Source: a virus. From it: 63,686 bases of DNA. A program made the position numbers and the translations under genes. Positions 1 to 63,686 of the stretch are shown piece by piece. The stretch lies in the UHGV virus genome UHGV-0312038. The stretch is one strand, 5' to 3'. A model generated the notes under the pieces. The model did not search any database, was not told the DNA's origin, and saw only the letters and a list, made by a program, of their open reading frames with translations. Positions within the stretch are counted from its first letter, which is position 1; the number at the start of each line of letters is the position of its first letter.

Positions 1-864
1 ACCGGCGGCGACCGTATTGCCGGAGACGGCATTGCCCAGCGTATCCGTGACGTGGAACGGGCGTATCATTCCTGTCTGATATATCTGATGCGCAATGCCG
101 CCAACGCCTCTGCCCCTATGTGCGAGGCCGATTACAGGCGGCTTATGAAGTATATGAAGGATACTGACCTTGGTACTATTGTACCGGGGACGATGTATCT
201 TTCTGACTCCGACCCGTCAGGCGGGAGCAATCCGGCCCTGAGGTTTTTCAATATCCCCTCCAATCTTCCGGCTTATTCACAGCTTCTGGAGATGTTTATC
301 CAGCTTGCTGACAGAGTAACGAACATTCCGGCCGCTCTGCATGGTGAGGCTGTAGGCTCGGGCGCGATGCGCACATTCCGCGGCATGTCTCTTCTTCAGG
401 GCAATGCGACACGGGCTCTGCATGCGGCAGTGGGGAATATTGACAACAATGTGTTCGCTCCGCTCGGTGAGCTCATGTACAACATAAACATGTTGTACGC
501 ATCCGACTCGTCCGTAAAGGGTGATGTACAGATAGTCACCAAGGGTGCTGAAGGCCTGCTCCAGAAAGAGACGGAAAAGCAGAACGCTATGGAGATGCTT
601 CAGGTTATAGGCGCTGTGGGCAGTTCCCTCTCCGGTGCTGTTAATCTGACCCCTGTCGTAGGCTGGGCTGTAAAGAAGCTCTTCGGAGCGATGAATATTC
701 CGGATGATGTTCTTGAGCAGATGAACGCTCCTGTACAGGGAGCGGCCCCGCAGACGGGCTCCGGACAGGGTAACGGTATGATGCCGAACTCTAATCCCGC
801 GCCGGACTCTCCGGCCGGGGCTGGTGTCGCGCAGGATACAGGAGGGCATGTTGAGGCTTATTAA
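1..864 (+). CDS. 3'-partial CDS entering from upstream (frame 1 open from base 1). Probably the C-terminal part of the portal protein, continuing the end-of-window ORF if the genome is circular.
   Basis: Open frame from position 1 with no start codon. Sits upstream of the scaffold/capsid module. The frame is continuous with the ORF running off the window end. Confidence 0.4.
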   Translation, partial: TGGDRIAGDGIAQRIRDVERAYHSCLIYLMRNAANASAPMCEADYRRLMKYMKDTDLGTIVPGTMYLSDSDPSGGSNPALRFFNIPSNLPAYSQLLEMFIQLADRVTNIPAALHGEAVGSGAMRTFRGMSLLQGNATRALHAAVGNIDNNVFAPLGELMYNINMLYASDSSVKGDVQIVTKGAEGLLQKETEKQNAMEMLQVIGAVGSSLSGAVNLTPVVGWAVKKLFGAMNIPDDVLEQMNAPVQGAAPQTGSGQGNGMMPNSNPAPDSPAGAGVAQDTGGHVEAY

Positions 865-1108
865 ACCATGGACTCCCGCTCCCGGAGAACGCGGGTACAG
901 GTTTGTCAAATGGTTCTGTGACAATGTCAATTTTTGCCACGGGTACTATTACGGCACGGATACCCCGAAGCCGGAAAACAGGGTTTACAATTTCCTGTAC
1001 AAGTATTGGACTTTCCCGTTCGAACAGCCGGACTGTATCTGCTGTAACACTGTCAGAGGGCTGATTTACGGGGGTATTATCGGATTTATTCTGGGGAGAC
1101 TTATATGA
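824..1108 (+). CDS. small Cys-rich protein with C-terminal hydrophobic segment
   Basis: 94-aa ORF. C-terminal LIYGGIIGFILGRLI looks like a transmembrane segment. Overlaps the upstream gene end. Confidence 0.3.
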   Translation: MSRRIQEGMLRLIKPWTPAPGERGYRFVKWFCDNVNFCHGYYYGTDTPKPENRVYNFLYKYWTFPFEQPDCICCNTVRGLIYGGIIGFILGRLI

Positions 1109-1554
1109 ACAAACTCTGGCAGAAGAACAATCACACTATGTACTCCAGTGTTTTCAATGTGCCTGCCGGTTACTGCGTCACATTGTTTGCTACTGGTCTG
1201 CTGGATGAGAAAGTCAGGCAGTCAGCTGAGGAGTTTACTGTACCGCAGATTGTGTGTGTAAGACGCATGGTTCATGAATATGAAAAGGCACAGACAATTC
1301 CATGCGAGGGGTGCTGTGGTTACATTTTCGACCTTGCTAATGTAAGGGCTGATACAATTAACGATGAACTTGTTTCAACCTGTGGCCGTCCGTGGCAGCT
1401 TGACCCCTGTCGTAATATTGGCATAATTGGTGTACCGGGTACATATAGACTGCATATCAATGACGCAACGGCAGTTGGTGTAGCTCAGGTATATGCGGAT
1501 TGGTACAGAGCCAGTCAGATTCCCTCACAGGTTGAAAGCCTGTTCTTTATTTAG
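1105..1554 (+). CDS. hypothetical protein (head module)
   Basis: 149-aa ORF. Start overlaps the previous stop (ATGA). Confidence 0.5.
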   Translation: MNKLWQKNNHTMYSSVFNVPAGYCVTLFATGLLDEKVRQSAEEFTVPQIVCVRRMVHEYEKAQTIPCEGCCGYIFDLANVRADTINDELVSTCGRPWQLDPCRNIGIIGVPGTYRLHINDATAVGVAQVYADWYRASQIPSQVESLFFI

Positions 1555-1565
1555 GAGATATATAT

Positions 1566-1940
1566 ATGGGTAACGCTTGTGGTGAAACGAAATACGCCGA
1601 AGACGGCGTTATTAACAGAACTACACTGACCAATTCGCAGGTCACTAATTCTGATATACAGAACTCTACGCTGACTGCCTGTACCATCAAAGAGCTTACA
1701 GCTATTGATGATGCTTCTGCTGAGAAAATAGCTGACGCTATTTCCGGGCTGGACAGCAAACAGCTTCTGAGTCTTGCGTCCGCTATACAGGATGCCTTTG
1801 CTCCTGTTGAAGGAGACGAGCCGGATTCCATTTCCGGGCCGGAAGTGCCCACTACTATTATTGGGCTTAGGGACGCCCTGCTTGGCAGGCCGTCCGGCTG
1901 GGGCCGGTTTGGCTCGTATGTTGTACCGCTGTATAAGTAG
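1566..1940 (+). CDS. hypothetical protein
   Basis: 124-aa ORF. AGGAG ribosome-binding site 7 nt upstream. Confidence 0.5.
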   Translation: MGNACGETKYAEDGVINRTTLTNSQVTNSDIQNSTLTACTIKELTAIDDASAEKIADAISGLDSKQLLSLASAIQDAFAPVEGDEPDSISGPEVPTTIIGLRDALLGRPSGWGRFGSYVVPLYK

Positions 1941-2133
1941 GAGTAATAATCATGGCAGTTAAGGAGAGGAAGAATGGCAAAGTATCAGAAACCGAAAGTA
2001 AGCGGGGCGAAAAAGTCTCTCCCTCCGTTTATGAAGGGAAAGAAAAGCCAGCTGAAAAAGTCGAAAAAGTAACCAGACACAATCATATGCGTTCTATCCT
2101 TAAACAATATTACAACTATTAGGTTATTACGCT

Positions 2134-2358
2134 ATGTCTGTTATAATCGACCTTTCGGCAAACAGGAATTATGAGGCGAAAATCGCCGACCCGAAGATGA
2201 CTCTTCAGAACAATCCGCTGGCTCAGCCAGCTGACCCCATGCGGGGCATCAAGGATTATAATTTCGACCGTCTTATGAAAGACGCCAGGCTTCGTTCGTG
2301 TCCGGTACGGGGTAAAGAATACTCCGCTATTATGGATACGAGATACAAGGGAGAATAG
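2134..2358 (+). CDS. hypothetical small protein
   Basis: 74-aa ORF. Confidence 0.4.
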   Translation: MSVIIDLSANRNYEAKIADPKMTLQNNPLAQPADPMRGIKDYNFDRLMKDARLRSCPVRGKEYSAIMDTRYKGE

Positions 2359-2361
2359 TTA

Positions 2362-2520
2362 TGGCTTGTTCCCGTTGCGGTGGAAACCGCGTCACCCGTC
2401 AGACTCCGCCCCCATCTGTTACTTCCCGTCCCGGTACTGTGGCCCCCAATCCCGGACGCAAAACGGCGAAGGAAATTATCACAGGTGTGAAGTATGTTCC
2501 TACCCGAGGCGGAAAATAGT
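2362..2520 (+). CDS. small CxxC (zinc-ribbon-like) protein, 52 aa
   Basis: Below the track cutoff. ATG with AAGGGAGAA ribosome-binding site. Sequence MACSRCGG... The overlapping 93-aa ORF 2366..2647 is R/S-rich junk. Confidence 0.3.
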
Positions 2521-2739
2521 CCTATCCGTGAGCTTGCCCGTCAGCTCAAGTCAGACGCGTATCTCAAGGAAACGCTCCTTGCGTTCCTTGCGCATATTCG
2601 TGAGGGACTGGAGGCGGATTTCGTCCTTGCCGCAAAGACTGGCGTGATGCACCCGGATAAACTGCAAAACGCCGCCATGCAACTTGGCAGGGTTGACGAG
2701 GTTAGATCCTTGGAAGAAATGATTTACGGTATGGAATAA
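2494..2739 (+). CDS. hypothetical protein
   Basis: 81-aa ORF. Confidence 0.4.
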   Translation: MFLPEAENSPIRELARQLKSDAYLKETLLAFLAHIREGLEADFVLAAKTGVMHPDKLQNAAMQLGRVDEVRSLEEMIYGME

Positions 2740-2751
2740 TAAGGAGCGTTT

Positions 2752-3732
2752 ATGTCAGGATTCGGCAAAGTACCCACTAATCCCTATCAGGAAAGGGCCG
2801 AAGCATTCAGAAAACAGAATGAGCCGGGTGGAACCAATCCTCCGACCCAGACGACAGACCAGCAGACCGCCCCCGCGCAGCCCGCGGGTGTCCAGCCTGC
2901 CCCTGTACAGCAGCCGGTTAATCCCCCGTCTGCCCCTGTACAGCAGCCTGCCCCTGTACAGCCTGTAGCTACTCAGCCTCAGAATGCCGGCACTTACTAT
3001 GACCCTGCTCTTATCCAGAATCTGGCATATGAGCGTGACCAGCTCAGACAGCAGCTTGCCGCTGACCAGCAGAAGATGTCAGACCTTCAGAAGTCTGCTG
3101 ATGAGCTTAACGACCTCAGACGCAGGGCCAGTATCAGGGCTGACATCCAGCAGCAGGCCATTGACAATCTGGAGTCTGTGAGCCCTGAGGATTACACGGC
3201 TATTGTTGAATCCGCTACCAATCTGGCCATGGCTCAGACAGAGCCGCTCAAGAAAGAGCTTGAACAGCAGAGGAAAGAGCTTGAGGAGCGTACCCGGTAT
3301 AATCAGCAGATGCTCGAGAATACCCGCAAGGACCTTCTCAACGCCCGTATCTTTGCCGCTCATCCCGACTTTGCCCAGATGGTCAACACTCCCGAGTACC
3401 GGAACTTTATGGCCCAGCGTGACGGTCTCAGCTCTGAAACCCGAGACGCCCGTGCCAGCCGGGAATACCTCAACGGCAATACTGACTACGTTATCGACCT
3501 CCTGAACCAATTCAAGCAGAGTCGTAACAATGCCGTAGGTGTTGCTACTGTACCCCCCGTGCAGGTGGCTCCCGGTGCCGCACCTGCGGCGGCGCAGACT
3601 ACTCCAACCCGCTACACCCTGCGGGAACTCAACAACCTGTTTCAAACGAGGCAGATTTCCGCTGAAGAGTACAGGAAACTTCTTCCTGAAGCCCGCAAGG
3701 CAGCTGTCGAAAGTCTGTCATCCATGTCTTAG
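2752..3732 (+). CDS. putative scaffolding protein
   Basis: 326 aa. Pro/Gln/Val-rich N-terminal linker (PVQQPAPVQ repeats) then a long coiled-coil-like region. Sits directly upstream of the major capsid gene. Confidence 0.5.
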   Translation: MSGFGKVPTNPYQERAEAFRKQNEPGGTNPPTQTTDQQTAPAQPAGVQPAPVQQPVNPPSAPVQQPAPVQPVATQPQNAGTYYDPALIQNLAYERDQLRQQLAADQQKMSDLQKSADELNDLRRRASIRADIQQQAIDNLESVSPEDYTAIVESATNLAMAQTEPLKKELEQQRKELEERTRYNQQMLENTRKDLLNARIFAAHPDFAQMVNTPEYRNFMAQRDGLSSETRDARASREYLNGNTDYVIDLLNQFKQSRNNAVGVATVPPVQVAPGAAPAAAQTTPTRYTLRELNNLFQTRQISAEEYRKLLPEARKAAVESLSSMS

Positions 3733-3743
3733 GAGAATAACTT

Positions 3744-4697
3744 ATGCCTATGTTTCCCAGTGCGTCCGGCTATACCGGAATGGAAGCAACCCCGCTTGCC
3801 CGAATTGGGTACAGCGACATTATCCTTTCCAAAATCTATGAGGAAGACTGGCTTCCCCGTATTACCAACTCTGAGCTCCTTGAGCCTGTTACGCAGTGCA
3901 ACCAGATTATTCAGCTTATGCGCGCTCCGGAAGTCGGGCCTATGCGTTCCTATCAGAAGAACCAGCAGCTTGTTCCCAATACCGTTACTACGGAAGCGCG
4001 CTGTCTTCAGATTTGCTTCGCCTCTTATCAGGATATTAAGTTCGACTCTCTCGATGTTAGACAGGCCTGTGACCGCTGGGCTGCTTACGAAGCGAAGCTC
4101 CTCGAAGCTATCTACCAGTCCTACGTTGACGAACAGAGGCGTTTCGTTCTCGGCCGCATGATGGCTCAGGTTTCCCCTCTTACCTCTCTCAGCGTCGCTG
4201 GCCGTCTCCATGACATCAACCTTGGCGCTCCGGGTAATCCTGTGCATGTCACCCCGCAGAATCTGCCTGTGGTGCTCGCCAATCTCCAGCGTGCCCTGAT
4301 TGAGCAGAAGCGTTGGGTTGACGGTGATATGTTTATTATCGTGCCGCCTATCCTCCGTACCTACCTTGCCATGAGTAATTATGCCAACTCCGAATGGAGC
4401 TGTAAGTGCGGCGGTATTGTCTCCGGTATGTGGGACCATGAGCTCTTTGGCTTCCAGCCCATTGAGTCCATTCATGTTCCGGTTCGCCGTGACGAATCCG
4501 GTGCCCTGTCTTTCTACATTATCGCTGGCAACAAGGACGCTACCGCCTATGCCAGCAATATCATTGAGTCCCGTCTGATTACCAACGACCCGAACAGCTT
4601 TGGTATCCGGTATCAGTTCCTCGCCGCTTGGGGTGCGGAAGTTATCTATCCCGAAGCCCTCGCTATGGGTTATTGGACTTTCGACCCTATTAACTAG
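3744..4697 (+). CDS. major capsid protein (HK97-fold, putative)
   Basis: 317 aa with AGGAGA ribosome-binding site. Lies between the scaffold and further head genes. Size and composition are typical of HK97-like capsid proteins. Confidence 0.6.
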   Translation: MPMFPSASGYTGMEATPLARIGYSDIILSKIYEEDWLPRITNSELLEPVTQCNQIIQLMRAPEVGPMRSYQKNQQLVPNTVTTEARCLQICFASYQDIKFDSLDVRQACDRWAAYEAKLLEAIYQSYVDEQRRFVLGRMMAQVSPLTSLSVAGRLHDINLGAPGNPVHVTPQNLPVVLANLQRALIEQKRWVDGDMFIIVPPILRTYLAMSNYANSEWSCKCGGIVSGMWDHELFGFQPIESIHVPVRRDESGALSFYIIAGNKDATAYASNIIESRLITNDPNSFGIRYQFLAAWGAEVIYPEALAMGYWTFDPIN

Positions 4698-4712
4698 TAG
4701 GAGTAGTGAATT

Positions 4713-5438
4713 ATGGCAGTTATTAATCTTGCCCGTGGCGGTATGCCTGATTTCAAAGGCTGGTTCTGTGATGGCCAGTCTGCGGAATTTACCCCGCCCT
4801 ATGACGCCCCCCATGCGGAGTTTACCCCGCCTTTTGACTCTCATGCTGATGCCGCTATGGGTCAGGGGTTCCTCAACCTCCAGTTCCCGCTGGTTCCGAA
4901 TCTGAATGATACCGTTGGCCACCGCTGGATGCAGAACCTGCTTAAGGGCGTTAAGGCCGTGGGTGATGTGGTTCTGACCAACTGGGTTCCCCAGCGTGCT
5001 TATCTGGACTCCGTGTATTACGAAGTCACTAAAACCGATGCTTCTCTCAATGGTGTGTATCTCGCTCCCGTTGCGAAACGCGCTGTCTGGAACTTCACTA
5101 CCGAGGAGTGGGAATACCAGGACGTGGCTGAGTTTACTAATGCCATGACCACGGCTAAGATTACTCAGTTCCCTGTCGGTACTCCGCAGGACGGCGATAA
5201 GCTGTACGGGTTTACCCGTCTGACGGATCCGCTTGCTACCTTCGGCCACAATATTGTCAAGCGTGATGCTACCGGAAAGCCCACCGCTGGTTATGATGAC
5301 TTTTTCGGTACTGTCCTGCTTGGTTTTGAGGTTGCCGCTGGCGACACTGCCAAGATTGCCACCCTGTGGAAGTCCACGTTTGCCCTGTACTTCTCTTCCA
5401 AGCTGCTGGCTTTTGAGGGCAGTACTCAGATTGGCTAA
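4713..5438 (+). CDS. head-associated hypothetical protein
   Basis: 241-aa ORF. Confidence 0.5.
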   Translation: MAVINLARGGMPDFKGWFCDGQSAEFTPPYDAPHAEFTPPFDSHADAAMGQGFLNLQFPLVPNLNDTVGHRWMQNLLKGVKAVGDVVLTNWVPQRAYLDSVYYEVTKTDASLNGVYLAPVAKRAVWNFTTEEWEYQDVAEFTNAMTTAKITQFPVGTPQDGDKLYGFTRLTDPLATFGHNIVKRDATGKPTAGYDDFFGTVLLGFEVAAGDTAKIATLWKSTFALYFSSKLLAFEGSTQIG

Positions 5439-5449
5439 GGGGGTTTGTT

Positions 5450-5683
5450 ATGGCGCGTACTTATACGGGCCCGGCTTCCAAAGATACCGTGAAAGGCGGG
5501 AAGAAATTCCCACTTAAGAAGGTTGGAAGCGACCACAGTATTGACCTGACCATGACCAACGGTACTGACAAGGCGCGTGGTATTATTATGCGCACCAAGT
5601 GGAGTCAGGGCGTCCATGGTGGTTTCACTCCTGCCACGGAGAAGTCTGTCAAGGGACAGAGGCCCAGTTCCGTGGCGAAGTAG
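5450..5683 (+). CDS. hypothetical small protein
   Basis: 77-aa ORF. Confidence 0.4.
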   Translation: MARTYTGPASKDTVKGGKKFPLKKVGSDHSIDLTMTNGTDKARGIIMRTKWSQGVHGGFTPATEKSVKGQRPSSVAK

Positions 5684-5705
5684 TATATAATAAGGAGCGG
5701 TAGTC

Positions 5706-6173
5706 ATGAATCAGAACGCAACTACAGTTGGGAATCAGGACGTTTCCACTGTGTTCAATCTCAATTCCGAAGAACGGGCCGGTTTTCTTGAACATCTCGG
5801 GGTTAAGAACGCCACACCTCCGCTGGCGCATTCTCCCTGTCTGAAGAACAAGAAGACCGGCATTATCCTCCCGTGGAACCCGATGCTTGCAGAGCAGAGG
5901 GATATACTGGAATGCTGTGATGAGCAGGGCAATACTGACCCTGCGGCATGGCAGGACAAAGTACAGGAAGACAGTTCCGAGGATGAAAGGGAACTCATGG
6001 CTGCCGCCCTTAATGAGGCTACATCCCGTCAGAATAAGATTGCGCAGGAAAAGATGAGCTCGTTTCGTTCTACTATGAAGAAGATGGACCAGCCTGAGCA
6101 ATCCGACCAGTACGGGGACGAAGCTGTGCCTTATGAAGATATTGAGAAACTGATGTCGAAAGCGGAGTTCTGA
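5706..6173 (+). CDS. acidic hypothetical protein
   Basis: 155 aa, strongly D/E-rich C-terminal half. Confidence 0.45.
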   Translation: MNQNATTVGNQDVSTVFNLNSEERAGFLEHLGVKNATPPLAHSPCLKNKKTGIILPWNPMLAEQRDILECCDEQGNTDPAAWQDKVQEDSSEDERELMAAALNEATSRQNKIAQEKMSSFRSTMKKMDQPEQSDQYGDEAVPYEDIEKLMSKAEF

Positions 6174-6874
6174 TGACAGTACAGGATATAATCGGGGATG
6201 TCTCCCGTGACCTGAATGATCAGGAACCGGGGTATGAATACACACGCTGGTCTGTTGCTCAGCTTCAGTCCTATCTCTCTGAAGCGCTTATCAATGACAG
6301 CTACCTTCTCAAAGATCTGTTCCATACAGAGAAAATTGTGCGGCTCATGCCCGGCGGTGACTGGCAGAATGTCTGTGACTGCTCCGAGATTATCCGTATT
6401 GTTGGGGAATGTACTGAGACCGGTGAAGTGTACCGGTATCTCACCCGTACATATGACGATGAAAGGCTCAACTGGCCGGGGTCTGTATATCCGAACTGCA
6501 TAAACCCTGAGACAGATGAGCCTTTCTCATATGTCATAAGCTCAGTAGACATCAGCAGATTCAAAGTCATGCCTCCGGTTGCTCCGGGGCAGAACCGGTA
6601 TGTTCTTGTGCAGTGCTACACAATGCCGACCGGGCGTTCTCTTAGTGAATCAGTACCGGATGAGATGGTTGCTATTGTCAAGCAGTGGATGCTTTACAGG
6701 GCGCTTATCATGGATTCCGAGAACTCACCCACTATCAGTACCATAGCCGGAACGCATCTGACTACACACGACAACTTGCTGAAACGGGCTGTAGACCGCA
6801 GAGAGAAGGAGAAAGCTGAACGTGAGCGAGACGCGGATAATTTACGAGCCGTTCAAAACCAGACCGCTCGATAG
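6173..6874 (+). CDS. hypothetical virion protein
   Basis: 233 aa. Start overlaps the previous stop. Confidence 0.5.
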   Translation: MTVQDIIGDVSRDLNDQEPGYEYTRWSVAQLQSYLSEALINDSYLLKDLFHTEKIVRLMPGGDWQNVCDCSEIIRIVGECTETGEVYRYLTRTYDDERLNWPGSVYPNCINPETDEPFSYVISSVDISRFKVMPPVAPGQNRYVLVQCYTMPTGRSLSESVPDEMVAIVKQWMLYRALIMDSENSPTISTIAGTHLTTHDNLLKRAVDRREKEKAERERDADNLRAVQNQTAR

Positions 6875-7481
6875 TTTTCTGGAAGAGCTCCGGTTTGAGT
6901 ATCCTACTCTTCCCGCCCAGCTCTTTCAGTTCTACTTACTGAAAGCCGCAAGAAACATGGCCCGTCAGGGCAACCTGATACGCCGTCGCGCGGCAGTTAA
7001 TCTGGAACCATGTATCACCAGATACCGGCTGGAATCCCCGGATGGGTTGGAGATATGTGGTATCCTGCGTTCATATATCATTCCGTGCGGCTGTTGCGGC
7101 GGACATGACGCCAGAGAGACTTTCACTCTGCCGCAGGGGTGCACTCCCTGCGGCAGGGAGATTGTCTGGTATGATGACCTTGAGAAGGTACTGCACGTCA
7201 GACACCCGAACAGCCCCGGCCGTCTTCTTGCGGAGCTGGCTGTTATGCCGGGACAGGATGCCTGTGAGCTTCCTAACGTCCTGTACACTGACTGGCTGGA
7301 TACTCTGCTTATGGGCGTGCGGGCTTACATAATGCTTATACCGGCCCGGCCATGGACAAACATCCAGATGGGACGGGCGTATATGACTGAGTTTGAGAAA
7401 CGCACATCAGCCGCCGCTATGGAGACAGCAACGCATAAAATGCGCGGAAGTATCCATATGCAGTTTGGGAGAGTAATGTAA
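6822..7481 (+). CDS. hypothetical virion protein
   Basis: 219-aa ORF. Confidence 0.45.
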   Translation: MSETRIIYEPFKTRPLDSFLEELRFEYPTLPAQLFQFYLLKAARNMARQGNLIRRRAAVNLEPCITRYRLESPDGLEICGILRSYIIPCGCCGGHDARETFTLPQGCTPCGREIVWYDDLEKVLHVRHPNSPGRLLAELAVMPGQDACELPNVLYTDWLDTLLMGVRAYIMLIPARPWTNIQMGRAYMTEFEKRTSAAAMETATHKMRGSIHMQFGRVM

Positions 7482-8719
7482 TGTCAGACTGTACCCCCAG
7501 AATCACGCCTCAATGTGACGGAGAGATTACTTCCGCGAAAGAGGAAGGTGCCTGTCCTGACTGGAGTATGTGTCTTCCTTTCGGGGGCAGAATGTATTCC
7601 CGTGAAGGATGCGTCCGTGTGGAGAAAGGCACCCCTCCCGCAGATGGTGTGTATGACCGTGTTGTCATACAGAACGGATGTATCGTTTCTCTGGAAGGCA
7701 AACAGCTCCCTATTTATAATCCCCCTACCTGCGCTCCCGAGCCCTGTTCCTGCTCTGACAGCGGGGGCGGGGGGTCTGTCAGTATCTCCTCTCAGGCGGG
7801 GAACCTGACACGGGAAGATACAACAGGGGCGCTTCTGACCACACTCAGCGCTCAGGCTGGAGATGGTATCGCGATACAGGGTACAGGAACCCAGCGTGAC
7901 CCGCTGATTATATCCTCCAACCCTGACCCGTCTGAAGCGTTTGTTGTCAGCGCTGGCAACTCCGGTATCAATGTGTCCGGTTCCGGTACAAGGGGAGACC
8001 CTGTTAAGGTGTCCCACTCCGAGGAAGGCTATGAGGGTTATATCAACGGGATGTCATTCGACCGGTACGGGCATCTCACCGGTTATACCGCTCCCTCCAC
8101 GGTCAGTACGGTCAACGGCGTTATTGGTCAGGGGCACATTCAGGCTGACCTTGCCACGTCCACGGGTGTTGTTACGCTTAATATCGCTGACCCTATGTAT
8201 AACCGTGCTGGTGAGTACAGGCTCGGCGGTTTTGACGTCACCCTTGATGACAAGAACTTTGTCACGAATATTGTACAGAAAATATCAGTAACGCCCGGTG
8301 AAAGATACATGGGCGTACAGCGTGTGACTCTCACAGAGTCCGGTACGCTTACTGAAATAGTAGATACATCGGCATCTGAGATACTTGTCTATGACCATGC
8401 GTCCAAGCGTTTCCCCTCGGGAACGAAAGCAGATGCCTATATCATATCATTTGACCTTGCCCGTATCGGCTCTTTCCGTATCCGGTACAGGGACTGCAAG
8501 CGCCCGACTACAAGCGACTCTTCCGGAAAGACCACGGTTACGCCTATCAGCGGTACTATCTATGTTGACGGCAAAGCCGTTGATACTGATATAGTTATGG
8601 ATAATGAACTTACAGCCCTGACTACGGCCCGTTACGGACTCGGTAGTCACACAGTACAGGTTATCGGGGACATGGACGGTGTGGGTTATATGGACATTGA
8701 AGTTGTGACGGCCTACTAA
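7481..8719 (+). CDS. structural (tail?) protein
   Basis: 412 aa with a Cys-rich N-terminus. Start overlaps the previous stop. Confidence 0.5.
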   Translation: MSDCTPRITPQCDGEITSAKEEGACPDWSMCLPFGGRMYSREGCVRVEKGTPPADGVYDRVVIQNGCIVSLEGKQLPIYNPPTCAPEPCSCSDSGGGGSVSISSQAGNLTREDTTGALLTTLSAQAGDGIAIQGTGTQRDPLIISSNPDPSEAFVVSAGNSGINVSGSGTRGDPVKVSHSEEGYEGYINGMSFDRYGHLTGYTAPSTVSTVNGVIGQGHIQADLATSTGVVTLNIADPMYNRAGEYRLGGFDVTLDDKNFVTNIVQKISVTPGERYMGVQRVTLTESGTLTEIVDTSASEILVYDHASKRFPSGTKADAYIISFDLARIGSFRIRYRDCKRPTTSDSSGKTTVTPISGTIYVDGKAVDTDIVMDNELTALTTARYGLGSHTVQVIGDMDGVGYMDIEVVTAY

Positions 8720-10350
8720 TGCAGACAGCAATTACACAGTTTGGCGGTATTGTCCCGCGTACTCCGGAGCATAGTCTGGCTGTCACGCAGGCCACGCTGG
8801 CGCTGAATGTCAATCTGCGCAGGGGACAGCTCGAACCTTGGCGTGAGCTCTGTAAGTACAAGGACGTACCCTCCACAGCCGTGTCTCTGTATATGTACGG
8901 GCACTGCCTGTATACATGGGACAGTGTTGTTTCCGTAGCTGAGCTTTCTCCTGAATGGCAGAGGCTATACATCACAGGCAACAGTGACAGCCCACAGGTG
9001 ATGGTGCGCGGCAGTTGCTGTGATATGACCTACTACAGGCTCGGGGTTCCTACCCCTCCTGTACCTCCTCACGCTTCCGCAGAAGAGATGTGCGGCCGTG
9101 CTTCAGATACCCGTTCCTATGTGTATACATGGGTTAACCAGTGGGGAGAAGAATCAGCCCCGTCTCCTGCCAGCAATTTGGTTATGGTTGCTGACGGGAC
9201 TTCTGTTTCTGTGACAGGCATATCCCTCCCGCCTGACGGGTATGGGATTGTCAGTGCCAACCTGTACAGGAGCTCTACCGGCTTCCGCCCTGTAGACGGC
9301 AAAACCCAGACCCCGCTTACTGACTATTTGTTCGTAGCGACTATCTATTTCCCGTCAGTATCCTATACCGATACGGTTCTCACAAAGAAGCTGGGCATGC
9401 CGCTTGATACTGTGGATGTCACACCTCCGCCGGACAGACTTCAGAATATCACGGCCGTTGAAGGTGTTATTCGTCTGGCCGGTTCCGTAGCTAACAGGGT
9501 ATATCTCTCAGAGAACTTCCAGCCTTACAACTGGCCTGTCAAATACGAGCTGACTCTGGACAGCAGTATCATCCACATGAAGTGCCTTGACCAGAAGCTC
9601 TACGTAACGACATCTACGACACCCTACATTATTGACGTATCCAGCTGTGACGATACGAAGTGTACTCCTGTAACTGACATTGGCAGACCGCTCCCGGATA
9701 TATCCTGCGGGCATTATAACAGCGCCATCATTACACCGTTCGGACTTATCTATTCATCCGACCCCGGCGTTATCCTGATTGACCCATCCGCACGCTGGCA
9801 TATCCTGACGTCCAAATGGCTCACTGCTGAGCAGTGGCATCAGCTCGCTCCTGAGACAGCACGGTTTGAGTACTGGAACGGATACCTTTTCATCATCACA
9901 GACGAGACAAGTTTCATCCTTGATATAGACGGCGACCCATACGGGGACGTCAGGGGCATGGAGCTCTCCAATATCTCCGATGCTCCTATAGCTATGCAGG
10001 CCACCAATACGGGACAGCTGATGTTCCTACAGGACAGCGCGGTATGGTTCTGGGATAAGAGCGACACATTCAGACCGTTTGAGTGGAAGAGCAGAGAGCT
10101 ATACAGTCCCGGTACTGAGACTATAAACAAGCGTTCATTCTACAGTCCTGCCGCGCTCCGTCTCCGTTCTGTACAGACATTTGTACGTGTGGAAGATGAC
10201 CATGGCCATACAGTGTATGAGCGTACTATCTCGGGCGACAAGCCTGTAAGACTCCCCAAATGCGGAAGGCACCTCAGTTACAGGCTATACTTTACGGGTA
10301 CAGAGACAGTAGAGTTCGCCGAACTCGGAACGGCTATAATCGCCAAATAG
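8719..10350 (+). CDS. structural (tail?) protein
   Basis: 543 aa. Start overlaps the previous stop. Confidence 0.5.
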   Translation: MQTAITQFGGIVPRTPEHSLAVTQATLALNVNLRRGQLEPWRELCKYKDVPSTAVSLYMYGHCLYTWDSVVSVAELSPEWQRLYITGNSDSPQVMVRGSCCDMTYYRLGVPTPPVPPHASAEEMCGRASDTRSYVYTWVNQWGEESAPSPASNLVMVADGTSVSVTGISLPPDGYGIVSANLYRSSTGFRPVDGKTQTPLTDYLFVATIYFPSVSYTDTVLTKKLGMPLDTVDVTPPPDRLQNITAVEGVIRLAGSVANRVYLSENFQPYNWPVKYELTLDSSIIHMKCLDQKLYVTTSTTPYIIDVSSCDDTKCTPVTDIGRPLPDISCGHYNSAIITPFGLIYSSDPGVILIDPSARWHILTSKWLTAEQWHQLAPETARFEYWNGYLFIITDETSFILDIDGDPYGDVRGMELSNISDAPIAMQATNTGQLMFLQDSAVWFWDKSDTFRPFEWKSRELYSPGTETINKRSFYSPAALRLRSVQTFVRVEDDHGHTVYERTISGDKPVRLPKCGRHLSYRLYFTGTETVEFAELGTAIIAK

Positions 10351-10393
10351 ACATGTTCTGGGTATTTTAATATTATGCTGTCAGGAGCAGATT

Positions 10394-10867
10394 ATGAGAG
10401 TAGACATTCTTGAACCTGATATAGACCTTAACAAAGCCATTGATACTCTGGGCCGTGTACTGGGGCCCATGCTCGGAAAAGCATGGGAAAACAAGCGTAA
10501 GGCCTATGACGACAAGCCGTTCAATCTCAATGTCAATGTGTTTACCCAGCTCTGGATAAACAAGGACATGAAGATTTTTGTCGCCTATGATGATAATGAC
10601 AACAATAATGTTGTCGGGTTTCTCACCGGTACTGCGTACCGGCCTATGCAGTACAGCGCCCGTGTTTTCCAGATACAGGACTGGTACACCGGCAACAGAC
10701 CTGAAGTAGAGAAGGCCCTGTTCAGCTTCCTCTCTGAAGCTGTGAAATTCCTTGGGACTGATGAAATCCTTATCTCCAATACTGAGGGTGAGGGAATCCC
10801 GAATATTCCGGGAAACTGGAAAGAAGAAACTGTCATTACAACGCGCAGGTTCGTTAAGGTGCAGTAA
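10394..10867 (+). CDS. hypothetical protein
   Basis: 157-aa ORF. Confidence 0.45.
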   Translation: MRVDILEPDIDLNKAIDTLGRVLGPMLGKAWENKRKAYDDKPFNLNVNVFTQLWINKDMKIFVAYDDNDNNNVVGFLTGTAYRPMQYSARVFQIQDWYTGNRPEVEKALFSFLSEAVKFLGTDEILISNTEGEGIPNIPGNWKEETVITTRRFVKVQ

Positions 10868-11655
10868 TGTACGCCGATGACCTTGAATGCAATCCGAAGC
10901 ACGGTACGAACGACCAGCAGTATGGGCTGTTCGCTAATATCCTTGCTGACGCCGCTATTCTTTCAGCGGCCTACAACTCCGCACGGGCTGTAGATATTGC
11001 AACAAAGGAATGGAACATGGCCAAGAAGTACTGGCGCATCGCCCGTAACTGGCTTGACCATTACAAAGATTACTACGCTCCTGTTGAAGATCAGGAGATA
11101 AACGAAGCGCTTAATATCCCGGCTGAAACGCCCCAGTATGACGCTACCGAAGGACGCGCCAGAACCGCGGCCATGCTTCAGTTCCGCGGCCAGCTTAAGA
11201 AGAGCATGCGCTGTACCTCCCGGTACTGTACAGGGCTCCGTAAGGATATGCTTACCAATATTCTTTCCGCTCAGGCTGACGCTCTGAGCCTTGCTGAGGG
11301 TCTTGGGTACAGGAATGAGCGTGCCTATCTGGAGTCTCGTGATGACGTGCGGTTCAGCAAGATGCTGAACACGGCCAAGCGTGGGCGTGATATTATAGCT
11401 GACAATGTGTCCCTGATTAAGACTTCCGCCGGTATCTATGGCAACCTGTACAATCAGGCGTGGGAAGGACTGGCCGGAGCAGGACAGTATCTTGGATACT
11501 CTGCCAACAGAAACACACCGTCTTATCCTACGGAGTACCTGTCCCGTACTGACATTAACCTTGGCTACACACGCGGTGCCATAAGAGGTGAAGTACGGGG
11601 AGCGATTGAGGATACAGCCGCTGCCAATGAGTCACTGCTGAAGGAGAGCTTCTAA
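10867..11655 (+). CDS. hypothetical virion protein
   Basis: 262 aa. Confidence 0.45.
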   Translation: MYADDLECNPKHGTNDQQYGLFANILADAAILSAAYNSARAVDIATKEWNMAKKYWRIARNWLDHYKDYYAPVEDQEINEALNIPAETPQYDATEGRARTAAMLQFRGQLKKSMRCTSRYCTGLRKDMLTNILSAQADALSLAEGLGYRNERAYLESRDDVRFSKMLNTAKRGRDIIADNVSLIKTSAGIYGNLYNQAWEGLAGAGQYLGYSANRNTPSYPTEYLSRTDINLGYTRGAIRGEVRGAIEDTAAANESLLKESF

Positions 11656-12620
11656 TGCCTGAATGTACATGTGCAGACCCTACCGCTGTATCCAATGCTA
11701 TCAATCAGCAGAGCAGTAATCTCTCTTCCAGTGTCAACGCTCATGGCCAGACGCTTGACCAGACTCTCTATGGTCAGACGCTCCGTGCCGGTACTACAGG
11801 GGGCAACTCCCGTTCTACTGGTACAGGACAGGCCAGCCACGGCGCTATAGGGCCGCTCCGGTTCTGTAACTGGGCCGCTCCTGAATATGGCCCTGAAGGT
11901 GAGAACCTCCGTACTCTGGCGTTTAAGGGCGCGGCTCTGGCTATTGCCATTGCTAATGGCATAGCACAGGGACAGATAGCTGACATGCAACAGGACTTGG
12001 CTAATTCCTATTATGATATGGCCAAGTACAAGTGGGACAGGTTCAGCAGGAAATATGTGCCGCTGGAAAAGAAACTGCTCAACGAGGTAAGCTCCGAACC
12101 TGTACGGACACTCCAATGTGGCAGTGCGCGCAACAGGGCTGATTCCTCTGTGAACAGCGCTTACAATGAAGCGGAGATATACCTGTCGCAGAAAGCGAAG
12201 CAGTTCCATCTGTGCATGGACAGCTCATTAATGGGCAGTTTCAACCACAGAAAGGCGCTGGCTCTGGCGGATACGGCGAATTATAACCTTGCTGATGACC
12301 AGTGGTATACCGACTACAAGAACGATAAGCGCTGGAACCGCCGCAGTTCTGTACTCAATCTTGGCCGCAACCTTGGTTCTGAAGCGACCAGTTACGGTGA
12401 TGTGGCGCGTTCCCTTATGGGCAACGTCAGCTCCCAGATTGAGAATGCCGCCAAGGGCCTGATGTCCGCTCTTGGATATTACGGCGCCCGTAATGACACA
12501 TATTACCCAACTTCATATCTGGGGCAGACAAACGCCCCGCTTGCTAATATAGGCACTATGGCCGGCAATGGCGCGCAGTCCGCTCTGGACGCCAGCTCGG
12601 CTCTGGATGCCAGCCGATAA
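11655..12620 (+). CDS. hypothetical virion protein
   Basis: 321 aa. Confidence 0.45.
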   Translation: MPECTCADPTAVSNAINQQSSNLSSSVNAHGQTLDQTLYGQTLRAGTTGGNSRSTGTGQASHGAIGPLRFCNWAAPEYGPEGENLRTLAFKGAALAIAIANGIAQGQIADMQQDLANSYYDMAKYKWDRFSRKYVPLEKKLLNEVSSEPVRTLQCGSARNRADSSVNSAYNEAEIYLSQKAKQFHLCMDSSLMGSFNHRKALALADTANYNLADDQWYTDYKNDKRWNRRSSVLNLGRNLGSEATSYGDVARSLMGNVSSQIENAAKGLMSALGYYGARNDTYYPTSYLGQTNAPLANIGTMAGNGAQSALDASSALDASR

Positions 12621-12630
12621 GGAGACAGTT

Positions 12631-13107
12631 ATGGCTTTTCTCGGCAGTCTCGGTTCAGTAGTCGGAGCGCTTGGGTCTCTGCTTCCCGGCTATATGCAGG
12701 GTGAGCGTCAGGCTGTACAGGACAACTGGGCTGACCTTAACTATTACAACAAAGCTCAGGCCGGACAGCTTCAGAATATGTATGACGAGCGTGTGATGAA
12801 TGACCGCATTAATATGGCTCATGACAACGCGCTCATGCAGAGCAACGTTCGGGCAAACTCTGACCTTACTCTGTTCAATAACTATCTGTATGAACCCTAC
12901 ACAATCAGACGGGCTCAGTGGGATACGGCATACGCCGACCAGCTCAATAACGCCCGCATCGGGCTGACACTTACCGGAGCGAACATGGCAATGAGTAACC
13001 CAATGACCCTGCTTGGCTCCATGGGTCTGGGCGGTATGGCTGGTAATAATATGCCCATTGGTGCAGGTGGTATGCCCGGGGTTAACTTATACCCCAGCAG
13101 AATGTAG
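12631..13107 (+). CDS. hypothetical virion protein (Gly/Met-rich C-terminus)
   Basis: Internal ATG of the listed ORF 12568..13107. Hydrophobic N-terminus. Confidence 0.4.
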   Translation: MAFLGSLGSVVGALGSLLPGYMQGERQAVQDNWADLNYYNKAQAGQLQNMYDERVMNDRINMAHDNALMQSNVRANSDLTLFNNYLYEPYTIRRAQWDTAYADQLNNARIGLTLTGANMAMSNPMTLLGSMGLGGMAGNNMPIGAGGMPGVNLYPSRM

Positions 13108-13116
13108 GAGAAGATA

Positions 13117-14169
13117 ATGGCGCGAAATATTTATGAACCTGTTAATGCCAATGGACAGGTGATACGGGTACAGACTACCCCCACTCAGCAGATGCAGGGT
13201 GCAGTGGTTCAGCGACCGGCGGGATTTACTGCCCCGGCCCCGCGTCCTGTTGTTCTGAATAATGGGTACAACTATTCTCTCCCCGGTTCTTACGAAGGAT
13301 ATACTCAGGCTGGTATTCCACCGATTATGGGGCAGGTCAGCCCGTACGCACGCATAGGCCTTACCCGTCAGATGAACGGCGCTGTCACGCCGCTTATCGG
13401 GTTCCCCTCTGTGTATCCTCATGTTGTTGACGGGAATTACTATGACTACAGTCAGCCGCTCGTCCTGTCCGCTCTGGCCGCCGCTATGGCTAACTGGAGC
13501 CCGATTCCCGTAATGGGTGCTGGTGGACGCGGCGCTACCCTTGCTGGTGCTGTAAATCATGGAGGCGGCACTGGAGGCGGGGCTCCCCGTACAGAAGGAA
13601 CTCCTGCTCCTGTAGCTATGCCTTCCCAGCCTGCCCCTGCTTACGGCGGCGCTGGTCTCCGCCTCGGCCCCCGTCAGCAGACGCTCCCCGGTGTTGCGTA
13701 CAGGACTACTCCTGCCGAAGAACGGATGCCGCGATGGGGCGCCAACCAGACTGACTACTGGGGTGGTATCACAGGCAACGGCAATTACGCAGTGAATAAT
13801 CAGACTCTCAGCGATACGGTCTTCCCGCCTCAGAACGGCGGGCTTCGTCCTGACGTCCTACAGGCACAGGAAAGATACAGCGCCGCTATGGGGCTTTCCG
13901 ATTATCCCGCACAGCAGAGCGTCCCCGTACAGCGCGCCGCCACTGCACAGGATGAACCCGTGAGAGTAGCACCCCAATTATCGAATCCTTTCCAGAATCC
14001 CTCTGTACCGCGGTATAATCTGACAATGCCTCAGGTCAGTCAGAGTGTCCCTGCCGGGGCAGACTACGCTCCTCAGCGTCTCCCGCCTCTGTACGACCCC
14101 GCGCGCATCAGTCCTTTCATGGATGCCAGTGACAGGGGTTTTGCCAGAATGAATCCGTTCTCTCGTTAA
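13117..14169 (+). CDS. virion protein carrying one copy of the RPDVxQAQERY-AAMGLSDYP module
   Basis: 350 aa. Shares a roughly 40-aa module with the next gene. Confidence 0.5.
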   Translation: MARNIYEPVNANGQVIRVQTTPTQQMQGAVVQRPAGFTAPAPRPVVLNNGYNYSLPGSYEGYTQAGIPPIMGQVSPYARIGLTRQMNGAVTPLIGFPSVYPHVVDGNYYDYSQPLVLSALAAAMANWSPIPVMGAGGRGATLAGAVNHGGGTGGGAPRTEGTPAPVAMPSQPAPAYGGAGLRLGPRQQTLPGVAYRTTPAEERMPRWGANQTDYWGGITGNGNYAVNNQTLSDTVFPPQNGGLRPDVLQAQERYSAAMGLSDYPAQQSVPVQRAATAQDEPVRVAPQLSNPFQNPSVPRYNLTMPQVSQSVPAGADYAPQRLPPLYDPARISPFMDASDRGFARMNPFSR

Positions 14170-14182
14170 GGAGTTAATATCA

Positions 14183-15070
14183 ATGGCTACCAGAGGAAGA
14201 AAACAGTCTATATCCGCTCAGGATATTCTCCTGATGATGATTAACGATGCTATCAATGATGTCAGCGATGGCAATTATCTTGGCCGTGTCGCGTCCGGAC
14301 GGGAGGAAACAGCACCAGCTCATGCTCCTTCCACATACGGCTATTTACAGGCCGCACGCGCGGCGGCTCCTGCGGCACCGGCGGAATCCGCCGCTCCTGC
14401 CACTCCTGCCGCTCCTGTGATTAATACTGCTCCGGTAATAAGGCAGATGCCGGATGCCTACCAGCCTATCCATGTTGGTCTGCCCCCGCTCAGTACGTAC
14501 ATGCCTTCTCCTGCACAGCAGAGCGCCCCCGTGCAGTCGTTCTCTCCTCTGAGCACGGAAGTTCGTCCGGATGTGGTACAGGCGCAGGAAAGATATAATG
14601 CCGCTATGGGGCTCTCCGATTATCCTGTAGGGCCAAACGCCCCCCTGCGGTTCCTCCCTAACCCCCTGAACACAGCGGTTCGTCCGGATGTGGTGCAGGC
14701 GCAGGAAAGATACGGTGCCGCTATGGGGCTTCCGGATTATCCCGTACAGCAGAGCGCTCCTGTACAGATGCTTCCTAATCTCCTGAACACAGAGGTTCGT
14801 CCTGATGCGGTGCAGGCACAGGAAAGATATAACGCCGCTATGGGTATCTATGACTATCCTGTACAGGAGGAAGCCGGTTTCCGTTTCACTGCGCCTATCC
14901 CCATTCCTTACCCTGCGACAACCGGCCCCGTTGCTAACAGTAACGCTCTTCTCAGCACGCATGCTCCGGCCACAAATGGCGGTACTCTGGCAGATTCTAT
15001 CCTCCGCAATGGGTATGACTACATCCAGAGCGTCGATAACCGCAGTCCTGTACAGATTACAACCCGGTAA
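14183..15070 (+). CDS. virion protein with four tandem copies of a roughly 40-aa repeat (VRPDVVQAQERYNAAMGLSDYPV...)
   Basis: 295 aa. The repeats are visible in the translation. The antisense ORF 14345..14962 is a repeat artefact. Confidence 0.5.
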   Translation: MATRGRKQSISAQDILLMMINDAINDVSDGNYLGRVASGREETAPAHAPSTYGYLQAARAAAPAAPAESAAPATPAAPVINTAPVIRQMPDAYQPIHVGLPPLSTYMPSPAQQSAPVQSFSPLSTEVRPDVVQAQERYNAAMGLSDYPVGPNAPLRFLPNPLNTAVRPDVVQAQERYGAAMGLPDYPVQQSAPVQMLPNLLNTEVRPDAVQAQERYNAAMGIYDYPVQEEAGFRFTAPIPIPYPATTGPVANSNALLSTHAPATNGGTLADSILRNGYDYIQSVDNRSPVQITTR

Positions 15071-15076
15071 TGACCC

Positions 15077-15325
15077 ATGTTAGAAGATATTCTTCTGTCC
15101 AATGACAAATCAGAAAGTCCGGCGGTGGATGTTGTCCTTCCGGTAATGGACCGGATTGAACTCCAGAACAGGTATCAGCCTATGTCCCCCGAGGATACGG
15201 CACGTACCCGTCTTTTGCTAATGGCGGCGCAAAATGCTATTAATCCAGTAACGGCTCCGAAAGAGTATCCTACGGATTATGATAACGAACTTCGGGACCT
15301 TATAGATTCAGTAAATGTGGAGTAG
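15077..15325 (+). CDS. hypothetical small protein
   Basis: 82 aa. Confidence 0.4.
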   Translation: MLEDILLSNDKSESPAVDVVLPVMDRIELQNRYQPMSPEDTARTRLLLMAAQNAINPVTAPKEYPTDYDNELRDLIDSVNVE

Positions 15326-15330
15326 CATCC

Positions 15331-18300
15331 ATGGCCTTTGACATCCCCCGCGTATCAGGCACAGTCCAGCCTAACAAATTAATAGACGACACCCAGCTTA
15401 TCAGTGTTCTGGCCAGACAGATTCTTGCGTCCCGTCTGGCTCAGGCACGCGCCGCCGCTGGCGGGGGCCGGCGCGGCAGGGGACGCGGGAACGGTTCATC
15501 CGGTAAAGTTACATACGCCAACGTCCTTGACCCGAAAACAGGGAAGTACGTACAGGTTCCCATTACCGGTAACTCCAAAGATGAGCGCAAAGCCAACCTT
15601 CAGGCTTTGGAGCATAATCAGACAGTTGACAGCGTGCGCGCTGACCCTGCGCTTGGCAAGCTCGATGCTGTACTGAATGACCCTAAAGCCAGTAACGAGA
15701 CAAAGCGTGAGACGCTGGCGTCAGTCCGTAAGGAACTCAATCAGAAATACGGAGGCACTGATGATGCCTCCGCTATTATCGCGCGTGAACTGGCCGGAGC
15801 CAACAATCAGGTCAAGACTGAGAAGAAGGCCATTGACGACACCAGCGGTTTCTCCAGTCTTATCGATAGCGCCCGTATCGGAGCGGAGTCCCTGTCTAAC
15901 TGGATTAGCACGCTTGGCGATGACGACAGAACCCGTGACAGAAAAGACCAAGAATCGCAACAGCGTATTCAGGCTATCATAGACAGCAACCCCGACCTGA
16001 AAGAGACTGACCTTCGCACCAGAGAGGGCCGCGGTCTTACTGACCGTAATGATGATTTCATAGGTACCGCGCGCAGCATGGTGAATACCATGGTACAGGA
16101 CCCCGGTACTGCTTTACAGACAATCGGTACAGCGGCTGGTGTTCTTGGCGCGTCCGCCCTGACAGGAGGTACGGCCGCTGTTCCGCTGGCCGGATTAATC
16201 GGAGGTACGCTGGCAGGGGCCGCAGGTAACGCTGTCAGCGGTGATGTCGGTCTTCGTCAGCGTCTTGCCGAAGACGAGACTCTTAACGAAGACCAGCGCA
16301 TCGCCGCGTATAATGACGCTAAATACAGAGAGGCCGCAATGAACGCCGCCATAGGCGGCGCGTCCGGCCTTATCCCCGCCGCGGCATCCCGTATCGGGGC
16401 TGGTCTTATCCGTTCCGGTACAGGAAGCGCGGGACGTGAAGCCCGCTCTATGGCGGAAGATATTGTCGATAAGACCCTGACAAGCAGAGCCGCCGCCCGG
16501 CAAAGCGCTGAGGTTCCGGCAGAGGCCATAACCAGTGCTGAAAGACAGCAGATGGTTAATCAGGTTATGCGTGATGAAACGGCACCGTATATCATCCAGA
16601 GGGAAGTGCTCAACAGACCTGTGAAGTACGGCGCCGTACCTGCTGTAGCGGAAGGAGCCGCGTCTAACGCTGTTAATACTCTGGGCAGTAACGCTAACTA
16701 TAATGCCGCTACCGGAGAGAATAACAGCATCACTAACGGTATTGGTGAGTCTGCTCTGTACGGCGGTCTTATGGCTGGTGCCGGCGGTGCTCTTGGTCTG
16801 GCGGGACGGAGAATCCTTAACAGGAACAATACCACGACACCGGAAGCTCCTGCTCCTATGCAGTACAGAGCGGAAGATTTTACGGCAGAGAAAAAAGTTG
16901 AAACTCCGGCGGCCGCAACAAACCCGGCCGCTCCGGAGACCACTGCTTCCACCGCCACTCCGGAGACCCCGGCCACTCCTACCGCTCCTGAGGCTCCTGC
17001 TTCCACTGTCACTCCGGAAACTCCCGCTTCTCCTGCCACGACGGAAACGCCCGCTTCTCCTGCACCTGAAGCGCCTATTGCTCCTGTACAGGAGAACATT
17101 GCCGCCCCCGCTCAGGGAACGCCGGCCATGGCTTCTTCTGTACAGGAGCATCCGGTAGCCCCTTCCGCTCCCATGGAAAGAGTCGAGACGCCTCTGTCCA
17201 GCCTGATGGCGCAGACCCAGAGGTCTGCGCTTGATACCAGTACGGGACTTCTCCCCGGTATTACTCCTGACATGGTGCCGGCTGGAACTGCGAAAAGAGC
17301 CAGACAACAGAGGACTGCCACATCTGGAAGAAAGAGGAAGTCCGCCGCCCCGCAAAACAGGGATATGGTTCTCCTTGATTTGATTAATGAGGACAGAGCC
17401 AGACAGGCTCTTCCGCCCATTACCACGAATACTGCACCGGTAAATATCAGCCCCGCCGGAAAGAGAAGACGTAGTGGAAACACGAAGCGCAATCAGACAA
17501 ACATACAGGGAACGCAATCAGTTACCCCCGATGGAACTGTTGGACAACTCAGAGAAGGAACAGTTAATCCGCAGGATACTAACGTTAATAGCCCAGTGGC
17601 AGCCAATACCGCAGGAATTATTGAACCCATTACCAATAGAAACCCTGCGGAAAATAGAGCAGATAATCAGGGAAATCAGACGGCAGGGAGCGGCAGGTGG
17701 CCCAATGAAAACGCCCCTGCGCCTGAAAATTATGCGGTCAATGCTGGAGAACAGGGGAGTACCGCAGGAAGACCAGAGCCGGCTGACCGAGGACGAGGTA
17801 CTGAACCAGCAACCGTTGGAAATGCAGAGTCAGGTCAGAGCGCAGGAAGCCTTGGGACAGAAAGAGGCACAGGCCAGAGAAGCCCTGATACTGGAGAAAA
17901 GCCTAAGCCGCTGACAAAAATCCAACAGCAGAAGATGCACGACTCCCTACAGGACTACTTCTCCAGTACCGGTACGGAGAAGCTCTCTAATGAACAGGCA
18001 GCTGATATGCTCAACTCCCTGTTCCTGAGACAGGATGACGCGGCTTTATCTACTGCTAAATCAGCGCCTAATCTCAGGTCCCTGATTTATATACGGGGCC
18101 GGTATGCACTTGGCAGGAAAGCCCCCAAGAGCATTGGACAGATGTTCCCGAAAGAAGTCGGTAATATTATCACTGACAGAATGAACCGGTACAAGGAATC
18201 AAACGGACAGGACAGTAGTGCATTATTCACCGCTGATGATGTGGATGAGATTAAATATCTCTCCGATATGCTGAACAGCGACAGAGCGCACAGCAACCTT

Positions 18301-18390
18301 AGCGCCGATGCTGTCTCCCCGGAGAAGCTCTCCTCTCAGACAGAAAAGGCGAAGAAGGCATTTGATGGGGACAACGACTGTATTTCCTAG
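15331..18390 (+). CDS. large virion protein with a Pro/Thr-rich (TPETPATP) low-complexity linker. Possible internal/ejection or tail protein.
   Basis: 1019 aa. PT repeats at about aa 520-590. Confidence 0.55.
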   Translation: MAFDIPRVSGTVQPNKLIDDTQLISVLARQILASRLAQARAAAGGGRRGRGRGNGSSGKVTYANVLDPKTGKYVQVPITGNSKDERKANLQALEHNQTVDSVRADPALGKLDAVLNDPKASNETKRETLASVRKELNQKYGGTDDASAIIARELAGANNQVKTEKKAIDDTSGFSSLIDSARIGAESLSNWISTLGDDDRTRDRKDQESQQRIQAIIDSNPDLKETDLRTREGRGLTDRNDDFIGTARSMVNTMVQDPGTALQTIGTAAGVLGASALTGGTAAVPLAGLIGGTLAGAAGNAVSGDVGLRQRLAEDETLNEDQRIAAYNDAKYREAAMNAAIGGASGLIPAAASRIGAGLIRSGTGSAGREARSMAEDIVDKTLTSRAAARQSAEVPAEAITSAERQQMVNQVMRDETAPYIIQREVLNRPVKYGAVPAVAEGAASNAVNTLGSNANYNAATGENNSITNGIGESALYGGLMAGAGGALGLAGRRILNRNNTTTPEAPAPMQYRAEDFTAEKKVETPAAATNPAAPETTASTATPETPATPTAPEAPASTVTPETPASPATTETPASPAPEAPIAPVQENIAAPAQGTPAMASSVQEHPVAPSAPMERVETPLSSLMAQTQRSALDTSTGLLPGITPDMVPAGTAKRARQQRTATSGRKRKSAAPQNRDMVLLDLINEDRARQALPPITTNTAPVNISPAGKRRRSGNTKRNQTNIQGTQSVTPDGTVGQLREGTVNPQDTNVNSPVAANTAGIIEPITNRNPAENRADNQGNQTAGSGRWPNENAPAPENYAVNAGEQGSTAGRPEPADRGRGTEPATVGNAESGQSAGSLGTERGTGQRSPDTGEKPKPLTKIQQQKMHDSLQDYFSSTGTEKLSNEQAADMLNSLFLRQDDAALSTAKSAPNLRSLIYIRGRYALGRKAPKSIGQMFPKEVGNIITDRMNRYKESNGQDSSALFTADDVDEIKYLSDMLNSDRAHSNLSADAVSPEKLSSQTEKAKKAFDGDNDCIS

Positions 18391-18405
18391 GAGCCAGAGA
18401 CAGCT

Positions 18406-21400
18406 ATGAGTGATTGTTACGGGAGTAAAGACGTAGAAAACGAGATGAAACAGGACGGCGGCGGTTTCACTCAGGGCAGTTTCAATAATGCCGCTGATAC
18501 GGATACAGCAGAGCCCTCTGTTCCTGACGCTGAAGCGGACGTTATCTCGCAGAAGGTTAATACGGCGAACAGTATTAACGAGAATATCGGCTCCGCCCCC
18601 GCCGGAGGAAGTGTCCGTCTCACCCAGACAGACGAGAAAGCTATTGGCAGAATGGCCTCAGCTTACATTAAAGAGGTCAATAAGTATCGTGAGAATGAAG
18701 AGAAGGCCGTAGTCAGCAACTTCAAAAATCTCACGGGACGCATTGCCAAAACAATGAACCTGTACACCAGAATCTCCAGCGGTCTGGCCCGTAAATTCAC
18801 GGACAAGATGGCCCCCGTGTACATGTTCCTTGCCCGTACCTTTCCTGTACAGGGGCGCTCTGTTATGGAGCACCCTGTTGTAAGTGCTATACAGGACGGG
18901 CTCCGTACTGTCTCCGGGCTCCGTTCCGGATATTCTGAACAGCTTGATAATATACGCAAGCTCACCAGAAAGTACCTCAGGGACAGCGCTATCTCTACCA
19001 ATAAGGCCCTTGAGCTTATAGGCGACAGGCTCAATCTCTCCCAGATGTCTGTACATACTGACATTATCCTGCGCAACTGGGACAGGCGGATGCAGGAGAT
19101 TAAGAAAATCGCGGAAGATGAGCAGTTCGAGATACAGAATCCTGACGCCAATAAGCGGCATATTGACCTTAGTGATGAGTACGAGAGATTACTGGTCAAC
19201 TATGAATGGCTCACAGCCAACCGCGACAGCACAGGCCCATTCATCTATGATGAGAAGCACCCTACAGCGGGACTGCTTGATAATGACGCCGCTATCCGTG
19301 ACGGCAAAATCAAAGACCTGCTTGTTCAACATGGCATAAGCGAACAGCAACAGCAGGAAATCATGAGCAAGATGGCCGGTGTAATCCGGTCTTCCATGAC
19401 TGACCTGTCAAAGGCCGGACAGGTTTTCCCCGAGCAGATCCGGTACTTTGCTGATTATGATGACTTCGTTCCGTTCGCGTCAAACCGGGACAACATCAGC
19501 AGACCAGTAACAGATACCGATGCGTACCTTCCCGGTAACTTCCATCAGGCTCAGGGTATGGTGAACCCGCCTGTCAGCGCGTGGTATACCATACAGCATT
19601 TCGCCAACAGGGCCGCCGCGCGTGTCGGTATGTCCAAAGCGGCTATAGCCATGTACACTGCACAGCAGGCCATGAACTCCAACCGCAGGATGCTCAGCAG
19701 GCTTAAAGCCTACAACGAGGTTGTTAAACAGGGTATCGACCCGTTCAGTAAAGACGCTGACAAAAACATAAATGCCCGTTTCAGGAACTTTACAGCTGAT
19801 GATTTGGCTAAAGCCAGAGACCTTGAGAAAAGAACGAAGCAGGGCGGGAAAGATACCAATGACTATGCCATGACGCATAACCCGTTCTACTCTGTAAGGT
19901 GGGACAGGCTTATGCGTATGCAGTTCAGCTGGAGTGAAGCTGAACGGAACATGTACTACGCCATTACAAGCTCAGCCGCGCATGGCGGCGGCCTGTCTTT
20001 CATCGCTCCCAGAATTAATTCCAATGGCAAATATGTCCATGACAAAGACGGCAACGTATCCTACGCCCGTATGTTCATACAGTTCAACGCATCGTACAGT
20101 GATGAGAAGAGCAACATCACAGGCACCAAACTAAATGATGCCCTGACCTCTGTACTGCGTAACGATGAACGGCTGAATTACCTTGCCAAAGCTACAGCCC
20201 TGATGGGCCATTCCTGTACAAGCCTCAACATTGGGTTCGCTCCCTGCAACGGCGCGCGTGACCTTATGGAACGCGGCGTTAATATGGCTAACCGTGACTA
20301 CGTTGACAGCTATGGTCAGCATGTTCCCGGATATAAACTGCTCGCCGGCTATGTAAGCCAGCTCCCCAAGGCCTTTAACGCAGTGATACATCAGGTCACA
20401 GGCAGGCTTGACCCCAACAGTGAGTACGGGAAGTATTTCAAAGAGTTTACTGACACTGGTCTGCACTACACTTACTCACGTGCTATCGGTAAGGAGAGCA
20501 CCTCCCTTATCAATAACATTGATAACCTCAACAAGATCTATGCCGATAAGAAGAACGCCCAGACGGAGAAGACAATAGACCGTATCGCCTCCCGTTTTGG
20601 CGAGATGCGTGGGATTGTTTCCAAATGGATATATGCATGGAATGACGTCTGGAACCTCACTCCATCACTGGCACAATACGTGGCCATGCGCAAACGCAGT
20701 ATTGAGCCATCCCAGACAGCCAACGCTGTATCGGAAGTTATGGACCAGAGCCAGACAGGCCAGTACACAAACGCTCTGCGCATGTTCTTCCCTTTCACCA
20801 ACCCTACACTTCAGGGCGCGCGTGCCATGCTTCGTACCGTGGGGCTCGCTCCGGGCGCGGACGGTGGTTTCCATATGTCATACAGGGGTATGGCTACGTT
20901 CGTAGGCCTTACCGCTGTGGGCAACATGCTGTACAGCTTTGCCCGTGAATCTTTGGGACAGGATGAGGATACAGGCGCGTATCGTATTGACTCACTGCCT
21001 ATCAGCGACCTGTGCCGGTATATCCCCATACCGACAAACGACAAGGGTGACTATTTCAAAATGCCCATTGGCTTCGGTATCGCCCAGCTTGCGTCCAGTA
21101 TGGCAATAGCCATGGACAGAATGGAACGCGGCATCGCGTCCGCTGAGGATGTCATGCCTGAATTTATGGCCGCTATTGCCAAGCAGATGTCCCCCGCTGA
21201 CGCCCCCAGCTATAACTTCTCCATGTCCCCCGCTACGTGGCTTATGCAGGTTCTCTCCCCCGCGCTTCTCCGTCCTATAGAAGATGTCGCTGTTAACCGT
21301 AGCTATAAGGGACGGCCTATTACTTATTACAGCGCCAGTGAAGGCGCCTATACTTCAGCGGCGGATTCCGGATGGGCGACTACTGCCCCAGTATATAAGA

Positions 21401-21975
21401 ATCTCGCTAAGGAAATTCTTCAGACTACCGGTATCGATTTCGCTCCGGAACAGCTCAAAGCCCTGCTTCGCGGATATGCCACGGGCTTCCTGAGATTCAT
21501 CCCCTCATATATCGATGCTGAGAAGAACCCTGCCAACAATCCTGAAAAGGGCATGTACAACAAGCTCGGCCCTGTGGCCTTTGGTCTTGGCGGTACTATG
21601 TACAGAGGTGAGATTACTGACGTAGGCCGCAGTCTGTATGACAGATACAAGGCAGAGATTATGTCCCGTGTCAGACAGGAAGGCGTTGTCCTCAAGACGG
21701 GCAACAGGAAGATTACAGCCAAGCCTGAGAAATATAGAGCATGGCGTATCAGTCAGCTTCGCAATGCCGGATGGGATGACCCTGATATTATAAAGGTTCT
21801 GACTATTATGGATACTGACAACGAAATCAAAAAGGCCCAGCAGGGAACCAAGGAAAAGATTGCCCGTCTGATTGACCTTGACGATGACGAAGGCTTGAAA
21901 GAGCTGTTCCGTGTCCGGTATGAAAATCAGAACAACGCATATAATAGAGCAGTTGCGATACTGTCACAGGAATAA
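18406..21975 (+). CDS. large virion protein (internal/ejection or tail protein)
   Basis: 1189-aa ORF with ribosome-binding site. Confidence 0.55.
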   Translation: MSDCYGSKDVENEMKQDGGGFTQGSFNNAADTDTAEPSVPDAEADVISQKVNTANSINENIGSAPAGGSVRLTQTDEKAIGRMASAYIKEVNKYRENEEKAVVSNFKNLTGRIAKTMNLYTRISSGLARKFTDKMAPVYMFLARTFPVQGRSVMEHPVVSAIQDGLRTVSGLRSGYSEQLDNIRKLTRKYLRDSAISTNKALELIGDRLNLSQMSVHTDIILRNWDRRMQEIKKIAEDEQFEIQNPDANKRHIDLSDEYERLLVNYEWLTANRDSTGPFIYDEKHPTAGLLDNDAAIRDGKIKDLLVQHGISEQQQQEIMSKMAGVIRSSMTDLSKAGQVFPEQIRYFADYDDFVPFASNRDNISRPVTDTDAYLPGNFHQAQGMVNPPVSAWYTIQHFANRAAARVGMSKAAIAMYTAQQAMNSNRRMLSRLKAYNEVVKQGIDPFSKDADKNINARFRNFTADDLAKARDLEKRTKQGGKDTNDYAMTHNPFYSVRWDRLMRMQFSWSEAERNMYYAITSSAAHGGGLSFIAPRINSNGKYVHDKDGNVSYARMFIQFNASYSDEKSNITGTKLNDALTSVLRNDERLNYLAKATALMGHSCTSLNIGFAPCNGARDLMERGVNMANRDYVDSYGQHVPGYKLLAGYVSQLPKAFNAVIHQVTGRLDPNSEYGKYFKEFTDTGLHYTYSRAIGKESTSLINNIDNLNKIYADKKNAQTEKTIDRIASRFGEMRGIVSKWIYAWNDVWNLTPSLAQYVAMRKRSIEPSQTANAVSEVMDQSQTGQYTNALRMFFPFTNPTLQGARAMLRTVGLAPGADGGFHMSYRGMATFVGLTAVGNMLYSFARESLGQDEDTGAYRIDSLPISDLCRYIPIPTNDKGDYFKMPIGFGIAQLASSMAIAMDRMERGIASAEDVMPEFMAAIAKQMSPADAPSYNFSMSPATWLMQVLSPALLRPIEDVAVNRSYKGRPITYYSASEGAYTSAADSGWATTAPVYKNLAKEILQTTGIDFAPEQLKALLRGYATGFLRFIPSYIDAEKNPANNPEKGMYNKLGPVAFGLGGTMYRGEITDVGRSLYDRYKAEIMSRVRQEGVVLKTGNRKITAKPEKYRAWRISQLRNAGWDDPDIIKVLTIMDTDNEIKKAQQGTKEKIARLIDLDDDEGLKELFRVRYENQNNAYNRAVAILSQE

Positions 21976-21978
21976 ACC

Positions 21979-22590
21979 ATGATTGTCTACCTTACTCAGG
22001 GAGTATCCCGTATAGCGTTCCGGATAAAAACATACGACCAGTCCCAGCTTGTGGACTGGCACGGGCTTCAGCTTCTCATCATAGCAGGCGAAGCAGGACA
22101 GCCCTGTGACTGCGGCGTTGGAGGTTCACCATGGTTCTTCTATGGATGCTGGCCCGGAGTCCGTACAGGAGAAGACGTAGCCAACACCAGACCGGCGGAC
22201 GTTCCTGTAATGTGTTTCCCTGCGTTCAATACCAACAACGAAGGACGCGTGATATTCCGCATCGGTGACAAACTCAGTACTATACCCCCCGGCAGATATA
22301 CCGGGATTATCCGGCTCGTACCTAAAATGAAACCTCTTAGTATGGTTCCATTGTACTCACTCGGTAAATCCCCAGAACCGGAGAAAGCCATACTGCCCCC
22401 TGAATTTGCGTTCGGGGAAATAAGCTGTTCCGATACACCGGAGCCCAGACCAAAGCCCAGAAAACCGGAGCCTGCCTGCTGTACTCTGGCGGTATTTGAT
22501 ATAGACCTCGGCCCTGAGTGCTCTGACCATTTCATTGACCAGACCGCTGTCACGCTGATGCTTAACAACTGCACCATGGAGATTCAATAA
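21979..22590 (+). CDS. hypothetical protein
   Basis: 203 aa. Confidence 0.45.
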
Positions 22591-23138
22591 TGGCCATCCA
22601 TAGTAAAGATATAGAAGGATGCGGCATCTGTACCGAAGGATGCTCCACCCCGTTTGTCATCCCCACTGGAGCCGAGCCCGGTCAGGTTTTGACCTACGAC
22701 CCTGACAGTATCTTCCAGCTCAAATGGAGTGACGCCATCAAAGGCGAGAAAGGAGATAAGGGAGATACAGGCAAAGAGGGTGCCAAAGGAGACAAAGGCG
22801 ATACGGGAGAACAGGGTGTACAGGGAGTGCGCGGGGAACGTGGAGAGCGTGGCCCTGAAGGAACCAGAGGCCCGCAGGGAGAGAAGGGGGAGAAGGGAGA
22901 CAGGGGCCCTGAAGGAGCCAGAGGCCCGAAGGGAGATAAAGGAGATACAGGCCCGCAGGGACCGCGGGGGCCGATAGGAGAGACAGGGCTTATGGGCCCG
23001 CAGGGAATCCCCGGGGAAAGAGGAAAGCAGGGCCCGGCAGGACCGCAGGGACTTCCGGGAAAAGACGCTGACACATCTGCACTGGAAGCACAGATACAGG
23101 AACTTGAAGCCCGTGTCACTGCGTTGGAGAATAAATAA
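22590..23138 (+). CDS. collagen-like (Gly-X-Y) repeat protein, probable fibre/appendage
   Basis: 182 aa. Uninterrupted G-X-Y triplets over about 110 residues ([25 protein letters not shown]...), then a short coiled-coil tail. Confidence 0.7.
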
Positions 23139-23743
23139 TGAGTATGACGTCAGAATTTTTCACAGCATTTCTCACCGCCCCGCTTGAGGAAAGTGGGAAA
23201 TATATCACGCTCACAAAAGAAGCCACGTCTGACCTTGCCTCTATACTGAAAGACAGCGGCTCATACATTTATCTGACATTGCGGGATGACGCGAATATAG
23301 AGACAGTACGGGCTCATCTGGAACAGGGCATCCTTATAGTTGACAGGGGCCTGTCCGGTACTGAAGCAGTAAAACATCCTATCGGTACGTGCGTTTCCTC
23401 TGTCTCACCTACAGTCATAGCGGCGATTAAAGACCTGATATGCAACTATGACTGTTGCGAAAGCGGCGACTGCCCCAAGACTCCCGCTGAATTTCTGTCC
23501 GTTTATACGCCGTCTGGCTCTACAGGTACCGCTTATCGTGGTACCATAGATTTCACAGGCACTGACCCTGTACAGGTCACTGTATCAGGCGCGCCAGACT
23601 GGCTCACTGTTACCCGAACTGGAAGCAGTCTTGTACTTAGCGGTACTCCAGCGTCCTCTGGAGATGTCACGTTCAGTATTGCCCTGACCAATCTGAACGG
23701 GACAAAGACCGCGGTTAAGACAATCACTTTCAGCATCGGGTAA
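23138..23743 (+). CDS. Ig-like (He_PIG-type) domain protein
   Basis: C-terminal APDWLTVTRTGSSLVLSGTPASSGDVTFSIALTNLNGTKTAVKTITFSI is a textbook putative-Ig-domain pattern. Confidence 0.55.
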   Translation: MSMTSEFFTAFLTAPLEESGKYITLTKEATSDLASILKDSGSYIYLTLRDDANIETVRAHLEQGILIVDRGLSGTEAVKHPIGTCVSSVSPTVIAAIKDLICNYDCCESGDCPKTPAEFLSVYTPSGSTGTAYRGTIDFTGTDPVQVTVSGAPDWLTVTRTGSSLVLSGTPASSGDVTFSIALTNLNGTKTAVKTITFSIG

Positions 23744-23772
23744 GCCGCCCCGCCCTGCGGCTTTATAATAGT

Positions 23773-23813
23773 CCCCCGTACTGGTTCCGGCTCCTCCAGT
23801 ACGGGGGATTTTT
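23773..23813 (+). terminator. rho-independent terminator closing the structural operon
   Basis: Perfect 12-bp stem (cccccgtactgg / ccagtacggggg), 11-nt loop, then A TTTTT. Confidence 0.7.
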
Positions 23814-23824
23814 AGGAGACTGAT

Positions 23825-24316
23825 ATGAACATAAGACTTGCTGGTCTCATCCCCGACAGCATAACTGACGGCCCCGGTATCCGCTATGTCGTATTCGTTC
23901 AGGGGTGCCGGCACAACTGCCCCGGCTGTCACAACCCCAAAACCCACGATTACGCAGGCGGGTTTGATATGCCGTTGAAAGAGCTGTACGAGAGAATAGC
24001 GCACGCCTACCTTATAAGCGGGGTCACTTTCTCAGGCGGCGAACCGTTCGATAAGGCGCTCCCTCTCACTCTTCTGGCCCGTGCCATCCATCGCAAACTG
24101 CATCTGCCGATTATATGCTATACGGGCTACACACTGGAAGAGCTTGTACAGAAAGCCCGTACCCGTACAGATATAAGGGGTCTGCTTACCAGTATAGATA
24201 CACTGATAGACGGGCCGTTCATTCAGGAGAGGAAGAGCCTTGACCTTGAGTGGCGTGGGTCATCCAATCAGAGGATAATTTCAGCCGCGGAGATTATGAC
24301 TTCCCTGAAGGCGTGA
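23825..24316 (+). CDS. nrdG: anaerobic ribonucleotide reductase activating protein (radical SAM)
   Basis: N-terminal VQGCRHNCPGCHNP cluster matches the NrdG GCxxxCxxCxN motif. 163 aa with ribosome-binding site. Confidence 0.8.
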   Translation: MNIRLAGLIPDSITDGPGIRYVVFVQGCRHNCPGCHNPKTHDYAGGFDMPLKELYERIAHAYLISGVTFSGGEPFDKALPLTLLARAIHRKLHLPIICYTGYTLEELVQKARTRTDIRGLLTSIDTLIDGPFIQERKSLDLEWRGSSNQRIISAAEIMTSLKA

Positions 24317-27218
24317 TATAATCCAGCCGGTCAAGGTCATCCTTGTCAAGACGCCACACTCTGATGCGGGCTGACGGGATGGTAGATACACCCTTGCCGA
24401 GATTAATCCGTTCTTCCTTTATGTGGAAGCCGTCAACGCGCAGAGCTTCAAGCACGGTGCCGGGAGATGCGTTATTCTTCTGGCACCATTCTTTTACAGC
24501 CTTGCTGGATATGTACAGCACTCTGTTACGGATTTCATAGCGTGACAGGATAACCCCGTTACTAGGCCTGTACTTCACATACTTGTCAGGCATGACAAGA
24601 TTGCCGGGGTCTGGCTCATTAGGAAGCCTGTTAGCACCGGAGACAACCAGAGTACTGCGGCTCATATCCTGTATCACATCGCCGAAAGCAACAGCCCACT
24701 TCGTTTCAGCTTTGCATGTAGCCTTGCGGTTGTACGGGACAAAATCTCTGAGAACCCACTTCTCAAGAGCGTCCATATCGTAGTCAAGAAGGCCGAACTC
24801 TACGGCCCAGCGTCCGGCTTTCAGGGCTATGGCAAGAGCGTTCGACATGAAACGTTCCTCCTGATAAAAGCCGTTGCGGCGTCCCCAGTCTTCAACATAA
24901 TTACGCAGGGATACCAGCCGTTCAGGATACTGGAAGAGCTTGATTAGAAATTCCGGCCCGGCGATACCGTAGTTCTCATCATACAGCTTGGCGCATTTCT
25001 GGATGAACTCACGAATCTTGGGGTTGTCATATCTGGAGAAGTTGCACCGGTACTCCATGATACGCTGAAGCGTGGCGCTTGTATCAGTATGATAACGGGC
25101 AAGGCATTCCTTTACTGATTTATTAGCAGTCAGGAACGTGCATGTAGCCCACCGCCCTGTACGGATAAACTCAGCGCCCGATGCACGGAGCTTGTTCTTC
25201 TCCTTACCGGAAGAAATAACAAAGGCCAGATTGGAGAGGTCTTCGTCAGTAAGGTCAGTAACCTCATCCATACAGGCAGGCAGGTTGCTCAGCACGGACA
25301 TGCGCCGGCATCGCGCGGTAATGGACTCATCCTTAGAGAAGAACATCTCTTTCGGATTACCCCATACAGAAGCGCATGACTTCAGAAGCTGAGACTTACC
25401 ACAGCCTGTTTCGCTTGACCATATGGACAGCATGCAGTTATTGGCATCACCGCCGCCTATCTCCATGAGAGGAGCGGCGAAAGAAAAACACATGGCTAAC
25501 TGACCTAGTTTCTGGTCCAGTGCCCTATACATCTTCGGGACAAAAGACCACTTCTCCACAGTACCGGCATGGCCGCACATCTGCGGGATAGAGGTACGCG
25601 CAATACCGCCAAAGGCCACAGGGTGAAGCCCCGTAGACATCACGGCACCGGCTCCGGTTACAAACCCTTTATGCTTCTCTTTGGATACAGGGTCAGTAAT
25701 ATCCTGCCATCCCAGATGGTCATATGATATACGTTCCTTCGGGTCAGTTTCCACTTTGGATAGATAGGCATTTATCAGCATATTCATAACCCGTGTGTCA
25801 CAACGCGGAGTGAGCGGAGCTATACCGGCGTTGAGAAACCACTTATTAACATTCTGTCCGCTGTCCTTATCGCAATCGAAATGGACAGTCTCACACCATC
25901 CGGAAGGGCGTTCCACCCTGAAGACGTGCATACGATGCGGACGCTCGGCGTCATCTATATAGACTTCGCTTCGTATGTAATAGAGGCGGCTCTGGAATAT
26001 CCGCACATCTTCAATGACCTTCTCTTTCGGGTCAAACGGATACCAGTGAATCCCGTCATCCAGTACAGAGAAGTGGGAGTGGTCATCAGCGTCATTAAGA
26101 GCCGTATAACCACAGTCCTTATCCCAGTCCGGAATAGTGATATGACTGTCATTCTGCGGGGGGACAACAGGCTTTGATATTTCCGCCTGCCTTGAATGCA
26201 GGATACGGTGTAAAGACGCCGGAGAATTTAGAACAGCGGCATACTTGCACCCTTTGCACCCATCAGGATTGTTCACCCTGAATACATCGCAACGGGCCGG
26301 TCTGTCAGGATAAGCCTCATAAAAGCGCTTCTCGGTATCAGCCTCATTATACTTCTCGGGGCATGCACTGGACAGAACCTTAGCCACGGCAAGACCGTTC
26401 TTACAGCGGCGAAGAACAGACATAGCGGCGAACCAGTTTGGATATGACTGGCTCCCCATTGTCATTATCTGATTGCAGTTGCGCGCAATCTCTACGCCGT
26501 CATACACGGGCTCTTCAGGCCCCATACCGAAAGGGTCATCCGGTACAGGAGCTTTCTTCCGTACCGGAGCCGGAGCTGAAACGGGAACGGCGATATTCCC
26601 GAAGGCTTCAGGGTCATATGTTTTGCCGGTATTCAGAAGTACAGATACCGTGGTTCCGGACTTCTGATGTATCGTTCCGGGGATACGGAGAACGCTCGAA
26701 ATATCCCTAGCCCTTGACCTGTCTACATCCAGATTGTGCTCGGTGCAAAGCTGGAGGAAATTACCCGCAAGCTGTTTCCACTCCGCTGAGTTCACATCCT
26801 TGTTAAGCACCCAGTAAACATGCAGGCCCTTTCCAGAGGACACTATGATACTAGGCTTAAGACCTGTATCTTTACTGAACTGCACCAGTGTCTGAAGGGC
26901 TTCCTCTCTGGTCTGATACCGGCAGCCAGCTTTGGCTATATCAAGGTCAGCCCAAAGACACCTTGCACTGCGGGCATTGTTAGCCTTCCGCCCCGGTACA
27001 TAAATATCAAAGGATGCCATGGCCATATAAGTATCATAGCCATCGGCACACAGCTCACTGCTTTGTTTGACTATAGCACCAACGCTATCAGCCCTGAGCG
27101 ATACACGCTCGTTGTCCCCTCTGAGCCCCAGAATATAATACGTCTGTTCCGGCCCAAATATCCCGCTCTTTATTGGGGGGAGTATCGCCGAGAGAAATTC
27201 TGTACTGTTCATAAACAC
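24294..27218 (-). CDS. bifunctional primase-polymerase / SF3 (D5-like) helicase
   Basis: 974 aa. N-terminal AEP/prim-pol-like region (GKGLHVYWVL). C-terminal Walker A GCGKSQ and SF3-like motifs. Confidence 0.7.
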   Translation of the reverse strand: MFMNSTEFLSAILPPIKSGIFGPEQTYYILGLRGDNERVSLRADSVGAIVKQSSELCADGYDTYMAMASFDIYVPGRKANNARSARCLWADLDIAKAGCRYQTREEALQTLVQFSKDTGLKPSIIVSSGKGLHVYWVLNKDVNSAEWKQLAGNFLQLCTEHNLDVDRSRARDISSVLRIPGTIHQKSGTTVSVLLNTGKTYDPEAFGNIAVPVSAPAPVRKKAPVPDDPFGMGPEEPVYDGVEIARNCNQIMTMGSQSYPNWFAAMSVLRRCKNGLAVAKVLSSACPEKYNEADTEKRFYEAYPDRPARCDVFRVNNPDGCKGCKYAAVLNSPASLHRILHSRQAEISKPVVPPQNDSHITIPDWDKDCGYTALNDADDHSHFSVLDDGIHWYPFDPKEKVIEDVRIFQSRLYYIRSEVYIDDAERPHRMHVFRVERPSGWCETVHFDCDKDSGQNVNKWFLNAGIAPLTPRCDTRVMNMLINAYLSKVETDPKERISYDHLGWQDITDPVSKEKHKGFVTGAGAVMSTGLHPVAFGGIARTSIPQMCGHAGTVEKWSFVPKMYRALDQKLGQLAMCFSFAAPLMEIGGGDANNCMLSIWSSETGCGKSQLLKSCASVWGNPKEMFFSKDESITARCRRMSVLSNLPACMDEVTDLTDEDLSNLAFVISSGKEKNKLRASGAEFIRTGRWATCTFLTANKSVKECLARYHTDTSATLQRIMEYRCNFSRYDNPKIREFIQKCAKLYDENYGIAGPEFLIKLFQYPERLVSLRNYVEDWGRRNGFYQEERFMSNALAIALKAGRWAVEFGLLDYDMDALEKWVLRDFVPYNRKATCKAETKWAVAFGDVIQDMSRSTLVVSGANRLPNEPDPGNLVMPDKYVKYRPSNGVILSRYEIRNRVLYISSKAVKEWCQKNNASPGTVLEALRVDGFHIKEERINLGKGVSTIPSARIRVWRLDKDDLDRLDYITPSGKS

Positions 27219-27450
27219 CCCTTTTGCCAGTTGGAGATACTGGCCTGCCTGATGAGAGTCCCGCTCCGAGAAGTCTCCAGCGCATTAGTCCGGGAAGAGG
27301 TGCACCCATGACTATGCTCATCTCGGGGCGGGACTCTTAGCAGGCAAACCCTTGTGTGTAAGAAACCTATCAGGTTTGCATGGGAAAGACAAGAGGGTTG
27401 TGTAATTTTCCGGCCAGTCCGGAGCAATCGGACTGGCCGGCATATATCAG

Positions 27451-28569
27451 TTAGAAGCTCAGCTCGTCAAGGAGCGCCTGCACATTGTTCGCAACAGGCC
27501 CTTCGTCAGGAGCCGGAGCAGCCTTTGCCGTATTGCGGGAGACAGTCGCAGTCTTGCCCTGACTCATAGCCGCCTCGGCCTGATCCAGCAGACTACGCAT
27601 GGCCGCGTCCTTGACAGGCTCGGCATGGGGAACATCAGCCTTCACTTCCTTCTGTACAGGAGCGGGTTTGCGTTCCTGCACCGGAGCGGCAGGCTTGCGT
27701 TCCTGCACCGGAGCGGCGGGTTTGGGCGCAGGCTTGTGTTCCTGTACCGGAACAGCATTCTCATTATCATCACCGTAAGTAAGCTTCTCCCTGATAGTCA
27801 GAAGCTCACGGGTTCCTTCAGAACAGGCCGTCTCATAGACCTGCGACATAATATCAGGATTAAGGAATGCCAGATGGTTGTTCCTGTCGAAGTAGGGACG
27901 GAACATTACCACACCCGACACAGAGACAGTCGGGTCAAGGACAATCTGCGTCAGGAACATGCTAGGCGTGACCTGAATATTACCAACCGAGTACTGCTGA
28001 CACAGGTCACGAAGCCCAGACCACTTGAACATGTTCTGCTGAGGGAGCCCGTTCCCGTACAGGGACATGGCCGTCACATCCAGAATATAAGGATGGTCAC
28101 AGTCCAGAACATTCGTTCCGTTGAAATTGCGGAGAAGCACGAACGCAAGCCTTTTGCGAATCTGGAAACCCCAGCGGAGCTTGCCGCCACGCATGACCTT
28201 ATGCCTGTATTCTTCAGGCAGGGCATCGGGGAAAACAGTACAGGCAGAGTCAATTTCCCAGATAAGGTCAGGCGCTTCAGGTTCCTGACCGGGGGCATAA
28301 TCACGCTCATACCAGACAGCATAGTTGCTCTTTGCCGCGCCGACAAAGACACCAGCAAGTTCATTTGCCGGAATAGCAGTCGAAGAACCGCCGTCAAGCA
28401 GTTCAAAATCCGTCTTGCGAATCCTAATCCTACGCTGTCCGGCACCGCCCATACCGGCGAAAGCATCCTCATATGACGCCGCAAAGGTCTTGGTAATCTC
28501 TTCAGGGAGCTGAGAAAGACTGGAAGAACTGACGAACATGGAATCCATGGAAACGGGAAGATTAGCCAT
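27451..28569 (-). CDS. putative ssDNA-binding / annealing protein
   Basis: 372 aa. PAPVQE-repeat linker and acidic C-terminal tail ending in aromatic F (LLDELSF), like SSB/gp2.5-type tails. Adjacent to a Gp157-like gene. Confidence 0.3.
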   Translation of the reverse strand: MANLPVSMDSMFVSSSSLSQLPEEITKTFAASYEDAFAGMGGAGQRRIRIRKTDFELLDGGSSTAIPANELAGVFVGAAKSNYAVWYERDYAPGQEPEAPDLIWEIDSACTVFPDALPEEYRHKVMRGGKLRWGFQIRKRLAFVLLRNFNGTNVLDCDHPYILDVTAMSLYGNGLPQQNMFKWSGLRDLCQQYSVGNIQVTPSMFLTQIVLDPTVSVSGVVMFRPYFDRNNHLAFLNPDIMSQVYETACSEGTRELLTIREKLTYGDDNENAVPVQEHKPAPKPAAPVQERKPAAPVQERKPAPVQKEVKADVPHAEPVKDAAMRSLLDQAEAAMSQGKTATVSRNTAKAAPAPDEGPVANNVQALLDELSF

Positions 28570-28583
28570 TATAAACTCCTTAA

Positions 28584-29045
28584 CTAAGCCTTGGTTACAG
28601 AGAGAGCATCCTTATCCACATAAGCGATACCAGCCCCGGCGCATGCGGTATTGTACCCCTCATCCTCGGGAGAAATGTTCAGCGCATCGTGCATGTACGC
28701 CTCAATATTCTCCTTGCTCGGACGGCGCTGGAACATCAGTCCATCAGAAATATTCCGGCCTGACTTCAGCGCCAGAATCATCTGCTTGAACATGGTCATG
28801 GATAATGCCTCAATATCTGTTATTTCATAGTGGTGAGTAGTCCGTGTAGTCAACCGTGCTACTCCGGGGATGTTACAGGACTTCAGACCATCAGCACTCA
28901 TAAGCGCCATAATCTGGTCCGTCAGTTCCTTCTCTTCCCCATTCCTGATTTCATCTGCCTGACTTTCAAGCTCAAGCCTTCTGGCTCTTACCTGTACGAG
29001 ACGCGCGGCAAGTTCATTCAAACCTGACATAGTATAACCCTCCAC
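28584..29045 (-). CDS. Gp157-like (siphovirus Gp157 family) protein, putative
   Basis: 153 aa with N-terminal coiled coil. The position next to the annealing/SSB gene fits the family context. Confidence 0.3.
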   Translation of the reverse strand: MEGYTMSGLNELAARLVQVRARRLELESQADEIRNGEEKELTDQIMALMSADGLKSCNIPGVARLTTRTTHHYEITDIEALSMTMFKQMILALKSGRNISDGLMFQRRPSKENIEAYMHDALNISPEDEGYNTACAGAGIAYVDKDALSVTKA

Positions 29046-29055
29046 AGAAATTCAG

Positions 29056-29301
29056 TTACTTAAAGTTTAAACAGAAATACTCCACAGCCCAAGCGATAAA
29101 GTCCTCCTTCTTGTAGCAGACCTTCCTTCCTACCTTTACTATAGGGGGGCCCATTTTCTTGAAGTCAAGATTAGTCATAGTCCTGTAGCTGATAATCCCA
29201 TTAGTCAGCTCCTTGATACTGGCACGGGGGAAAAGAGGCGGTAGGTTTTTCTCAAGAAATTCCTTCAACTCTTTTCCTGAGTCTTTAGCTGTTGTGCTCA
29301 T
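29056..29301 (-). CDS. AlpA/Xis-like helix-turn-helix DNA-binding protein
   Basis: 81 aa. The SIKELTNGIISYRTMTNLDFKKMGPPIVKVGRKVCYKKEDFIAW pattern resembles the AlpA family (...stiyrl...gkfP.pvklg.r.v.W...dv..W). Confidence 0.45.
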   Translation of the reverse strand: MSTTAKDSGKELKEFLEKNLPPLFPRASIKELTNGIISYRTMTNLDFKKMGPPIVKVGRKVCYKKEDFIAWAVEYFCLNFK

Positions 29302-30904
29302 TCTTCAACTCCTCAAATAGTGTAGATACTGTTTGCCCTAGTTCTTTACCTTCGTCAAGACTTTTGAAAGATTTTTCTTCCTCCGGAGAGGATAAAATCC
29401 GGATGACTGAAATCTTCGGCGCCTTCTGTTTGGCAGAGCTCAGGCGTTCAAGCGCCTGTGCATAGATGAACCCGCCCAGCATCGGCGGCCCGTTGAAAAT
29501 CATGGTGTCAGCGGCGGAAAGTTCCACGCCGAAAGCTGTTGTCGTAGGATGACATATCAGTATCCTAGGGTCAGATGCGTACTGAAAGTTGTGCAGAAGC
29601 TCGGCCCTGCTCTTCGCCGACACACCGCCATCTATGATACCCACGGAGAACCCGGCGTTCCTCAGCTCTTCCGCTAACAGGTGGTTTGAAAATACAAAGA
29701 CCCCAAAGATAACAACCTTATGGCTTGTCTCATTGATGCAGTCGATTATTGTGTCAGTACGCTGTTTGTGCTGTAACGGTACAGGCATGCCGTCTATCGT
29801 CACAAATCCCTGTGCCATCTGCATCATCTTCTGGAAAAGCACGCCGCCGTTCGCCGCTGTAATTGTAGCGCCGCTGTCCAGTATAGCCACAGCCTCGGCC
29901 TTCAGGTCATCATGGACTTTCTTCTGCTCGGCGCTCATGGAGCATCGGCGGGTCTGAGTGACAACAGGCGGCAGGTCAATAACACTGGACTTCGCGAACC
30001 GTATCGCCGGTTGCAGTGTCTCATATATACGGGACGCGGCATTGGGAGACGGCTTCCGCATGAAAGGTTCAGGCCCATACTGATATGTCACAAGGTCAAG
30101 CCAGCCCGTTTTAGTACGACATGGCAGCCTACTCCGGTTAATCATCCGTGCCATACCATATACAGCCTCAGGATTGTCAGCGGGGGAACCTGTAACTCCT
30201 ACCGCATACCGGAGGTTCAGCTTGTTAACAATGTTGTCCAAAGCTTTGAAACGCTGACTTGATGAATTGCCTACATGGGTCAGCTCGTCAATGACAATAC
30301 CGCCGATGCGTTTCTCCAGTACTGCCTTTGTAAACGCTTTCCCTGAAATCCTGATACTGTCATAGTTAGTGATATAGAAATCAGCCGGCGTCTCCAAAGC
30401 ATGTTCTCTTCCTTTGCCATGCACTCTGACAATCCGCGCGCCCGGAAGAGTCTGCTCAATACTGTCTATCCACACACTGTCTATTGTTGTTACAGTAGTG
30501 ACAATGAGAAACCCGCCTGTTACCTCAGCGTGCCGTTGGAGATAGTCCATAGCCAGAATCAGACTTCCGGTCTTTCCTGTACGGGGGTCTGACAGAACGT
30601 AGCACCTCGGGTGAAGAGTAATGAACGAAGCAGTCTTCAGCTGATGCTTCATCGGGTTGTACCGGCCCTCGATTAGTGGGTGTCTGTCAGACACGAAAGG
30701 CGTAATGTCAGTAACATCAGCACCGAGATTAGCGGCTATCATACAGCCGTCACCGGTATGGGGGACAGCGAAAAGCGTCTTGTCAGTATAATCTTTATAA
30801 ACGATACCCGGTACTGACTTGCCGGTCTTTATTATTTTTGGGTCACTGACTCCCAGATATATCCAGTTGTCATCACTAAGAACTGTTATATCAGACGTCT
30901 CCAT
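29285..30904 (-). CDS. SNF2-family (SF2, DExH) helicase
   Basis: Walker A DPRTGKTGS and DExH box VIDELTH. C-terminal helicase domain. 539 aa. Confidence 0.75.
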   Translation of the reverse strand: METSDITVLSDDNWIYLGVSDPKIIKTGKSVPGIVYKDYTDKTLFAVPHTGDGCMIAANLGADVTDITPFVSDRHPLIEGRYNPMKHQLKTASFITLHPRCYVLSDPRTGKTGSLILAMDYLQRHAEVTGGFLIVTTVTTIDSVWIDSIEQTLPGARIVRVHGKGREHALETPADFYITNYDSIRISGKAFTKAVLEKRIGGIVIDELTHVGNSSSQRFKALDNIVNKLNLRYAVGVTGSPADNPEAVYGMARMINRSRLPCRTKTGWLDLVTYQYGPEPFMRKPSPNAASRIYETLQPAIRFAKSSVIDLPPVVTQTRRCSMSAEQKKVHDDLKAEAVAILDSGATITAANGGVLFQKMMQMAQGFVTIDGMPVPLQHKQRTDTIIDCINETSHKVVIFGVFVFSNHLLAEELRNAGFSVGIIDGGVSAKSRAELLHNFQYASDPRILICHPTTTAFGVELSAADTMIFNGPPMLGGFIYAQALERLSSAKQKAPKISVIRILSSPEEEKSFKSLDEGKELGQTVSTLFEELKNEHNS

Positions 30905-31202
30905 GCTCTACCTCTTTCAGTATATTGTCCAGCTCACCAAGGTTATGCTCGTTAATGACAAGCACAAACGCTCCGGCGGAGCGCATCCGGCTATGCTCTA
31001 ATGACTGCAAAGCCGTTGGCTTGTTAGTCCCTGCCTTGGCTTCTATCCCAATTAATCTGCCATGGAGACAGGCGATATAATCAGGGATCCCAGACCGGCC
31101 AAAGGTTGTACCGCGCGGCATGAAGTACCATACGTTGTGGGCCTTAAGCCACGCGGTAATCTTCTGCTTCACTCGTCCCTCAGGGGTCATTTCAGTCCGC
31201 AC
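30891..31202 (-). CDS. VRR-NUC domain nuclease
   Basis: GIPDYIACLHGRLIGIEAKAGTNKPTALQ matches the VRR-NUC PD-(D/E)xK core. Adjacent to the SNF2 helicase, as is common. Confidence 0.7.
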   Translation of the reverse strand: MRTEMTPEGRVKQKITAWLKAHNVWYFMPRGTTFGRSGIPDYIACLHGRLIGIEAKAGTNKPTALQSLEHSRMRSAGAFVLVINEHNLGELDNILKEVEHGDV

Positions 31203-31861
31203 TCCGTCTTGCCATTGAAATCACAGAAGCGGCAGAACCTGTTCCTGACTGGCAAGAAGCAGTTATCCCGTATGGCAGCTTTCATATCCCTCATGGTATC
31301 AACCACATCCTGTACAGGAAGAAGTCCACGGGACATATCAACGACACCCTCGACACGCTCCCCAATATCAACATACTCATATGAGTACCTGATGACATTC
31401 TTCCCATAAATGAGATGCACAAGCAGGGCTTCAACCCGAAGCTGGAAGTCTTCCGTATCCCATTTCTTCCCCGTCTTAATGTCAATAAGCCACGGGTCTC
31501 CCTCATCAGGAATGATAAGCGTGTCTGCCTTTGCCCTGAGAAGAGCATGGGCATCCCACCAGTCAGTGGACGGCTTGAACTTGTCCGTAACGACAAGCTC
31601 TTTCTCTATGAAGAGCTCGCCTTTTATGCTTCTCACTGTGTCAATAAGACCAGATACATAAGCGGTATCAAGTTTGTCATCCCAGTGCGCCACAGCCTGA
31701 TGACCTTTACGGAAAGCCTTTTCAATATCCCCATGGACCATTGTACCACGGGACTTCTGAGTACTTGCCTTCCACTTGATTTCTTTCGTGATGGACTGTG
31801 CCTGAAACCTGCGGGGGCAGGTACGGAACGAGATCATGTTACTTGGGGAAAAAACAAACAT
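31187..31861 (-). CDS. Cas4/RecB-like PD-(D/E)xK exonuclease with 4-Cys cluster
   Basis: N-terminal Cys (RTCPRRF), core IDIKTGK, and C-terminal CFLPVRNRFCRFCDFNGKTEC. Confidence 0.65.
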   Translation of the reverse strand: MFVFSPSNMISFRTCPRRFQAQSITKEIKWKASTQKSRGTMVHGDIEKAFRKGHQAVAHWDDKLDTAYVSGLIDTVRSIKGELFIEKELVVTDKFKPSTDWWDAHALLRAKADTLIIPDEGDPWLIDIKTGKKWDTEDFQLRVEALLVHLIYGKNVIRYSYEYVDIGERVEGVVDMSRGLLPVQDVVDTMRDMKAAIRDNCFLPVRNRFCRFCDFNGKTECGLK

Positions 31862-31869
31862 CTTGCCTC

Positions 31870-34800
31870 CTAAGCTATGCAGTAATCCTTCCCTATCTCA
31901 GCTTCACATGCGACGGGAAAATCCCCCAGCCAATCCGGTACACTGGACATACAGGACTCCATTACGGACTTCGTATGCTCTGCTTCGTCTTCCGGACAAA
32001 TGGCAAGGAATGAGTCGTGGATATTGGCGATAAGCCGTATCCCCTGTTCTGTCATACGACAAGCCTGCCATTGCAGCAAGGCAAAAGCAAGATACTGACA
32101 CAGATTTTCCGCAAGCGCCCCGCCGTATATCTTTGTCTTCAGCTCCGACTTCCCCTTCACTCTGGTATAATAATACTCCTCCCTGTTGTTCTTCTCAGAC
32201 ACCTCACAGGAAAGTTTGAAATACCTCAGAGTATAATTATTCGGTCCAATGATAGTAGGTACATCGTCCCTCCCGCATATAGGGGCTACGCTGTACTGGA
32301 AGATATTATCATTGGGGCCGCCGAACTCTCCGGAGTACCCAAGGTACATCGCCTTAATGACCGTCTGACACGTATCCCAGAAAGCCACGATGTTCGGATT
32401 ACTGGCACGGTAAACATTGTGAGCATGATGGGCCATCTCATAATGCTGGTCAATGTCACTGCTCAGACGCACACCCTGACGGAGCAAAGTATCCGCGTAC
32501 TTCCTCCAACTAACACCATAGCCGCAATTATGAACTACAAGTGCGCCATGTTTGGTTCGTATGGTAAACCTATGATTCGGCCCCGCATTCAAGAGATCGT
32601 ATACGAGCTCTGAGTTTTTCAACCTCGGCTTGCAGTTCACTGACACGCCGCCTATTGTAGTTATTCTGAGACTTTGTAACAAACCGGAGATTACCCACTT
32701 CGTAGTTGCCATTATTGTCGATACGGTCAAGGTCGAAGTCCGGATTATCCCAGCCATCCAGTGATACAAGGTAGGCAAGAAACGCTCTACGGTCAGCAAA
32801 CTTGCATTGGATTCCACGCCCCCCGTAGTCTTTATATCTTCTACAGTGGGGGTTGTTACAACGCTGCTCAACAGCGGCAATTCTATTGAGCAAGCGTCTC
32901 CTGTGCGCAGGTTCCGGGCAAACGTCCGCGTAAGAGGAGTATAACTTAACATAGCTTTGTGATGACTTCTTCTTGGCGCAGGTGTTACACCGTGTAGTCC
33001 GTCCATTGTGGAGGTTGCTGAACAAGACCCAGTATGGTTCTGCCCCACAGGAACACTGCACCAGAACCATTCTTTCAATACGTTTCGTACCATGTACTCG
33101 TAATCTTGCGGAACGAATGACAGTGAGCTCACCAATCTTTGCACCCGGCTCATAATCTGCATAACGTGGCCTGAAAAACTTGAGATGGCTGGGGTCCCTA
33201 ACGGAGCAATGCTGGCAGGCATCAGTCGGGATTCTCCGTAAAGAGTAGATGCTAATCCATCGTAAAGCTCCACACTTGGAGCATTCGCATAAGTATCGCC
33301 CCCGTCCCCTATCATCGAACGCCATATCTCTAATGATGCGGCCCCTGTACAGAGTGCCCGGCTCAAGTATGAGCGTGTCTGAACGCACTCGCTTGCCTGC
33401 TTCCATGAAGAACCGCTTAAGATCATATGGTCTGGGGTCATCCTTACTCCATCCACATCTATTGTGTTCTTCTCGCCATTGCATATAAGTCCTTGATGAG
33501 TTACCCATTGTACACCATCCCACAATTTATCATCTTTCGACACCATAACTATGGGCTTCCACCCATTATTTGTCAATACCTCCGTATCACCTGCAAGGCA
33601 GGAAAGAATACCAGTTTTGCCAACGTTCCTGTACGCTTTCAGTTTCTTGTCTCCGGACTTAGCGCCCTTATGAATCTTCTCACTCGGAATCTGGAAAATC
33701 TTTTCAGCAAGGTCAGCGTAAGGGTCAGCCCCTCTCCTGAACGCGTCAACCAGCTCAGTCTCGTTAGCGACATAAGCAAGAATGCGCGCTTCAATCTGGC
33801 TTGAGTCGCAGGCCACAAGAGACATCCCCTCCGGTGCCTGTACTGCTTTCCTCAAAGTAAGCTGACTCGGGTCACGCTTGCTCAGGTTCTGAAGATTGAG
33901 CTTGTCACTGCTCCCCTCGGAGTTGCCAGCCGTATAACGTGACGTGTGAGCCTTGAACGCATTGAGCATAACGGGCATCGCCCTGCCGCTTTTAGCCAGA
34001 GCATGGAACGTCTCAGCCCTTGACCTCTGGATACTGGAGTTGTTCTCCAGTCTCGTCCGGACAAGAAGAGCCACGCACTCATCAGCGTCAGAAGCCATGG
34101 CCACGAAATCCAAATCAGACTTAGCCAGAGCCGGAGTATAAACCGCGTAATCCTCTTCGCTAAGATTAGTCTTCCCCTCGGCTTCCAGCTTTTTCCGCTT
34201 CGTCTCTGACTTCGCCACGCTGTATTTCATCGGCGGCTTGCGCCCGAGAAGCTCAAGCATCTTAACGAAAGAGGCGGAAGAACGAATCGCCTTCAGGAAG
34301 TCCTCATCCGATTTGAACATGAACATCCTGTTAATATCATTACGCGCCTTAGTGACCTTATCTGAAAGCTCGTTCAGGTACGCGGTAAGCATATCATCAT
34401 CAAGCCTGAGTACAGGATTGCATGCCATCTTGGCAGTTATAGAACTGAAGAGCAGGGCATCAGCAGTCACGAAAGGAAGCATGGCTTTAAAGCTCAGGAA
34501 ACATTGCTCCGTATCATTGCGGCAGTACTGGATGAATGCTGTACGTTCGTCAGGCGTGAAATCGTCCGGCCACTTCCGGCCGTCTGAAATCACCGTACCT
34601 TCCACCTTCTCGCCACACTGGAAAAATTTTGCCATGGATTTCAGTGACTCATTCTGGATTCGTGATACCCCTGTCCACCGTTCCATGCACATGGTATCTA
34701 TAGCAATCCTCGGAACCACATGGTAAATCTCGGAAAGAATAAGGAAGTCAAACCCATTCCCATTGTGGGCAACAGTCACCACGTCCGGGGCATCGAGCTT

Positions 34801-35004
34801 AAGAGCAGCAAGCACGGCGGGGATATTATCGTGTTCCGCTACCCGTACCTTATCGTATGTCATCGTACTGGCATCCGTGACAATATAACTCATGAGCTGA
34901 GCGGAAAACCTGCTGTCCCTGATATATGATATGGGGCCGATTTTTGACAGTGTATAATTTTTACTGTCCCAGTACGTCTCAAAGTCCAGTACAACAATTC
35001 TCAC
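31870..35004 (-). CDS. family-A DNA polymerase with 3'-5' exonuclease domain, interrupted by an intein (precursor 1044 aa)
   Basis: Exo I motif VLDFETY. Motif A LVACDSSQIEARILAY. Motif B KAYRNVGKTGILS / CGYGVSWRKYA split by the intein. Motif C IANIHDS. Confidence 0.8.
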   Translation of the reverse strand: MRIVVLDFETYWDSKNYTLSKIGPISYIRDSRFSAQLMSYIVTDASTMTYDKVRVAEHDNIPAVLAALKLDAPDVVTVAHNGNGFDFLILSEIYHVVPRIAIDTMCMERWTGVSRIQNESLKSMAKFFQCGEKVEGTVISDGRKWPDDFTPDERTAFIQYCRNDTEQCFLSFKAMLPFVTADALLFSSITAKMACNPVLRLDDDMLTAYLNELSDKVTKARNDINRMFMFKSDEDFLKAIRSSASFVKMLELLGRKPPMKYSVAKSETKRKKLEAEGKTNLSEEDYAVYTPALAKSDLDFVAMASDADECVALLVRTRLENNSSIQRSRAETFHALAKSGRAMPVMLNAFKAHTSRYTAGNSEGSSDKLNLQNLSKRDPSQLTLRKAVQAPEGMSLVACDSSQIEARILAYVANETELVDAFRRGADPYADLAEKIFQIPSEKIHKGAKSGDKKLKAYRNVGKTGILSCLAGDTEVLTNNGWKPIVMVSKDDKLWDGVQWVTHQGLICNGEKNTIDVDGVRMTPDHMILSGSSWKQASECVQTRSYLSRALCTGAASLEIWRSMIGDGGDTYANAPSVELYDGLASTLYGESRLMPASIAPLGTPAISSFSGHVMQIMSRVQRLVSSLSFVPQDYEYMVRNVLKEWFWCSVPVGQNHTGSCSATSTMDGLHGVTPAPRRSHHKAMLSYTPLTRTFARNLRTGDACSIELPLLSSVVTTPTVEDIKTTGGVESNASLLTVERFLPTLYHWMAGIIRTSTLTVSTIMATTKWVISGLLQSLRITTIGGVSVNCKPRLKNSELVYDLLNAGPNHRFTIRTKHGALVVHNCGYGVSWRKYADTLLRQGVRLSSDIDQHYEMAHHAHNVYRASNPNIVAFWDTCQTVIKAMYLGYSGEFGGPNDNIFQYSVAPICGRDDVPTIIGPNNYTLRYFKLSCEVSEKNNREEYYYTRVKGKSELKTKIYGGALAENLCQYLAFALLQWQACRMTEQGIRLIANIHDSFLAICPEDEAEHTKSVMESCMSSVPDWLGDFPVACEAEIGKDYCIA
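32527..33600 (-). mobile_element. class-1 intein (358 codons) inserted in polymerase motif B
   Basis: N-terminal CLAGDTEVLT (block A), TPDH (block B). C-terminal VYDLL...ALVVHN followed by +1 Cys. The flanks rejoin into a canonical motif B. Confidence 0.65.
32570..33523 (-). CDS. HNH homing endonuclease encoded out of frame inside the intein
   Basis: 317 aa in a different frame from the polymerase. Several CxxC zinc knuckles and DRIDNNGNYEVGNLRFVTKSQNNYNRR (HNH_3-type signature). Confidence 0.7.
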   Translation of the reverse strand: MGWCTMGNSSRTYMQWREEHNRCGWSKDDPRPYDLKRFFMEAGKRVRSDTLILEPGTLYRGRIIRDMAFDDRGRGRYLCECSKCGALRWISIYSLRRIPTDACQHCSVRDPSHLKFFRPRYADYEPGAKIGELTVIRSARLRVHGTKRIERMVLVQCSCGAEPYWVLFSNLHNGRTTRCNTCAKKKSSQSYVKLYSSYADVCPEPAHRRRLLNRIAAVEQRCNNPHCRRYKDYGGRGIQCKFADRRAFLAYLVSLDGWDNPDFDLDRIDNNGNYEVGNLRFVTKSQNNYNRRRVSELQAEVEKLRARIRSLECGAES

Positions 35005-35058
35005 GGCGTCTCCTCCAAGCCGGTTAAGCAGCGATGCTTAACCGGCTTATATTATAAT

Positions 35059-35292
35059 CTAGTCATTACTATCCGGGACTTCTTCCTTACGGGGACGTCC
35101 GCGTCTCCGCTTCTCCTGCATATGCACAAGCGTTGACTCAAGCATGTTCAGGCGTTCCACATGGTCATCAAGTTCGGCCACCATATCCTGTATCTGCTGA
35201 AGAATATCAGCATCGCTTTTCTTGAGCGCGTTCATTCCTGAAATGATGCGGGGAAGAACCACAGTCATCATCTGTTCCTGAAATGTTGCCAT
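35059..35292 (-). CDS. small protein with basic RRRGRPRK tail
   Basis: 77 aa. Confidence 0.4.
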   Translation of the reverse strand: MATFQEQMMTVVLPRIISGMNALKKSDADILQQIQDMVAELDDHVERLNMLESTLVHMQEKRRRGRPRKEEVPDSND

Positions 35293-35294
35293 AA

Positions 35295-35936
35295 TTACAC
35301 CTCCTTAAAAATAGCCTGAAGACAACTCGGCGTACTTTTGCGTACCGTCTCACAGAACTGACACCATTCAGGCAGACGGTGATGTTTCCTCTGCCTGTAG
35401 ATGTTCTTCAGAACAGCGTAGTTTGCCGTCCACATCCGCCGCTGGAGCCAGCCTGATGGAAGAATATTTTTAAGCATCATGAAATCCACATCACTATGAG
35501 AAACCCTGTATCTGTTGAGTACAATATTTAACTCATTAAGGATTCCATCCGGAATATTACGCTCAAACATATCCTGAGTAATCTTGGGTACAGAGCCAAG
35601 GCTGTGCATGGTACTCTCACTCTGAGCCGTAGTACCAACCTTATAAGTATCCATCTCGGACCACCAGTACAGGGGAGCCTGTATGTTATAGCACACGGGA
35701 ATCTGACGGAGGAACTTGTCCTCACCATTGCCAATACCCGCGAGCCTGTCCATCACACTCGCTAGTCTTTTATCCAATTCCCCGGAAATATCGTCTATAT
35801 TTTTCCCGGACGTCAGCCCATATGACAAACCCAGTCCGTATTGTGCGTAACGCATCCAATACTGACCATAATCGATAACATCAATCTGCACTTTTCCTCT
35901 CCTTTCCCAGCCGGTAACTTGCTGACGCAATGTCAT
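35295..35936 (-). CDS. ThyX-like (flavin-dependent thymidylate synthase family) protein; RHR signature not evident
   Basis: C-terminal ILPSGWLQRRMWTANYAVLKNIYRQR...EW resembles ThyX (VLP...TMNAREL.HF..LR...QWEI). The RHR-x7-S motif is not seen. Confidence 0.4.
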   Translation of the reverse strand: MTLRQQVTGWERRGKVQIDVIDYGQYWMRYAQYGLGLSYGLTSGKNIDDISGELDKRLASVMDRLAGIGNGEDKFLRQIPVCYNIQAPLYWWSEMDTYKVGTTAQSESTMHSLGSVPKITQDMFERNIPDGILNELNIVLNRYRVSHSDVDFMMLKNILPSGWLQRRMWTANYAVLKNIYRQRKHHRLPEWCQFCETVRKSTPSCLQAIFKEV

Positions 35937-36606
35937 ACCCTACGAACATCCGCTTGGGAAGCCAGCGTCCGCATTCATACCGTGCCATACAGCGCATGAG
36001 TTCCGGAAGCCTCTCCAATACATGGAACGGTTCGTTTACCCCGAGCTTCATCTGATGCGACAGGAAGACAGTATAGTCTTTCTGGTCTGATGTCGAGAAT
36101 CTTTTTACTATTTTTGCCAGTGTGTCTTTGTCATGCCTGATATAGTATGCCGTTAATATGTGGGCGGCGGCACGTATGCCGTACTCAGGCGAAGAGAAAA
36201 TGACAAACCCTCTTCTGTCCACACCAACCTGCCCTTTCCATTTCTGCCCGCCCGGCAGAGCTTTGATGTTCAGGAAGTTGACGTTCTTATCAGCCAGCTT
36301 GTTGTCAGGTTTGAGCCCGTCATGCTTAGCGATATAAACAGGGACTTCCTTAATCTCAGTATGGATGCGCTCCACGACAACGGGCTTTCTCGCTTCCGCA
36401 ACAGATGAGTCCTGTACCATTATGGCTATGATACAGATTGTCAGAACAAAAGCCAGAAGCCCGAGTTCACAGGCCACCTCCAGTTTGGTAAGCGGCATCT
36501 TAAGGTCTGCAATAAACTCTTTAATCATTCTCATCATCGCACTCCTCCCACTCACCGTTGTTATTCTTACGGACTTCGACAAGCAGATCGAACGGGTCAA
36601 ACTCAT
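35881..36606 (-). CDS. membrane-anchored hypothetical protein
   Basis: 241 aa. N-terminal transmembrane segment LLAFVLTICIIAIMV. Confidence 0.45.
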   Translation of the reverse strand: MSLTRSICLSKSVRITTVSGRSAMMRMIKEFIADLKMPLTKLEVACELGLLAFVLTICIIAIMVQDSSVAEARKPVVVERIHTEIKEVPVYIAKHDGLKPDNKLADKNVNFLNIKALPGGQKWKGQVGVDRRGFVIFSSPEYGIRAAAHILTAYYIRHDKDTLAKIVKRFSTSDQKDYTVFLSHQMKLGVNEPFHVLERLPELMRCMARYECGRWLPKRMFVGYDIASASYRLGKERKSAD

Positions 36607-36730
36607 CCGACCCCCACTCTTCCTCTGACATACTGCGCCAGTCTCTGACCCAGTTTTCCTCCGTGTCGATGGAACCCGTGGCCGTGTTCATAAGATACTT
36701 TTTCATATCGTTTGCCTCCTTTTGTTTCAC
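36521..36730 (-). CDS. small highly acidic protein
   Basis: 69 aa. D/E-rich (EEEWGSDEFDPFDLL...EWEECDDEND). Confidence 0.35.
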   Translation of the reverse strand: MKQKEANDMKKYLMNTATGSIDTEENWVRDWRSMSEEEWGSDEFDPFDLLVEVRKNNNGEWEECDDEND

Positions 36731-36780
36731 TTATTTCATATCCCGTTAGGTGTCAACACCTAACGGGATATTTATTTACT

Positions 36781-38511
36781 TTAGATACGCAGAGCTTCCC
36801 CAAGCAAACCAAGCAGAGCCGCCGGAATCGCACTGTTCTGACGAACTTCTCTGAAATGCTTCCTGCCCATGACGCCACCGATATAACTACCGCTGTCTCC
36901 AATGCCGAGGCCATACACCTCAACGGCATTTTGTTCCGCCCTGTCCAGAGCAGAAGACAGAATAGGCAGGTCATCAGCCATGCCGTCAGTCAGTATGATA
37001 ACAACATGACGACGTGCCTTCTCCGTGAAGCAGTCCAGTACACGCATCAGCGCGCTACCGAGGAATGTGCCGCCGTTCGCCTCCATCCTTGCCAGTCGTA
37101 CCGGAGGCACCGAAGTATGCATATCTTTTACTGACTCCATAGTCGAGTTGAAAGACATGATACCCACAGCACAGCCACGGATATTCTGTGTGGCCTTCAC
37201 GATAGCATACACGGTCTGGTTAACCGTAGAGATACTGTCCCCGTACATTGACCCGGACGTATCCACAAGACATATGATTTCCACATCCGGAGTCCGTCCC
37301 GGTATATCATGACGGAAAATACGGGCATCACCGACAGCGGGACGATACAGCCTATGGTTATCAATCCTTGTTCCTACTGACCCAGTGCCACGTTTGACAA
37401 GAGAACGGGTCTGAAGAACGGACGACATCCGGCTGGCAAGCTGGACAGCCATTCTGTCACCGAAGACAATATCATCCTGCGACAGCGGATTACAACCAGC
37501 AGCCTTTCTTATAGTCATACTACGACATCCCGTATATTTATAGACGTCATTACTTGGAGCAATCTGGTTAGCGATAGCCTTACCAATATCAAGCTTACGC
37601 TGTATGTCCTCCACTCCAGAACTATAATAGCCATGACCAGCGTTAATACTCGCGGCCATATCCTTCTTCATTATCTCCCACATTTCTCCGGGGGTTATAT
37701 TATCGCTGCCAACCTGCTCTTTTGCTATCTTGTTGATGGCCTTATCAAGCTTCTTCTTTAACGAAGCGGCATACTTCTGCTCTGCCTTAGTGAGCGGTTT
37801 ATGACCAGACTGACTGTCCTGACCCTGACCAGACTGACTGTCCTGACCCTGACTATCCTGCTGACTCTGCTTCTCGCCATACTCCTGCTTATAGGCAGAA
37901 AGAATAAGAGCCTCCATTTCTTCAGCAAGGGACAGGCACTCATCTGAGTTTTTCGTCACAGCCGAACGGGCTATAAGCTTATCAAGTTCAGGAAGAATAC
38001 TGGGCCACGGGAACGCGTCCCGCAGAACCGCCGCCTCCGGTCTGAGTTCCTGTACGGGAATACTCCTGCACCCATACAGGATATAACTCAGTGCCTGTTC
38101 AAGCACAGGCTCACTGGTAGTGGGCTCTATCTTCCCACGGAACAGTATGATAGCAATACGCCGTAAGTTCTGCCCGCACCCCCTGAACGCCGCAGACATA
38201 CGGCGTTCTATATACACATCCTCGCAGATGTTCCAGAGAGTCTTCACAAGATAGGCTTGCTGCACTCTGACGTTAGTAAATATTTTTCTGTTCGTATACC
38301 GGACATGCCCAGCCTCATGGTCAATATACCCACGAAGCAGCACCTCCTGACCACGCTCAGCAGTGACAAGCGGCAGATTAATTATAGGACTCTTACCGCT
38401 GTAATCTGTAAAGGCACCTGTGCCTGACACCTGTACCTTAACGCCGTATCTTACCCCCAACATGGACGCAAGCTTTGACATTGATGTTATAAAAAGGCCA
38501 TTCTCTGACAT
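36781..38511 (-). CDS. vWA-domain protein with N-terminal HExxH (zincin-like) motif. CobT/NorD-like partner of the AAA+ ATPase.
   Basis: C-terminal vWA with MIDAS motifs (LVDTSGSM, GGTFLGSA, ILTDGMADD). N-terminal HEAGH with a downstream Glu (NICEDVY). Q/S/G-rich linker. 576 aa. Confidence 0.65.
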   Translation of the reverse strand: MSENGLFITSMSKLASMLGVRYGVKVQVSGTGAFTDYSGKSPIINLPLVTAERGQEVLLRGYIDHEAGHVRYTNRKIFTNVRVQQAYLVKTLWNICEDVYIERRMSAAFRGCGQNLRRIAIILFRGKIEPTTSEPVLEQALSYILYGCRSIPVQELRPEAAVLRDAFPWPSILPELDKLIARSAVTKNSDECLSLAEEMEALILSAYKQEYGEKQSQQDSQGQDSQSGQGQDSQSGHKPLTKAEQKYAASLKKKLDKAINKIAKEQVGSDNITPGEMWEIMKKDMAASINAGHGYYSSGVEDIQRKLDIGKAIANQIAPSNDVYKYTGCRSMTIRKAAGCNPLSQDDIVFGDRMAVQLASRMSSVLQTRSLVKRGTGSVGTRIDNHRLYRPAVGDARIFRHDIPGRTPDVEIICLVDTSGSMYGDSISTVNQTVYAIVKATQNIRGCAVGIMSFNSTMESVKDMHTSVPPVRLARMEANGGTFLGSALMRVLDCFTEKARRHVVIILTDGMADDLPILSSALDRAEQNAVEVYGLGIGDSGSYIGGVMGRKHFREVRQNSAIPAALLGLLGEALRI

Positions 38512-38522
38512 GATACACCTCC

Positions 38523-39614
38523 TTAAAACTCCTCCTCATCGTCATCGTAGCCCAAAATAATGGGCTGGTTTCGCCCAGGTTCCTGTACAGACTCAGGTTC
38601 GGGTTCGGGTTCGGGTTCCTTCTTACCAAGCTTCTCCTGAAGCTCTGCAAGCAGACGCTCAAGCTCAGTCCGCCTGTCTTCCACAGGTTCCGGTTCAGGT
38701 TCCTTCACAGGTTCCGGTTCAGGTTCCTTCACAGGTTCCTGTACAGGTTCCTTCACAGGTTCCTGTACAGGGACAGGGACAGACATGACCCCGCCAGAAG
38801 AAAGGAACGTATCCAATGACGCAGGGTCAGACATAACATTAAGCAAACTCTTAAGGTCATTAATCCCCTCGTTGCTGTTACGCGCCTTCTTCACAGCGTC
38901 ATCCAGAGCGGCAATGACAGGCCCCACAAGGGGAAGTGTAATCCTGTACCCCTCAAGCTTCCCCCGCAGGGACTCCATGCCCTTAAGCTTGAAGCCAAAC
39001 ACGCTGGACTTCGGCTCAATAATCTCATACTGCCGCTTGGCAAGAGCGGCAATCTCATCAGTGAACGCGCTGGACAGCACCCTGCCAAGCGGCGCACTGC
39101 CGTTGTTACATGCCTCCGGGTCAAGAGCGTACTCGTACCAGTCATACGAGTACCGGGAAGCAATGTCCCCAGCCGTAGGAATGGCGGAAGAGATAGCGAA
39201 CTTCCACTTGTCTGGCGTCTGTGCCAGCCACTCCTCAACAGCCTTGGGAAGACCGCTGAGAATAGCCCTGACAGCCGCTTCAAAGTCAGTCTTGTCCGCA
39301 TGCAGGAAATCCTCCACCTCCTGTATACGAACCTTAGGAATCAGGAACCCGCCGAGGAAGTGCGTCCCGACACGCACAAGGCTGTTCCATGTACGTGAGC
39401 GTATAATCCCAGGCTCACGCAGATAGTCCTTAGGCAGGAGCTGTTTGCTCCCGAGCTTCGCCAGATAGTCTGGCGGCAGATTCTTCTGTACTTCCGGGGG
39501 GAAGTCGCCCGCAGTAAGCTTTGACATGCCTGTCCAGACCTTAATCTCAGGCATGATAATCACAGAAGAAGAGACAACATCTTTAATATTTACAATCATT
39601 TTAAACCTCCACAC
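38523..39614 (-). CDS. acidic-repeat protein encoded between the AAA+ and vWA genes
   Basis: 363 aa. PVQEPVKEPEPEP repeats and a DDDEEEF C-terminus. Confidence 0.5.
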   Translation of the reverse strand: MWRFKMIVNIKDVVSSSVIIMPEIKVWTGMSKLTAGDFPPEVQKNLPPDYLAKLGSKQLLPKDYLREPGIIRSRTWNSLVRVGTHFLGGFLIPKVRIQEVEDFLHADKTDFEAAVRAILSGLPKAVEEWLAQTPDKWKFAISSAIPTAGDIASRYSYDWYEYALDPEACNNGSAPLGRVLSSAFTDEIAALAKRQYEIIEPKSSVFGFKLKGMESLRGKLEGYRITLPLVGPVIAALDDAVKKARNSNEGINDLKSLLNVMSDPASLDTFLSSGGVMSVPVPVQEPVKEPVQEPVKEPEPEPVKEPEPEPVEDRRTELERLLAELQEKLGKKEPEPEPEPESVQEPGRNQPIILGYDDDEEEF

Positions 39615-40633
39615 TACTCAAGCACGTCATCATCAGAGCCAGACCCGGACTTACCATCCGCCGTGCCCATAACGTCTTCACCAAATATACGGGACGCCAT
39701 CTCCAGTATGGCAACCCTGTCTGACACGGAGCACGAGTTCAGTAACGCGATGTCCAGCCCGGTACGGAGAGGACTGGGGCCGTTCGGGTCAGCCATGGAT
39801 GACACGGCATTTGTCCATTCGGCCCATTGCACGAGTGTTCTCGTGCTGAATGTCTTGGCAACGGGCACGCCTTCCCCCGTACCGACATTCGCCGCCCTTA
39901 CCGATGCCGCAAGGGAGACCATATTCCCGACAACATCGTCCGGAATACTGCCCTTATGGTGGGAAACAATAGATACTTCTGTATCCTCATCGAGATACCC
40001 GGCCTTAATGACCGAGAACCGGTCAATCAACGCCATGTTCTGAACGAGTACTCCGGTATACATACCGGAGTCATCACCGCCGCCATTACTGTTAGCCGTG
40101 GCGATGAACCGGAACCGCTTGTGCGGACGGATAATCTCACCCCCATTCTCAGGGATAATGAGAGGCGACCCATCTAATATAGTGTTAAGCCCCACCGCAA
40201 TAGAGGGGTCTAACAAATCAATCTCGTTGAGCAGGAACAGCCCGCCGTCTCTCATCGCGAGAGACAGAGGCCCGTACTGGAAAGACATACTCCCATCTTT
40301 CATCATGGACAGATGCCCGATAAGGTCAGCCATTTCAAGGCGCCCGTGAGCGGTACACTCATACACGGGCCAATTAGCCCTTGCCGCCACCTGCCTGATG
40401 GCGGACGTCTTGCCACATCCGGAGGGGCCAGTAACGTACAACGCTCCTAACCGGGCACTGAAACGGAGCCACTGTGCAAAGTATTTCTTCGCCCAATCGG
40501 GCAGAACGTAATCCTGCCTGACCTCGGGCGTATAATCCCCCGGCTTGTCATACCCGGGGAACTTCTGACCGTTAGGCTGACCATTCAGCACAAAACCCAT
40601 ATCCAAATAACAGGCGCGAACTTCATTAGTCAT
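39614..40633 (-). CDS. MoxR/CobS-type AAA+ ATPase (AAA_5 class)
   Basis: Walker A GPSGCGKTS. Walker B-like LFLLNEIDLL (Asn in place of the Walker B Asp, Glu retained). RFRFIATANS. 339 aa. Confidence 0.75.
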   Translation of the reverse strand: MTNEVRACYLDMGFVLNGQPNGQKFPGYDKPGDYTPEVRQDYVLPDWAKKYFAQWLRFSARLGALYVTGPSGCGKTSAIRQVAARANWPVYECTAHGRLEMADLIGHLSMMKDGSMSFQYGPLSLAMRDGGLFLLNEIDLLDPSIAVGLNTILDGSPLIIPENGGEIIRPHKRFRFIATANSNGGGDDSGMYTGVLVQNMALIDRFSVIKAGYLDEDTEVSIVSHHKGSIPDDVVGNMVSLAASVRAANVGTGEGVPVAKTFSTRTLVQWAEWTNAVSSMADPNGPSPLRTGLDIALLNSCSVSDRVAILEMASRIFGEDVMGTADGKSGSGSDDDVLE

Positions 40634-40650
40634 TTTACTTACCTCTTAAT

Positions 40651-41445
40651 TTAGAATGCTATTATTTTTGTTGCGTATGCGGCCATGGGATGGCCGTATT
40701 TTCTCAGGCTGCGCAGAAGCGAGTACAGCGCCAGTACGTAATTACAGTTTGCAAATGTAGTGCTTCTGATAATGTCCCGAAGATCCACCACCGTAAGAGA
40801 CAGACCCTCACGACCCACAGTAGTAATGCGGGCCAGCGAGTCACGGTTATTACGGAATGGAACTGTACAGGAATACTCTGGGAACACCCTGTACAGATGC
40901 TCCAAGTCCCGCAGGCTCATTTGTCCATAACCGTACCCGTACAGCAGATGCATAGCCATGAACCAGTTGTACCGGGACGTATCTTCCATAGCGTCCTTAT
41001 TAATACTCATTGGCAAACTGAGCATGACCATCATCTCAGCGACACGGACAAGCCCCTGCTCGCTGGTCACAGCTGAATGATAACGGGCCCTCAGATACTG
41101 GAGCAGGGCAATACCCCGTACCTTCGCAATGCCCTTGTCATTACGGAGATAGGATGTGAACCTGTCTGCCATCTCACGGGTTAATCTGCCAGCCGTTACA
41201 GGCCTGAACCTGTCAGACCCGACCGGGCTCTTAAGCCAGTCGAGCATACTCCTAAGAACGGTAAGCGGATACTTCGCATGATACCTATCAAAGATGAGTT
41301 CAAAGAATGCAGCAGGGAGAAGACAGCGGTCTTTGAACATAAAGTTCAAAGCCCATGCAAACGCAATCCTCTTGTACCTGCTCCCGGTTTTCCCCCTGTT
41401 GCACACGAGCCAGTGAACAGGGAAATGTTCAGAATCAGTAATCAT
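40651..41445 (-). CDS. hypothetical protein, paralog B of a tandem pair
   Basis: 264 aa. Shares AWALNF, IALLQY, SRYNWFMA and LYSLLR.L.K..PMA.YA.K motifs with the upstream gene. Confidence 0.5.
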   Translation of the reverse strand: MITDSEHFPVHWLVCNRGKTGSRYKRIAFAWALNFMFKDRCLLPAAFFELIFDRYHAKYPLTVLRSMLDWLKSPVGSDRFRPVTAGRLTREMADRFTSYLRNDKGIAKVRGIALLQYLRARYHSAVTSEQGLVRVAEMMVMLSLPMSINKDAMEDTSRYNWFMAMHLLYGYGYGQMSLRDLEHLYRVFPEYSCTVPFRNNRDSLARITTVGREGLSLTVVDLRDIIRSTTFANCNYVLALYSLLRSLRKYGHPMAAYATKIIAF

Positions 41446-42218
41446 CTCACCATCGCTTTAATGGCATAAAATGCCATTGGGTTGTCTGTTTTGTATAACG
41501 CCCGCAGCAGAGAGTACAAAGGCAGGGCCCTGTCCGCATCTGTACGGGTCATGATAAGCATAGCCTCCTGTACATCAGCGGTGCTCATGCCAAGCGCCTG
41601 ATAGCCAGACACAATCAGCTTACTGACCTTTTGATAATTGGCACGTACAATGTCCAGCTCCCTCCACTTCCGAGGCAGAAGAGCATACCGCCGTTCCAAA
41701 TCCCTAAGGTTCAGCGGCCTTGTCTCATCCGCATACAGAAGCTGTAAGGCCATGAACCAGTTGTACCGGGACACGTCCTGTACAGCAGACGACACGTTGT
41801 CAGTATTGTAGTTGTTATCAAACCGTACAAGCAGGTCAGCCAGAACAGCCCTCCTGTCCGCGGAGATAATTGAGACGTGAACCCGATACCGGAAGTACTG
41901 AAGTAGGGCAATCTCCATACCGGAAGCGATGCCTGTACAGTTGAAATAGACACTGGTTATCTCCGCTTTCTCTCGGGTTAAATCATTATCCAGTACAGAC
42001 GCAAACGCGCCCGCCCCTTCCGGGCGGCCAAGCCACTCCTTAACCGCCTGTACCCGCTCACTTGGATACGTATATCTGTACCCCATTGGGTCGGGGTACA
42101 GCCTGTAGCCACTGAACAAAAAGTTCAGCGCCCATGCGTTGGCTATACCCCTGTAGAATACCACGTCCGTTTCTCCACGATGAATGAGTTCGTGGATTGG
42201 GTACTGGCTTACTCCCAT
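41442..42218 (-). CDS. hypothetical protein, paralog A of a tandem pair
   Basis: 258 aa. 4-nt overlap with the downstream paralog. Confidence 0.5.
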   Translation of the reverse strand: MGVSQYPIHELIHRGETDVVFYRGIANAWALNFLFSGYRLYPDPMGYRYTYPSERVQAVKEWLGRPEGAGAFASVLDNDLTREKAEITSVYFNCTGIASGMEIALLQYFRYRVHVSIISADRRAVLADLLVRFDNNYNTDNVSSAVQDVSRYNWFMALQLLYADETRPLNLRDLERRYALLPRKWRELDIVRANYQKVSKLIVSGYQALGMSTADVQEAMLIMTRTDADRALPLYSLLRALYKTDNPMAFYAIKAMVR

Positions 42219-42574
42219 ATCGTGTACCTCGTCTTAGAGATGGAGGACGCTGTGGCCGTGATAGATACACGGTCTAAACAGCGTTTTAATATTCGTATGC
42301 TTATCCATTCTGGCGGATAGCCCAGGTCTACCGCCTGCGTTTCTATTGTACAATCGCGGAAGGTCGTGCTCCTCCATGTAGTACAGCCCCTGTGGGGTGA
42401 TACCTACAGTGGCGCCGCTGACTATCAGCGCGCCAGCCTGACCCGTATCCTGTACGACACGGGCCCCAAGCACAACGACTCATAGAACCCAAGATTGCAG
42501 GGCGTTATATACAGCTCCGTAATCTCGGGACAGTGTTTAATTAACATCCTGTTTAATCGCGCATCTTACACCTC

Positions 42575-42901
42575 CTAATTCACAGTGAACGCCGCGCACC
42601 CAAGAATGGTTCGCCTGTCCGCCGAGCGTACCGTCCATGTCGGCACCAGCAGGTCATGCCGGTCGGGGCATGCCTCCTGTACCGCACGGGACACGACGTA
42701 ATACGTGCCAGCCCTAGGCTTAGGCAGGTCCTGTACAGTACCTGCCTTAAGGATGACCAGCGGGATGCCGTCAACTTCTCCGGCAGCTGTCTCCTGCTGA
42801 TACACCCGGGCCACGATGCCGGATACCGGTATAGTACGGACTACTCTGCCGGTCATGTTATCTATGATGTTTATGTCATGGGGTGTGAGATTAACGAGCA
42901 T
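42575..42901 (-). CDS. hypothetical protein
   Basis: 108 aa with ribosome-binding site. Confidence 0.4.
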   Translation of the reverse strand: MLVNLTPHDINIIDNMTGRVVRTIPVSGIVARVYQQETAAGEVDGIPLVILKAGTVQDLPKPRAGTYYVVSRAVQEACPDRHDLLVPTWTVRSADRRTILGCAAFTVN

Positions 42902-42943
42902 AATTGTCTCCTTTCGATTCGTGTTGATTCGTAGTTACTAAAG

Positions 42944-43189
42944 TTAAACCCGGCACGTTGGGATGCGGTCGCTCATGTGCTTCTTCCCAACAAGCCGGAA
43001 GTTGACGGGACTCGCCGGCCCCCAGTCACGTGACACAGCCACATATACGTAGTTTGCGAGCTTGTTGACATGGCGGGAAAGGAACCGGATAAGCCTACGA
43101 CGGTTGTATACTCTATCGAGCACCGCCACGGCGAACTCATCAGGGCATCCATAGATAATGACAGTATACATTCTTCCTCCTTGATTCAT
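42944..43189 (-). CDS. hypothetical protein
   Basis: 81 aa. Confidence 0.35.
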   Translation of the reverse strand: MNQGGRMYTVIIYGCPDEFAVAVLDRVYNRRRLIRFLSRHVNKLANYVYVAVSRDWGPASPVNFRLVGKKHMSDRIPTCRV

Positions 43190-43298
43190 GTTGATTGGGA
43201 AGCGCGCCCCTTACACCGGGCCTATGGGTTATACCGCTGTATGCAGGACAGGGGCGCAGACCCTGACATACATCACTCGGTCCGGTATGGAAATCTTA

Positions 43299-43739
43299 TT
43301 AATGGTTCTCTCCGTCCACTTCCTTCCAGTCACGAAACGTGTTCTGAATATCATAGGCGTAGTACGCCGAAAACCTGTGAGCTAATGACTCCGGAGTGTC
43401 AGCCCCCTCAGCCGTGAGCGGAGCTGACTCCCAAGTCCATGGCATGCACCATGGCAAGCCGCCGGACAGATCGTCTTCCTGTACATATTCTTCCGGAGCC
43501 GAATCGGCAAACGCCGCGATGAAACGCATGACGTCCGCATCTGTATACATAATATCGAAGAAGTGGGCGTAAGGTAAAGCGTCCGCGCCTTTGCGGACAC
43601 GGCGTAAGATGGTCTTTACCGTGTCTTCCCTAACCACGGCGCAATGCCCGAGAATCTCAGGCATAACAAATGCCTTCTTGGAAAACGCCGCCTTGCGGAG
43701 AGCGTTAAGAATATCAAACGTGCGGGGATTAATGTGCAT
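43299..43739 (-). CDS. first gene of the leftward early operon; possible winged-helix regulator
   Basis: 146 aa. AGGAGG ribosome-binding site. Lies immediately downstream of operator-like direct repeats. Confidence 0.45.
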   Translation of the reverse strand: MHINPRTFDILNALRKAAFSKKAFVMPEILGHCAVVREDTVKTILRRVRKGADALPYAHFFDIMYTDADVMRFIAAFADSAPEEYVQEDDLSGGLPWCMPWTWESAPLTAEGADTPESLAHRFSAYYAYDIQNTFRDWKEVDGENH

Positions 43740-43751
43740 AATTTCCTCCTG

Positions 43752-43825
43752 TATTTTTGTTTGGGAAAAATCCTATATTTTTGTTTAGGAAAAATCGACT
43801 ATTTTTCCCTGCGGAAAAAGAGGGA
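43752..43825. promoter_or_regulatory. operator/promoter-like direct repeats upstream of the leftward operon
   Basis: Two 22-bp direct repeats (tatttttgtttgggaaaaatcc / tatttttgtttaggaaaaatcg) plus a degenerate third. Each has ATTTTT...GAAAAAT dyad symmetry. Confidence 0.4.
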
Positions 43826-43842
43826 AATATGTGTGGACTGTC

Positions 43843-44020
43843 CTGTACTGGACACTGGACGGGACAGCTCGGGGCAGTGGACAGTGGACAGAGGGACTGT
43901 CCAATAGTGGACAACGGGACACTGGACGGGCCATCCTGTACTGGACAGAAGCGGCTCGGGACAGTGGACACGGCGGCTGGACAGTGGACGGGACAGAGTG
44001 GACAGAAGTACTGTCCCTAC
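43843..44020. repeat. iteron-like array of about 20 copies of (G)TGGACAG
   Basis: For example ggcagtggacagtggacagagggactgtcc... The same 8-mer recurs through 44040-44160. Confidence 0.7.
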
Positions 44021-44169
44021 TCTAGAATACTAAGAGTAACTCTTGCCTCTTTTTAGTGGACAGAAGAAGTCCAATAATTTCAAGGGGTTACAAGCTCTCT
44101 GTCCAGCCCTGTCGTGGATTGCCAATTAAATCAGCGGGTTACGCGAACGGGTGGACAGAGCTCCGGAAA

Positions 44170-44280
44170 ACACACATATATATTTATATAATATATTTAT
44201 ATGTTTTCCCCCTCCTCCTGACCCCTCTATATTATATATATATTTTTTTTACTGTCCAAATAAAATAAATATATAGTAAT
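44170..44280. repeat. AT-rich tract, candidate DNA-unwinding element
   Basis: cacacatatatatttatataatatatttatatg ... ctctatattatatatatatttttttt. Confidence 0.5.
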
Positions 44281-44400
44281 TAGAGGGAAAAAAGTACAGG
44301 ATTTCAGCCACTTAGAAAATCACTGAATTTTTCCCAAGTGGCAATACTGGACAGAGTCGAAAAGAGTAAGTGATAACCCCTTGATTTCATTGAACTTTTT

Positions 44401-44476
44401 TTGTCCAAGGTGGACAGACTTCTGTCCACTCTGTCCACTTGCTCTGTCCACCCGCTGTCCACCCATTGTCCAGCGC
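44401..44476. repeat. five tandem CTGTCCAC iterons in inverted orientation relative to the left array
   Basis: ttctgtccactctgtccacttgctctgtccacccgctgtccacccattgtcc, with roughly 10-11 bp spacing. Confidence 0.7.
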
Positions 44477-44640
44477 AAAAATAAATACAGTATTTATTTT
44501 TCGGGCGTGAAAAATACCAGAATTAATTTTGCCACCCAGAAAAAATACCGTATTTATTTTCAGGCTGGAAAAATACGCCAATTAAAAATATCAGAATTAA
44601 TCCCGCCACCCGAAAAATACCTGATTTATTTGGACAGTTC
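44471..44640. repeat. alternating palindromic (AAATAC-N-GTATTT) and roughly 28-bp direct repeats
   Basis: aaataaatacagtatttattt; aaaaataccgtatttatttt; and two copies of aaaaatayCagaattaatyyygccaccc. Confidence 0.55.
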
Positions 44641-44774
44641 CGGTACAGAGATGCACCGGAACTGTCCCGCCCGTTTTGGCAGTCGGGCAAATGATGAATT
44701 TGCCGGTGCACTCATCCCAGTTACTGGCACACATGTGGACACGTGTATGCCTTTAGATTAAGAGCTAATTAAAT

Positions 44775-44796
44775 GGATAGGGTATATACCCTATCC
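44775..44796. promoter_or_regulatory. perfect 22-bp palindrome GGATAGGGTATATACCCTATCC
   Basis: Seen directly. The half-site AGGGTAT/ATACCCT recurs at 45632-45647. Confidence 0.4.
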
Positions 44797-44820
44797 ATTA
44801 CTAGACCACTAATAAATGGG

Positions 44821-44838
44821 TTGGGGATTTCTCCCCAA
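44821..44838 (-). terminator. hairpin (ttgggga-ttt-ctccccaa) downstream of the minus-strand gene 44847..45347
   Basis: 7-bp stem followed on the minus strand by cccatttatt. Confidence 0.35.
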
Positions 44839-44846
44839 CTCATTCC

Positions 44847-45347
44847 CTACTTCATAAGCTCGGAGAGCTTACGGAGGAAGACCGATTGGTCTTCACTTGA
44901 GAGCCTTGCATAGGCTTTCAGAAGAGCTTCTACCTTATTTAAGTTTTTCGCTACGTAGACGAAAATTTCATCCAGCAGCTTGACACGATTCATAAGGTCT
45001 TTCTTCTCGGGTGCCGACGCCTTAAGCTCTTTATCGGTGCGGTGCTCTACATAGTGGAGCATCTTTCCTTTTTTGACTTCCGACTTCTTCTCACCGAAAA
45101 GAAGGAAGGTGAGCTTCTTACGGGATTCGGCAGCTATCTTACCGCCGATAAGGCGGTAAGCTACGCACAGGTCTTCGATATCTTCGACCGAGCCGCGGTT
45201 TGCGATCCGATTGAAGGCCTTGACTTCCGCACGGGTAAAGACACGGGCAAGACCGGCCTGGACCCTTGTGGCGGCGAAAATTTCCGCACCAAACTCCCTG
45301 TTGTGAAATTTCTTTACGAAAGTAGCACGATTTTCAGACTTAGCCAT
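44847..45347 (-). CDS. hypothetical protein sitting between the two repeat-rich non-coding regions (possible regulator)
   Basis: 166 aa, K/E-rich. Confidence 0.45.
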   Translation of the reverse strand: MAKSENRATFVKKFHNREFGAEIFAATRVQAGLARVFTRAEVKAFNRIANRGSVEDIEDLCVAYRLIGGKIAAESRKKLTFLLFGEKKSEVKKGKMLHYVEHRTDKELKASAPEKKDLMNRVKLLDEIFVYVAKNLNKVEALLKAYARLSSEDQSVFLRKLSELMK

Positions 45348-45399
45348 TTTATACTCCTATCTGATCTTTACTTGTTTTTTGTTTTTGCTGTTCTCGGCT

Positions 45400-45870
45400 A
45401 GTTCCCTGCATGTCATAGTGCATCCGTACCGGTAGAGGCTATCGTCTTGTATAGGGGGACATGGGAGTAGTCCTGCCGTGCCTCCTCCGCGGGACGGAGG
45501 GCAAGGGACGGCTAGGGTCTCATATCATATGCAAGAAACCGGAGCCACGGTGATTTTGCGCGCAGTACCGCCTGGGTACCTGCGGGCTTATCGGGTGTCC
45601 GTGTACTCTGATAGCATACAGGCCGTGATACCCTAGAGGGTATGCAGGTCCGTAGTCATACTCATGTACTGCACGGCATGCCATCAGCACGTAGTAGCCT
45701 GCCATCGGCCACCTATGCTGTACCGGCACAGTACGTCCTTCTATCCCTATGGAGCGGGGCGCTTTCACCCGCAGCTCAGCTTATCGCACATCAGTGCCTA
45801 TCCCAGGCACGGGCGATCACCGTATGATAGTGAGCTTATGCACTTGAGGGGACTACCCCTCTGTCTGTAC
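45400..45870 (+). ncRNA. candidate structured non-coding RNA (GC-rich, ORF-free, many palindromes)
   Basis: About 470 nt with no convincing ORF in any frame and dense local inverted repeats. An intrinsic terminator follows on the plus strand. Confidence 0.25.
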
Positions 45871-45871
45871 T

Positions 45872-45916
45872 GACAGTATAGCGCTTTTCGCTTTATACTG
45901 TCAACGACTTTTTTTT
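45872..45916 (+). terminator. hairpin plus T8, intrinsic-terminator-like
   Basis: gacagtatagcg-cttt-tcgctttatactgtc stem, then aacgac and TTTTTTTT. Confidence 0.45.
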
Positions 45917-46010
45917 ACTTTTTACCTCCGGTGTACTGTCTTAGTGGGTGGGGGCTTATCCCCCGTCTTTCGATAGATACTTTATACGCCCATCCATGGG
46001 GTAGGTCAAG

Positions 46011-46050
46011 GACTTTTTTGACTTTTTTCTACTTTTTTCTACTTTTTTCA
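46011..46050. repeat. four tandem roughly 10-bp T-tract repeats (ACTTTTTTCT); predicted intrinsically bent DNA
   Basis: gacttttttg acttttttct acttttttct acttttttca. Confidence 0.6.
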
Positions 46051-46105
46051 CGGTGGCGGGTGGCGGGCGGTGGCGGGCGGTGGCAGGCAGGGCGGGCGGT
46101 GGCAT
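46051..46105. repeat. G-rich roughly 10-bp tandem repeats (GGTGGCGGGC); possible G-quadruplex motif
   Basis: cggtggcgggtggcgggcggtggcgggcggtggcaggcagggcgggcggtgg. Confidence 0.6.
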
Positions 46106-46270
46106 CAGCTTATCTATATATCCACATATTCATATATCTGCATATGTGCATATGTGCATATCGATATATCTGCATATTCACATATTCATCTATTTAAATA
46201 TAAGCATATCCACATATCTGCATATCAGCATATCCACATATCCACATATCCACATATCTGCATATCAAGA
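46106..46270. repeat. about 20 copies of an 8-bp repeat (yyrCATAT), including several DnaA-box-like TATCCACA(T) units
   Basis: catatccacatatccacatatccacatatctgcatat etc. ATATCCACA matches the TTATCCACA consensus at 8 of 9 positions. Confidence 0.6.
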
Positions 46271-46449
46271 TAGCCTTATATAGGGCGGGGCCTTTGGACG
46301 GCCGGCTCGCTTCGCTCGCTAGAGTAGACCTTATATATGTGCGGACACATCTCGGTCCCCCCACCCATATTGGACAGGCCCCCCATATTTATCCAGAAAA
46401 GTCTTGACTAATTTTTTACTATGCTGCACAGTTTCAACAACATTTCCAA

Positions 46450-46704
46450 ATGGAGGAGTACAGGATGCAGAAACGTATTGCCATATCTAAGATTACTGAT
46501 GACCCTGACCTGTTCAGGCGTATTTACAACTTCTGCCTTGGAGGTTACGTGGTTCTTATCCGCGGCTTTGGAACGTTCCGTCTGAAGCGCAAAGCGTCCC
46601 GTATGGGCCGCAACCCCCGTACTGGTGCCAAGTACAGGATTCCGGAGCGTGGGATTCTCGTGTTCAAAGCCTCCCCGAGTATCCGTCTTGAATACGACAA
46701 ATAA
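46450..46704 (+). CDS. hup: HU/IHF-family DNA-binding protein
   Basis: GFGTFRLKRKASRMGRNPRTGAKYRIPERGILVFKAS matches the HU beta-arm signature. 84 aa. Confidence 0.8.
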   Translation: MEEYRMQKRIAISKITDDPDLFRRIYNFCLGGYVVLIRGFGTFRLKRKASRMGRNPRTGAKYRIPERGILVFKASPSIRLEYDK

Positions 46705-46721
46705 TATTCCGGGGGTTCATT

Positions 46722-46961
46722 ATGAAATCGAAAAGTAGCTACTACAGATATTATTATGATGAAGAGTGGGAAGGACAGGAAGGCAGGAAGCGGTTCCGCC
46801 ACAACGGCAGTTCCGTTTACAGTCGCAAATGCCATGACTGCGGAAAGCCGACCAACGACTACCGGTGTCCGAAATGCTGGGCCCGTATCCGCGGTGATTC
46901 TGTGAGTTCCTATTCTGATGTGGACACAGAACCCTACACAGTCTCGCTCTTTAGCCATTAG
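46722..46961 (+). CDS. zinc-ribbon protein
   Basis: CHDCGKPTNDYRCPKCW (CxxC-N8-CxxC). 79 aa. Confidence 0.45.
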   Translation: MKSKSSYYRYYYDEEWEGQEGRKRFRHNGSSVYSRKCHDCGKPTNDYRCPKCWARIRGDSVSSYSDVDTEPYTVSLFSH

Positions 46962-46971
46962 GAGCTTTATA

Positions 46972-47253
46972 ATGACCAGAGCCGAATGTCTCCATACAGC
47001 AGAGGAAATTGTTACGAAAGACCGCAACAGCCAGTACGGGGAACCAGAGGATTGTTTCGCCCTGATTGCGAAACTCTGGACAGCCTATACCGCAGTGAAT
47101 CTGAGCTCTGCCGATGTTGCCGCTATGATGATTATGTTGAAAGTGGCAAGGGTCAGGAACGGTAAGGCGAAAGATGATTCATGGGTTGATATGGCGGGAT
47201 ACGCCGCCTGCGGAGCGGAGTGCGCCGCTTGGGATTCAGGCGAGGAGGGTTAA
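46972..47253 (+). CDS. conserved phage hypothetical protein
   Basis: Internal ATG with AGGAG ribosome-binding site in the listed ORF 46918..47253. 93 aa. Confidence 0.45.
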   Translation: MTRAECLHTAEEIVTKDRNSQYGEPEDCFALIAKLWTAYTAVNLSSADVAAMMIMLKVARVRNGKAKDDSWVDMAGYAACGAECAAWDSGEEG

Positions 47254-47255
47254 GA

Positions 47256-47548
47256 TGGATAGCCGTATAATAATCAATATTACTGACGAGGATAAGCAGG
47301 AAAGTCTGACTGATGATGGGAGGGTTCTTTTCGCTCTCATAAGTCGCATTGCCAAGGCACAGGAAAAGCACCCTGTTTTCGCCGACGGGATGTATCAGGG
47401 AGTCGGTGTTCTTGGTGAGGAGTACGGGGAACTGTGTCAGGCGCTCAATAAAGGCGAGGGGGAGGAGCGTGTCATGGATGAAGCGCTTGACCTCTTGTGC
47501 GTGGCATGGCGTTTCTGCCGTATGGACTGGAAGAAGAAAGGGGAGTGA
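47256..47548 (+). CDS. MazG-like nucleotide pyrophosphohydrolase (small)
   Basis: LGEEYGELCQALNKGEGEERVMDEALDLL fits the EExGE...E..D MazG core. ATG with GGAGGG ribosome-binding site. Confidence 0.5.
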
Positions 47549-47688
47549 CTTTTTTAAGTACAGGGGGCAGGAACCATGCGCGTGTCTGACATACTTGATA
47601 TTCTCTTCTTTATTCTGAGACAGCTTGGGCTCTGCTTCTTCTACACCCTCTTTATTCTCATATGTGCTTTTAGCGGCTGGAGATAGCC

Positions 47689-47907
47689 ATGCACTCCTGT
47701 CCGTACTGCGGGTGCCCCGGGGTTTATCTGGCGGATACTGACGGGGGCGGGCGGACTGTCGCCTGCCCCGCCTGCGGTATGTCAGGCCCTGAGAGTGTTG
47801 ATGGTGATGATACAGAAGCCGAGCGCGGCTGGGAGACGCTGTGCCGGAAGATGTGCCGTCACTGCAACATTCATCTTCTTTCTATTATACGGAAGAAAGT
47901 ATTGTAG
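47689..47907 (+). CDS. Lar-like restriction-alleviation zinc-ribbon protein (putative)
   Basis: MHSCPYCGCPGVYL...VACPACGMSGP...AERGWE resembles the Lar family (CPFCG...C..CG....ea...WN). Confidence 0.4.
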   Translation: MHSCPYCGCPGVYLADTDGGGRTVACPACGMSGPESVDGDDTEAERGWETLCRKMCRHCNIHLLSIIRKKVL

Positions 47908-47909
47908 CT

Positions 47910-48056
47910 ATGGAAACATTTAAGAGCGTACTCATGCGTAAGATAGCGCAGCTGCCGTCTGACGATTTCATTATGGCATGCGTTGTCACTATTATATTTT
48001 TACTCACAGTGGTTTTAGTGCTATTGTTCTCGGTACTGGCATGGCTGGCAAAATAA
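47910..48056 (+). CDS. small transmembrane protein
   Basis: 48 aa. ACVVTIIFLLTVVLVLLFSVLAWL. Confidence 0.3.
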   Translation: METFKSVLMRKIAQLPSDDFIMACVVTIIFLLTVVLVLLFSVLAWLAK

Positions 48057-48117
48057 TGCTCTGGCTGACAATGGTCCTGATTTGCGGCCTGTGGTATATC
48101 TGTATTCTGGAGATTAT

Positions 48118-50193
48118 ATGAATTTCAAATTTCAGGTTATTAAGCGTGATGGCAGGCTTGATGATTTCAGGCCCGAGAAGATAATTGGCGCTGTTTACTC
48201 CGCCGAGCGGGCGATGAACCGCGTGGATGACCACTCTGCGGAGTATGCTACTGAGGTCTGCAACAGGGTTGGCAGGTACGCGGAAGGACAGGAAACGCTG
48301 TCTGTTGAGGACATTCAGACCTGTATACTGGACTATCTGAAGGAACGTGACCCTGAACTTAGGGCTGTGTACGAGAAGTACAGGAATGAGAGGTCAGTAG
48401 TACGGGAACGCAAGGAAAAGATATACAGGCACTTCGGACGCATTCTTTCCTCTGACCCGTCCTGTATGGACATTATGAGAGAGAACGCTAATGTCAGGGG
48501 CGGAACGCCTATGGGCCGCATGCTTCGTATCGGCTCTGAGGCATCCAAATATTACTACCTCAGTAATCCGGATATTATCCCCCACGAGACCACGGAACTC
48601 CACAGGAAAGGGATTATCCACATCCATGACCTTGATTTCTACGGGACGTCCATTAACTGCCTTCAGATTCCTCTCTCTGATATTCTGAAGAGGGGCTTCT
48701 CTACGGGGCACGGCTCGGTGCGTCAGCCGAAAGGGATTCGTACAGCCGCGGCGCTGGCGTGTATTGTGCTTCAGTCCAACCAGAATGACATGTTCGGCGG
48801 GCAGAGTATACCGGACTTTGAGTACGCGCTGGCGCCTTATGTGAAGATGACGTTCGACAGGTACTACGCAGAGTATAACAATGACTTCAACAAAGCGGTT
48901 GAAATGACATGGCGTGAGACCTATCAGGCTATGGAGGCGCTGATTCATAACCTCAACACTATGGCCTCACGCGCAGGGGCACAGGTTCCGTTCTCCTCTA
49001 TCAACTATGGTACAGGTACGACTTTTGAGCAGAGGATGGTTATCTCGTGCATCCTGCATGCTACAGACGCGGGTCTTGGCCATGGTGAGACGCCTATCTT
49101 CCCTGTACAGGTCTTCAAGGTTAAGGCGGGGGTTAACTATAATCATGGAGACCCTAACCGTGACCTGTTTGAGCTGTCCGTTAAAGTATCGGCTAAACGG
49201 CTGTTCCCGAACTGGGAATTTCTGGACGCTCCTTTCAATCTTCAGTATTACCGTCCGGGTCGTATTGAGACGGAGGTGGCTACCATGGGGTGCCGCACCC
49301 GTGTTATGGCTGACAGGTTTGGTAAGGACATAACCCCCGGACGGGGGAACCTGTCGTTTACGAGCATCAATCTGCCCCGCATAGCGCTCATGACCAAAGG
49401 CAAAGGCAAAGGAACGGATTGGTTCTTCTCCAAGCTTGATAATATTACTGGCACAGTAATTGAACAGCTCGTGTCGCGGTATAAGATTCAGGCGTCACTC
49501 AGGGTGAGGAACCTCCCTTTCCTCATGGGTCAGGGGTTGTATGAAGACAGCCGTGACCTTGGCCCTGACGATACCGTGGAGAAGGCCGTAAGGCATGGTA
49601 CGCTGGGTATTGGCTTCGTTGGCCTTGCTGAGGCGCTTGTCGCTCTCACGGGGCATCATCATGGAGAGACCGATGAAGCGGAACAGCTCGGGCTTGATAT
49701 TGTCAGACACCTGCGTCTGAGGGCTGATTTGGCGTGTGAGAAGTACAACCTGAACTTCTCTCTGATTGGCTCTCCCGCGGAGAGTACAGCCGGAGCGTTC
49801 CTCAGGGCGGACAGGAGTGAGTACGGGGTAATCCCCGGCGTGACGGATAAGGAATACTACACAAACAGCCATCACATTCCTGTGAATTTCCACATCTCTG
49901 CATACAGGAAGATTAAGCTCGAGGCTCCTTTCCATGAGCTTGAGAACGGCGGGCATATCACTTACGTTGAGCTTGACGGCGATACGGCGAAGAATCCGGA
50001 GGCTGTTATGAGCGTGGTAAAGTGTATGCACGACTCCGGTATAGGTTACGGAGCTGTTAATCACCCTGTAGACCGTGATCCTGTATGCGGATATACAGGA
50101 GTGATTGGCGACACCTGCCCCTTGTGCGGACGTCATGACGGCGAGGCTGTAAGTGAGGAGAAGCTCCGCCAGATTAAGAAGAATATCCTTTAG
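48118..50193 (+). CDS. nrdD: anaerobic ribonucleoside-triphosphate reductase (class III)
   Basis: N-terminal ATP cone (VIKRDGRLDDFRPEKI). C-terminal glycyl-radical motif (DPVCGYTGV) and CPLCG zinc site. Start taken at the internal ATG with GGAGAT ribosome-binding site. Confidence 0.85.
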   Translation: MNFKFQVIKRDGRLDDFRPEKIIGAVYSAERAMNRVDDHSAEYATEVCNRVGRYAEGQETLSVEDIQTCILDYLKERDPELRAVYEKYRNERSVVRERKEKIYRHFGRILSSDPSCMDIMRENANVRGGTPMGRMLRIGSEASKYYYLSNPDIIPHETTELHRKGIIHIHDLDFYGTSINCLQIPLSDILKRGFSTGHGSVRQPKGIRTAAALACIVLQSNQNDMFGGQSIPDFEYALAPYVKMTFDRYYAEYNNDFNKAVEMTWRETYQAMEALIHNLNTMASRAGAQVPFSSINYGTGTTFEQRMVISCILHATDAGLGHGETPIFPVQVFKVKAGVNYNHGDPNRDLFELSVKVSAKRLFPNWEFLDAPFNLQYYRPGRIETEVATMGCRTRVMADRFGKDITPGRGNLSFTSINLPRIALMTKGKGKGTDWFFSKLDNITGTVIEQLVSRYKIQASLRVRNLPFLMGQGLYEDSRDLGPDDTVEKAVRHGTLGIGFVGLAEALVALTGHHHGETDEAEQLGLDIVRHLRLRADLACEKYNLNFSLIGSPAESTAGAFLRADRSEYGVIPGVTDKEYYTNSHHIPVNFHISAYRKIKLEAPFHELENGGHITYVELDGDTAKNPEAVMSVVKCMHDSGIGYGAVNHPVDRDPVCGYTGVIGDTCPLCGRHDGEAVSEEKLRQIKKNIL

Positions 50194-50341
50194 GAGGTTA
50201 CTATGGAAGAGACCAGAGATTCAGGCATGATTGGTGACGGCATCCATTTCGAGCGTATCAGGCGTGTGACGGGGTATCTAACCGGAGACCTCAGCACGTG
50301 GAATGACGCCAAGCGCGCGGAGGAGAGAGATAGGGTGCGGC

Positions 50342-50989
50342 ATGGGGTTGAAGGAGACGGGCGTGAAGGTAGAGACAGATAAGATAGCCCGTCATCTTGC
50401 TGGCAGGGGGGAGCTCTGCGGGTATTCCCTGCGGGGCTACATCCCCTGCTACGTGAATGATGGCAATCATAAGCGGGTCATTTACTACGGCACGACAAGC
50501 ATTGCTGACGTCACTCCCATAGACCCGGAGAAAGGCATACAGATTGGGGCCGGGTTTGATCTTGGTGCGTACAGGGCCATTGAGCTTAAGAGGCTTGGTG
50601 TCCCTGAAGACCTTCTGCGGAAGCTGTCTCGTTATACAGCGCATGTGGGCGGGGATGCTATGTGCTGGCTCAGGAACAGGCCTTTCTCGGTTACTCCCGA
50701 GCAGGCGTTTCTGTTAACCCGTATCATGGTTGAGGAGTACTGCTGTACAGTTCTTGCCCCGAGGTGGAATGACTTGCAGGATTATAAGACGTTCACCCGC
50801 ATGAGCTGGCAGGAGCAGGCTGTGATATTCGATGTTGCCCATGAGTTTGGCGTTGACCATGTTCTTAGGGATATAGATTGGTACTGCGGCCTGCTCCGCA
50901 GTAAGGACTACACCGCTATATTTGGAGAGCTGGGGGGATGTAAATATGCCGCTTCCGGAGAACATGAAGCACCCGCTGAGGGTTCTTAA
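50342..50989 (+). CDS. lysozyme-like (GH24 / pesticin-type fold) protein, putative endolysin
   Basis: The IQIGAGFDLG...TPEQAFLLTRIMVEEY...SWQEQAVIFDVAHEFG pattern parallels T4 lysozyme (TIGIGH...EAEKLFNQDV...ALINMVFQMG). Start uncertain (ATG 50342 or GTG 50363). A 59-aa ORF with a strong ribosome-binding site at 50203 overlaps. Confidence 0.35.
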   Translation: MGLKETGVKVETDKIARHLAGRGELCGYSLRGYIPCYVNDGNHKRVIYYGTTSIADVTPIDPEKGIQIGAGFDLGAYRAIELKRLGVPEDLLRKLSRYTAHVGGDAMCWLRNRPFSVTPEQAFLLTRIMVEEYCCTVLAPRWNDLQDYKTFTRMSWQEQAVIFDVAHEFGVDHVLRDIDWYCGLLRSKDYTAIFGELGGCKYAASGEHEAPAEGS

Positions 50990-51434
50990 TTATATCGCGC
51001 TTAATTCGAACTGTTGCAGGCGCCGCGTAGGGTGCGTTATCGCCCGTCCGGATGGGATGATTATCTCCTGCGGGTATAATCATAATCCTCACCCCGGGGA
51101 TGCGTGTCCTGTCTGTCCGCGGGAGAAATACGCTTCCGGTGATAGGCTGGACCTGTGTCATGCCCTGCATGCGGAAGCAGACGCGATAGCGCACGCCGCG
51201 ATGACAGGGCTGAGCGTGGCAGGGTGTACAGCGTTCGTAACAGTGTTCCCCTGTCCGTCCTGTACCGGACTGCTGATTGAGTCAGGGATTACCCGTGTTA
51301 TTGTTGTGGGGGATTACGCGAAGGCTCCTGTATCGCAGGAGATTTTCTGCGACGCCGGGTATAGAGTGGAAGCAGTTGACTATAAGGATGATGACGGTAT
51401 TCTGGCATACAGTTTCGACATTACGAGAGAATAA
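50946..51434 (+). CDS. dCMP deaminase
   Basis: CHALHAEADAI (HAE zinc motif) and PCPSC (PCxxC). 163 aa from the internal ATG. Confidence 0.8.
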   Translation: MPLPENMKHPLRVLNYIALNSNCCRRRVGCVIARPDGMIISCGYNHNPHPGDACPVCPREKYASGDRLDLCHALHAEADAIAHAAMTGLSVAGCTAFVTVFPCPSCTGLLIESGITRVIVVGDYAKAPVSQEIFCDAGYRVEAVDYKDDDGILAYSFDITRE

Positions 51435-51602
51435 GGCGAAGCCCCCGTGGAAGTAACATTCCGCGGGGGCTTCTAGGTGGTGGAGGGTCGTAAGACTGTG
51501 TTATGGTTATCTGGAGTAACTATAAGGTAAATATTTAAGGCTTGTCAAGCGGAATTGCAGGCAGTTACGTCTTATGATATGTAACTACTACACGGGGGGA
51601 TT

Positions 51603-52184
51603 ATGTTTATTCCAGACAGAGAAGATATAGTAAGGGTGATGAAGGAAAAGGGTTACGCCTTTTTCGAGAAGGGGTGCAACAATCTCAACATCATAGGCAT
51701 ACGCAATAACCAGCTTATTACGAATGCCTTTGATGACACCCTGTGCTGCATATACAGGAATGTAAACGGATGGGTCACGCGGTACTGGCGTATAACGACA
51801 GACCCGGGGCGTTATTACGCTGAGCATCCCTGTAACGATAATGGCACGGCTGTGCTTGTACCCGGCCAGTACAGGGGGGCGTTTACAATAGGACGGCATA
51901 AGGGCCAGTACAAGGCTCTTGTGCAGTATAAGCCTGTTACTGTTTACCGTGATAACAACAAAGATCACAAGATTGATACCGGCAGAACCGAGACGGGCAT
52001 GTTTGGTATCAACATTCATAAAGCCGGGAGAAAGTCAGTACAGGTAGACCGCTGGAGCGCAGGGTGTCAGGTCTTTGCCGTTGAGAAAGACTTTAATGAT
52101 TTCATGCAGATATGTGAGTATTCCGCTGTTCTGTATGGGCCGGTGTTTACATATACTCTATTGGAACGGAAGGATTTTGGATAA
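51603..52184 (+). CDS. YkuD-like L,D-transpeptidase-fold peptidoglycan enzyme (putative lysin)
   Basis: IHKAGRKSVQVDRWSAGCQVF fits the H...S.GC catalytic motif. Followed by small transmembrane protein genes. Confidence 0.35.
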   Translation: MFIPDREDIVRVMKEKGYAFFEKGCNNLNIIGIRNNQLITNAFDDTLCCIYRNVNGWVTRYWRITTDPGRYYAEHPCNDNGTAVLVPGQYRGAFTIGRHKGQYKALVQYKPVTVYRDNNKDHKIDTGRTETGMFGINIHKAGRKSVQVDRWSAGCQVFAVEKDFNDFMQICEYSAVLYGPVFTYTLLERKDFG

Positions 52185-52393
52185 TGATTGATACACTGCT
52201 TGCCTATCTTAACGCTAACAGTTCTGACAAATATGTCAGTCTTCTGTTCGCTGTGATTGGTGTTTTTTCCGCTATTGCTACTGTTATCCCGGCGCCCAAA
52301 GAGGACTCGTCCAAGGTTTACAAGGCGCTTTACAGCGCGCTCAGCTGGGTAGCCTGTAACTTTGGTCAGGCCCGCAATGCAGGAAGAAAGTAA
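52184..52393 (+). CDS. holin-like small transmembrane protein
   Basis: 69 aa with one strong transmembrane segment. Start overlaps the upstream stop (TAATG). Confidence 0.35.
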   Translation: MIDTLLAYLNANSSDKYVSLLFAVIGVFSAIATVIPAPKEDSSKVYKALYSALSWVACNFGQARNAGRK

Positions 52394-52724
52394 CGAGAGT
52401 CGTGTGTTGGAGCAGTTGGGCGAACTGAAAGCCGCCCTGAGCTTTCTGCGTCAGATGCGGGATGATGACGTGCGGAGCAGGGAGGCTTTAGCTGATGCTC
52501 TTGGGAGAATGCAGGAGCAGATTATTGTGTTTACACGCAAGCTGGATGATGTTCTGTCCCAGAGTGTTTGCAGTTACAGTTCATTGGAATCAAGGGTTTC
52601 CGATATAGAGATGTGGCGTACTGAAGTAGTAACATCTCTTCGTGTCGGACGCTGGGTTATGGGGATTATCTGTACGGTTGTCGGGGCGGTTCTTACGCTT
52701 ACAGCACAATATTTTATGCGTTAG
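52377..52724 (+). CDS. coiled-coil protein with C-terminal transmembrane segment (lysis-associated?)
   Basis: WVMGIICTVVGAVLTLTAQYF. Confidence 0.35.
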   Translation: MQEESNESRVLEQLGELKAALSFLRQMRDDDVRSREALADALGRMQEQIIVFTRKLDDVLSQSVCSYSSLESRVSDIEMWRTEVVTSLRVGRWVMGIICTVVGAVLTLTAQYFMR

Positions 52725-52732
52725 GAGAGTTC

Positions 52733-54736
52733 ATGAGTTATTTCAATCCTGTTTTTCTCTATGACGAGAAAACTCACAAGCCTGCGCAGGAGGGTGATCA
52801 GCTTACTCCTGCGTCTGTGCCGGTTTCCAAGGCAGAAGGTAACGTTCTTAAGACCAGTGACGATGGTCTTGGCGTATCGGTAAATGATATTAAATCCCCT
52901 GCCAGTAACAATGCTATTAAGATTGCCTCTGACGGCGGGCTGTTTGTAGACATTCCGGTCATTCCTGAGGTTTCCAAAGACCGTTTCAACTATCTCAGAT
53001 ACGGGAATGACGGCAATTTCTTCGTCGGTTCCAGTGATGTTCTGTCTAATCTGGACACGAATCTGCTTCATGCCTCTTCAGACGGCCGGGTTATCCTGAC
53101 TGCCAGTGACCTTGTAGACGGCAGTGTACTGGCAAAATTTATCTCCTCCGAGAAAGATAATGTACTGCACACGGGTTCCGACGGCAAACTTGCCGTAACG
53201 CGTGTTGGTATTTCTGCTGAGACTGGCAACTATCTCACTTATGGCAGTGATGGTAAATATTACGTCAGTGGCAGGAATATTCTCTCTACCAGCGATACTA
53301 ACATTCTGCACACGAACAGTGAGGGCAAAGTCACGCTTACAGTTGGTGATGTGGCTTCCAGCGGCGTTGCCCCCCTGCTTGTCTCGTCTGATGCTGGTAA
53401 TGGTCTGGATATTGGTTCTGATGGCAGGCTGGCTGTAACGCTCCCGAAGGAAGCTGCGGTTTCAGCGGATAAGGGGAACTACACGCGCAAAGGTTCCGAT
53501 GGGGGCTTTTACACCGGCGGCAATGATGTTCTATCCAATGCGGATGAGAACATTCTTCATATCTCTCCTGTTGATGACAAGGTAATCCTGATGAAGGAAG
53601 ACCTTCTGCATCTTGGTCTGGCCGCGGCGCTTCTCTCCAAGGATGCCAACAATGCTATTGTCCTTGGTTCTGATAGTGGACTGTATACCAGCGGCAGTAA
53701 CCTTACGGACGATTCTAGAGACAACCTTCTTGATGTTACTGACAAAGGGAAGATTTCTCTTGATAAGAGCGTTCTCCGCGACTATGTGAACTCCTTTATC
53801 AGGGTTGTTTCCACAGACAGCGGGAACCTGATTACGGCTGGTTCTGACGGTGGAGCTTACGCTTCCGCTGATTCGCTCCGCTCTACTGACAGTCTGAACC
53901 TTATCAGCAAGGACAGTTCCGGCAAACTCATTGTTACTGCGGGGGCTATCAGGTCTGACGATGCTGATAACCTTCTCGTACAGGATAAGTCCGGTGCTCT
54001 TAAGGTGACTGCTGAGGGGCTTGTTTCTTCAGAGAAGTGCAACCTTCTCAGGGTTAACATTGACAACAAGCTCTCTCTTTGCCCGTCTGACCTTATCAGT
54101 CAGGTTCCGAACAACGCTCTTCAGGCCGCGTTTGACGGCGGTCTGTATGTGGCTAAGAACTCCGCTTCTGACCTTGTTTCCCCCACGGACAAAATCCTCT
54201 ATGTTGACGACTCCGGCAAACTCGCCTCTGGTTTCACGCTTTCCTTTAATGAAGCTACAGGAACGCTCACTGTCGTTGGCCACAACAATCAGGTTGTTAC
54301 GTCCGTAGCTATTCCGTCTGGTGAAGGTGCCATTCTGAAGGACGCCCAGCTTGTCATTAACCCCGAAGGTCAGGCGGAAGGAACCTACCTGAAATTCACC
54401 TTTACGCTTGCTGATGGTTCCACGAAGGACACCTATGTTAACGTTGACGCCCTTCGTGTCAATTATATTGGCGGCAATGGCATTACTGTCAGCGGGACGA
54501 CTGTTTCCACCCGTATCAAGGATAAGGGTGGTCTGACCTATTCTGATGGTGCGCTGGCTGTTGATACTGCCTCGCTGGTTTCCACGCTGTCGGATAATAC
54601 TATCAAGACAGATAGTTCCGGAGATATTTATCTTTCGGTTGATGCGTTCAATGTTTCCACGCAGGCAGGGAATGCCCTTGACAACGGTGTTGATGGAAAG
54701 GCTTATTTCCCCTATGATTTCGGCACGATGGATTAA
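52733..54736 (+). CDS. tail fibre / tail spike protein with internal roughly 40-aa repeats
   Basis: 667 aa with repeated ...LHTxSDGKLxVT... units. Confidence 0.55.
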   Translation: MSYFNPVFLYDEKTHKPAQEGDQLTPASVPVSKAEGNVLKTSDDGLGVSVNDIKSPASNNAIKIASDGGLFVDIPVIPEVSKDRFNYLRYGNDGNFFVGSSDVLSNLDTNLLHASSDGRVILTASDLVDGSVLAKFISSEKDNVLHTGSDGKLAVTRVGISAETGNYLTYGSDGKYYVSGRNILSTSDTNILHTNSEGKVTLTVGDVASSGVAPLLVSSDAGNGLDIGSDGRLAVTLPKEAAVSADKGNYTRKGSDGGFYTGGNDVLSNADENILHISPVDDKVILMKEDLLHLGLAAALLSKDANNAIVLGSDSGLYTSGSNLTDDSRDNLLDVTDKGKISLDKSVLRDYVNSFIRVVSTDSGNLITAGSDGGAYASADSLRSTDSLNLISKDSSGKLIVTAGAIRSDDADNLLVQDKSGALKVTAEGLVSSEKCNLLRVNIDNKLSLCPSDLISQVPNNALQAAFDGGLYVAKNSASDLVSPTDKILYVDDSGKLASGFTLSFNEATGTLTVVGHNNQVVTSVAIPSGEGAILKDAQLVINPEGQAEGTYLKFTFTLADGSTKDTYVNVDALRVNYIGGNGITVSGTTVSTRIKDKGGLTYSDGALAVDTASLVSTLSDNTIKTDSSGDIYLSVDAFNVSTQAGNALDNGVDGKAYFPYDFGTMD

Positions 54737-54751
54737 GGAGGGTAGTTACTG

Positions 54752-55801
54752 ATGCCTAGAAACACTAAACAGCCTATTCAGTTCTACAGGGGCACGACAG
54801 CCCAGCATTCAGGTTATATGGGGCCTGCGGGTGAGTGCACTGTTGATACAACGAAAAACACACTCATTGTGCATGATGGGGTGAAGGCCGGTGGGTATCC
54901 TCTTGTGAAGGAGGACCACCCTGTTACTGGCGATGGATACGTGCTTGCTAATGGGAGCAGGAGCACGACTATTGGCAGTACGGCTCTTGCCCTGTCTTTG
55001 GATACAGATGCGCTCAAAAACCTGTTTGCAGACCCTTCTGGTACTGACGTAGTATCAGGAAATCTGAAACTTTCAGATGCTGTGGACAGTGAGCTTGACG
55101 CCGCTACTGGCGGTACGGCGGCTACGCCCAAAGCGGTTAAGACTGCTGTTGATGGAGCGGTTAAGAAGACATATGTTGTCAAAGGTGACACCTACATTAA
55201 AGTAGATGGCAAGGTTTCCACGACTCTTGATGACGCTGATGGTCTTGACCTGACGCTTGATACAGCCGCTCTGAAAAGTGCCCTTGCTGACCCCACGGCT
55301 ACTAATGTTGTATCTGGCAACAATATGCTTTCTGACGCTGTGGACAGTGAGCTTGATGCCGCTACTGGTGGTACGGCGGCTACGCCTAAAGCGGTCAAGG
55401 CCGCTTATGACCTTGCCGCCAGCAAGGCCAGTGATGACCTTGTCGTGCACATCCACAATGATGAGACTATTGAGGACGTGAAGACGTTCCTTCAGGGCCC
55501 TTATGGTACCTCAGCGGATTTGACAACTTCGGAGATTGACCTTTCCAAAGGCGTTGTTTTCAGCAAGACTGTCTCTGCTGATACGGTGTTTACTTTCATC
55601 AACGCTCCTTCCGGGCGTGCGGCTACGTTCAACCTCATTATTACCAATGGCGGGTCTGCTACGATTACGTGGCCGGCTTCGGTGAAATGGACAGATGCCG
55701 CCGCACCTACGCTTACTGCTTCCGGTGTGGACGTTCTGACCTTTATGACACCGAATGGTACTACATGGTATGGTACCCTTGCTATTGTTAACGCCGGTTA
55801 G
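54752..55801 (+). CDS. tail fibre protein (conserved N-terminal anchor plus duplicated roughly 95-aa module with ATPKAVK)
   Basis: N-terminal IQFYRGTTAQHSGYMGPAGECTVDT...HDGVKAGG is the common phage fibre N-terminal motif. Two near-identical internal segments. Confidence 0.6.
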   Translation: MPRNTKQPIQFYRGTTAQHSGYMGPAGECTVDTTKNTLIVHDGVKAGGYPLVKEDHPVTGDGYVLANGSRSTTIGSTALALSLDTDALKNLFADPSGTDVVSGNLKLSDAVDSELDAATGGTAATPKAVKTAVDGAVKKTYVVKGDTYIKVDGKVSTTLDDADGLDLTLDTAALKSALADPTATNVVSGNNMLSDAVDSELDAATGGTAATPKAVKAAYDLAASKASDDLVVHIHNDETIEDVKTFLQGPYGTSADLTTSEIDLSKGVVFSKTVSADTVFTFINAPSGRAATFNLIITNGGSATITWPASVKWTDAAAPTLTASGVDVLTFMTPNGTTWYGTLAIVNAG

Positions 55802-55802
55802 G

Positions 55803-55840
55803 CTATTCGAAAGGGCGGTACTTTCCACCCTTTCGAATAT
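55803..55840 (+). terminator. 12-bp perfect inverted repeat (tattcgaaaggg / ccctttcgaata) after the fibre gene
   Basis: Stem-loop with no U-tract. Confidence 0.3.
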
Positions 55841-55856
55841 AATGAGGATTATGCCT

Positions 55857-57302
55857 ATGATTATTCAGCGTATGCTTCTGGGAAGAGGCGTCAGTACGGC
55901 GGGGATGGAGTCGTGGGACTTGTGTTATACGATAGCTAAGGATGCTTCCTCTAAATCTATATATATTCCTATATGGACGAGTCATTACGTAAATACGGAC
56001 AAGGTTATTATAGACTGGGGTGATGGCTCTACGTCTGTTGTCAAAGGGGCATATAGTGGCGATGACCTGCATGATTTGAATCCTGAGTTCGTTCATACAT
56101 ATGCTTCCGCGGGTTCGTACAGGGTGAAGATTTACGCTCTCCCTGCTACGTGGTCTCGTACGGAAGTAGGTCAGAGCGTCAGTCCTACCTATGGACATAC
56201 TACTAATCTGACTACGATATATAATGCTATGCCGGCTATCAGGGGTGCATATGTCACGTACAGTAATTCTGATGCTACCGGTAAGCGTATGGACAATCTG
56301 TTCTATGGAAGTTCGGCGTTGACTTCCATACCTTCAGATTTGTTTAGTAACAATACTGACGCTGAGACATTCAACTCAACTTTTCATGCTTGCAGTTCTC
56401 TCAGCCTTACGAATGACCTGCTTCTTTTCTCTGGGTGCAGTGCGGCCAAAGAGTTCAGATATACTTTTTGTGGTGTGAAAGGCGGCGTGATAAGCACGGA
56501 CTTTTTTGCAGATTGTGTTAATGCCACAAGGTTTGACTGTTGTTTTAGTGGTTTTAGTGCTAGCCAGAGCCCTGTATGGTTCCCGGATGCGGCACCTTCT
56601 AGCGATGGCCTTATGGAGGGTCTTTTCCGGAACACTTCCGCAGAGTCGCTTATGGGGACGTTTGCTTTTTCTTCTGTACCCAATATTCTGGGACTTTTTG
56701 ATGGGTGTTCCAAACTGAAGAATATCAACTCCTGTTTTTATTTTGCCGCTATTGGGGAGTTTTACGCATTCCAGAAACCATATGATGGGCAGCCTGTTAA
56801 GTATAATTGGTACAATCTGTTCGATGACTGCGTGAATCTCATTGATATAACGGGACTTTTCTTATTCGCAATGGTTCCTTCTTGCACATTTGTACTTCCG
56901 GATGAGATTGGCAGGGAAGACAAGTGGCTTTACAAGGCAATGGCATATCCTGTTCTGCGGTTCGCCAACAGTCCGAATATCAACTATGCTGACAATGTGA
57001 GCGGGCTTAATCTGACCGGAGAGACCACGCCGGGACGTGGTACGTTCGATGTCATCTGGCTCAGTACCGGACCCGCTATGTTCGAGCAGAATGCGAATCA
57101 CCCGCTTCAGGGGGAAAATATGCAGGCTGTACCCCCCGGCATTGCTATTCATCTGGCTGGGTCTCCTGTGGAAACACTGTCTGGTAAAAACAAGGCTTTC
57201 ATTGTGGTTCCCTCTGGTTCCAGTATGGAGACTCATTACAAAAATGCTACGATTTCTGCTATGCTGAGTCAGGTAAAAACTATTGAGATTGTGAATGGGT
57301 AA
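55857..57302 (+). CDS. BspA-type leucine-rich-repeat protein with N-terminal DWGDG...VHTY domain (fibre-associated)
   Basis: F..C..L-type repeats (FHACSSLSL, FSGCSAAKE, FADCVNATR...). Start chosen at the ATG 8 nt after the GAGGA ribosome-binding site. Confidence 0.55.
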   Translation: MIIQRMLLGRGVSTAGMESWDLCYTIAKDASSKSIYIPIWTSHYVNTDKVIIDWGDGSTSVVKGAYSGDDLHDLNPEFVHTYASAGSYRVKIYALPATWSRTEVGQSVSPTYGHTTNLTTIYNAMPAIRGAYVTYSNSDATGKRMDNLFYGSSALTSIPSDLFSNNTDAETFNSTFHACSSLSLTNDLLLFSGCSAAKEFRYTFCGVKGGVISTDFFADCVNATRFDCCFSGFSASQSPVWFPDAAPSSDGLMEGLFRNTSAESLMGTFAFSSVPNILGLFDGCSKLKNINSCFYFAAIGEFYAFQKPYDGQPVKYNWYNLFDDCVNLIDITGLFLFAMVPSCTFVLPDEIGREDKWLYKAMAYPVLRFANSPNINYADNVSGLNLTGETTPGRGTFDVIWLSTGPAMFEQNANHPLQGENMQAVPPGIAIHLAGSPVETLSGKNKAFIVVPSGSSMETHYKNATISAMLSQVKTIEIVNG

Positions 57303-57308
57303 CAGACT

Positions 57309-57860
57309 ATGCGTAATACTATCAAGCCTATACAACTGTACCGCGGCACAACGCAGCAGCATAGCGATTATGCTGGGCCTGTTGGGGAGATTACCGTTGA
57401 TACAGAGAAATATATTGTTGTAGTACAGAATGGTGTTACAGGAGGAGTGCCGCTGGCAAGAGAGTCGGATGTGACTGCGGAAGCACAAGCTCGTGAGGCC
57501 GCTGATACTGCTCTTCAGAAGAGCGTTACTGATGAGGTCTCTGCCAGAGTGGCTGCTGATAACGCTCTTCAGAAGAAGGTTACTGACGAGGCTTCCGCCC
57601 GAATGGCTGCTGATACTACTCTTCAGCACAATCTCACCAATGAGGCTTCTGCCAGAGATGCCGCTGATATTACTCTTCAGAACAATCTCACCAATGAGAT
57701 TCACGTCAGAGAGTCCGCTGATACTGCCCTTCAGAAAAGTATCACCGATGAGGCTTCTGCCAGAGAGACCGCTGATAACGCTTTTCAGAAGCAGATTGAT
57801 GACGCATATGCGGCCATTAGCGCGGTATATATAGAAGCAGGAGGTACACTCGATGGATGA
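57309..57860 (+). CDS. fibre-like protein: same N-terminal anchor motif plus 8 approximately 18-19-aa coiled-coil repeats (EASARxAADxxLQxxxTD)
   Basis: MRNTIKPIQLYRGTTQQHSDYAGPVGEITVDT. 183 aa. Confidence 0.5.
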   Translation: MRNTIKPIQLYRGTTQQHSDYAGPVGEITVDTEKYIVVVQNGVTGGVPLARESDVTAEAQAREAADTALQKSVTDEVSARVAADNALQKKVTDEASARMAADTTLQHNLTNEASARDAADITLQNNLTNEIHVRESADTALQKSITDEASARETADNAFQKQIDDAYAAISAVYIEAGGTLDG

Positions 57861-58328
57861 CCATACTCTGCAACAGGTTATTGACTTAGCTGTTAAAACT
57901 GCTGTACTTAAGGCGAAAAAGGGAGCAATTCTGGAATGCCGTCCGATTGGCTCATATTTCTTAACTGAAACTGAGGATGACCCTAATATACTTTTCGGGG
58001 GGGGTGGCAGAAGATGACTGGCCGTTATGTCTTACAGTGTTCTGACGATAGCCATAAGGTCGGTACTACGGTAGAAGCGGGACTACCAAATATCACTGGT
58101 AAGGCTACTTTTCTACTAACTGATGGAATAGACCAAACGAGCTATCCAGACCTTGGTTGCTTTTACTGGGATAATTATAAGTACACCATGACAATGGACT
58201 CCACAAATACAGGCCCTGCGAAGCGAGACCTCGCTTTCAGCGCCTCCCGTTCCAACTCCATATACGGAAACAGTGATACCGTTCAGCCGTCCGCACGTAT
58301 TGTAAATGTATGGAAGAGGGTTTCATAA
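57853..58328 (+). pseudogene. tail-collar-domain gene split by a frameshift at a G8 tract (57997-58004)
   Basis: ORF 57853..58017 (…IGSYFLTETEDDPNILFGGGGRR*) and ORF 58014..58328. Adding one G fuses them into a protein paralogous to 58328..58822 (…VGSIYTSTKPTDPHELFGGTW…). Confidence 0.5.
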
Positions 58329-58822
58329 TGAACCTAGTAGAATACACAACCAAGATGATTAAATTAATCAAGCTCTTAAGCTGGCCAGTTGGGAGCATAT
58401 ACACCTCTACCAAACCTACTGACCCGCATGAACTCTTCGGCGGCACGTGGGAACCCATACAGGATACTTTCCTGTGGTGCGCCGGGCCAAAGCATGCGGC
58501 GGGGACGACTGGCGGCGAAGAGACGCATACGCTGACGGTGGAGGAGTCCCCAGAGCATACACATGATATTTCTTCTACAACTATAACTGGTTCATTCCGT
58601 GTGTGGTGGTCAACGGTAAATAGCACTTCCGGCTGTTTTTGGGGAGATAGTGTAACACATAATCCATCTAAAAACGGTGTTGTAGATAATAGTACTAATT
58701 ATTATGACCTAGTGAATTTCGAAAATACTCACCTTCATAGTATTGGCAACACCGGCGGAAATCAGCCTCATAACAACATGCCGCCTTACAGGTCGGTGTA
58801 CGCTTGGGAGAGAGTAAAATAG
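58328..58822 (+). CDS. tail collar domain protein (short fibre-like)
   Basis: Collar-domain pattern GSIYTS...DPHELFGGTW, EETHTLTVEESPEHTHD, GGNQPHNNMPPY. Start overlaps the previous stop (TAATG). Confidence 0.6.
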   Translation: MNLVEYTTKMIKLIKLLSWPVGSIYTSTKPTDPHELFGGTWEPIQDTFLWCAGPKHAAGTTGGEETHTLTVEESPEHTHDISSTTITGSFRVWWSTVNSTSGCFWGDSVTHNPSKNGVVDNSTNYYDLVNFENTHLHSIGNTGGNQPHNNMPPYRSVYAWERVK

Positions 58823-58842
58823 GAGGACTATAATGGAAGATT

Positions 58843-59232
58843 GGAAGCAGAGAGTGGTCGATGAATACAAACAACTGCATGGGCGGTACGAATGACTGTC
58901 GGTTATGATAGCCAAATATGAAGCTGGCACGCTCCCGTTCACACTGAACTGTCCCATATGTCTCCTGAGAATGCAGGCTGATACCATGCGGAAGTATCTT
59001 GACATCCTTGAGATACGAGGCAAAATTGAGAAAATTAATCTGGTTGATTGGATTGTGCCACAGTGGAATACAGAGGATGATACCGGGTGGCAGTACAGAT
59101 ACGGACAAAATGACTGTTGACTGGGGGGATGGCATTTCCACTATGCTTATTGGCTCCGGTCTCAACCCTCTGTTTGTCCATACGTACAATGTTCCCTTCA
59201 CTGACAACTATACTCTAATATCCGAGGACTAG
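58843..59232 (+). pseudogene. decayed N-terminal fragment of a DWGDG-family gene (frameshifted pieces, no LRR body)
   Basis: Frame A ...IVPQWNTEDD... and frame B ...TDKMTVDWGDGISTM...VHTY together resemble the N-terminus of the 55857 gene. Confidence 0.35.
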
Positions 59233-59367
59233 CATGGACAATCCAGATAATCAGGATTTCCCTTTTTCCACCCTTACAGGACAATTTCCTGATGTTCCCG
59301 ATGAAGAGGAAGAGAAGGAATATCGGGAGTTTCGTAAGTTTCTGGATGAAATTTTCGGAGCATATGA

Positions 59368-60576
59368 ATGATAGTACAGCGTACATTTCTCGGCGGCAGG
59401 CGTTGGACAGGGCCATGGAGAATACGTGTTGACACTATGGCTGGGGGTACATCCAACCGTACGATGACTAACTATATGAATAGTGGTTTCAGTAATAACC
59501 CTATTCTTACTGACTGGGGTGATGGTACTCGTACTGTAGCAAAAAGCATCGCTTCCCATACTTACGCCAGCGATGGCGATTATATTATATCTCATTACTC
59601 ATTAGATGATTTTGCCACAGCCATTCTGCTAGGAGGCAACCATAAAAATATTGTTGAAGTACTCGACCCATTCCCGAGGCTCCCTTCTGTAGGGGGCTCG
59701 TTCCCGTGGTTCGCGACTATTTTTTCTGGGGATAGCTATCTACAGACTATTCCCTCGAATTTGTTCGATAGTAATGCTGATTTTATAACAACTCTAGATA
59801 ACACATTTAGTAGTATACAAGGGGGGCCGCTGCATTTACCAGCTGGATTATTCAAGCGCTTATTCAAACTATCTGATATTAGCAGTACATTCTATAATAG
59901 TGTTCTTGACCATATACCAGATGGGTTATTTGAGGGGATGACTACGATAGAAGACGCGCAAAATACATTTGAAAACACGAAAGCGTCTTATTGTGGTAAT
60001 AGAATTTTTGCCGGTTGCACGGGTCTTACTAGTGTTACCCATTGTTTCTTTAGGGCTAATATTCCAGTTTTTGGCGACGATACATTTAATGGTTGTGCTA
60101 AAATATCATCTAGTAATTCATATACTTTCGAAGGTCTTCGTTATACCAAGAGTGTAGGAGCCAGAACTTTCGCTAATTGCACAGGCATTACATCCTGTGG
60201 ATATAATTTTGACTATTTATCCAATGATGCTAGCCCGGAGCTGGAGTCAATTGGTGATTACACATGGCAGAATTGTACAGCTTTAGAAAGAACTAGCTAT
60301 TTTTTGTCTAATGCTCCCAAGCTCAAGACACTGCCGTCGCATACTTTCTCTGGTTGCACCAAGTTAAAATCCATAGATTCACTTTTTTATAGCGGTGGGT
60401 CAGCACTCGGTGCTATGGATCTGTATCTGGAAAGTTGCCCTAATTTTATTAATTCCAGCGCGTTCAAGACTGTTCCGGATATGACAGCAACCACGCAGCG
60501 TATAATCCATGTACCTTCTGGATGTACAATAACAAGCAGATTCCCCAATAAATACACAGTAGTGGCGGATAATTAA
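59368..60576 (+). CDS. BspA-type LRR protein with N-terminal DWGDG...SHTY domain
   Basis: FAGCTGLTSV, FNGCAKISS, FANCTGITS, FSGCTKLKSI repeats. 402 aa. Confidence 0.55.
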   Translation: MIVQRTFLGGRRWTGPWRIRVDTMAGGTSNRTMTNYMNSGFSNNPILTDWGDGTRTVAKSIASHTYASDGDYIISHYSLDDFATAILLGGNHKNIVEVLDPFPRLPSVGGSFPWFATIFSGDSYLQTIPSNLFDSNADFITTLDNTFSSIQGGPLHLPAGLFKRLFKLSDISSTFYNSVLDHIPDGLFEGMTTIEDAQNTFENTKASYCGNRIFAGCTGLTSVTHCFFRANIPVFGDDTFNGCAKISSSNSYTFEGLRYTKSVGARTFANCTGITSCGYNFDYLSNDASPELESIGDYTWQNCTALERTSYFLSNAPKLKTLPSHTFSGCTKLKSIDSLFYSGGSALGAMDLYLESCPNFINSSAFKTVPDMTATTQRIIHVPSGCTITSRFPNKYTVVADN

Positions 60577-60578
60577 TC

Positions 60579-61028
60579 ATGTTAGCGCAGTATCGCTGGG
60601 CCTCTCTTGCTCAGGACCTTGCCGTTATGCAGGTTCCGGATACACCCATTACGGAACTTGACACTATTTATAATACATATAATATATCCGAAAAAGACCT
60701 CCAGAAGATTCTTATTGTTCCTGAATTTCAGGATATGTACAGGAACTCACTGGAACAGCTCAGAGCCAAGGGAAGCAGAGCCGGGTCTATGTACAGAGCG
60801 GGGACGCTCTCACAGGCGCTTGCGGAAAAGCTCTTCCGGGACGCGGTGAATGAGAACATGAAACCCGCTGAAGCATTGAAGCTCCTTGAACTTCTTTATA
60901 AAGTTTCCGGTTCCATGAATACAGAACAGCAGGTAGTTAATACGCAGGTTAATGTAGGTGTGGCCATCCCTGTACCGGAAGGGATGAAGAACCATAAGCT
61001 CGACCATCTCAGGAGCGCGAATGTTTAA
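60579..61028 (+). CDS. putative terminase small subunit (by position)
   Basis: 149 aa, immediately upstream of and overlapping the TerL start. Confidence 0.4.
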   Translation: MLAQYRWASLAQDLAVMQVPDTPITELDTIYNTYNISEKDLQKILIVPEFQDMYRNSLEQLRAKGSRAGSMYRAGTLSQALAEKLFRDAVNENMKPAEALKLLELLYKVSGSMNTEQQVVNTQVNVGVAIPVPEGMKNHKLDHLRSANV

Positions 61029-62523
61029 CTACGTTCCATCCCCTACAGGTCTGAGATTCCACGAATCTGACAAGTATATAAAGATGCTCTGCGGCCCTTA
61101 TGGCAGTGGCAAGTCCTGCTGTTGCGCCATGGATATTCTTTACTATGCCTGTGCCCAGCCTGTAGCTAAGGATGGAATGCGTTACTCCCGTGTTGGTGTT
61201 ATCCGTTCCACGTATCCTGAACTCACCTCCATGACCCGCAAGTCTCTTCTTGAGGTATTGCCCCGGGAATGCGGTGATATTACTGGTGCAGTAGCTCCTC
61301 TTCGCGGTGTTTATCTTATCCCTTTACAGGATGGCACTACGGTTAATCTGGAGCTCAACCTGTTTGCCCTGAAAGGCCCTGAGGACTGTAGTAAGATTCT
61401 CTCCGCTAACTGGACGTTCGCGTGGATAAATGAAGCAACCGGTGTTTCACCAGAAGTCTTTGCCGCTGTACAGACCCGTATCGGGCGTTTCCCCCCACAG
61501 GATTTAGGGGGTGTAAACTGGGGCGGGATTATCATGGACTTCAACCAGCCTGAGCACGACTCATGGCTGGACGTGTACATGAAGAACCCTGAGCCGAACT
61601 GGCTTGTTGTGAAACAGCCCCCTGCGGCTCTGCGCCGGTTTGACGAGGACGGGAAGAAGTATTTTGATGTAAACCCCGATGCGGAGAATCTCCGTAATCT
61701 GGGTGCCAAGGAAGAAGGCGACCCTGAGGATATGACACCAGAAGAGCGGGGCATGCGGTACTACCGCAACCAGATACAGACCCTGCTCAAGAACGGGCGT
61801 GTTGATGTTGTAGAGAATCAGTATTGTCTTCTTGACGTCCCTGTTGTGGAAGGCAAGCCGGTATTCTCCAACTTCTCCCCCTCCCGCCATATTGCAGACC
61901 ACGAACTCACGCCCATGATGTTTCATGAGGTTGTGCTCGGCGTTGACCAGTCTGGTATTCATCCTGCCGCGGTCATACTCCAGAATCAGGACGGCAAATG
62001 GTGCGTACTGGATGAGCTGTTCGCTGACAATGAAGGGTTTGAGAACTTCCTTTACGGTATGCTGATACCGCTTCTCCGGGGCAAGTATCACACGAATCCT
62101 GTTGTAGCGGCTATTGACCCGTCCAACCAGCGGGACTCATGGACAGGCATTACTCCCCGACAGCGTTTCGAGGAAGCCGGCATACCCGCTGTTACTGAGA
62201 TTACAAACTCTCCGAAGGCCCGTATTCAGGTTGTGGAACATATGCTCAACCTTGATACAGGCGGTCTTCTTATAAGTCCATCTTGCAAGAACGTCATTAA
62301 TGGGTTTACACATGAGTACCGGTACAGGAGGCTGAGAGCCAGTGGTTCTATCGGTACGGTGTATACCCCTCAGCCTGAAAAGAACGAAGCGTCACATTAT
62401 CAGGATGCTCTTCAGTATGCGGCCCTGCTTATACAGAAGGGCATTGATTACACTGATGACGACCTTTCCGATGTAGCCCGTAAATTATCCGAGAGCAGAA
62501 ATGTTCTTCGTAGGATTATCTAA
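61021..62523 (+). CDS. terL: terminase large subunit
   Basis: Walker A CGPYGSGKS and Walker B-like FAWINEAT. C-terminal nuclease region. 500 aa. Confidence 0.85.
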   Translation: MFNYVPSPTGLRFHESDKYIKMLCGPYGSGKSCCCAMDILYYACAQPVAKDGMRYSRVGVIRSTYPELTSMTRKSLLEVLPRECGDITGAVAPLRGVYLIPLQDGTTVNLELNLFALKGPEDCSKILSANWTFAWINEATGVSPEVFAAVQTRIGRFPPQDLGGVNWGGIIMDFNQPEHDSWLDVYMKNPEPNWLVVKQPPAALRRFDEDGKKYFDVNPDAENLRNLGAKEEGDPEDMTPEERGMRYYRNQIQTLLKNGRVDVVENQYCLLDVPVVEGKPVFSNFSPSRHIADHELTPMMFHEVVLGVDQSGIHPAAVILQNQDGKWCVLDELFADNEGFENFLYGMLIPLLRGKYHTNPVVAAIDPSNQRDSWTGITPRQRFEEAGIPAVTEITNSPKARIQVVEHMLNLDTGGLLISPSCKNVINGFTHEYRYRRLRASGSIGTVYTPQPEKNEASHYQDALQYAALLIQKGIDYTDDDLSDVARKLSESRNVLRRII

Positions 62524-62525
62524 TA

Positions 62526-63686
62526 ATGGCAGATGAAACTGTTTCCAGTACAGACAGCAATGGTATAGACTGGCTCAGGGAGATTGAGGATATTCCCTCG
62601 AACGTCTCTGACAGGCTGGGTAAAGAAGTTCTCCGCAGATGGAACGGCGCAGTCCTGTGGCAGAGTACCGAGCGTGTCAACGGCAAAGGGCTCAGGGATG
62701 TGCTCCGTGAATGCTGGGAACAGCAGAACGGAGTTTTGTCCTGTTCAGACCAGCAGATAGCCGATGCCCTCGGGGTTAACGCCATAGTTAACCTTACTGC
62801 GCTTAAGACCGGTATAGCGAATGCCTATCTTAGCGACGCGCTTATCAGCAGTACATTAACTCTTCCGTGGGTTATCATGGCCACGCCGAGGCCGAGCATT
62901 TCTCCGGAGTCACGCGAGATGCTTCTTACCGTTCTGAAGCAGGGGTTCTTTGAGAACCGCTTTCAGGACGGTACGCAGATGGTTGATTTCATCCGCCGTG
63001 GGAAACAGCTTCTTCTGCGTCATGAGAAGGAAGAAGCGGATAAAGCGGCTAATGAAATGATGTCCCTGCTGGAAGACCAGTGTGTCGAAGGCGGGTTTAA
63101 CAGAGCGCTGTCTGACTTCCTACATTATTTTACGGTATATCCTTATTCGATTTTTACCGGCCCGTATATTACAAGAAGCCCCCGTCTGACGTGGGGCAGG
63201 AACAAACCCAGAGTACAGACGGAAGTACTCCCTGTATTCCGTTCTATATCTCCATTTGATTTCGCCTATTCTCCTGACAGTCCGGATACCCAGCGGGGAA
63301 CCTGTGTGTTTACCCGCACGCTCTGGACACGCAAGGAGCTTCTTGATGCGGGCAAGCTCAGCTCCTACATATCTGAGAATGTTCTGGATGTACTGAAGAA
63401 AGCAGATACAAATGATGAGTTCAATCTGAACTGGCTGACCAGAGAGCCTAATTCGGAAAAGAGAGACCTTGCCCTGTGGGCATCCAACGTTGCCCCCATT
63501 GAGGTACTGACTCATTACGGTATCATGTCCGGACGGGAACTGGCTGAATACGGGTTCCACAGTCTTGACCGCAGTGAGTTCTACAACTGCGAGATTTCCA
63601 TGGCCGGGTACAAGGTATTGCAGGTCAAGGTTAACTCCGACCCGCACATGCAGACCCGTCCTATTTACACGTCCAGTTTCTACCGT
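62526..63686 (+). CDS. 5'-partial CDS running off the window; putative portal protein N-terminal part
   Basis: ATG right after the TerL stop. 386 codons with no stop before the window end. Its frame matches the frame-1 ORF at the window start. Confidence 0.45.
   Translation, partial: MADETVSSTDSNGIDWLREIEDIPSNVSDRLGKEVLRRWNGAVLWQSTERVNGKGLRDVLRECWEQQNGVLSCSDQQIADALGVNAIVNLTALKTGIANAYLSDALISSTLTLPWVIMATPRPSISPESREMLLTVLKQGFFENRFQDGTQMVDFIRRGKQLLLRHEKEEADKAANEMMSLLEDQCVEGGFNRALSDFLHYFTVYPYSIFTGPYITRSPRLTWGRNKPRVQTEVLPVFRSISPFDFAYSPDSPDTQRGTCVFTRTLWTRKELLDAGKLSSYISENVLDVLKKADTNDEFNLNWLTREPNSEKRDLALWASNVAPIEVLTHYGIMSGRELAEYGFHSLDRSEFYNCEISMAGYKVLQVKVNSDPHMQTRPIYTSSFYR

Follow-up and report, generated by a model that had tools for sequence, protein, structure and literature searches.

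Gene A, a tail-fibre gene interrupted by a run of eight G's in the genome of an uncultured phage, is probably a slipped-strand contingency locus. We propose that changes in the length of this tract make expression of a fibre-tip (putative receptor-binding) protein phase variable, and that the genome analysed here would represent the OFF state. The stretch examined, viral genome UHGV-0312038 (63,686 nucleotides), is referred to throughout as the window.

The window phage comes from human gut or sewage metagenomes. In an independent Logan assembly (run SRR5883627) the end of the window is joined to its start, which indicates that it is a complete circular or permuted genome of about 64 kb. Its TerL is ~30% identical to podophage terminases, and a megablast search of positions 57300-58830 against GenBank phages returned no match, leaving the phage without a cultured relative. 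Among species-representative genomes, a scan for a host found a single binned MAG contig (labelled uncultured Desulfovibrio sp. UMGS847), too weak a link for a host to be named from it.

The tract lies in the context ...CTT TTC GGGGGGGG TGG CAG AAG ATG ACT... (read from the sequence), after codon 48 of a 158-codon gene and at the frame junction between two halves of one domain, where a change of one G in either direction shifts the frame. The coordinates, the two ORFs and the G8 run are exactly as an earlier note on this DNA had described them. That note had also claimed that one inserted G would fuse both ORFs, and the fusion is well supported: the C-terminal part is in frame -1 relative to the N-terminal part and is reached by adding one G, and the resulting 158-aa protein, reading ...ILFGGGWQKMTGRY..., aligns over 100% of its length to ~990 database homologues of 152 to 169 aa, nearly all of them intact and with FGGGW at the tract. 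A helix is predicted in the N-terminal part, which also contains the first of the conserved strand motifs (PIGSYF..DDPN..FGG). In other samples, gene calls on more than 20 contigs give a 54-aa fragment with the same or nearly the same sequence. The features of the locus are collected in the table below.

Features of the gene A locus in the window
Feature	Coordinates	Strand	Description
Fibre shaft gene	57309..57860	+	183 aa; N-terminal Mtd_N (Pfam PF18454, E=6e-8), then 18-aa repeats
Shine-Dalgarno-like GGAGGT	57840..57845	+	7 nt 5' of gene A ATG 57853; read from sequence
Gene A N-terminal part	57853..58017	+	54-aa ORF in the G8 state, ending ILFGGGGRR*
PolyG tract	57997..58004	+	G8 in the window; G9 is the in-frame state in relatives, encoding Gly-Gly-Gly of FGGGW
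Gene A C-terminal part	58014..58328	+	104 aa from ATG 58014, starts MTGRYVLQ
Gene A hypervariable segment	58101..58226	+	Residues ~84-125 of the fused protein; nearly invariant flanks
Gene B, tandem paralogue	58328..58822	+	164 aa, Gp10_C domain (PF21939)

The G8 tract is the sole G/C run of at least 7 across the 63.7-kb window, against ~6.6 such runs expected. Under an iid model 0.77 G runs of at least 8 are expected per 63.7 kb, and by that expectation the G8 is unremarkable by itself. A genome-wide test for ORF mergers upon a one-base indel at homopolymers of at least 5 did not discriminate, picking up many ordinary gene junctions, and carries no weight here.

We next consider what the fused gene would encode. 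Gene A is treated here as a divergent relative of Gp10_C and not as a scored member, the fused protein matching Pfam PF21939 at 17.8 bits (E=0.007, residues 31-157), below the gathering threshold of 27. Gene B matches the same family at 65.1 bits, above threshold. A BLASTP comparison of the two proteins (E=4e-8, 26% identity) spans the junction, which confirms the paralogy that the earlier note had seen between the fused product and the downstream gene; the Pfam family matched is Gp10_C and not "Collar", as its wording would suggest. Profile searches with the fused protein matched PHROG 6921 "tail fiber protein" (E=1e-7) and PHROG 6465 "tail protein" (E=5e-6), and weak PDB sequence matches were obtained to the T5 L-shaped tail fibre (8hqz_d, E=0.018) and to 7z47_I (E=0.2-0.6). 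Modelling of the fused protein with AlphaFold2 from a 26-sequence alignment gave low confidence (pLDDT 51.7, pTM 0.32), too poor for fold comparison.

Immediately upstream, the shaft gene contains 5.5 copies of a 54-nt (18-aa) coiled-coil-like unit at 57495-57791 (Tandem Repeats Finder), and it ends in a stop codon overlapping the gene A start (ATGGATGA). Shaft homologues range from 93 to 191 aa, and in one relative (P0039, 266 aa) shaft and gene A form one polypeptide. The GGAGGT upstream of its ATG marks gene A in the window as a separately initiated gene. A +1 frameshift from shaft into gene A at GGA TGA was rejected, given that this GGAGGT is spaced for ATG 57853 and that the 158-aa ORF stands apart in nearly all relatives. 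Further fibre genes and BspA-like genes neighbour gene A. With its homology to tail-fibre families and its adjoining shaft gene, gene A fits a tail-fibre tip protein with a putative role in receptor binding, an assignment based on family annotation (PHROG and sub-threshold Gp10_C) and gene context. In the family alignment, conserved AGLPNITG and ASRSNxIYGxSDTVQP motifs flank a segment with almost no conservation, the hypervariable segment of the table, which is probably the receptor-contact region. A diversity-generating retroelement (DGR) acting on this segment was rejected, as no template-like repeat was found within the window.

Comparison with consensus assemblies of related phages from public metagenomes revealed 8, 9, 10, 11, 12 or 15 G's at the homologous site, with alleles spread over many independent studies and assemblers. 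Among 26 unique alleles, nine are G8, eight G9, two G10, one G11 and one G15, and five are interrupted. G8 is carried by the window, L001, L101-L107, L110-L116 and L118-L121, from at least six studies (including SRR5883627, ERR4561517, SRR21618129, ERR40867xx, ERR38578xx, SRR347746xx, ERR14141122 and ENA assemblies), and G9 by L002, L003, L005, L007, L011, L013, L094, L095, L098, L100, L117 and L122. The remaining pure tracts are G10 (L012/L089/L099 and the unrelated L091), G11 (L109), G12 (L015) and G15 (L108, which is P0131 and reads FGGGGGW).

These length changes stand out against otherwise stable sequence. In pairwise alignments of 1.2-3.8 kb the tract is the sole indel, and near-identical genomes (99.6-99.9% over 2-4 kb) have no indel besides it. 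L110 (G8) and L089 (G10), for example, are 99.6% identical over 2,166 nt with the tract as their only indel, and the same is true of L110 and L112 (G8) compared with L100 (G9). G8, G9 and G10 are found in genomes whose flanks diverge by 0.2-0.7%; between G8 and G15 the divergence is 1%. On a neighbour-joining tree of the 26 unique alleles, in-frame and out-of-frame states are interspersed, which requires 14 or more changes of tract state and eight or more ON/OFF switches; the nearest neighbour of the window is L117, a G9 allele. Runs within one study are uniformly G8 (ERR4086780-85; ERR38578xx), which indicates that switching is too slow to scramble the consensus. Out-of-frame alleles dominate the window's clade, recognizable by AAG ATG after the tract, and the P0013 cluster has 12 distinct sequences, of which 8 are split (~23 of 27 contigs). 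The G8 sample is enriched, in that G8-specific fragments were looked up; unbiased scans gave 12 pure tracts, only 3 of them out of frame.

The tract has also been retained over long distances. A pure-G run is kept across the orthologue clade down to ~50% amino-acid identity, as in L013 (51% identity, G9) and L042 (47% identity, G8, out of frame). At 63 paralogue or distant loci, FGG(T)W is encoded via GGC, GGT or GGA, and the longest G run is 2. GGG makes up 22% of Gly codons in the window, so that codon usage would give G9 at 0.22 cubed, or ~1%, and none of the nine other Gly-Gly-Gly tripeptides in the window is encoded as G9. Interrupted tracts in five lineages indicate that maintenance is not absolute. 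This pattern argues that the tract is selected as DNA, with the homopolymer kept against synonymous drift in this orthologue clade only. The protein, too, appears to be under constraint. In all OFF alleles the C-terminal part is open to the native stop; in G8 alleles both halves are open, with pN/pS of 0.14-0.21 at pS 0.10-0.14. Gene A is therefore not decaying.

One possibility is that the G8 allele is not OFF. Full-length protein could be made through a -1 frameshift on G GGG GGU or through transcriptional slippage, or the 54-aa and 104-aa halves could be produced by coupled translation, in which case the tract would adjust amounts or isoforms rather than silence gene A. We consider this unlikely, though several features of the window's clade are consistent with it. 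A -1 slip on TTC GGG GGG GGT yields exactly FGGGWQKM. The stop of the N-terminal part overlaps the ATG of the C-terminal part as ATGA, and a G-rich GGGGGGGGTGG resembling a Shine-Dalgarno site lies 6-9 nt 5' of ATG 58014. The predominance of G8 in this clade also fits a stable, expressed G8 state, as does the low pN/pS (~0.15-0.2) kept in both halves of G8 alleles at the pS given above. Against this reading, most orthologues are in frame (G9), and the out-of-frame architecture is not conserved. G8 also occurs in lineages where CTG replaces the ATG after the tract (P0142, P0145, L118-L121), which have no restart codon, and the G10 and G11 alleles would require another type of shift. The split falls inside a conserved domain, across which the Gp10_C match extends, and the association with ATG belongs to one clade and is inseparable from shared ancestry.

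The RNA offers no further sign of recoding. No stable or unusual structure was found around or after the tract (z = -0.14 and +1.93), and the segment 58005-58090, at -21.4 kcal/mol (z = -0.14 versus shuffles), contains no stimulatory structure. An Rfam search gave no match, and a search for promoter and terminator signals found nothing notable. Tail assembly chaperones with a programmed frameshift conserve the out-of-frame architecture in essentially all relatives and make their products at a fixed ratio. Gene A resembles the lambda G/GT chaperone in having overlapping tail-module ORFs that a -1 shift at a slippery run would join. Unlike the lambda-type chaperone, the in-frame single ORF is the norm here, the shift is +1 or -1 depending on the allele, and neither a conserved two-ORF architecture nor a downstream hairpin or pseudoknot is found.

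A related and equally doubtful idea is that G8 is the predominant, selectively maintained form in the window's lineage, where the polyG would double as an internal ribosome-binding site with ATGA coupling, or would allow low-level -1 slippage. Fused tip, split or truncated tip and no tip would then form a three-state isoform switch, which, if true, would work together with the second tract that gene B has in some relatives (see below). Under the preferred reading of a phase-variable gene, "OFF" in this lineage may not equal fully silent.

A plain inactivating mutation would make gene A a young pseudogene, dispensable given gene B, and its tract would have no switching role. The presence of a paralogous tip gene directly 3' of gene A and the frequency of out-of-frame alleles are both compatible with this explanation, but we judge it quite improbable. 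No out-of-frame allele carries a second lesion, and the pN/pS among G8 alleles is that of a constrained gene. The homopolymer has been kept over deep divergence despite four synonymous Gly codons, out-of-frame alleles have in-frame sisters on the tree, and the in-frame expansions G12 and G15 occur.

Homopolymers of at least 8 are classic sites of indel error, and consensus sequences reflect the majority of reads. The least probable explanation, to which we give very little weight, is that the true genome is G9 and that the gene is ordinary and intact, its homopolymer having been miscalled in the window. In favour of this, the G8 falls in the error-prone length class, one added G restores a perfect family member, and the one other assembly of this very genome (Logan SRR5883627) may share the same reads. 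Against it, that independent assembler gave 100% identity over 20.3 kb with the G8 included, ORFs in the rest of the genome are long and intact (up to 1189 aa), the G8 consensus is taken to reflect the read majority, more than 20 contigs drawn from at least six studies have the same G8, consistently so in five runs of one study, and G11, G15 and a high-coverage G10 (cov 643 in the contig name) are not explicable as +/-1 miscalls. The G11 and G15 alleles, together with the recurrence of G8 within and across studies, rule out plain +/-1 read error.

Gene B provides a second example in some relatives. In the window it has no polyG, its FGGTW being encoded as TTC GGC GGC ACG TGG and its C-terminal TGGN as ACC GGC GGA AAT. 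In L003, L007, L009, L095 and L098, gene B has its own polyG tract near the C-terminus, which keeps the frame in L095 and breaks it in the other four. L095 and L098 are 99.9% identical over 3.8 kb, and their single indel is the gene B tract. L016 has two tandem tract-bearing genes.

Taken together, the locus shows a tract within an ORF, length polymorphism, homoplasic switching, maintenance of the repeat and intact OFF alleles, as contingency loci do. The earlier note had offered phase variation, with homopolymer error as the alternative, and phase variation is the reading favoured by the G8-G15 length range, the tract-only indels, the eight or more switches, the conserved tract and the intact OFF alleles. 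In the mechanism that we propose, the polymerase would slip on the G run as the phage DNA is replicated, adding or removing G's. G9, G12 and G15 would keep the frame and give full protein with three to five glycines in the FGGGW turn, whereas with G8, G10 or G11 the frame would change after residue ~51, leaving a truncated domain. Virions with and without the gene A tip would then occur in one phage population, beside a constitutive paralogous tip (gene B in the window genome), and such a mixture would hedge against changing host surface receptors. Reversibility within a population, the receptor-binding role of the tip and the effect on host range are all inferred.

Phase-variable expression of receptor-binding proteins via hypermutable polyG tracts has been described in Campylobacter phages (Sørensen et al. 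2021, Cell Rep 35:109214), as that work is presented in PMC10579305, PMC12823448 and PMC10877375. As far as those accounts describe the Fletchervirus phages of C. jejuni, the parallels are close: the G tract lies inside a tail-fibre or receptor-binding coding sequence and its length toggles the frame, a module has more than one tract-bearing gene (here gene A and gene B of relatives, and the tandem pair in L016), and the proposed role is virion phenotypic diversity against variable host receptors. By the same accounts there are also differences. The window phage is unrelated, uncultured and ~64 kb; its protein is a 158-aa Gp10_C-like tip encoded apart from the shaft; the tract encodes the conserved Gly3 turn of the domain; and the case for switching here is comparative.

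Contingency loci have also been reported in phages T2 and T4 (Gomez, Barrick and Waters 2025 preprint, PMC12633550), mostly as polyA runs of at least 6 in many gene classes, with read variant frequencies of ~1e-4 to 1e-3. Tracts in Campylobacter are typically 7-11 G (PMC9311878). As in the simple sequence repeat contingency loci of bacteria (Campylobacter, Haemophilus, Neisseria) and in T2/T4, we propose slipped-strand mispairing at a mononucleotide repeat, with reversible +/-1 frameshifts in a conditionally useful gene. Unlike in T2/T4, the repeat here is one long run of G's, of a kind that the genome otherwise avoids; it lies in a putative host-recognition gene and gives majority-allele differences between natural populations.

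Other phages switch tropism by different means, as with the DGR acting on Mtd of Bordetella phage BPP-1 and the Gin/Cin invertible tail-fibre segments of Mu and P1. The mechanism proposed here would share with both a heritable, rapid diversification of the distal fibre, and the shaft gene begins with an Mtd_N domain, a likeness to BPP-1 Mtd. It differs from the DGR in that no template repeat in the window matches the variable region, and from both systems in that the variation consists of presence or absence by frameshift rather than sequence replacement.

To our knowledge, Fletchervirus is the only experimentally studied phage group known to phase-vary receptor-binding proteins by polyG. The 2025 preprint makes the case that phages in general have contingency loci (PMC12633550). 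What appears to be the same polyG device in an unrelated, uncultured family of gut and sewage phages, with G8-G15 alleles segregating in public metagenomes, suggests that phages may hedge their host range by homopolymer switching more widely, besides DGRs and invertible segments. Annotation pipelines that "repair" such frameshifts, or discard them as errors or pseudogenes, would mask real biology. This is a concrete locus with good sampling, and its switching dynamics are measurable from existing read archives.

The run of eight G residues in the window (context ...AAT ATA CTT TTC GGGGGGGG TGG CAG AAG ATG ACT GGC...) divides a fibre-tip gene, here called gene A, into an N-terminal ORF ending ...ILFGGGGRR* and a C-terminal ORF starting MTGRYVLQ.... 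As the earlier note had claimed, one added G joins the two frames, and with G9 the translation is a 158-aa protein containing ...DDPNILFGGGWQKMTGRYVLQCSDD... that matches its family over its full length. The fused product is also, as proposed, paralogous to the product of the adjacent gene B (BLASTP, E=4e-8 over the entire length). Whole-length matches include ~990 database proteins, nearly all 152-169 aa long, and of the 24 full-length homologues in the displayed alignment nearly every one has F-G-G-G-W at the tract position. Among PHROG families, both genes match ones for tail fibres and tail proteins; against Gp10_C (PF21939, Pfam), gene B reaches 65 bits and fused gene A 17.8 bits, under the cut-off. 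The G8 tract is the only G/C run of at least 7 in 63,686 bases, where base composition predicts ~6.6, and since a G8 is expected 0.77 times, a single one is by itself not improbable. Unlike its mere presence, the position of the tract is not chance, because the fused product aligns full length to gene B and the database proteins.

A Logan contig of run SRR5883627 (L001, SRR5883627_5001) matches 20.3 kb of the window at 100% identity, and this second assembler likewise yields G8. The contig continues from position 63686 into position 1 without break; it thus bridges the window ends, so that the 63,686 bp of the window make up a whole phage genome, circular or terminally permuted. A portal-like gene downstream of TerL straddles these ends. 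TerL is ~30% identical to cultured-podophage terminases and the fibre region has no match among GenBank phages, so the genome is of an uncultured type. Elsewhere in the genome, NrdD (anaerobic ribonucleotide reductase) is split into two pieces that both match PF13597 in Logan gene calls, and an endonuclease family (phrog_93) matches residues ~488-556 of the DNA polymerase ORF, between ends that each match polymerase families, which suggests a putative intein or homing-endonuclease insertion.

Features of the window and of homologous loci in its relatives
Feature	Position	Description
DNA polymerase ORF	31870..35004 (- strand)	1044 aa
NrdD, first piece	48082..50193	703-aa ORF, TAG at end
NrdD, second piece	~50203..50382	59-aa ORF, same frame, past GGAGG ribosome-binding site; glycyl-radical motif RIRRVTGYL
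Fibre 1	54752..55801	1st in fibre module; Mtd_N + fibre repeats
PKD/BspA-like protein		2nd in module, between fibre 1 and short shaft gene
Short shaft gene	57309..57860	3rd in module; Mtd_N + 5.5 copies of 54-nt repeat
Shaft repeat	57495-57791	18-aa unit, consensus ..EASAR.AAD.ALQK.VTD..
Gene A	57853..	4th in module; own ribosome-binding site GGAGGT
Gene A, N-terminal ORF	57853..58017	54 aa
Gene A tract	57997-58004	G8
Gene A, C-terminal ORF	58014..58328	104 aa
Gene B	58328..58822	5th in module; then small ORFs, second PKD/BspA-like protein, terminase genes
Short ORFs	58834..59232	broken in appearance
G6 run	59123	in downstream fragment of short ORFs
Gene B tract, L003	3841	out of frame
Gene B tract, L007	3827	out of frame
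Gene B tract, L009	3825	out of frame (L009/L010)
Gene B tract, L095	1535	in frame
Gene B tract, L098	2661	out of frame
In-frame TAGs, L008	3157, 3433	GGGW*KL and SDTV*PP
Gene A TGA, L007	3460	at conserved Trp of ..VNVWKRVS

In one relative, shaft and gene A form a single 266-aa polypeptide (P0039), and this fusion supports the prediction that gene A supplies the distal domain of the shaft-gene fibre. Residues ~84-125 are hypervariable in the alignment and flanked by highly conserved blocks, as would be expected of a receptor-contact surface; we looked for a DGR-like template repeat within the window and found none. Homologous shaft proteins measure 93, 129, 147, 172, 183 and 190-191 aa. The 18-aa unit divides most of the differences in length exactly (183 to 147, 129 and 93 aa), which suggests fibres that vary in length with the number of repeats they carry. 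Several relatives' contigs terminate close to this repeat. Among the short ORFs beyond gene B, MEDWKQRVVDEYKQLHGRYE ends at a TGA; the L095 codon at this site is CGA, and its ORF reads on (..GRYERLSAMIAKY..). The downstream fragment encodes a PKD-like DWGDG with a G6 run that L108 shares and that is G7 in L102. The short ORFs could be remnants or additional variable small genes.

Homologous tract sites were drawn from IMG/VR loci, a tract-blind upstream DNA pattern, a metagenome scan and exact-protein look-ups, which together recovered the site in dozens of contigs. Nine of the 26 unique alleles carry G8, eight G9, two G10 (in two unrelated lineages), one G11 and one G15 (in frame, protein FGGGGGW); five have interrupted in-frame tracts (GGGGGTGGG, GGGGGGAGG, GGGGGAGGA, GGAGGAGAG, GAGGGGGGG). 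Beyond these alleles, L015 has G12, and two orthologues at 51% (L013) and 47% identity (L042) have G9 and an out-of-frame G8, respectively. Scans blind to tract state found 3 of 12 pure tracts out of frame. Within the P0013 protein cluster (90% identity), 105-aa C-terminal fragments make up 8 of 12 distinct sequences and ~23 of 27 contigs, with matching 54-aa N-terminal fragments on >20 contigs.

Three relatives drew separate attention. In L008 (IMGVR_UViG_3300045988_168574; also L087 and L096), whose tract is interrupted (GGGGGAGGA), in-frame TAG stands at exactly the positions of CAG (Gln) in the other orthologues of gene A, and translating 11 kb of the contig with TAG=Gln raises the summed ORFs of at least 100 aa from 6,771 to 8,957 aa; both observations suggest a candidate TAG-to-Gln recoding of its late genes. 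L007 (IMGVR_UViG_3300045988_168185) has a TGA that leaves a 153-aa product (P0034), 5 residues shorter; the truncation is either tolerated or the result of a point error. A G9 allele like that of L011 lies on L122 (URBN01000020.1, 37.6 kb, cov 5), a contig of the 'uncultured Desulfovibrio sp. UMGS847' MAG and the sole match when species-representative genomes of bacteria were scanned; this could reflect mis-binning of a phage contig or hint at a Desulfovibrionaceae host.

Near-identical relatives differ at the tract. With the tract removed, flanks diverge by 0.2-0.7% among L100 (G9), L110 and L112 (G8) and L012 (G10), and by 1% between L103 (G8) and L108 (G15). In pairwise alignments, the tract holds the sole indel between L100 and either L110 or L112, and a 2-nt tract gap is the only one between L110 and L089 (2,166 nt, 99.6% identity). 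On a neighbour-joining tree built from the 26 alleles, the tract must have changed state 14 times or more and the frame must have switched 8 times or more; the allele nearest to the window (L117) has G9. The tract-only indels and the frame switches support the phase variation raised in the earlier note: a slipped-strand contingency locus, with the window in the OFF state, is the best-supported reading and a probable one. Tracts of 9, 12 or 15 G would then yield the full tip protein, and 8, 10 or 11 G would truncate it after ~51 residues, within the conserved domain; length would change by polymerase slippage, the state would be reversible inside one population, and it would affect adsorption.

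GGG accounts for 22% of glycine codons in the window genome, none of its nine other Gly-Gly-Gly tripeptides is encoded as G9, and in 63 loci with paralogous or distant homologues the motif FGG(T)W is encoded TTY GGC/GGT/GGA GGC/GGT ACN TGG, and G runs there never exceed 2. The homopolymer is thus conserved in, and peculiar to, the gene A clade. Several relatives have a further G8 or G9 tract near the gene B C-terminus (...TGSTGGG[K/Q]P..IMPPY...), which the window gene B lacks; L095 and L098, 99.9% identical over 3.8 kb, differ by one sole indel, a G in this tract. The L016 contig (149 kb) carries a tandem pair of collar-like genes; both have an N-terminal polyG run, and in-frame TAGs occur in its collar-like genes as well.

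The main biological rival, compatible with hypermutability, is that G8 alleles are expressed after all, which we consider rather unlikely. A -1 slip on G GGG GGU would restore FGGGWQKM; in the window clade the stop of the N-terminal part overlaps an ATG (ATGA), the G-rich run is placed like a Shine-Dalgarno sequence, and it is in this very clade that G8 is the prevailing state. However, the ATG association is one phylogenetic event, G8 is also found where CTG replaces ATG, and in-frame G9 is the norm outside the clade. Moreover, neither a stimulatory RNA structure (z = -0.14) nor an Rfam element was found, and G10 and G11 would need other shift types. A homopolymer sequencing error in this window, the other option of the earlier note, is highly improbable, since G8 came out consistently in the assemblies of five runs from a single study and in those of six or more studies, a contig with cov 643 in its label has G10, and plus-or-minus-one miscalls cannot yield G11 or G15; as the cause of the family-wide length pattern, artefact is effectively excluded. 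A decaying pseudogene does not fit the data, as no second lesion was found in out-of-frame gene A alleles and pN/pS among G8 alleles is 0.14-0.21 (at pS 0.10-0.14).

Phase-variable receptor-binding-protein expression via hypermutable polyG tracts is known from Campylobacter Fletchervirus phages (Sørensen et al. 2021, as summarized in PMC10579305, PMC12823448 and PMC10877375), and contingency loci, mostly polyA, have been described in T2, T4 and other phages (2025 preprint, PMC12633550). Judging from those summaries, the slipped-strand locus proposed here is the same device, including more than one tract-bearing tip gene per module in relatives (gene B, L016), but in a different phage lineage and protein family and on the basis of natural population data, not experiments. 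Our literature search returned no uncultured gut phage for which a tract of this kind is described, which does not prove that no description exists. The finding does not open a new category; it adds a well-documented natural case of a known device. The locus is directly testable from existing read archives, and it cautions that homopolymer frameshifts in phage fibre genes should not be auto-corrected.
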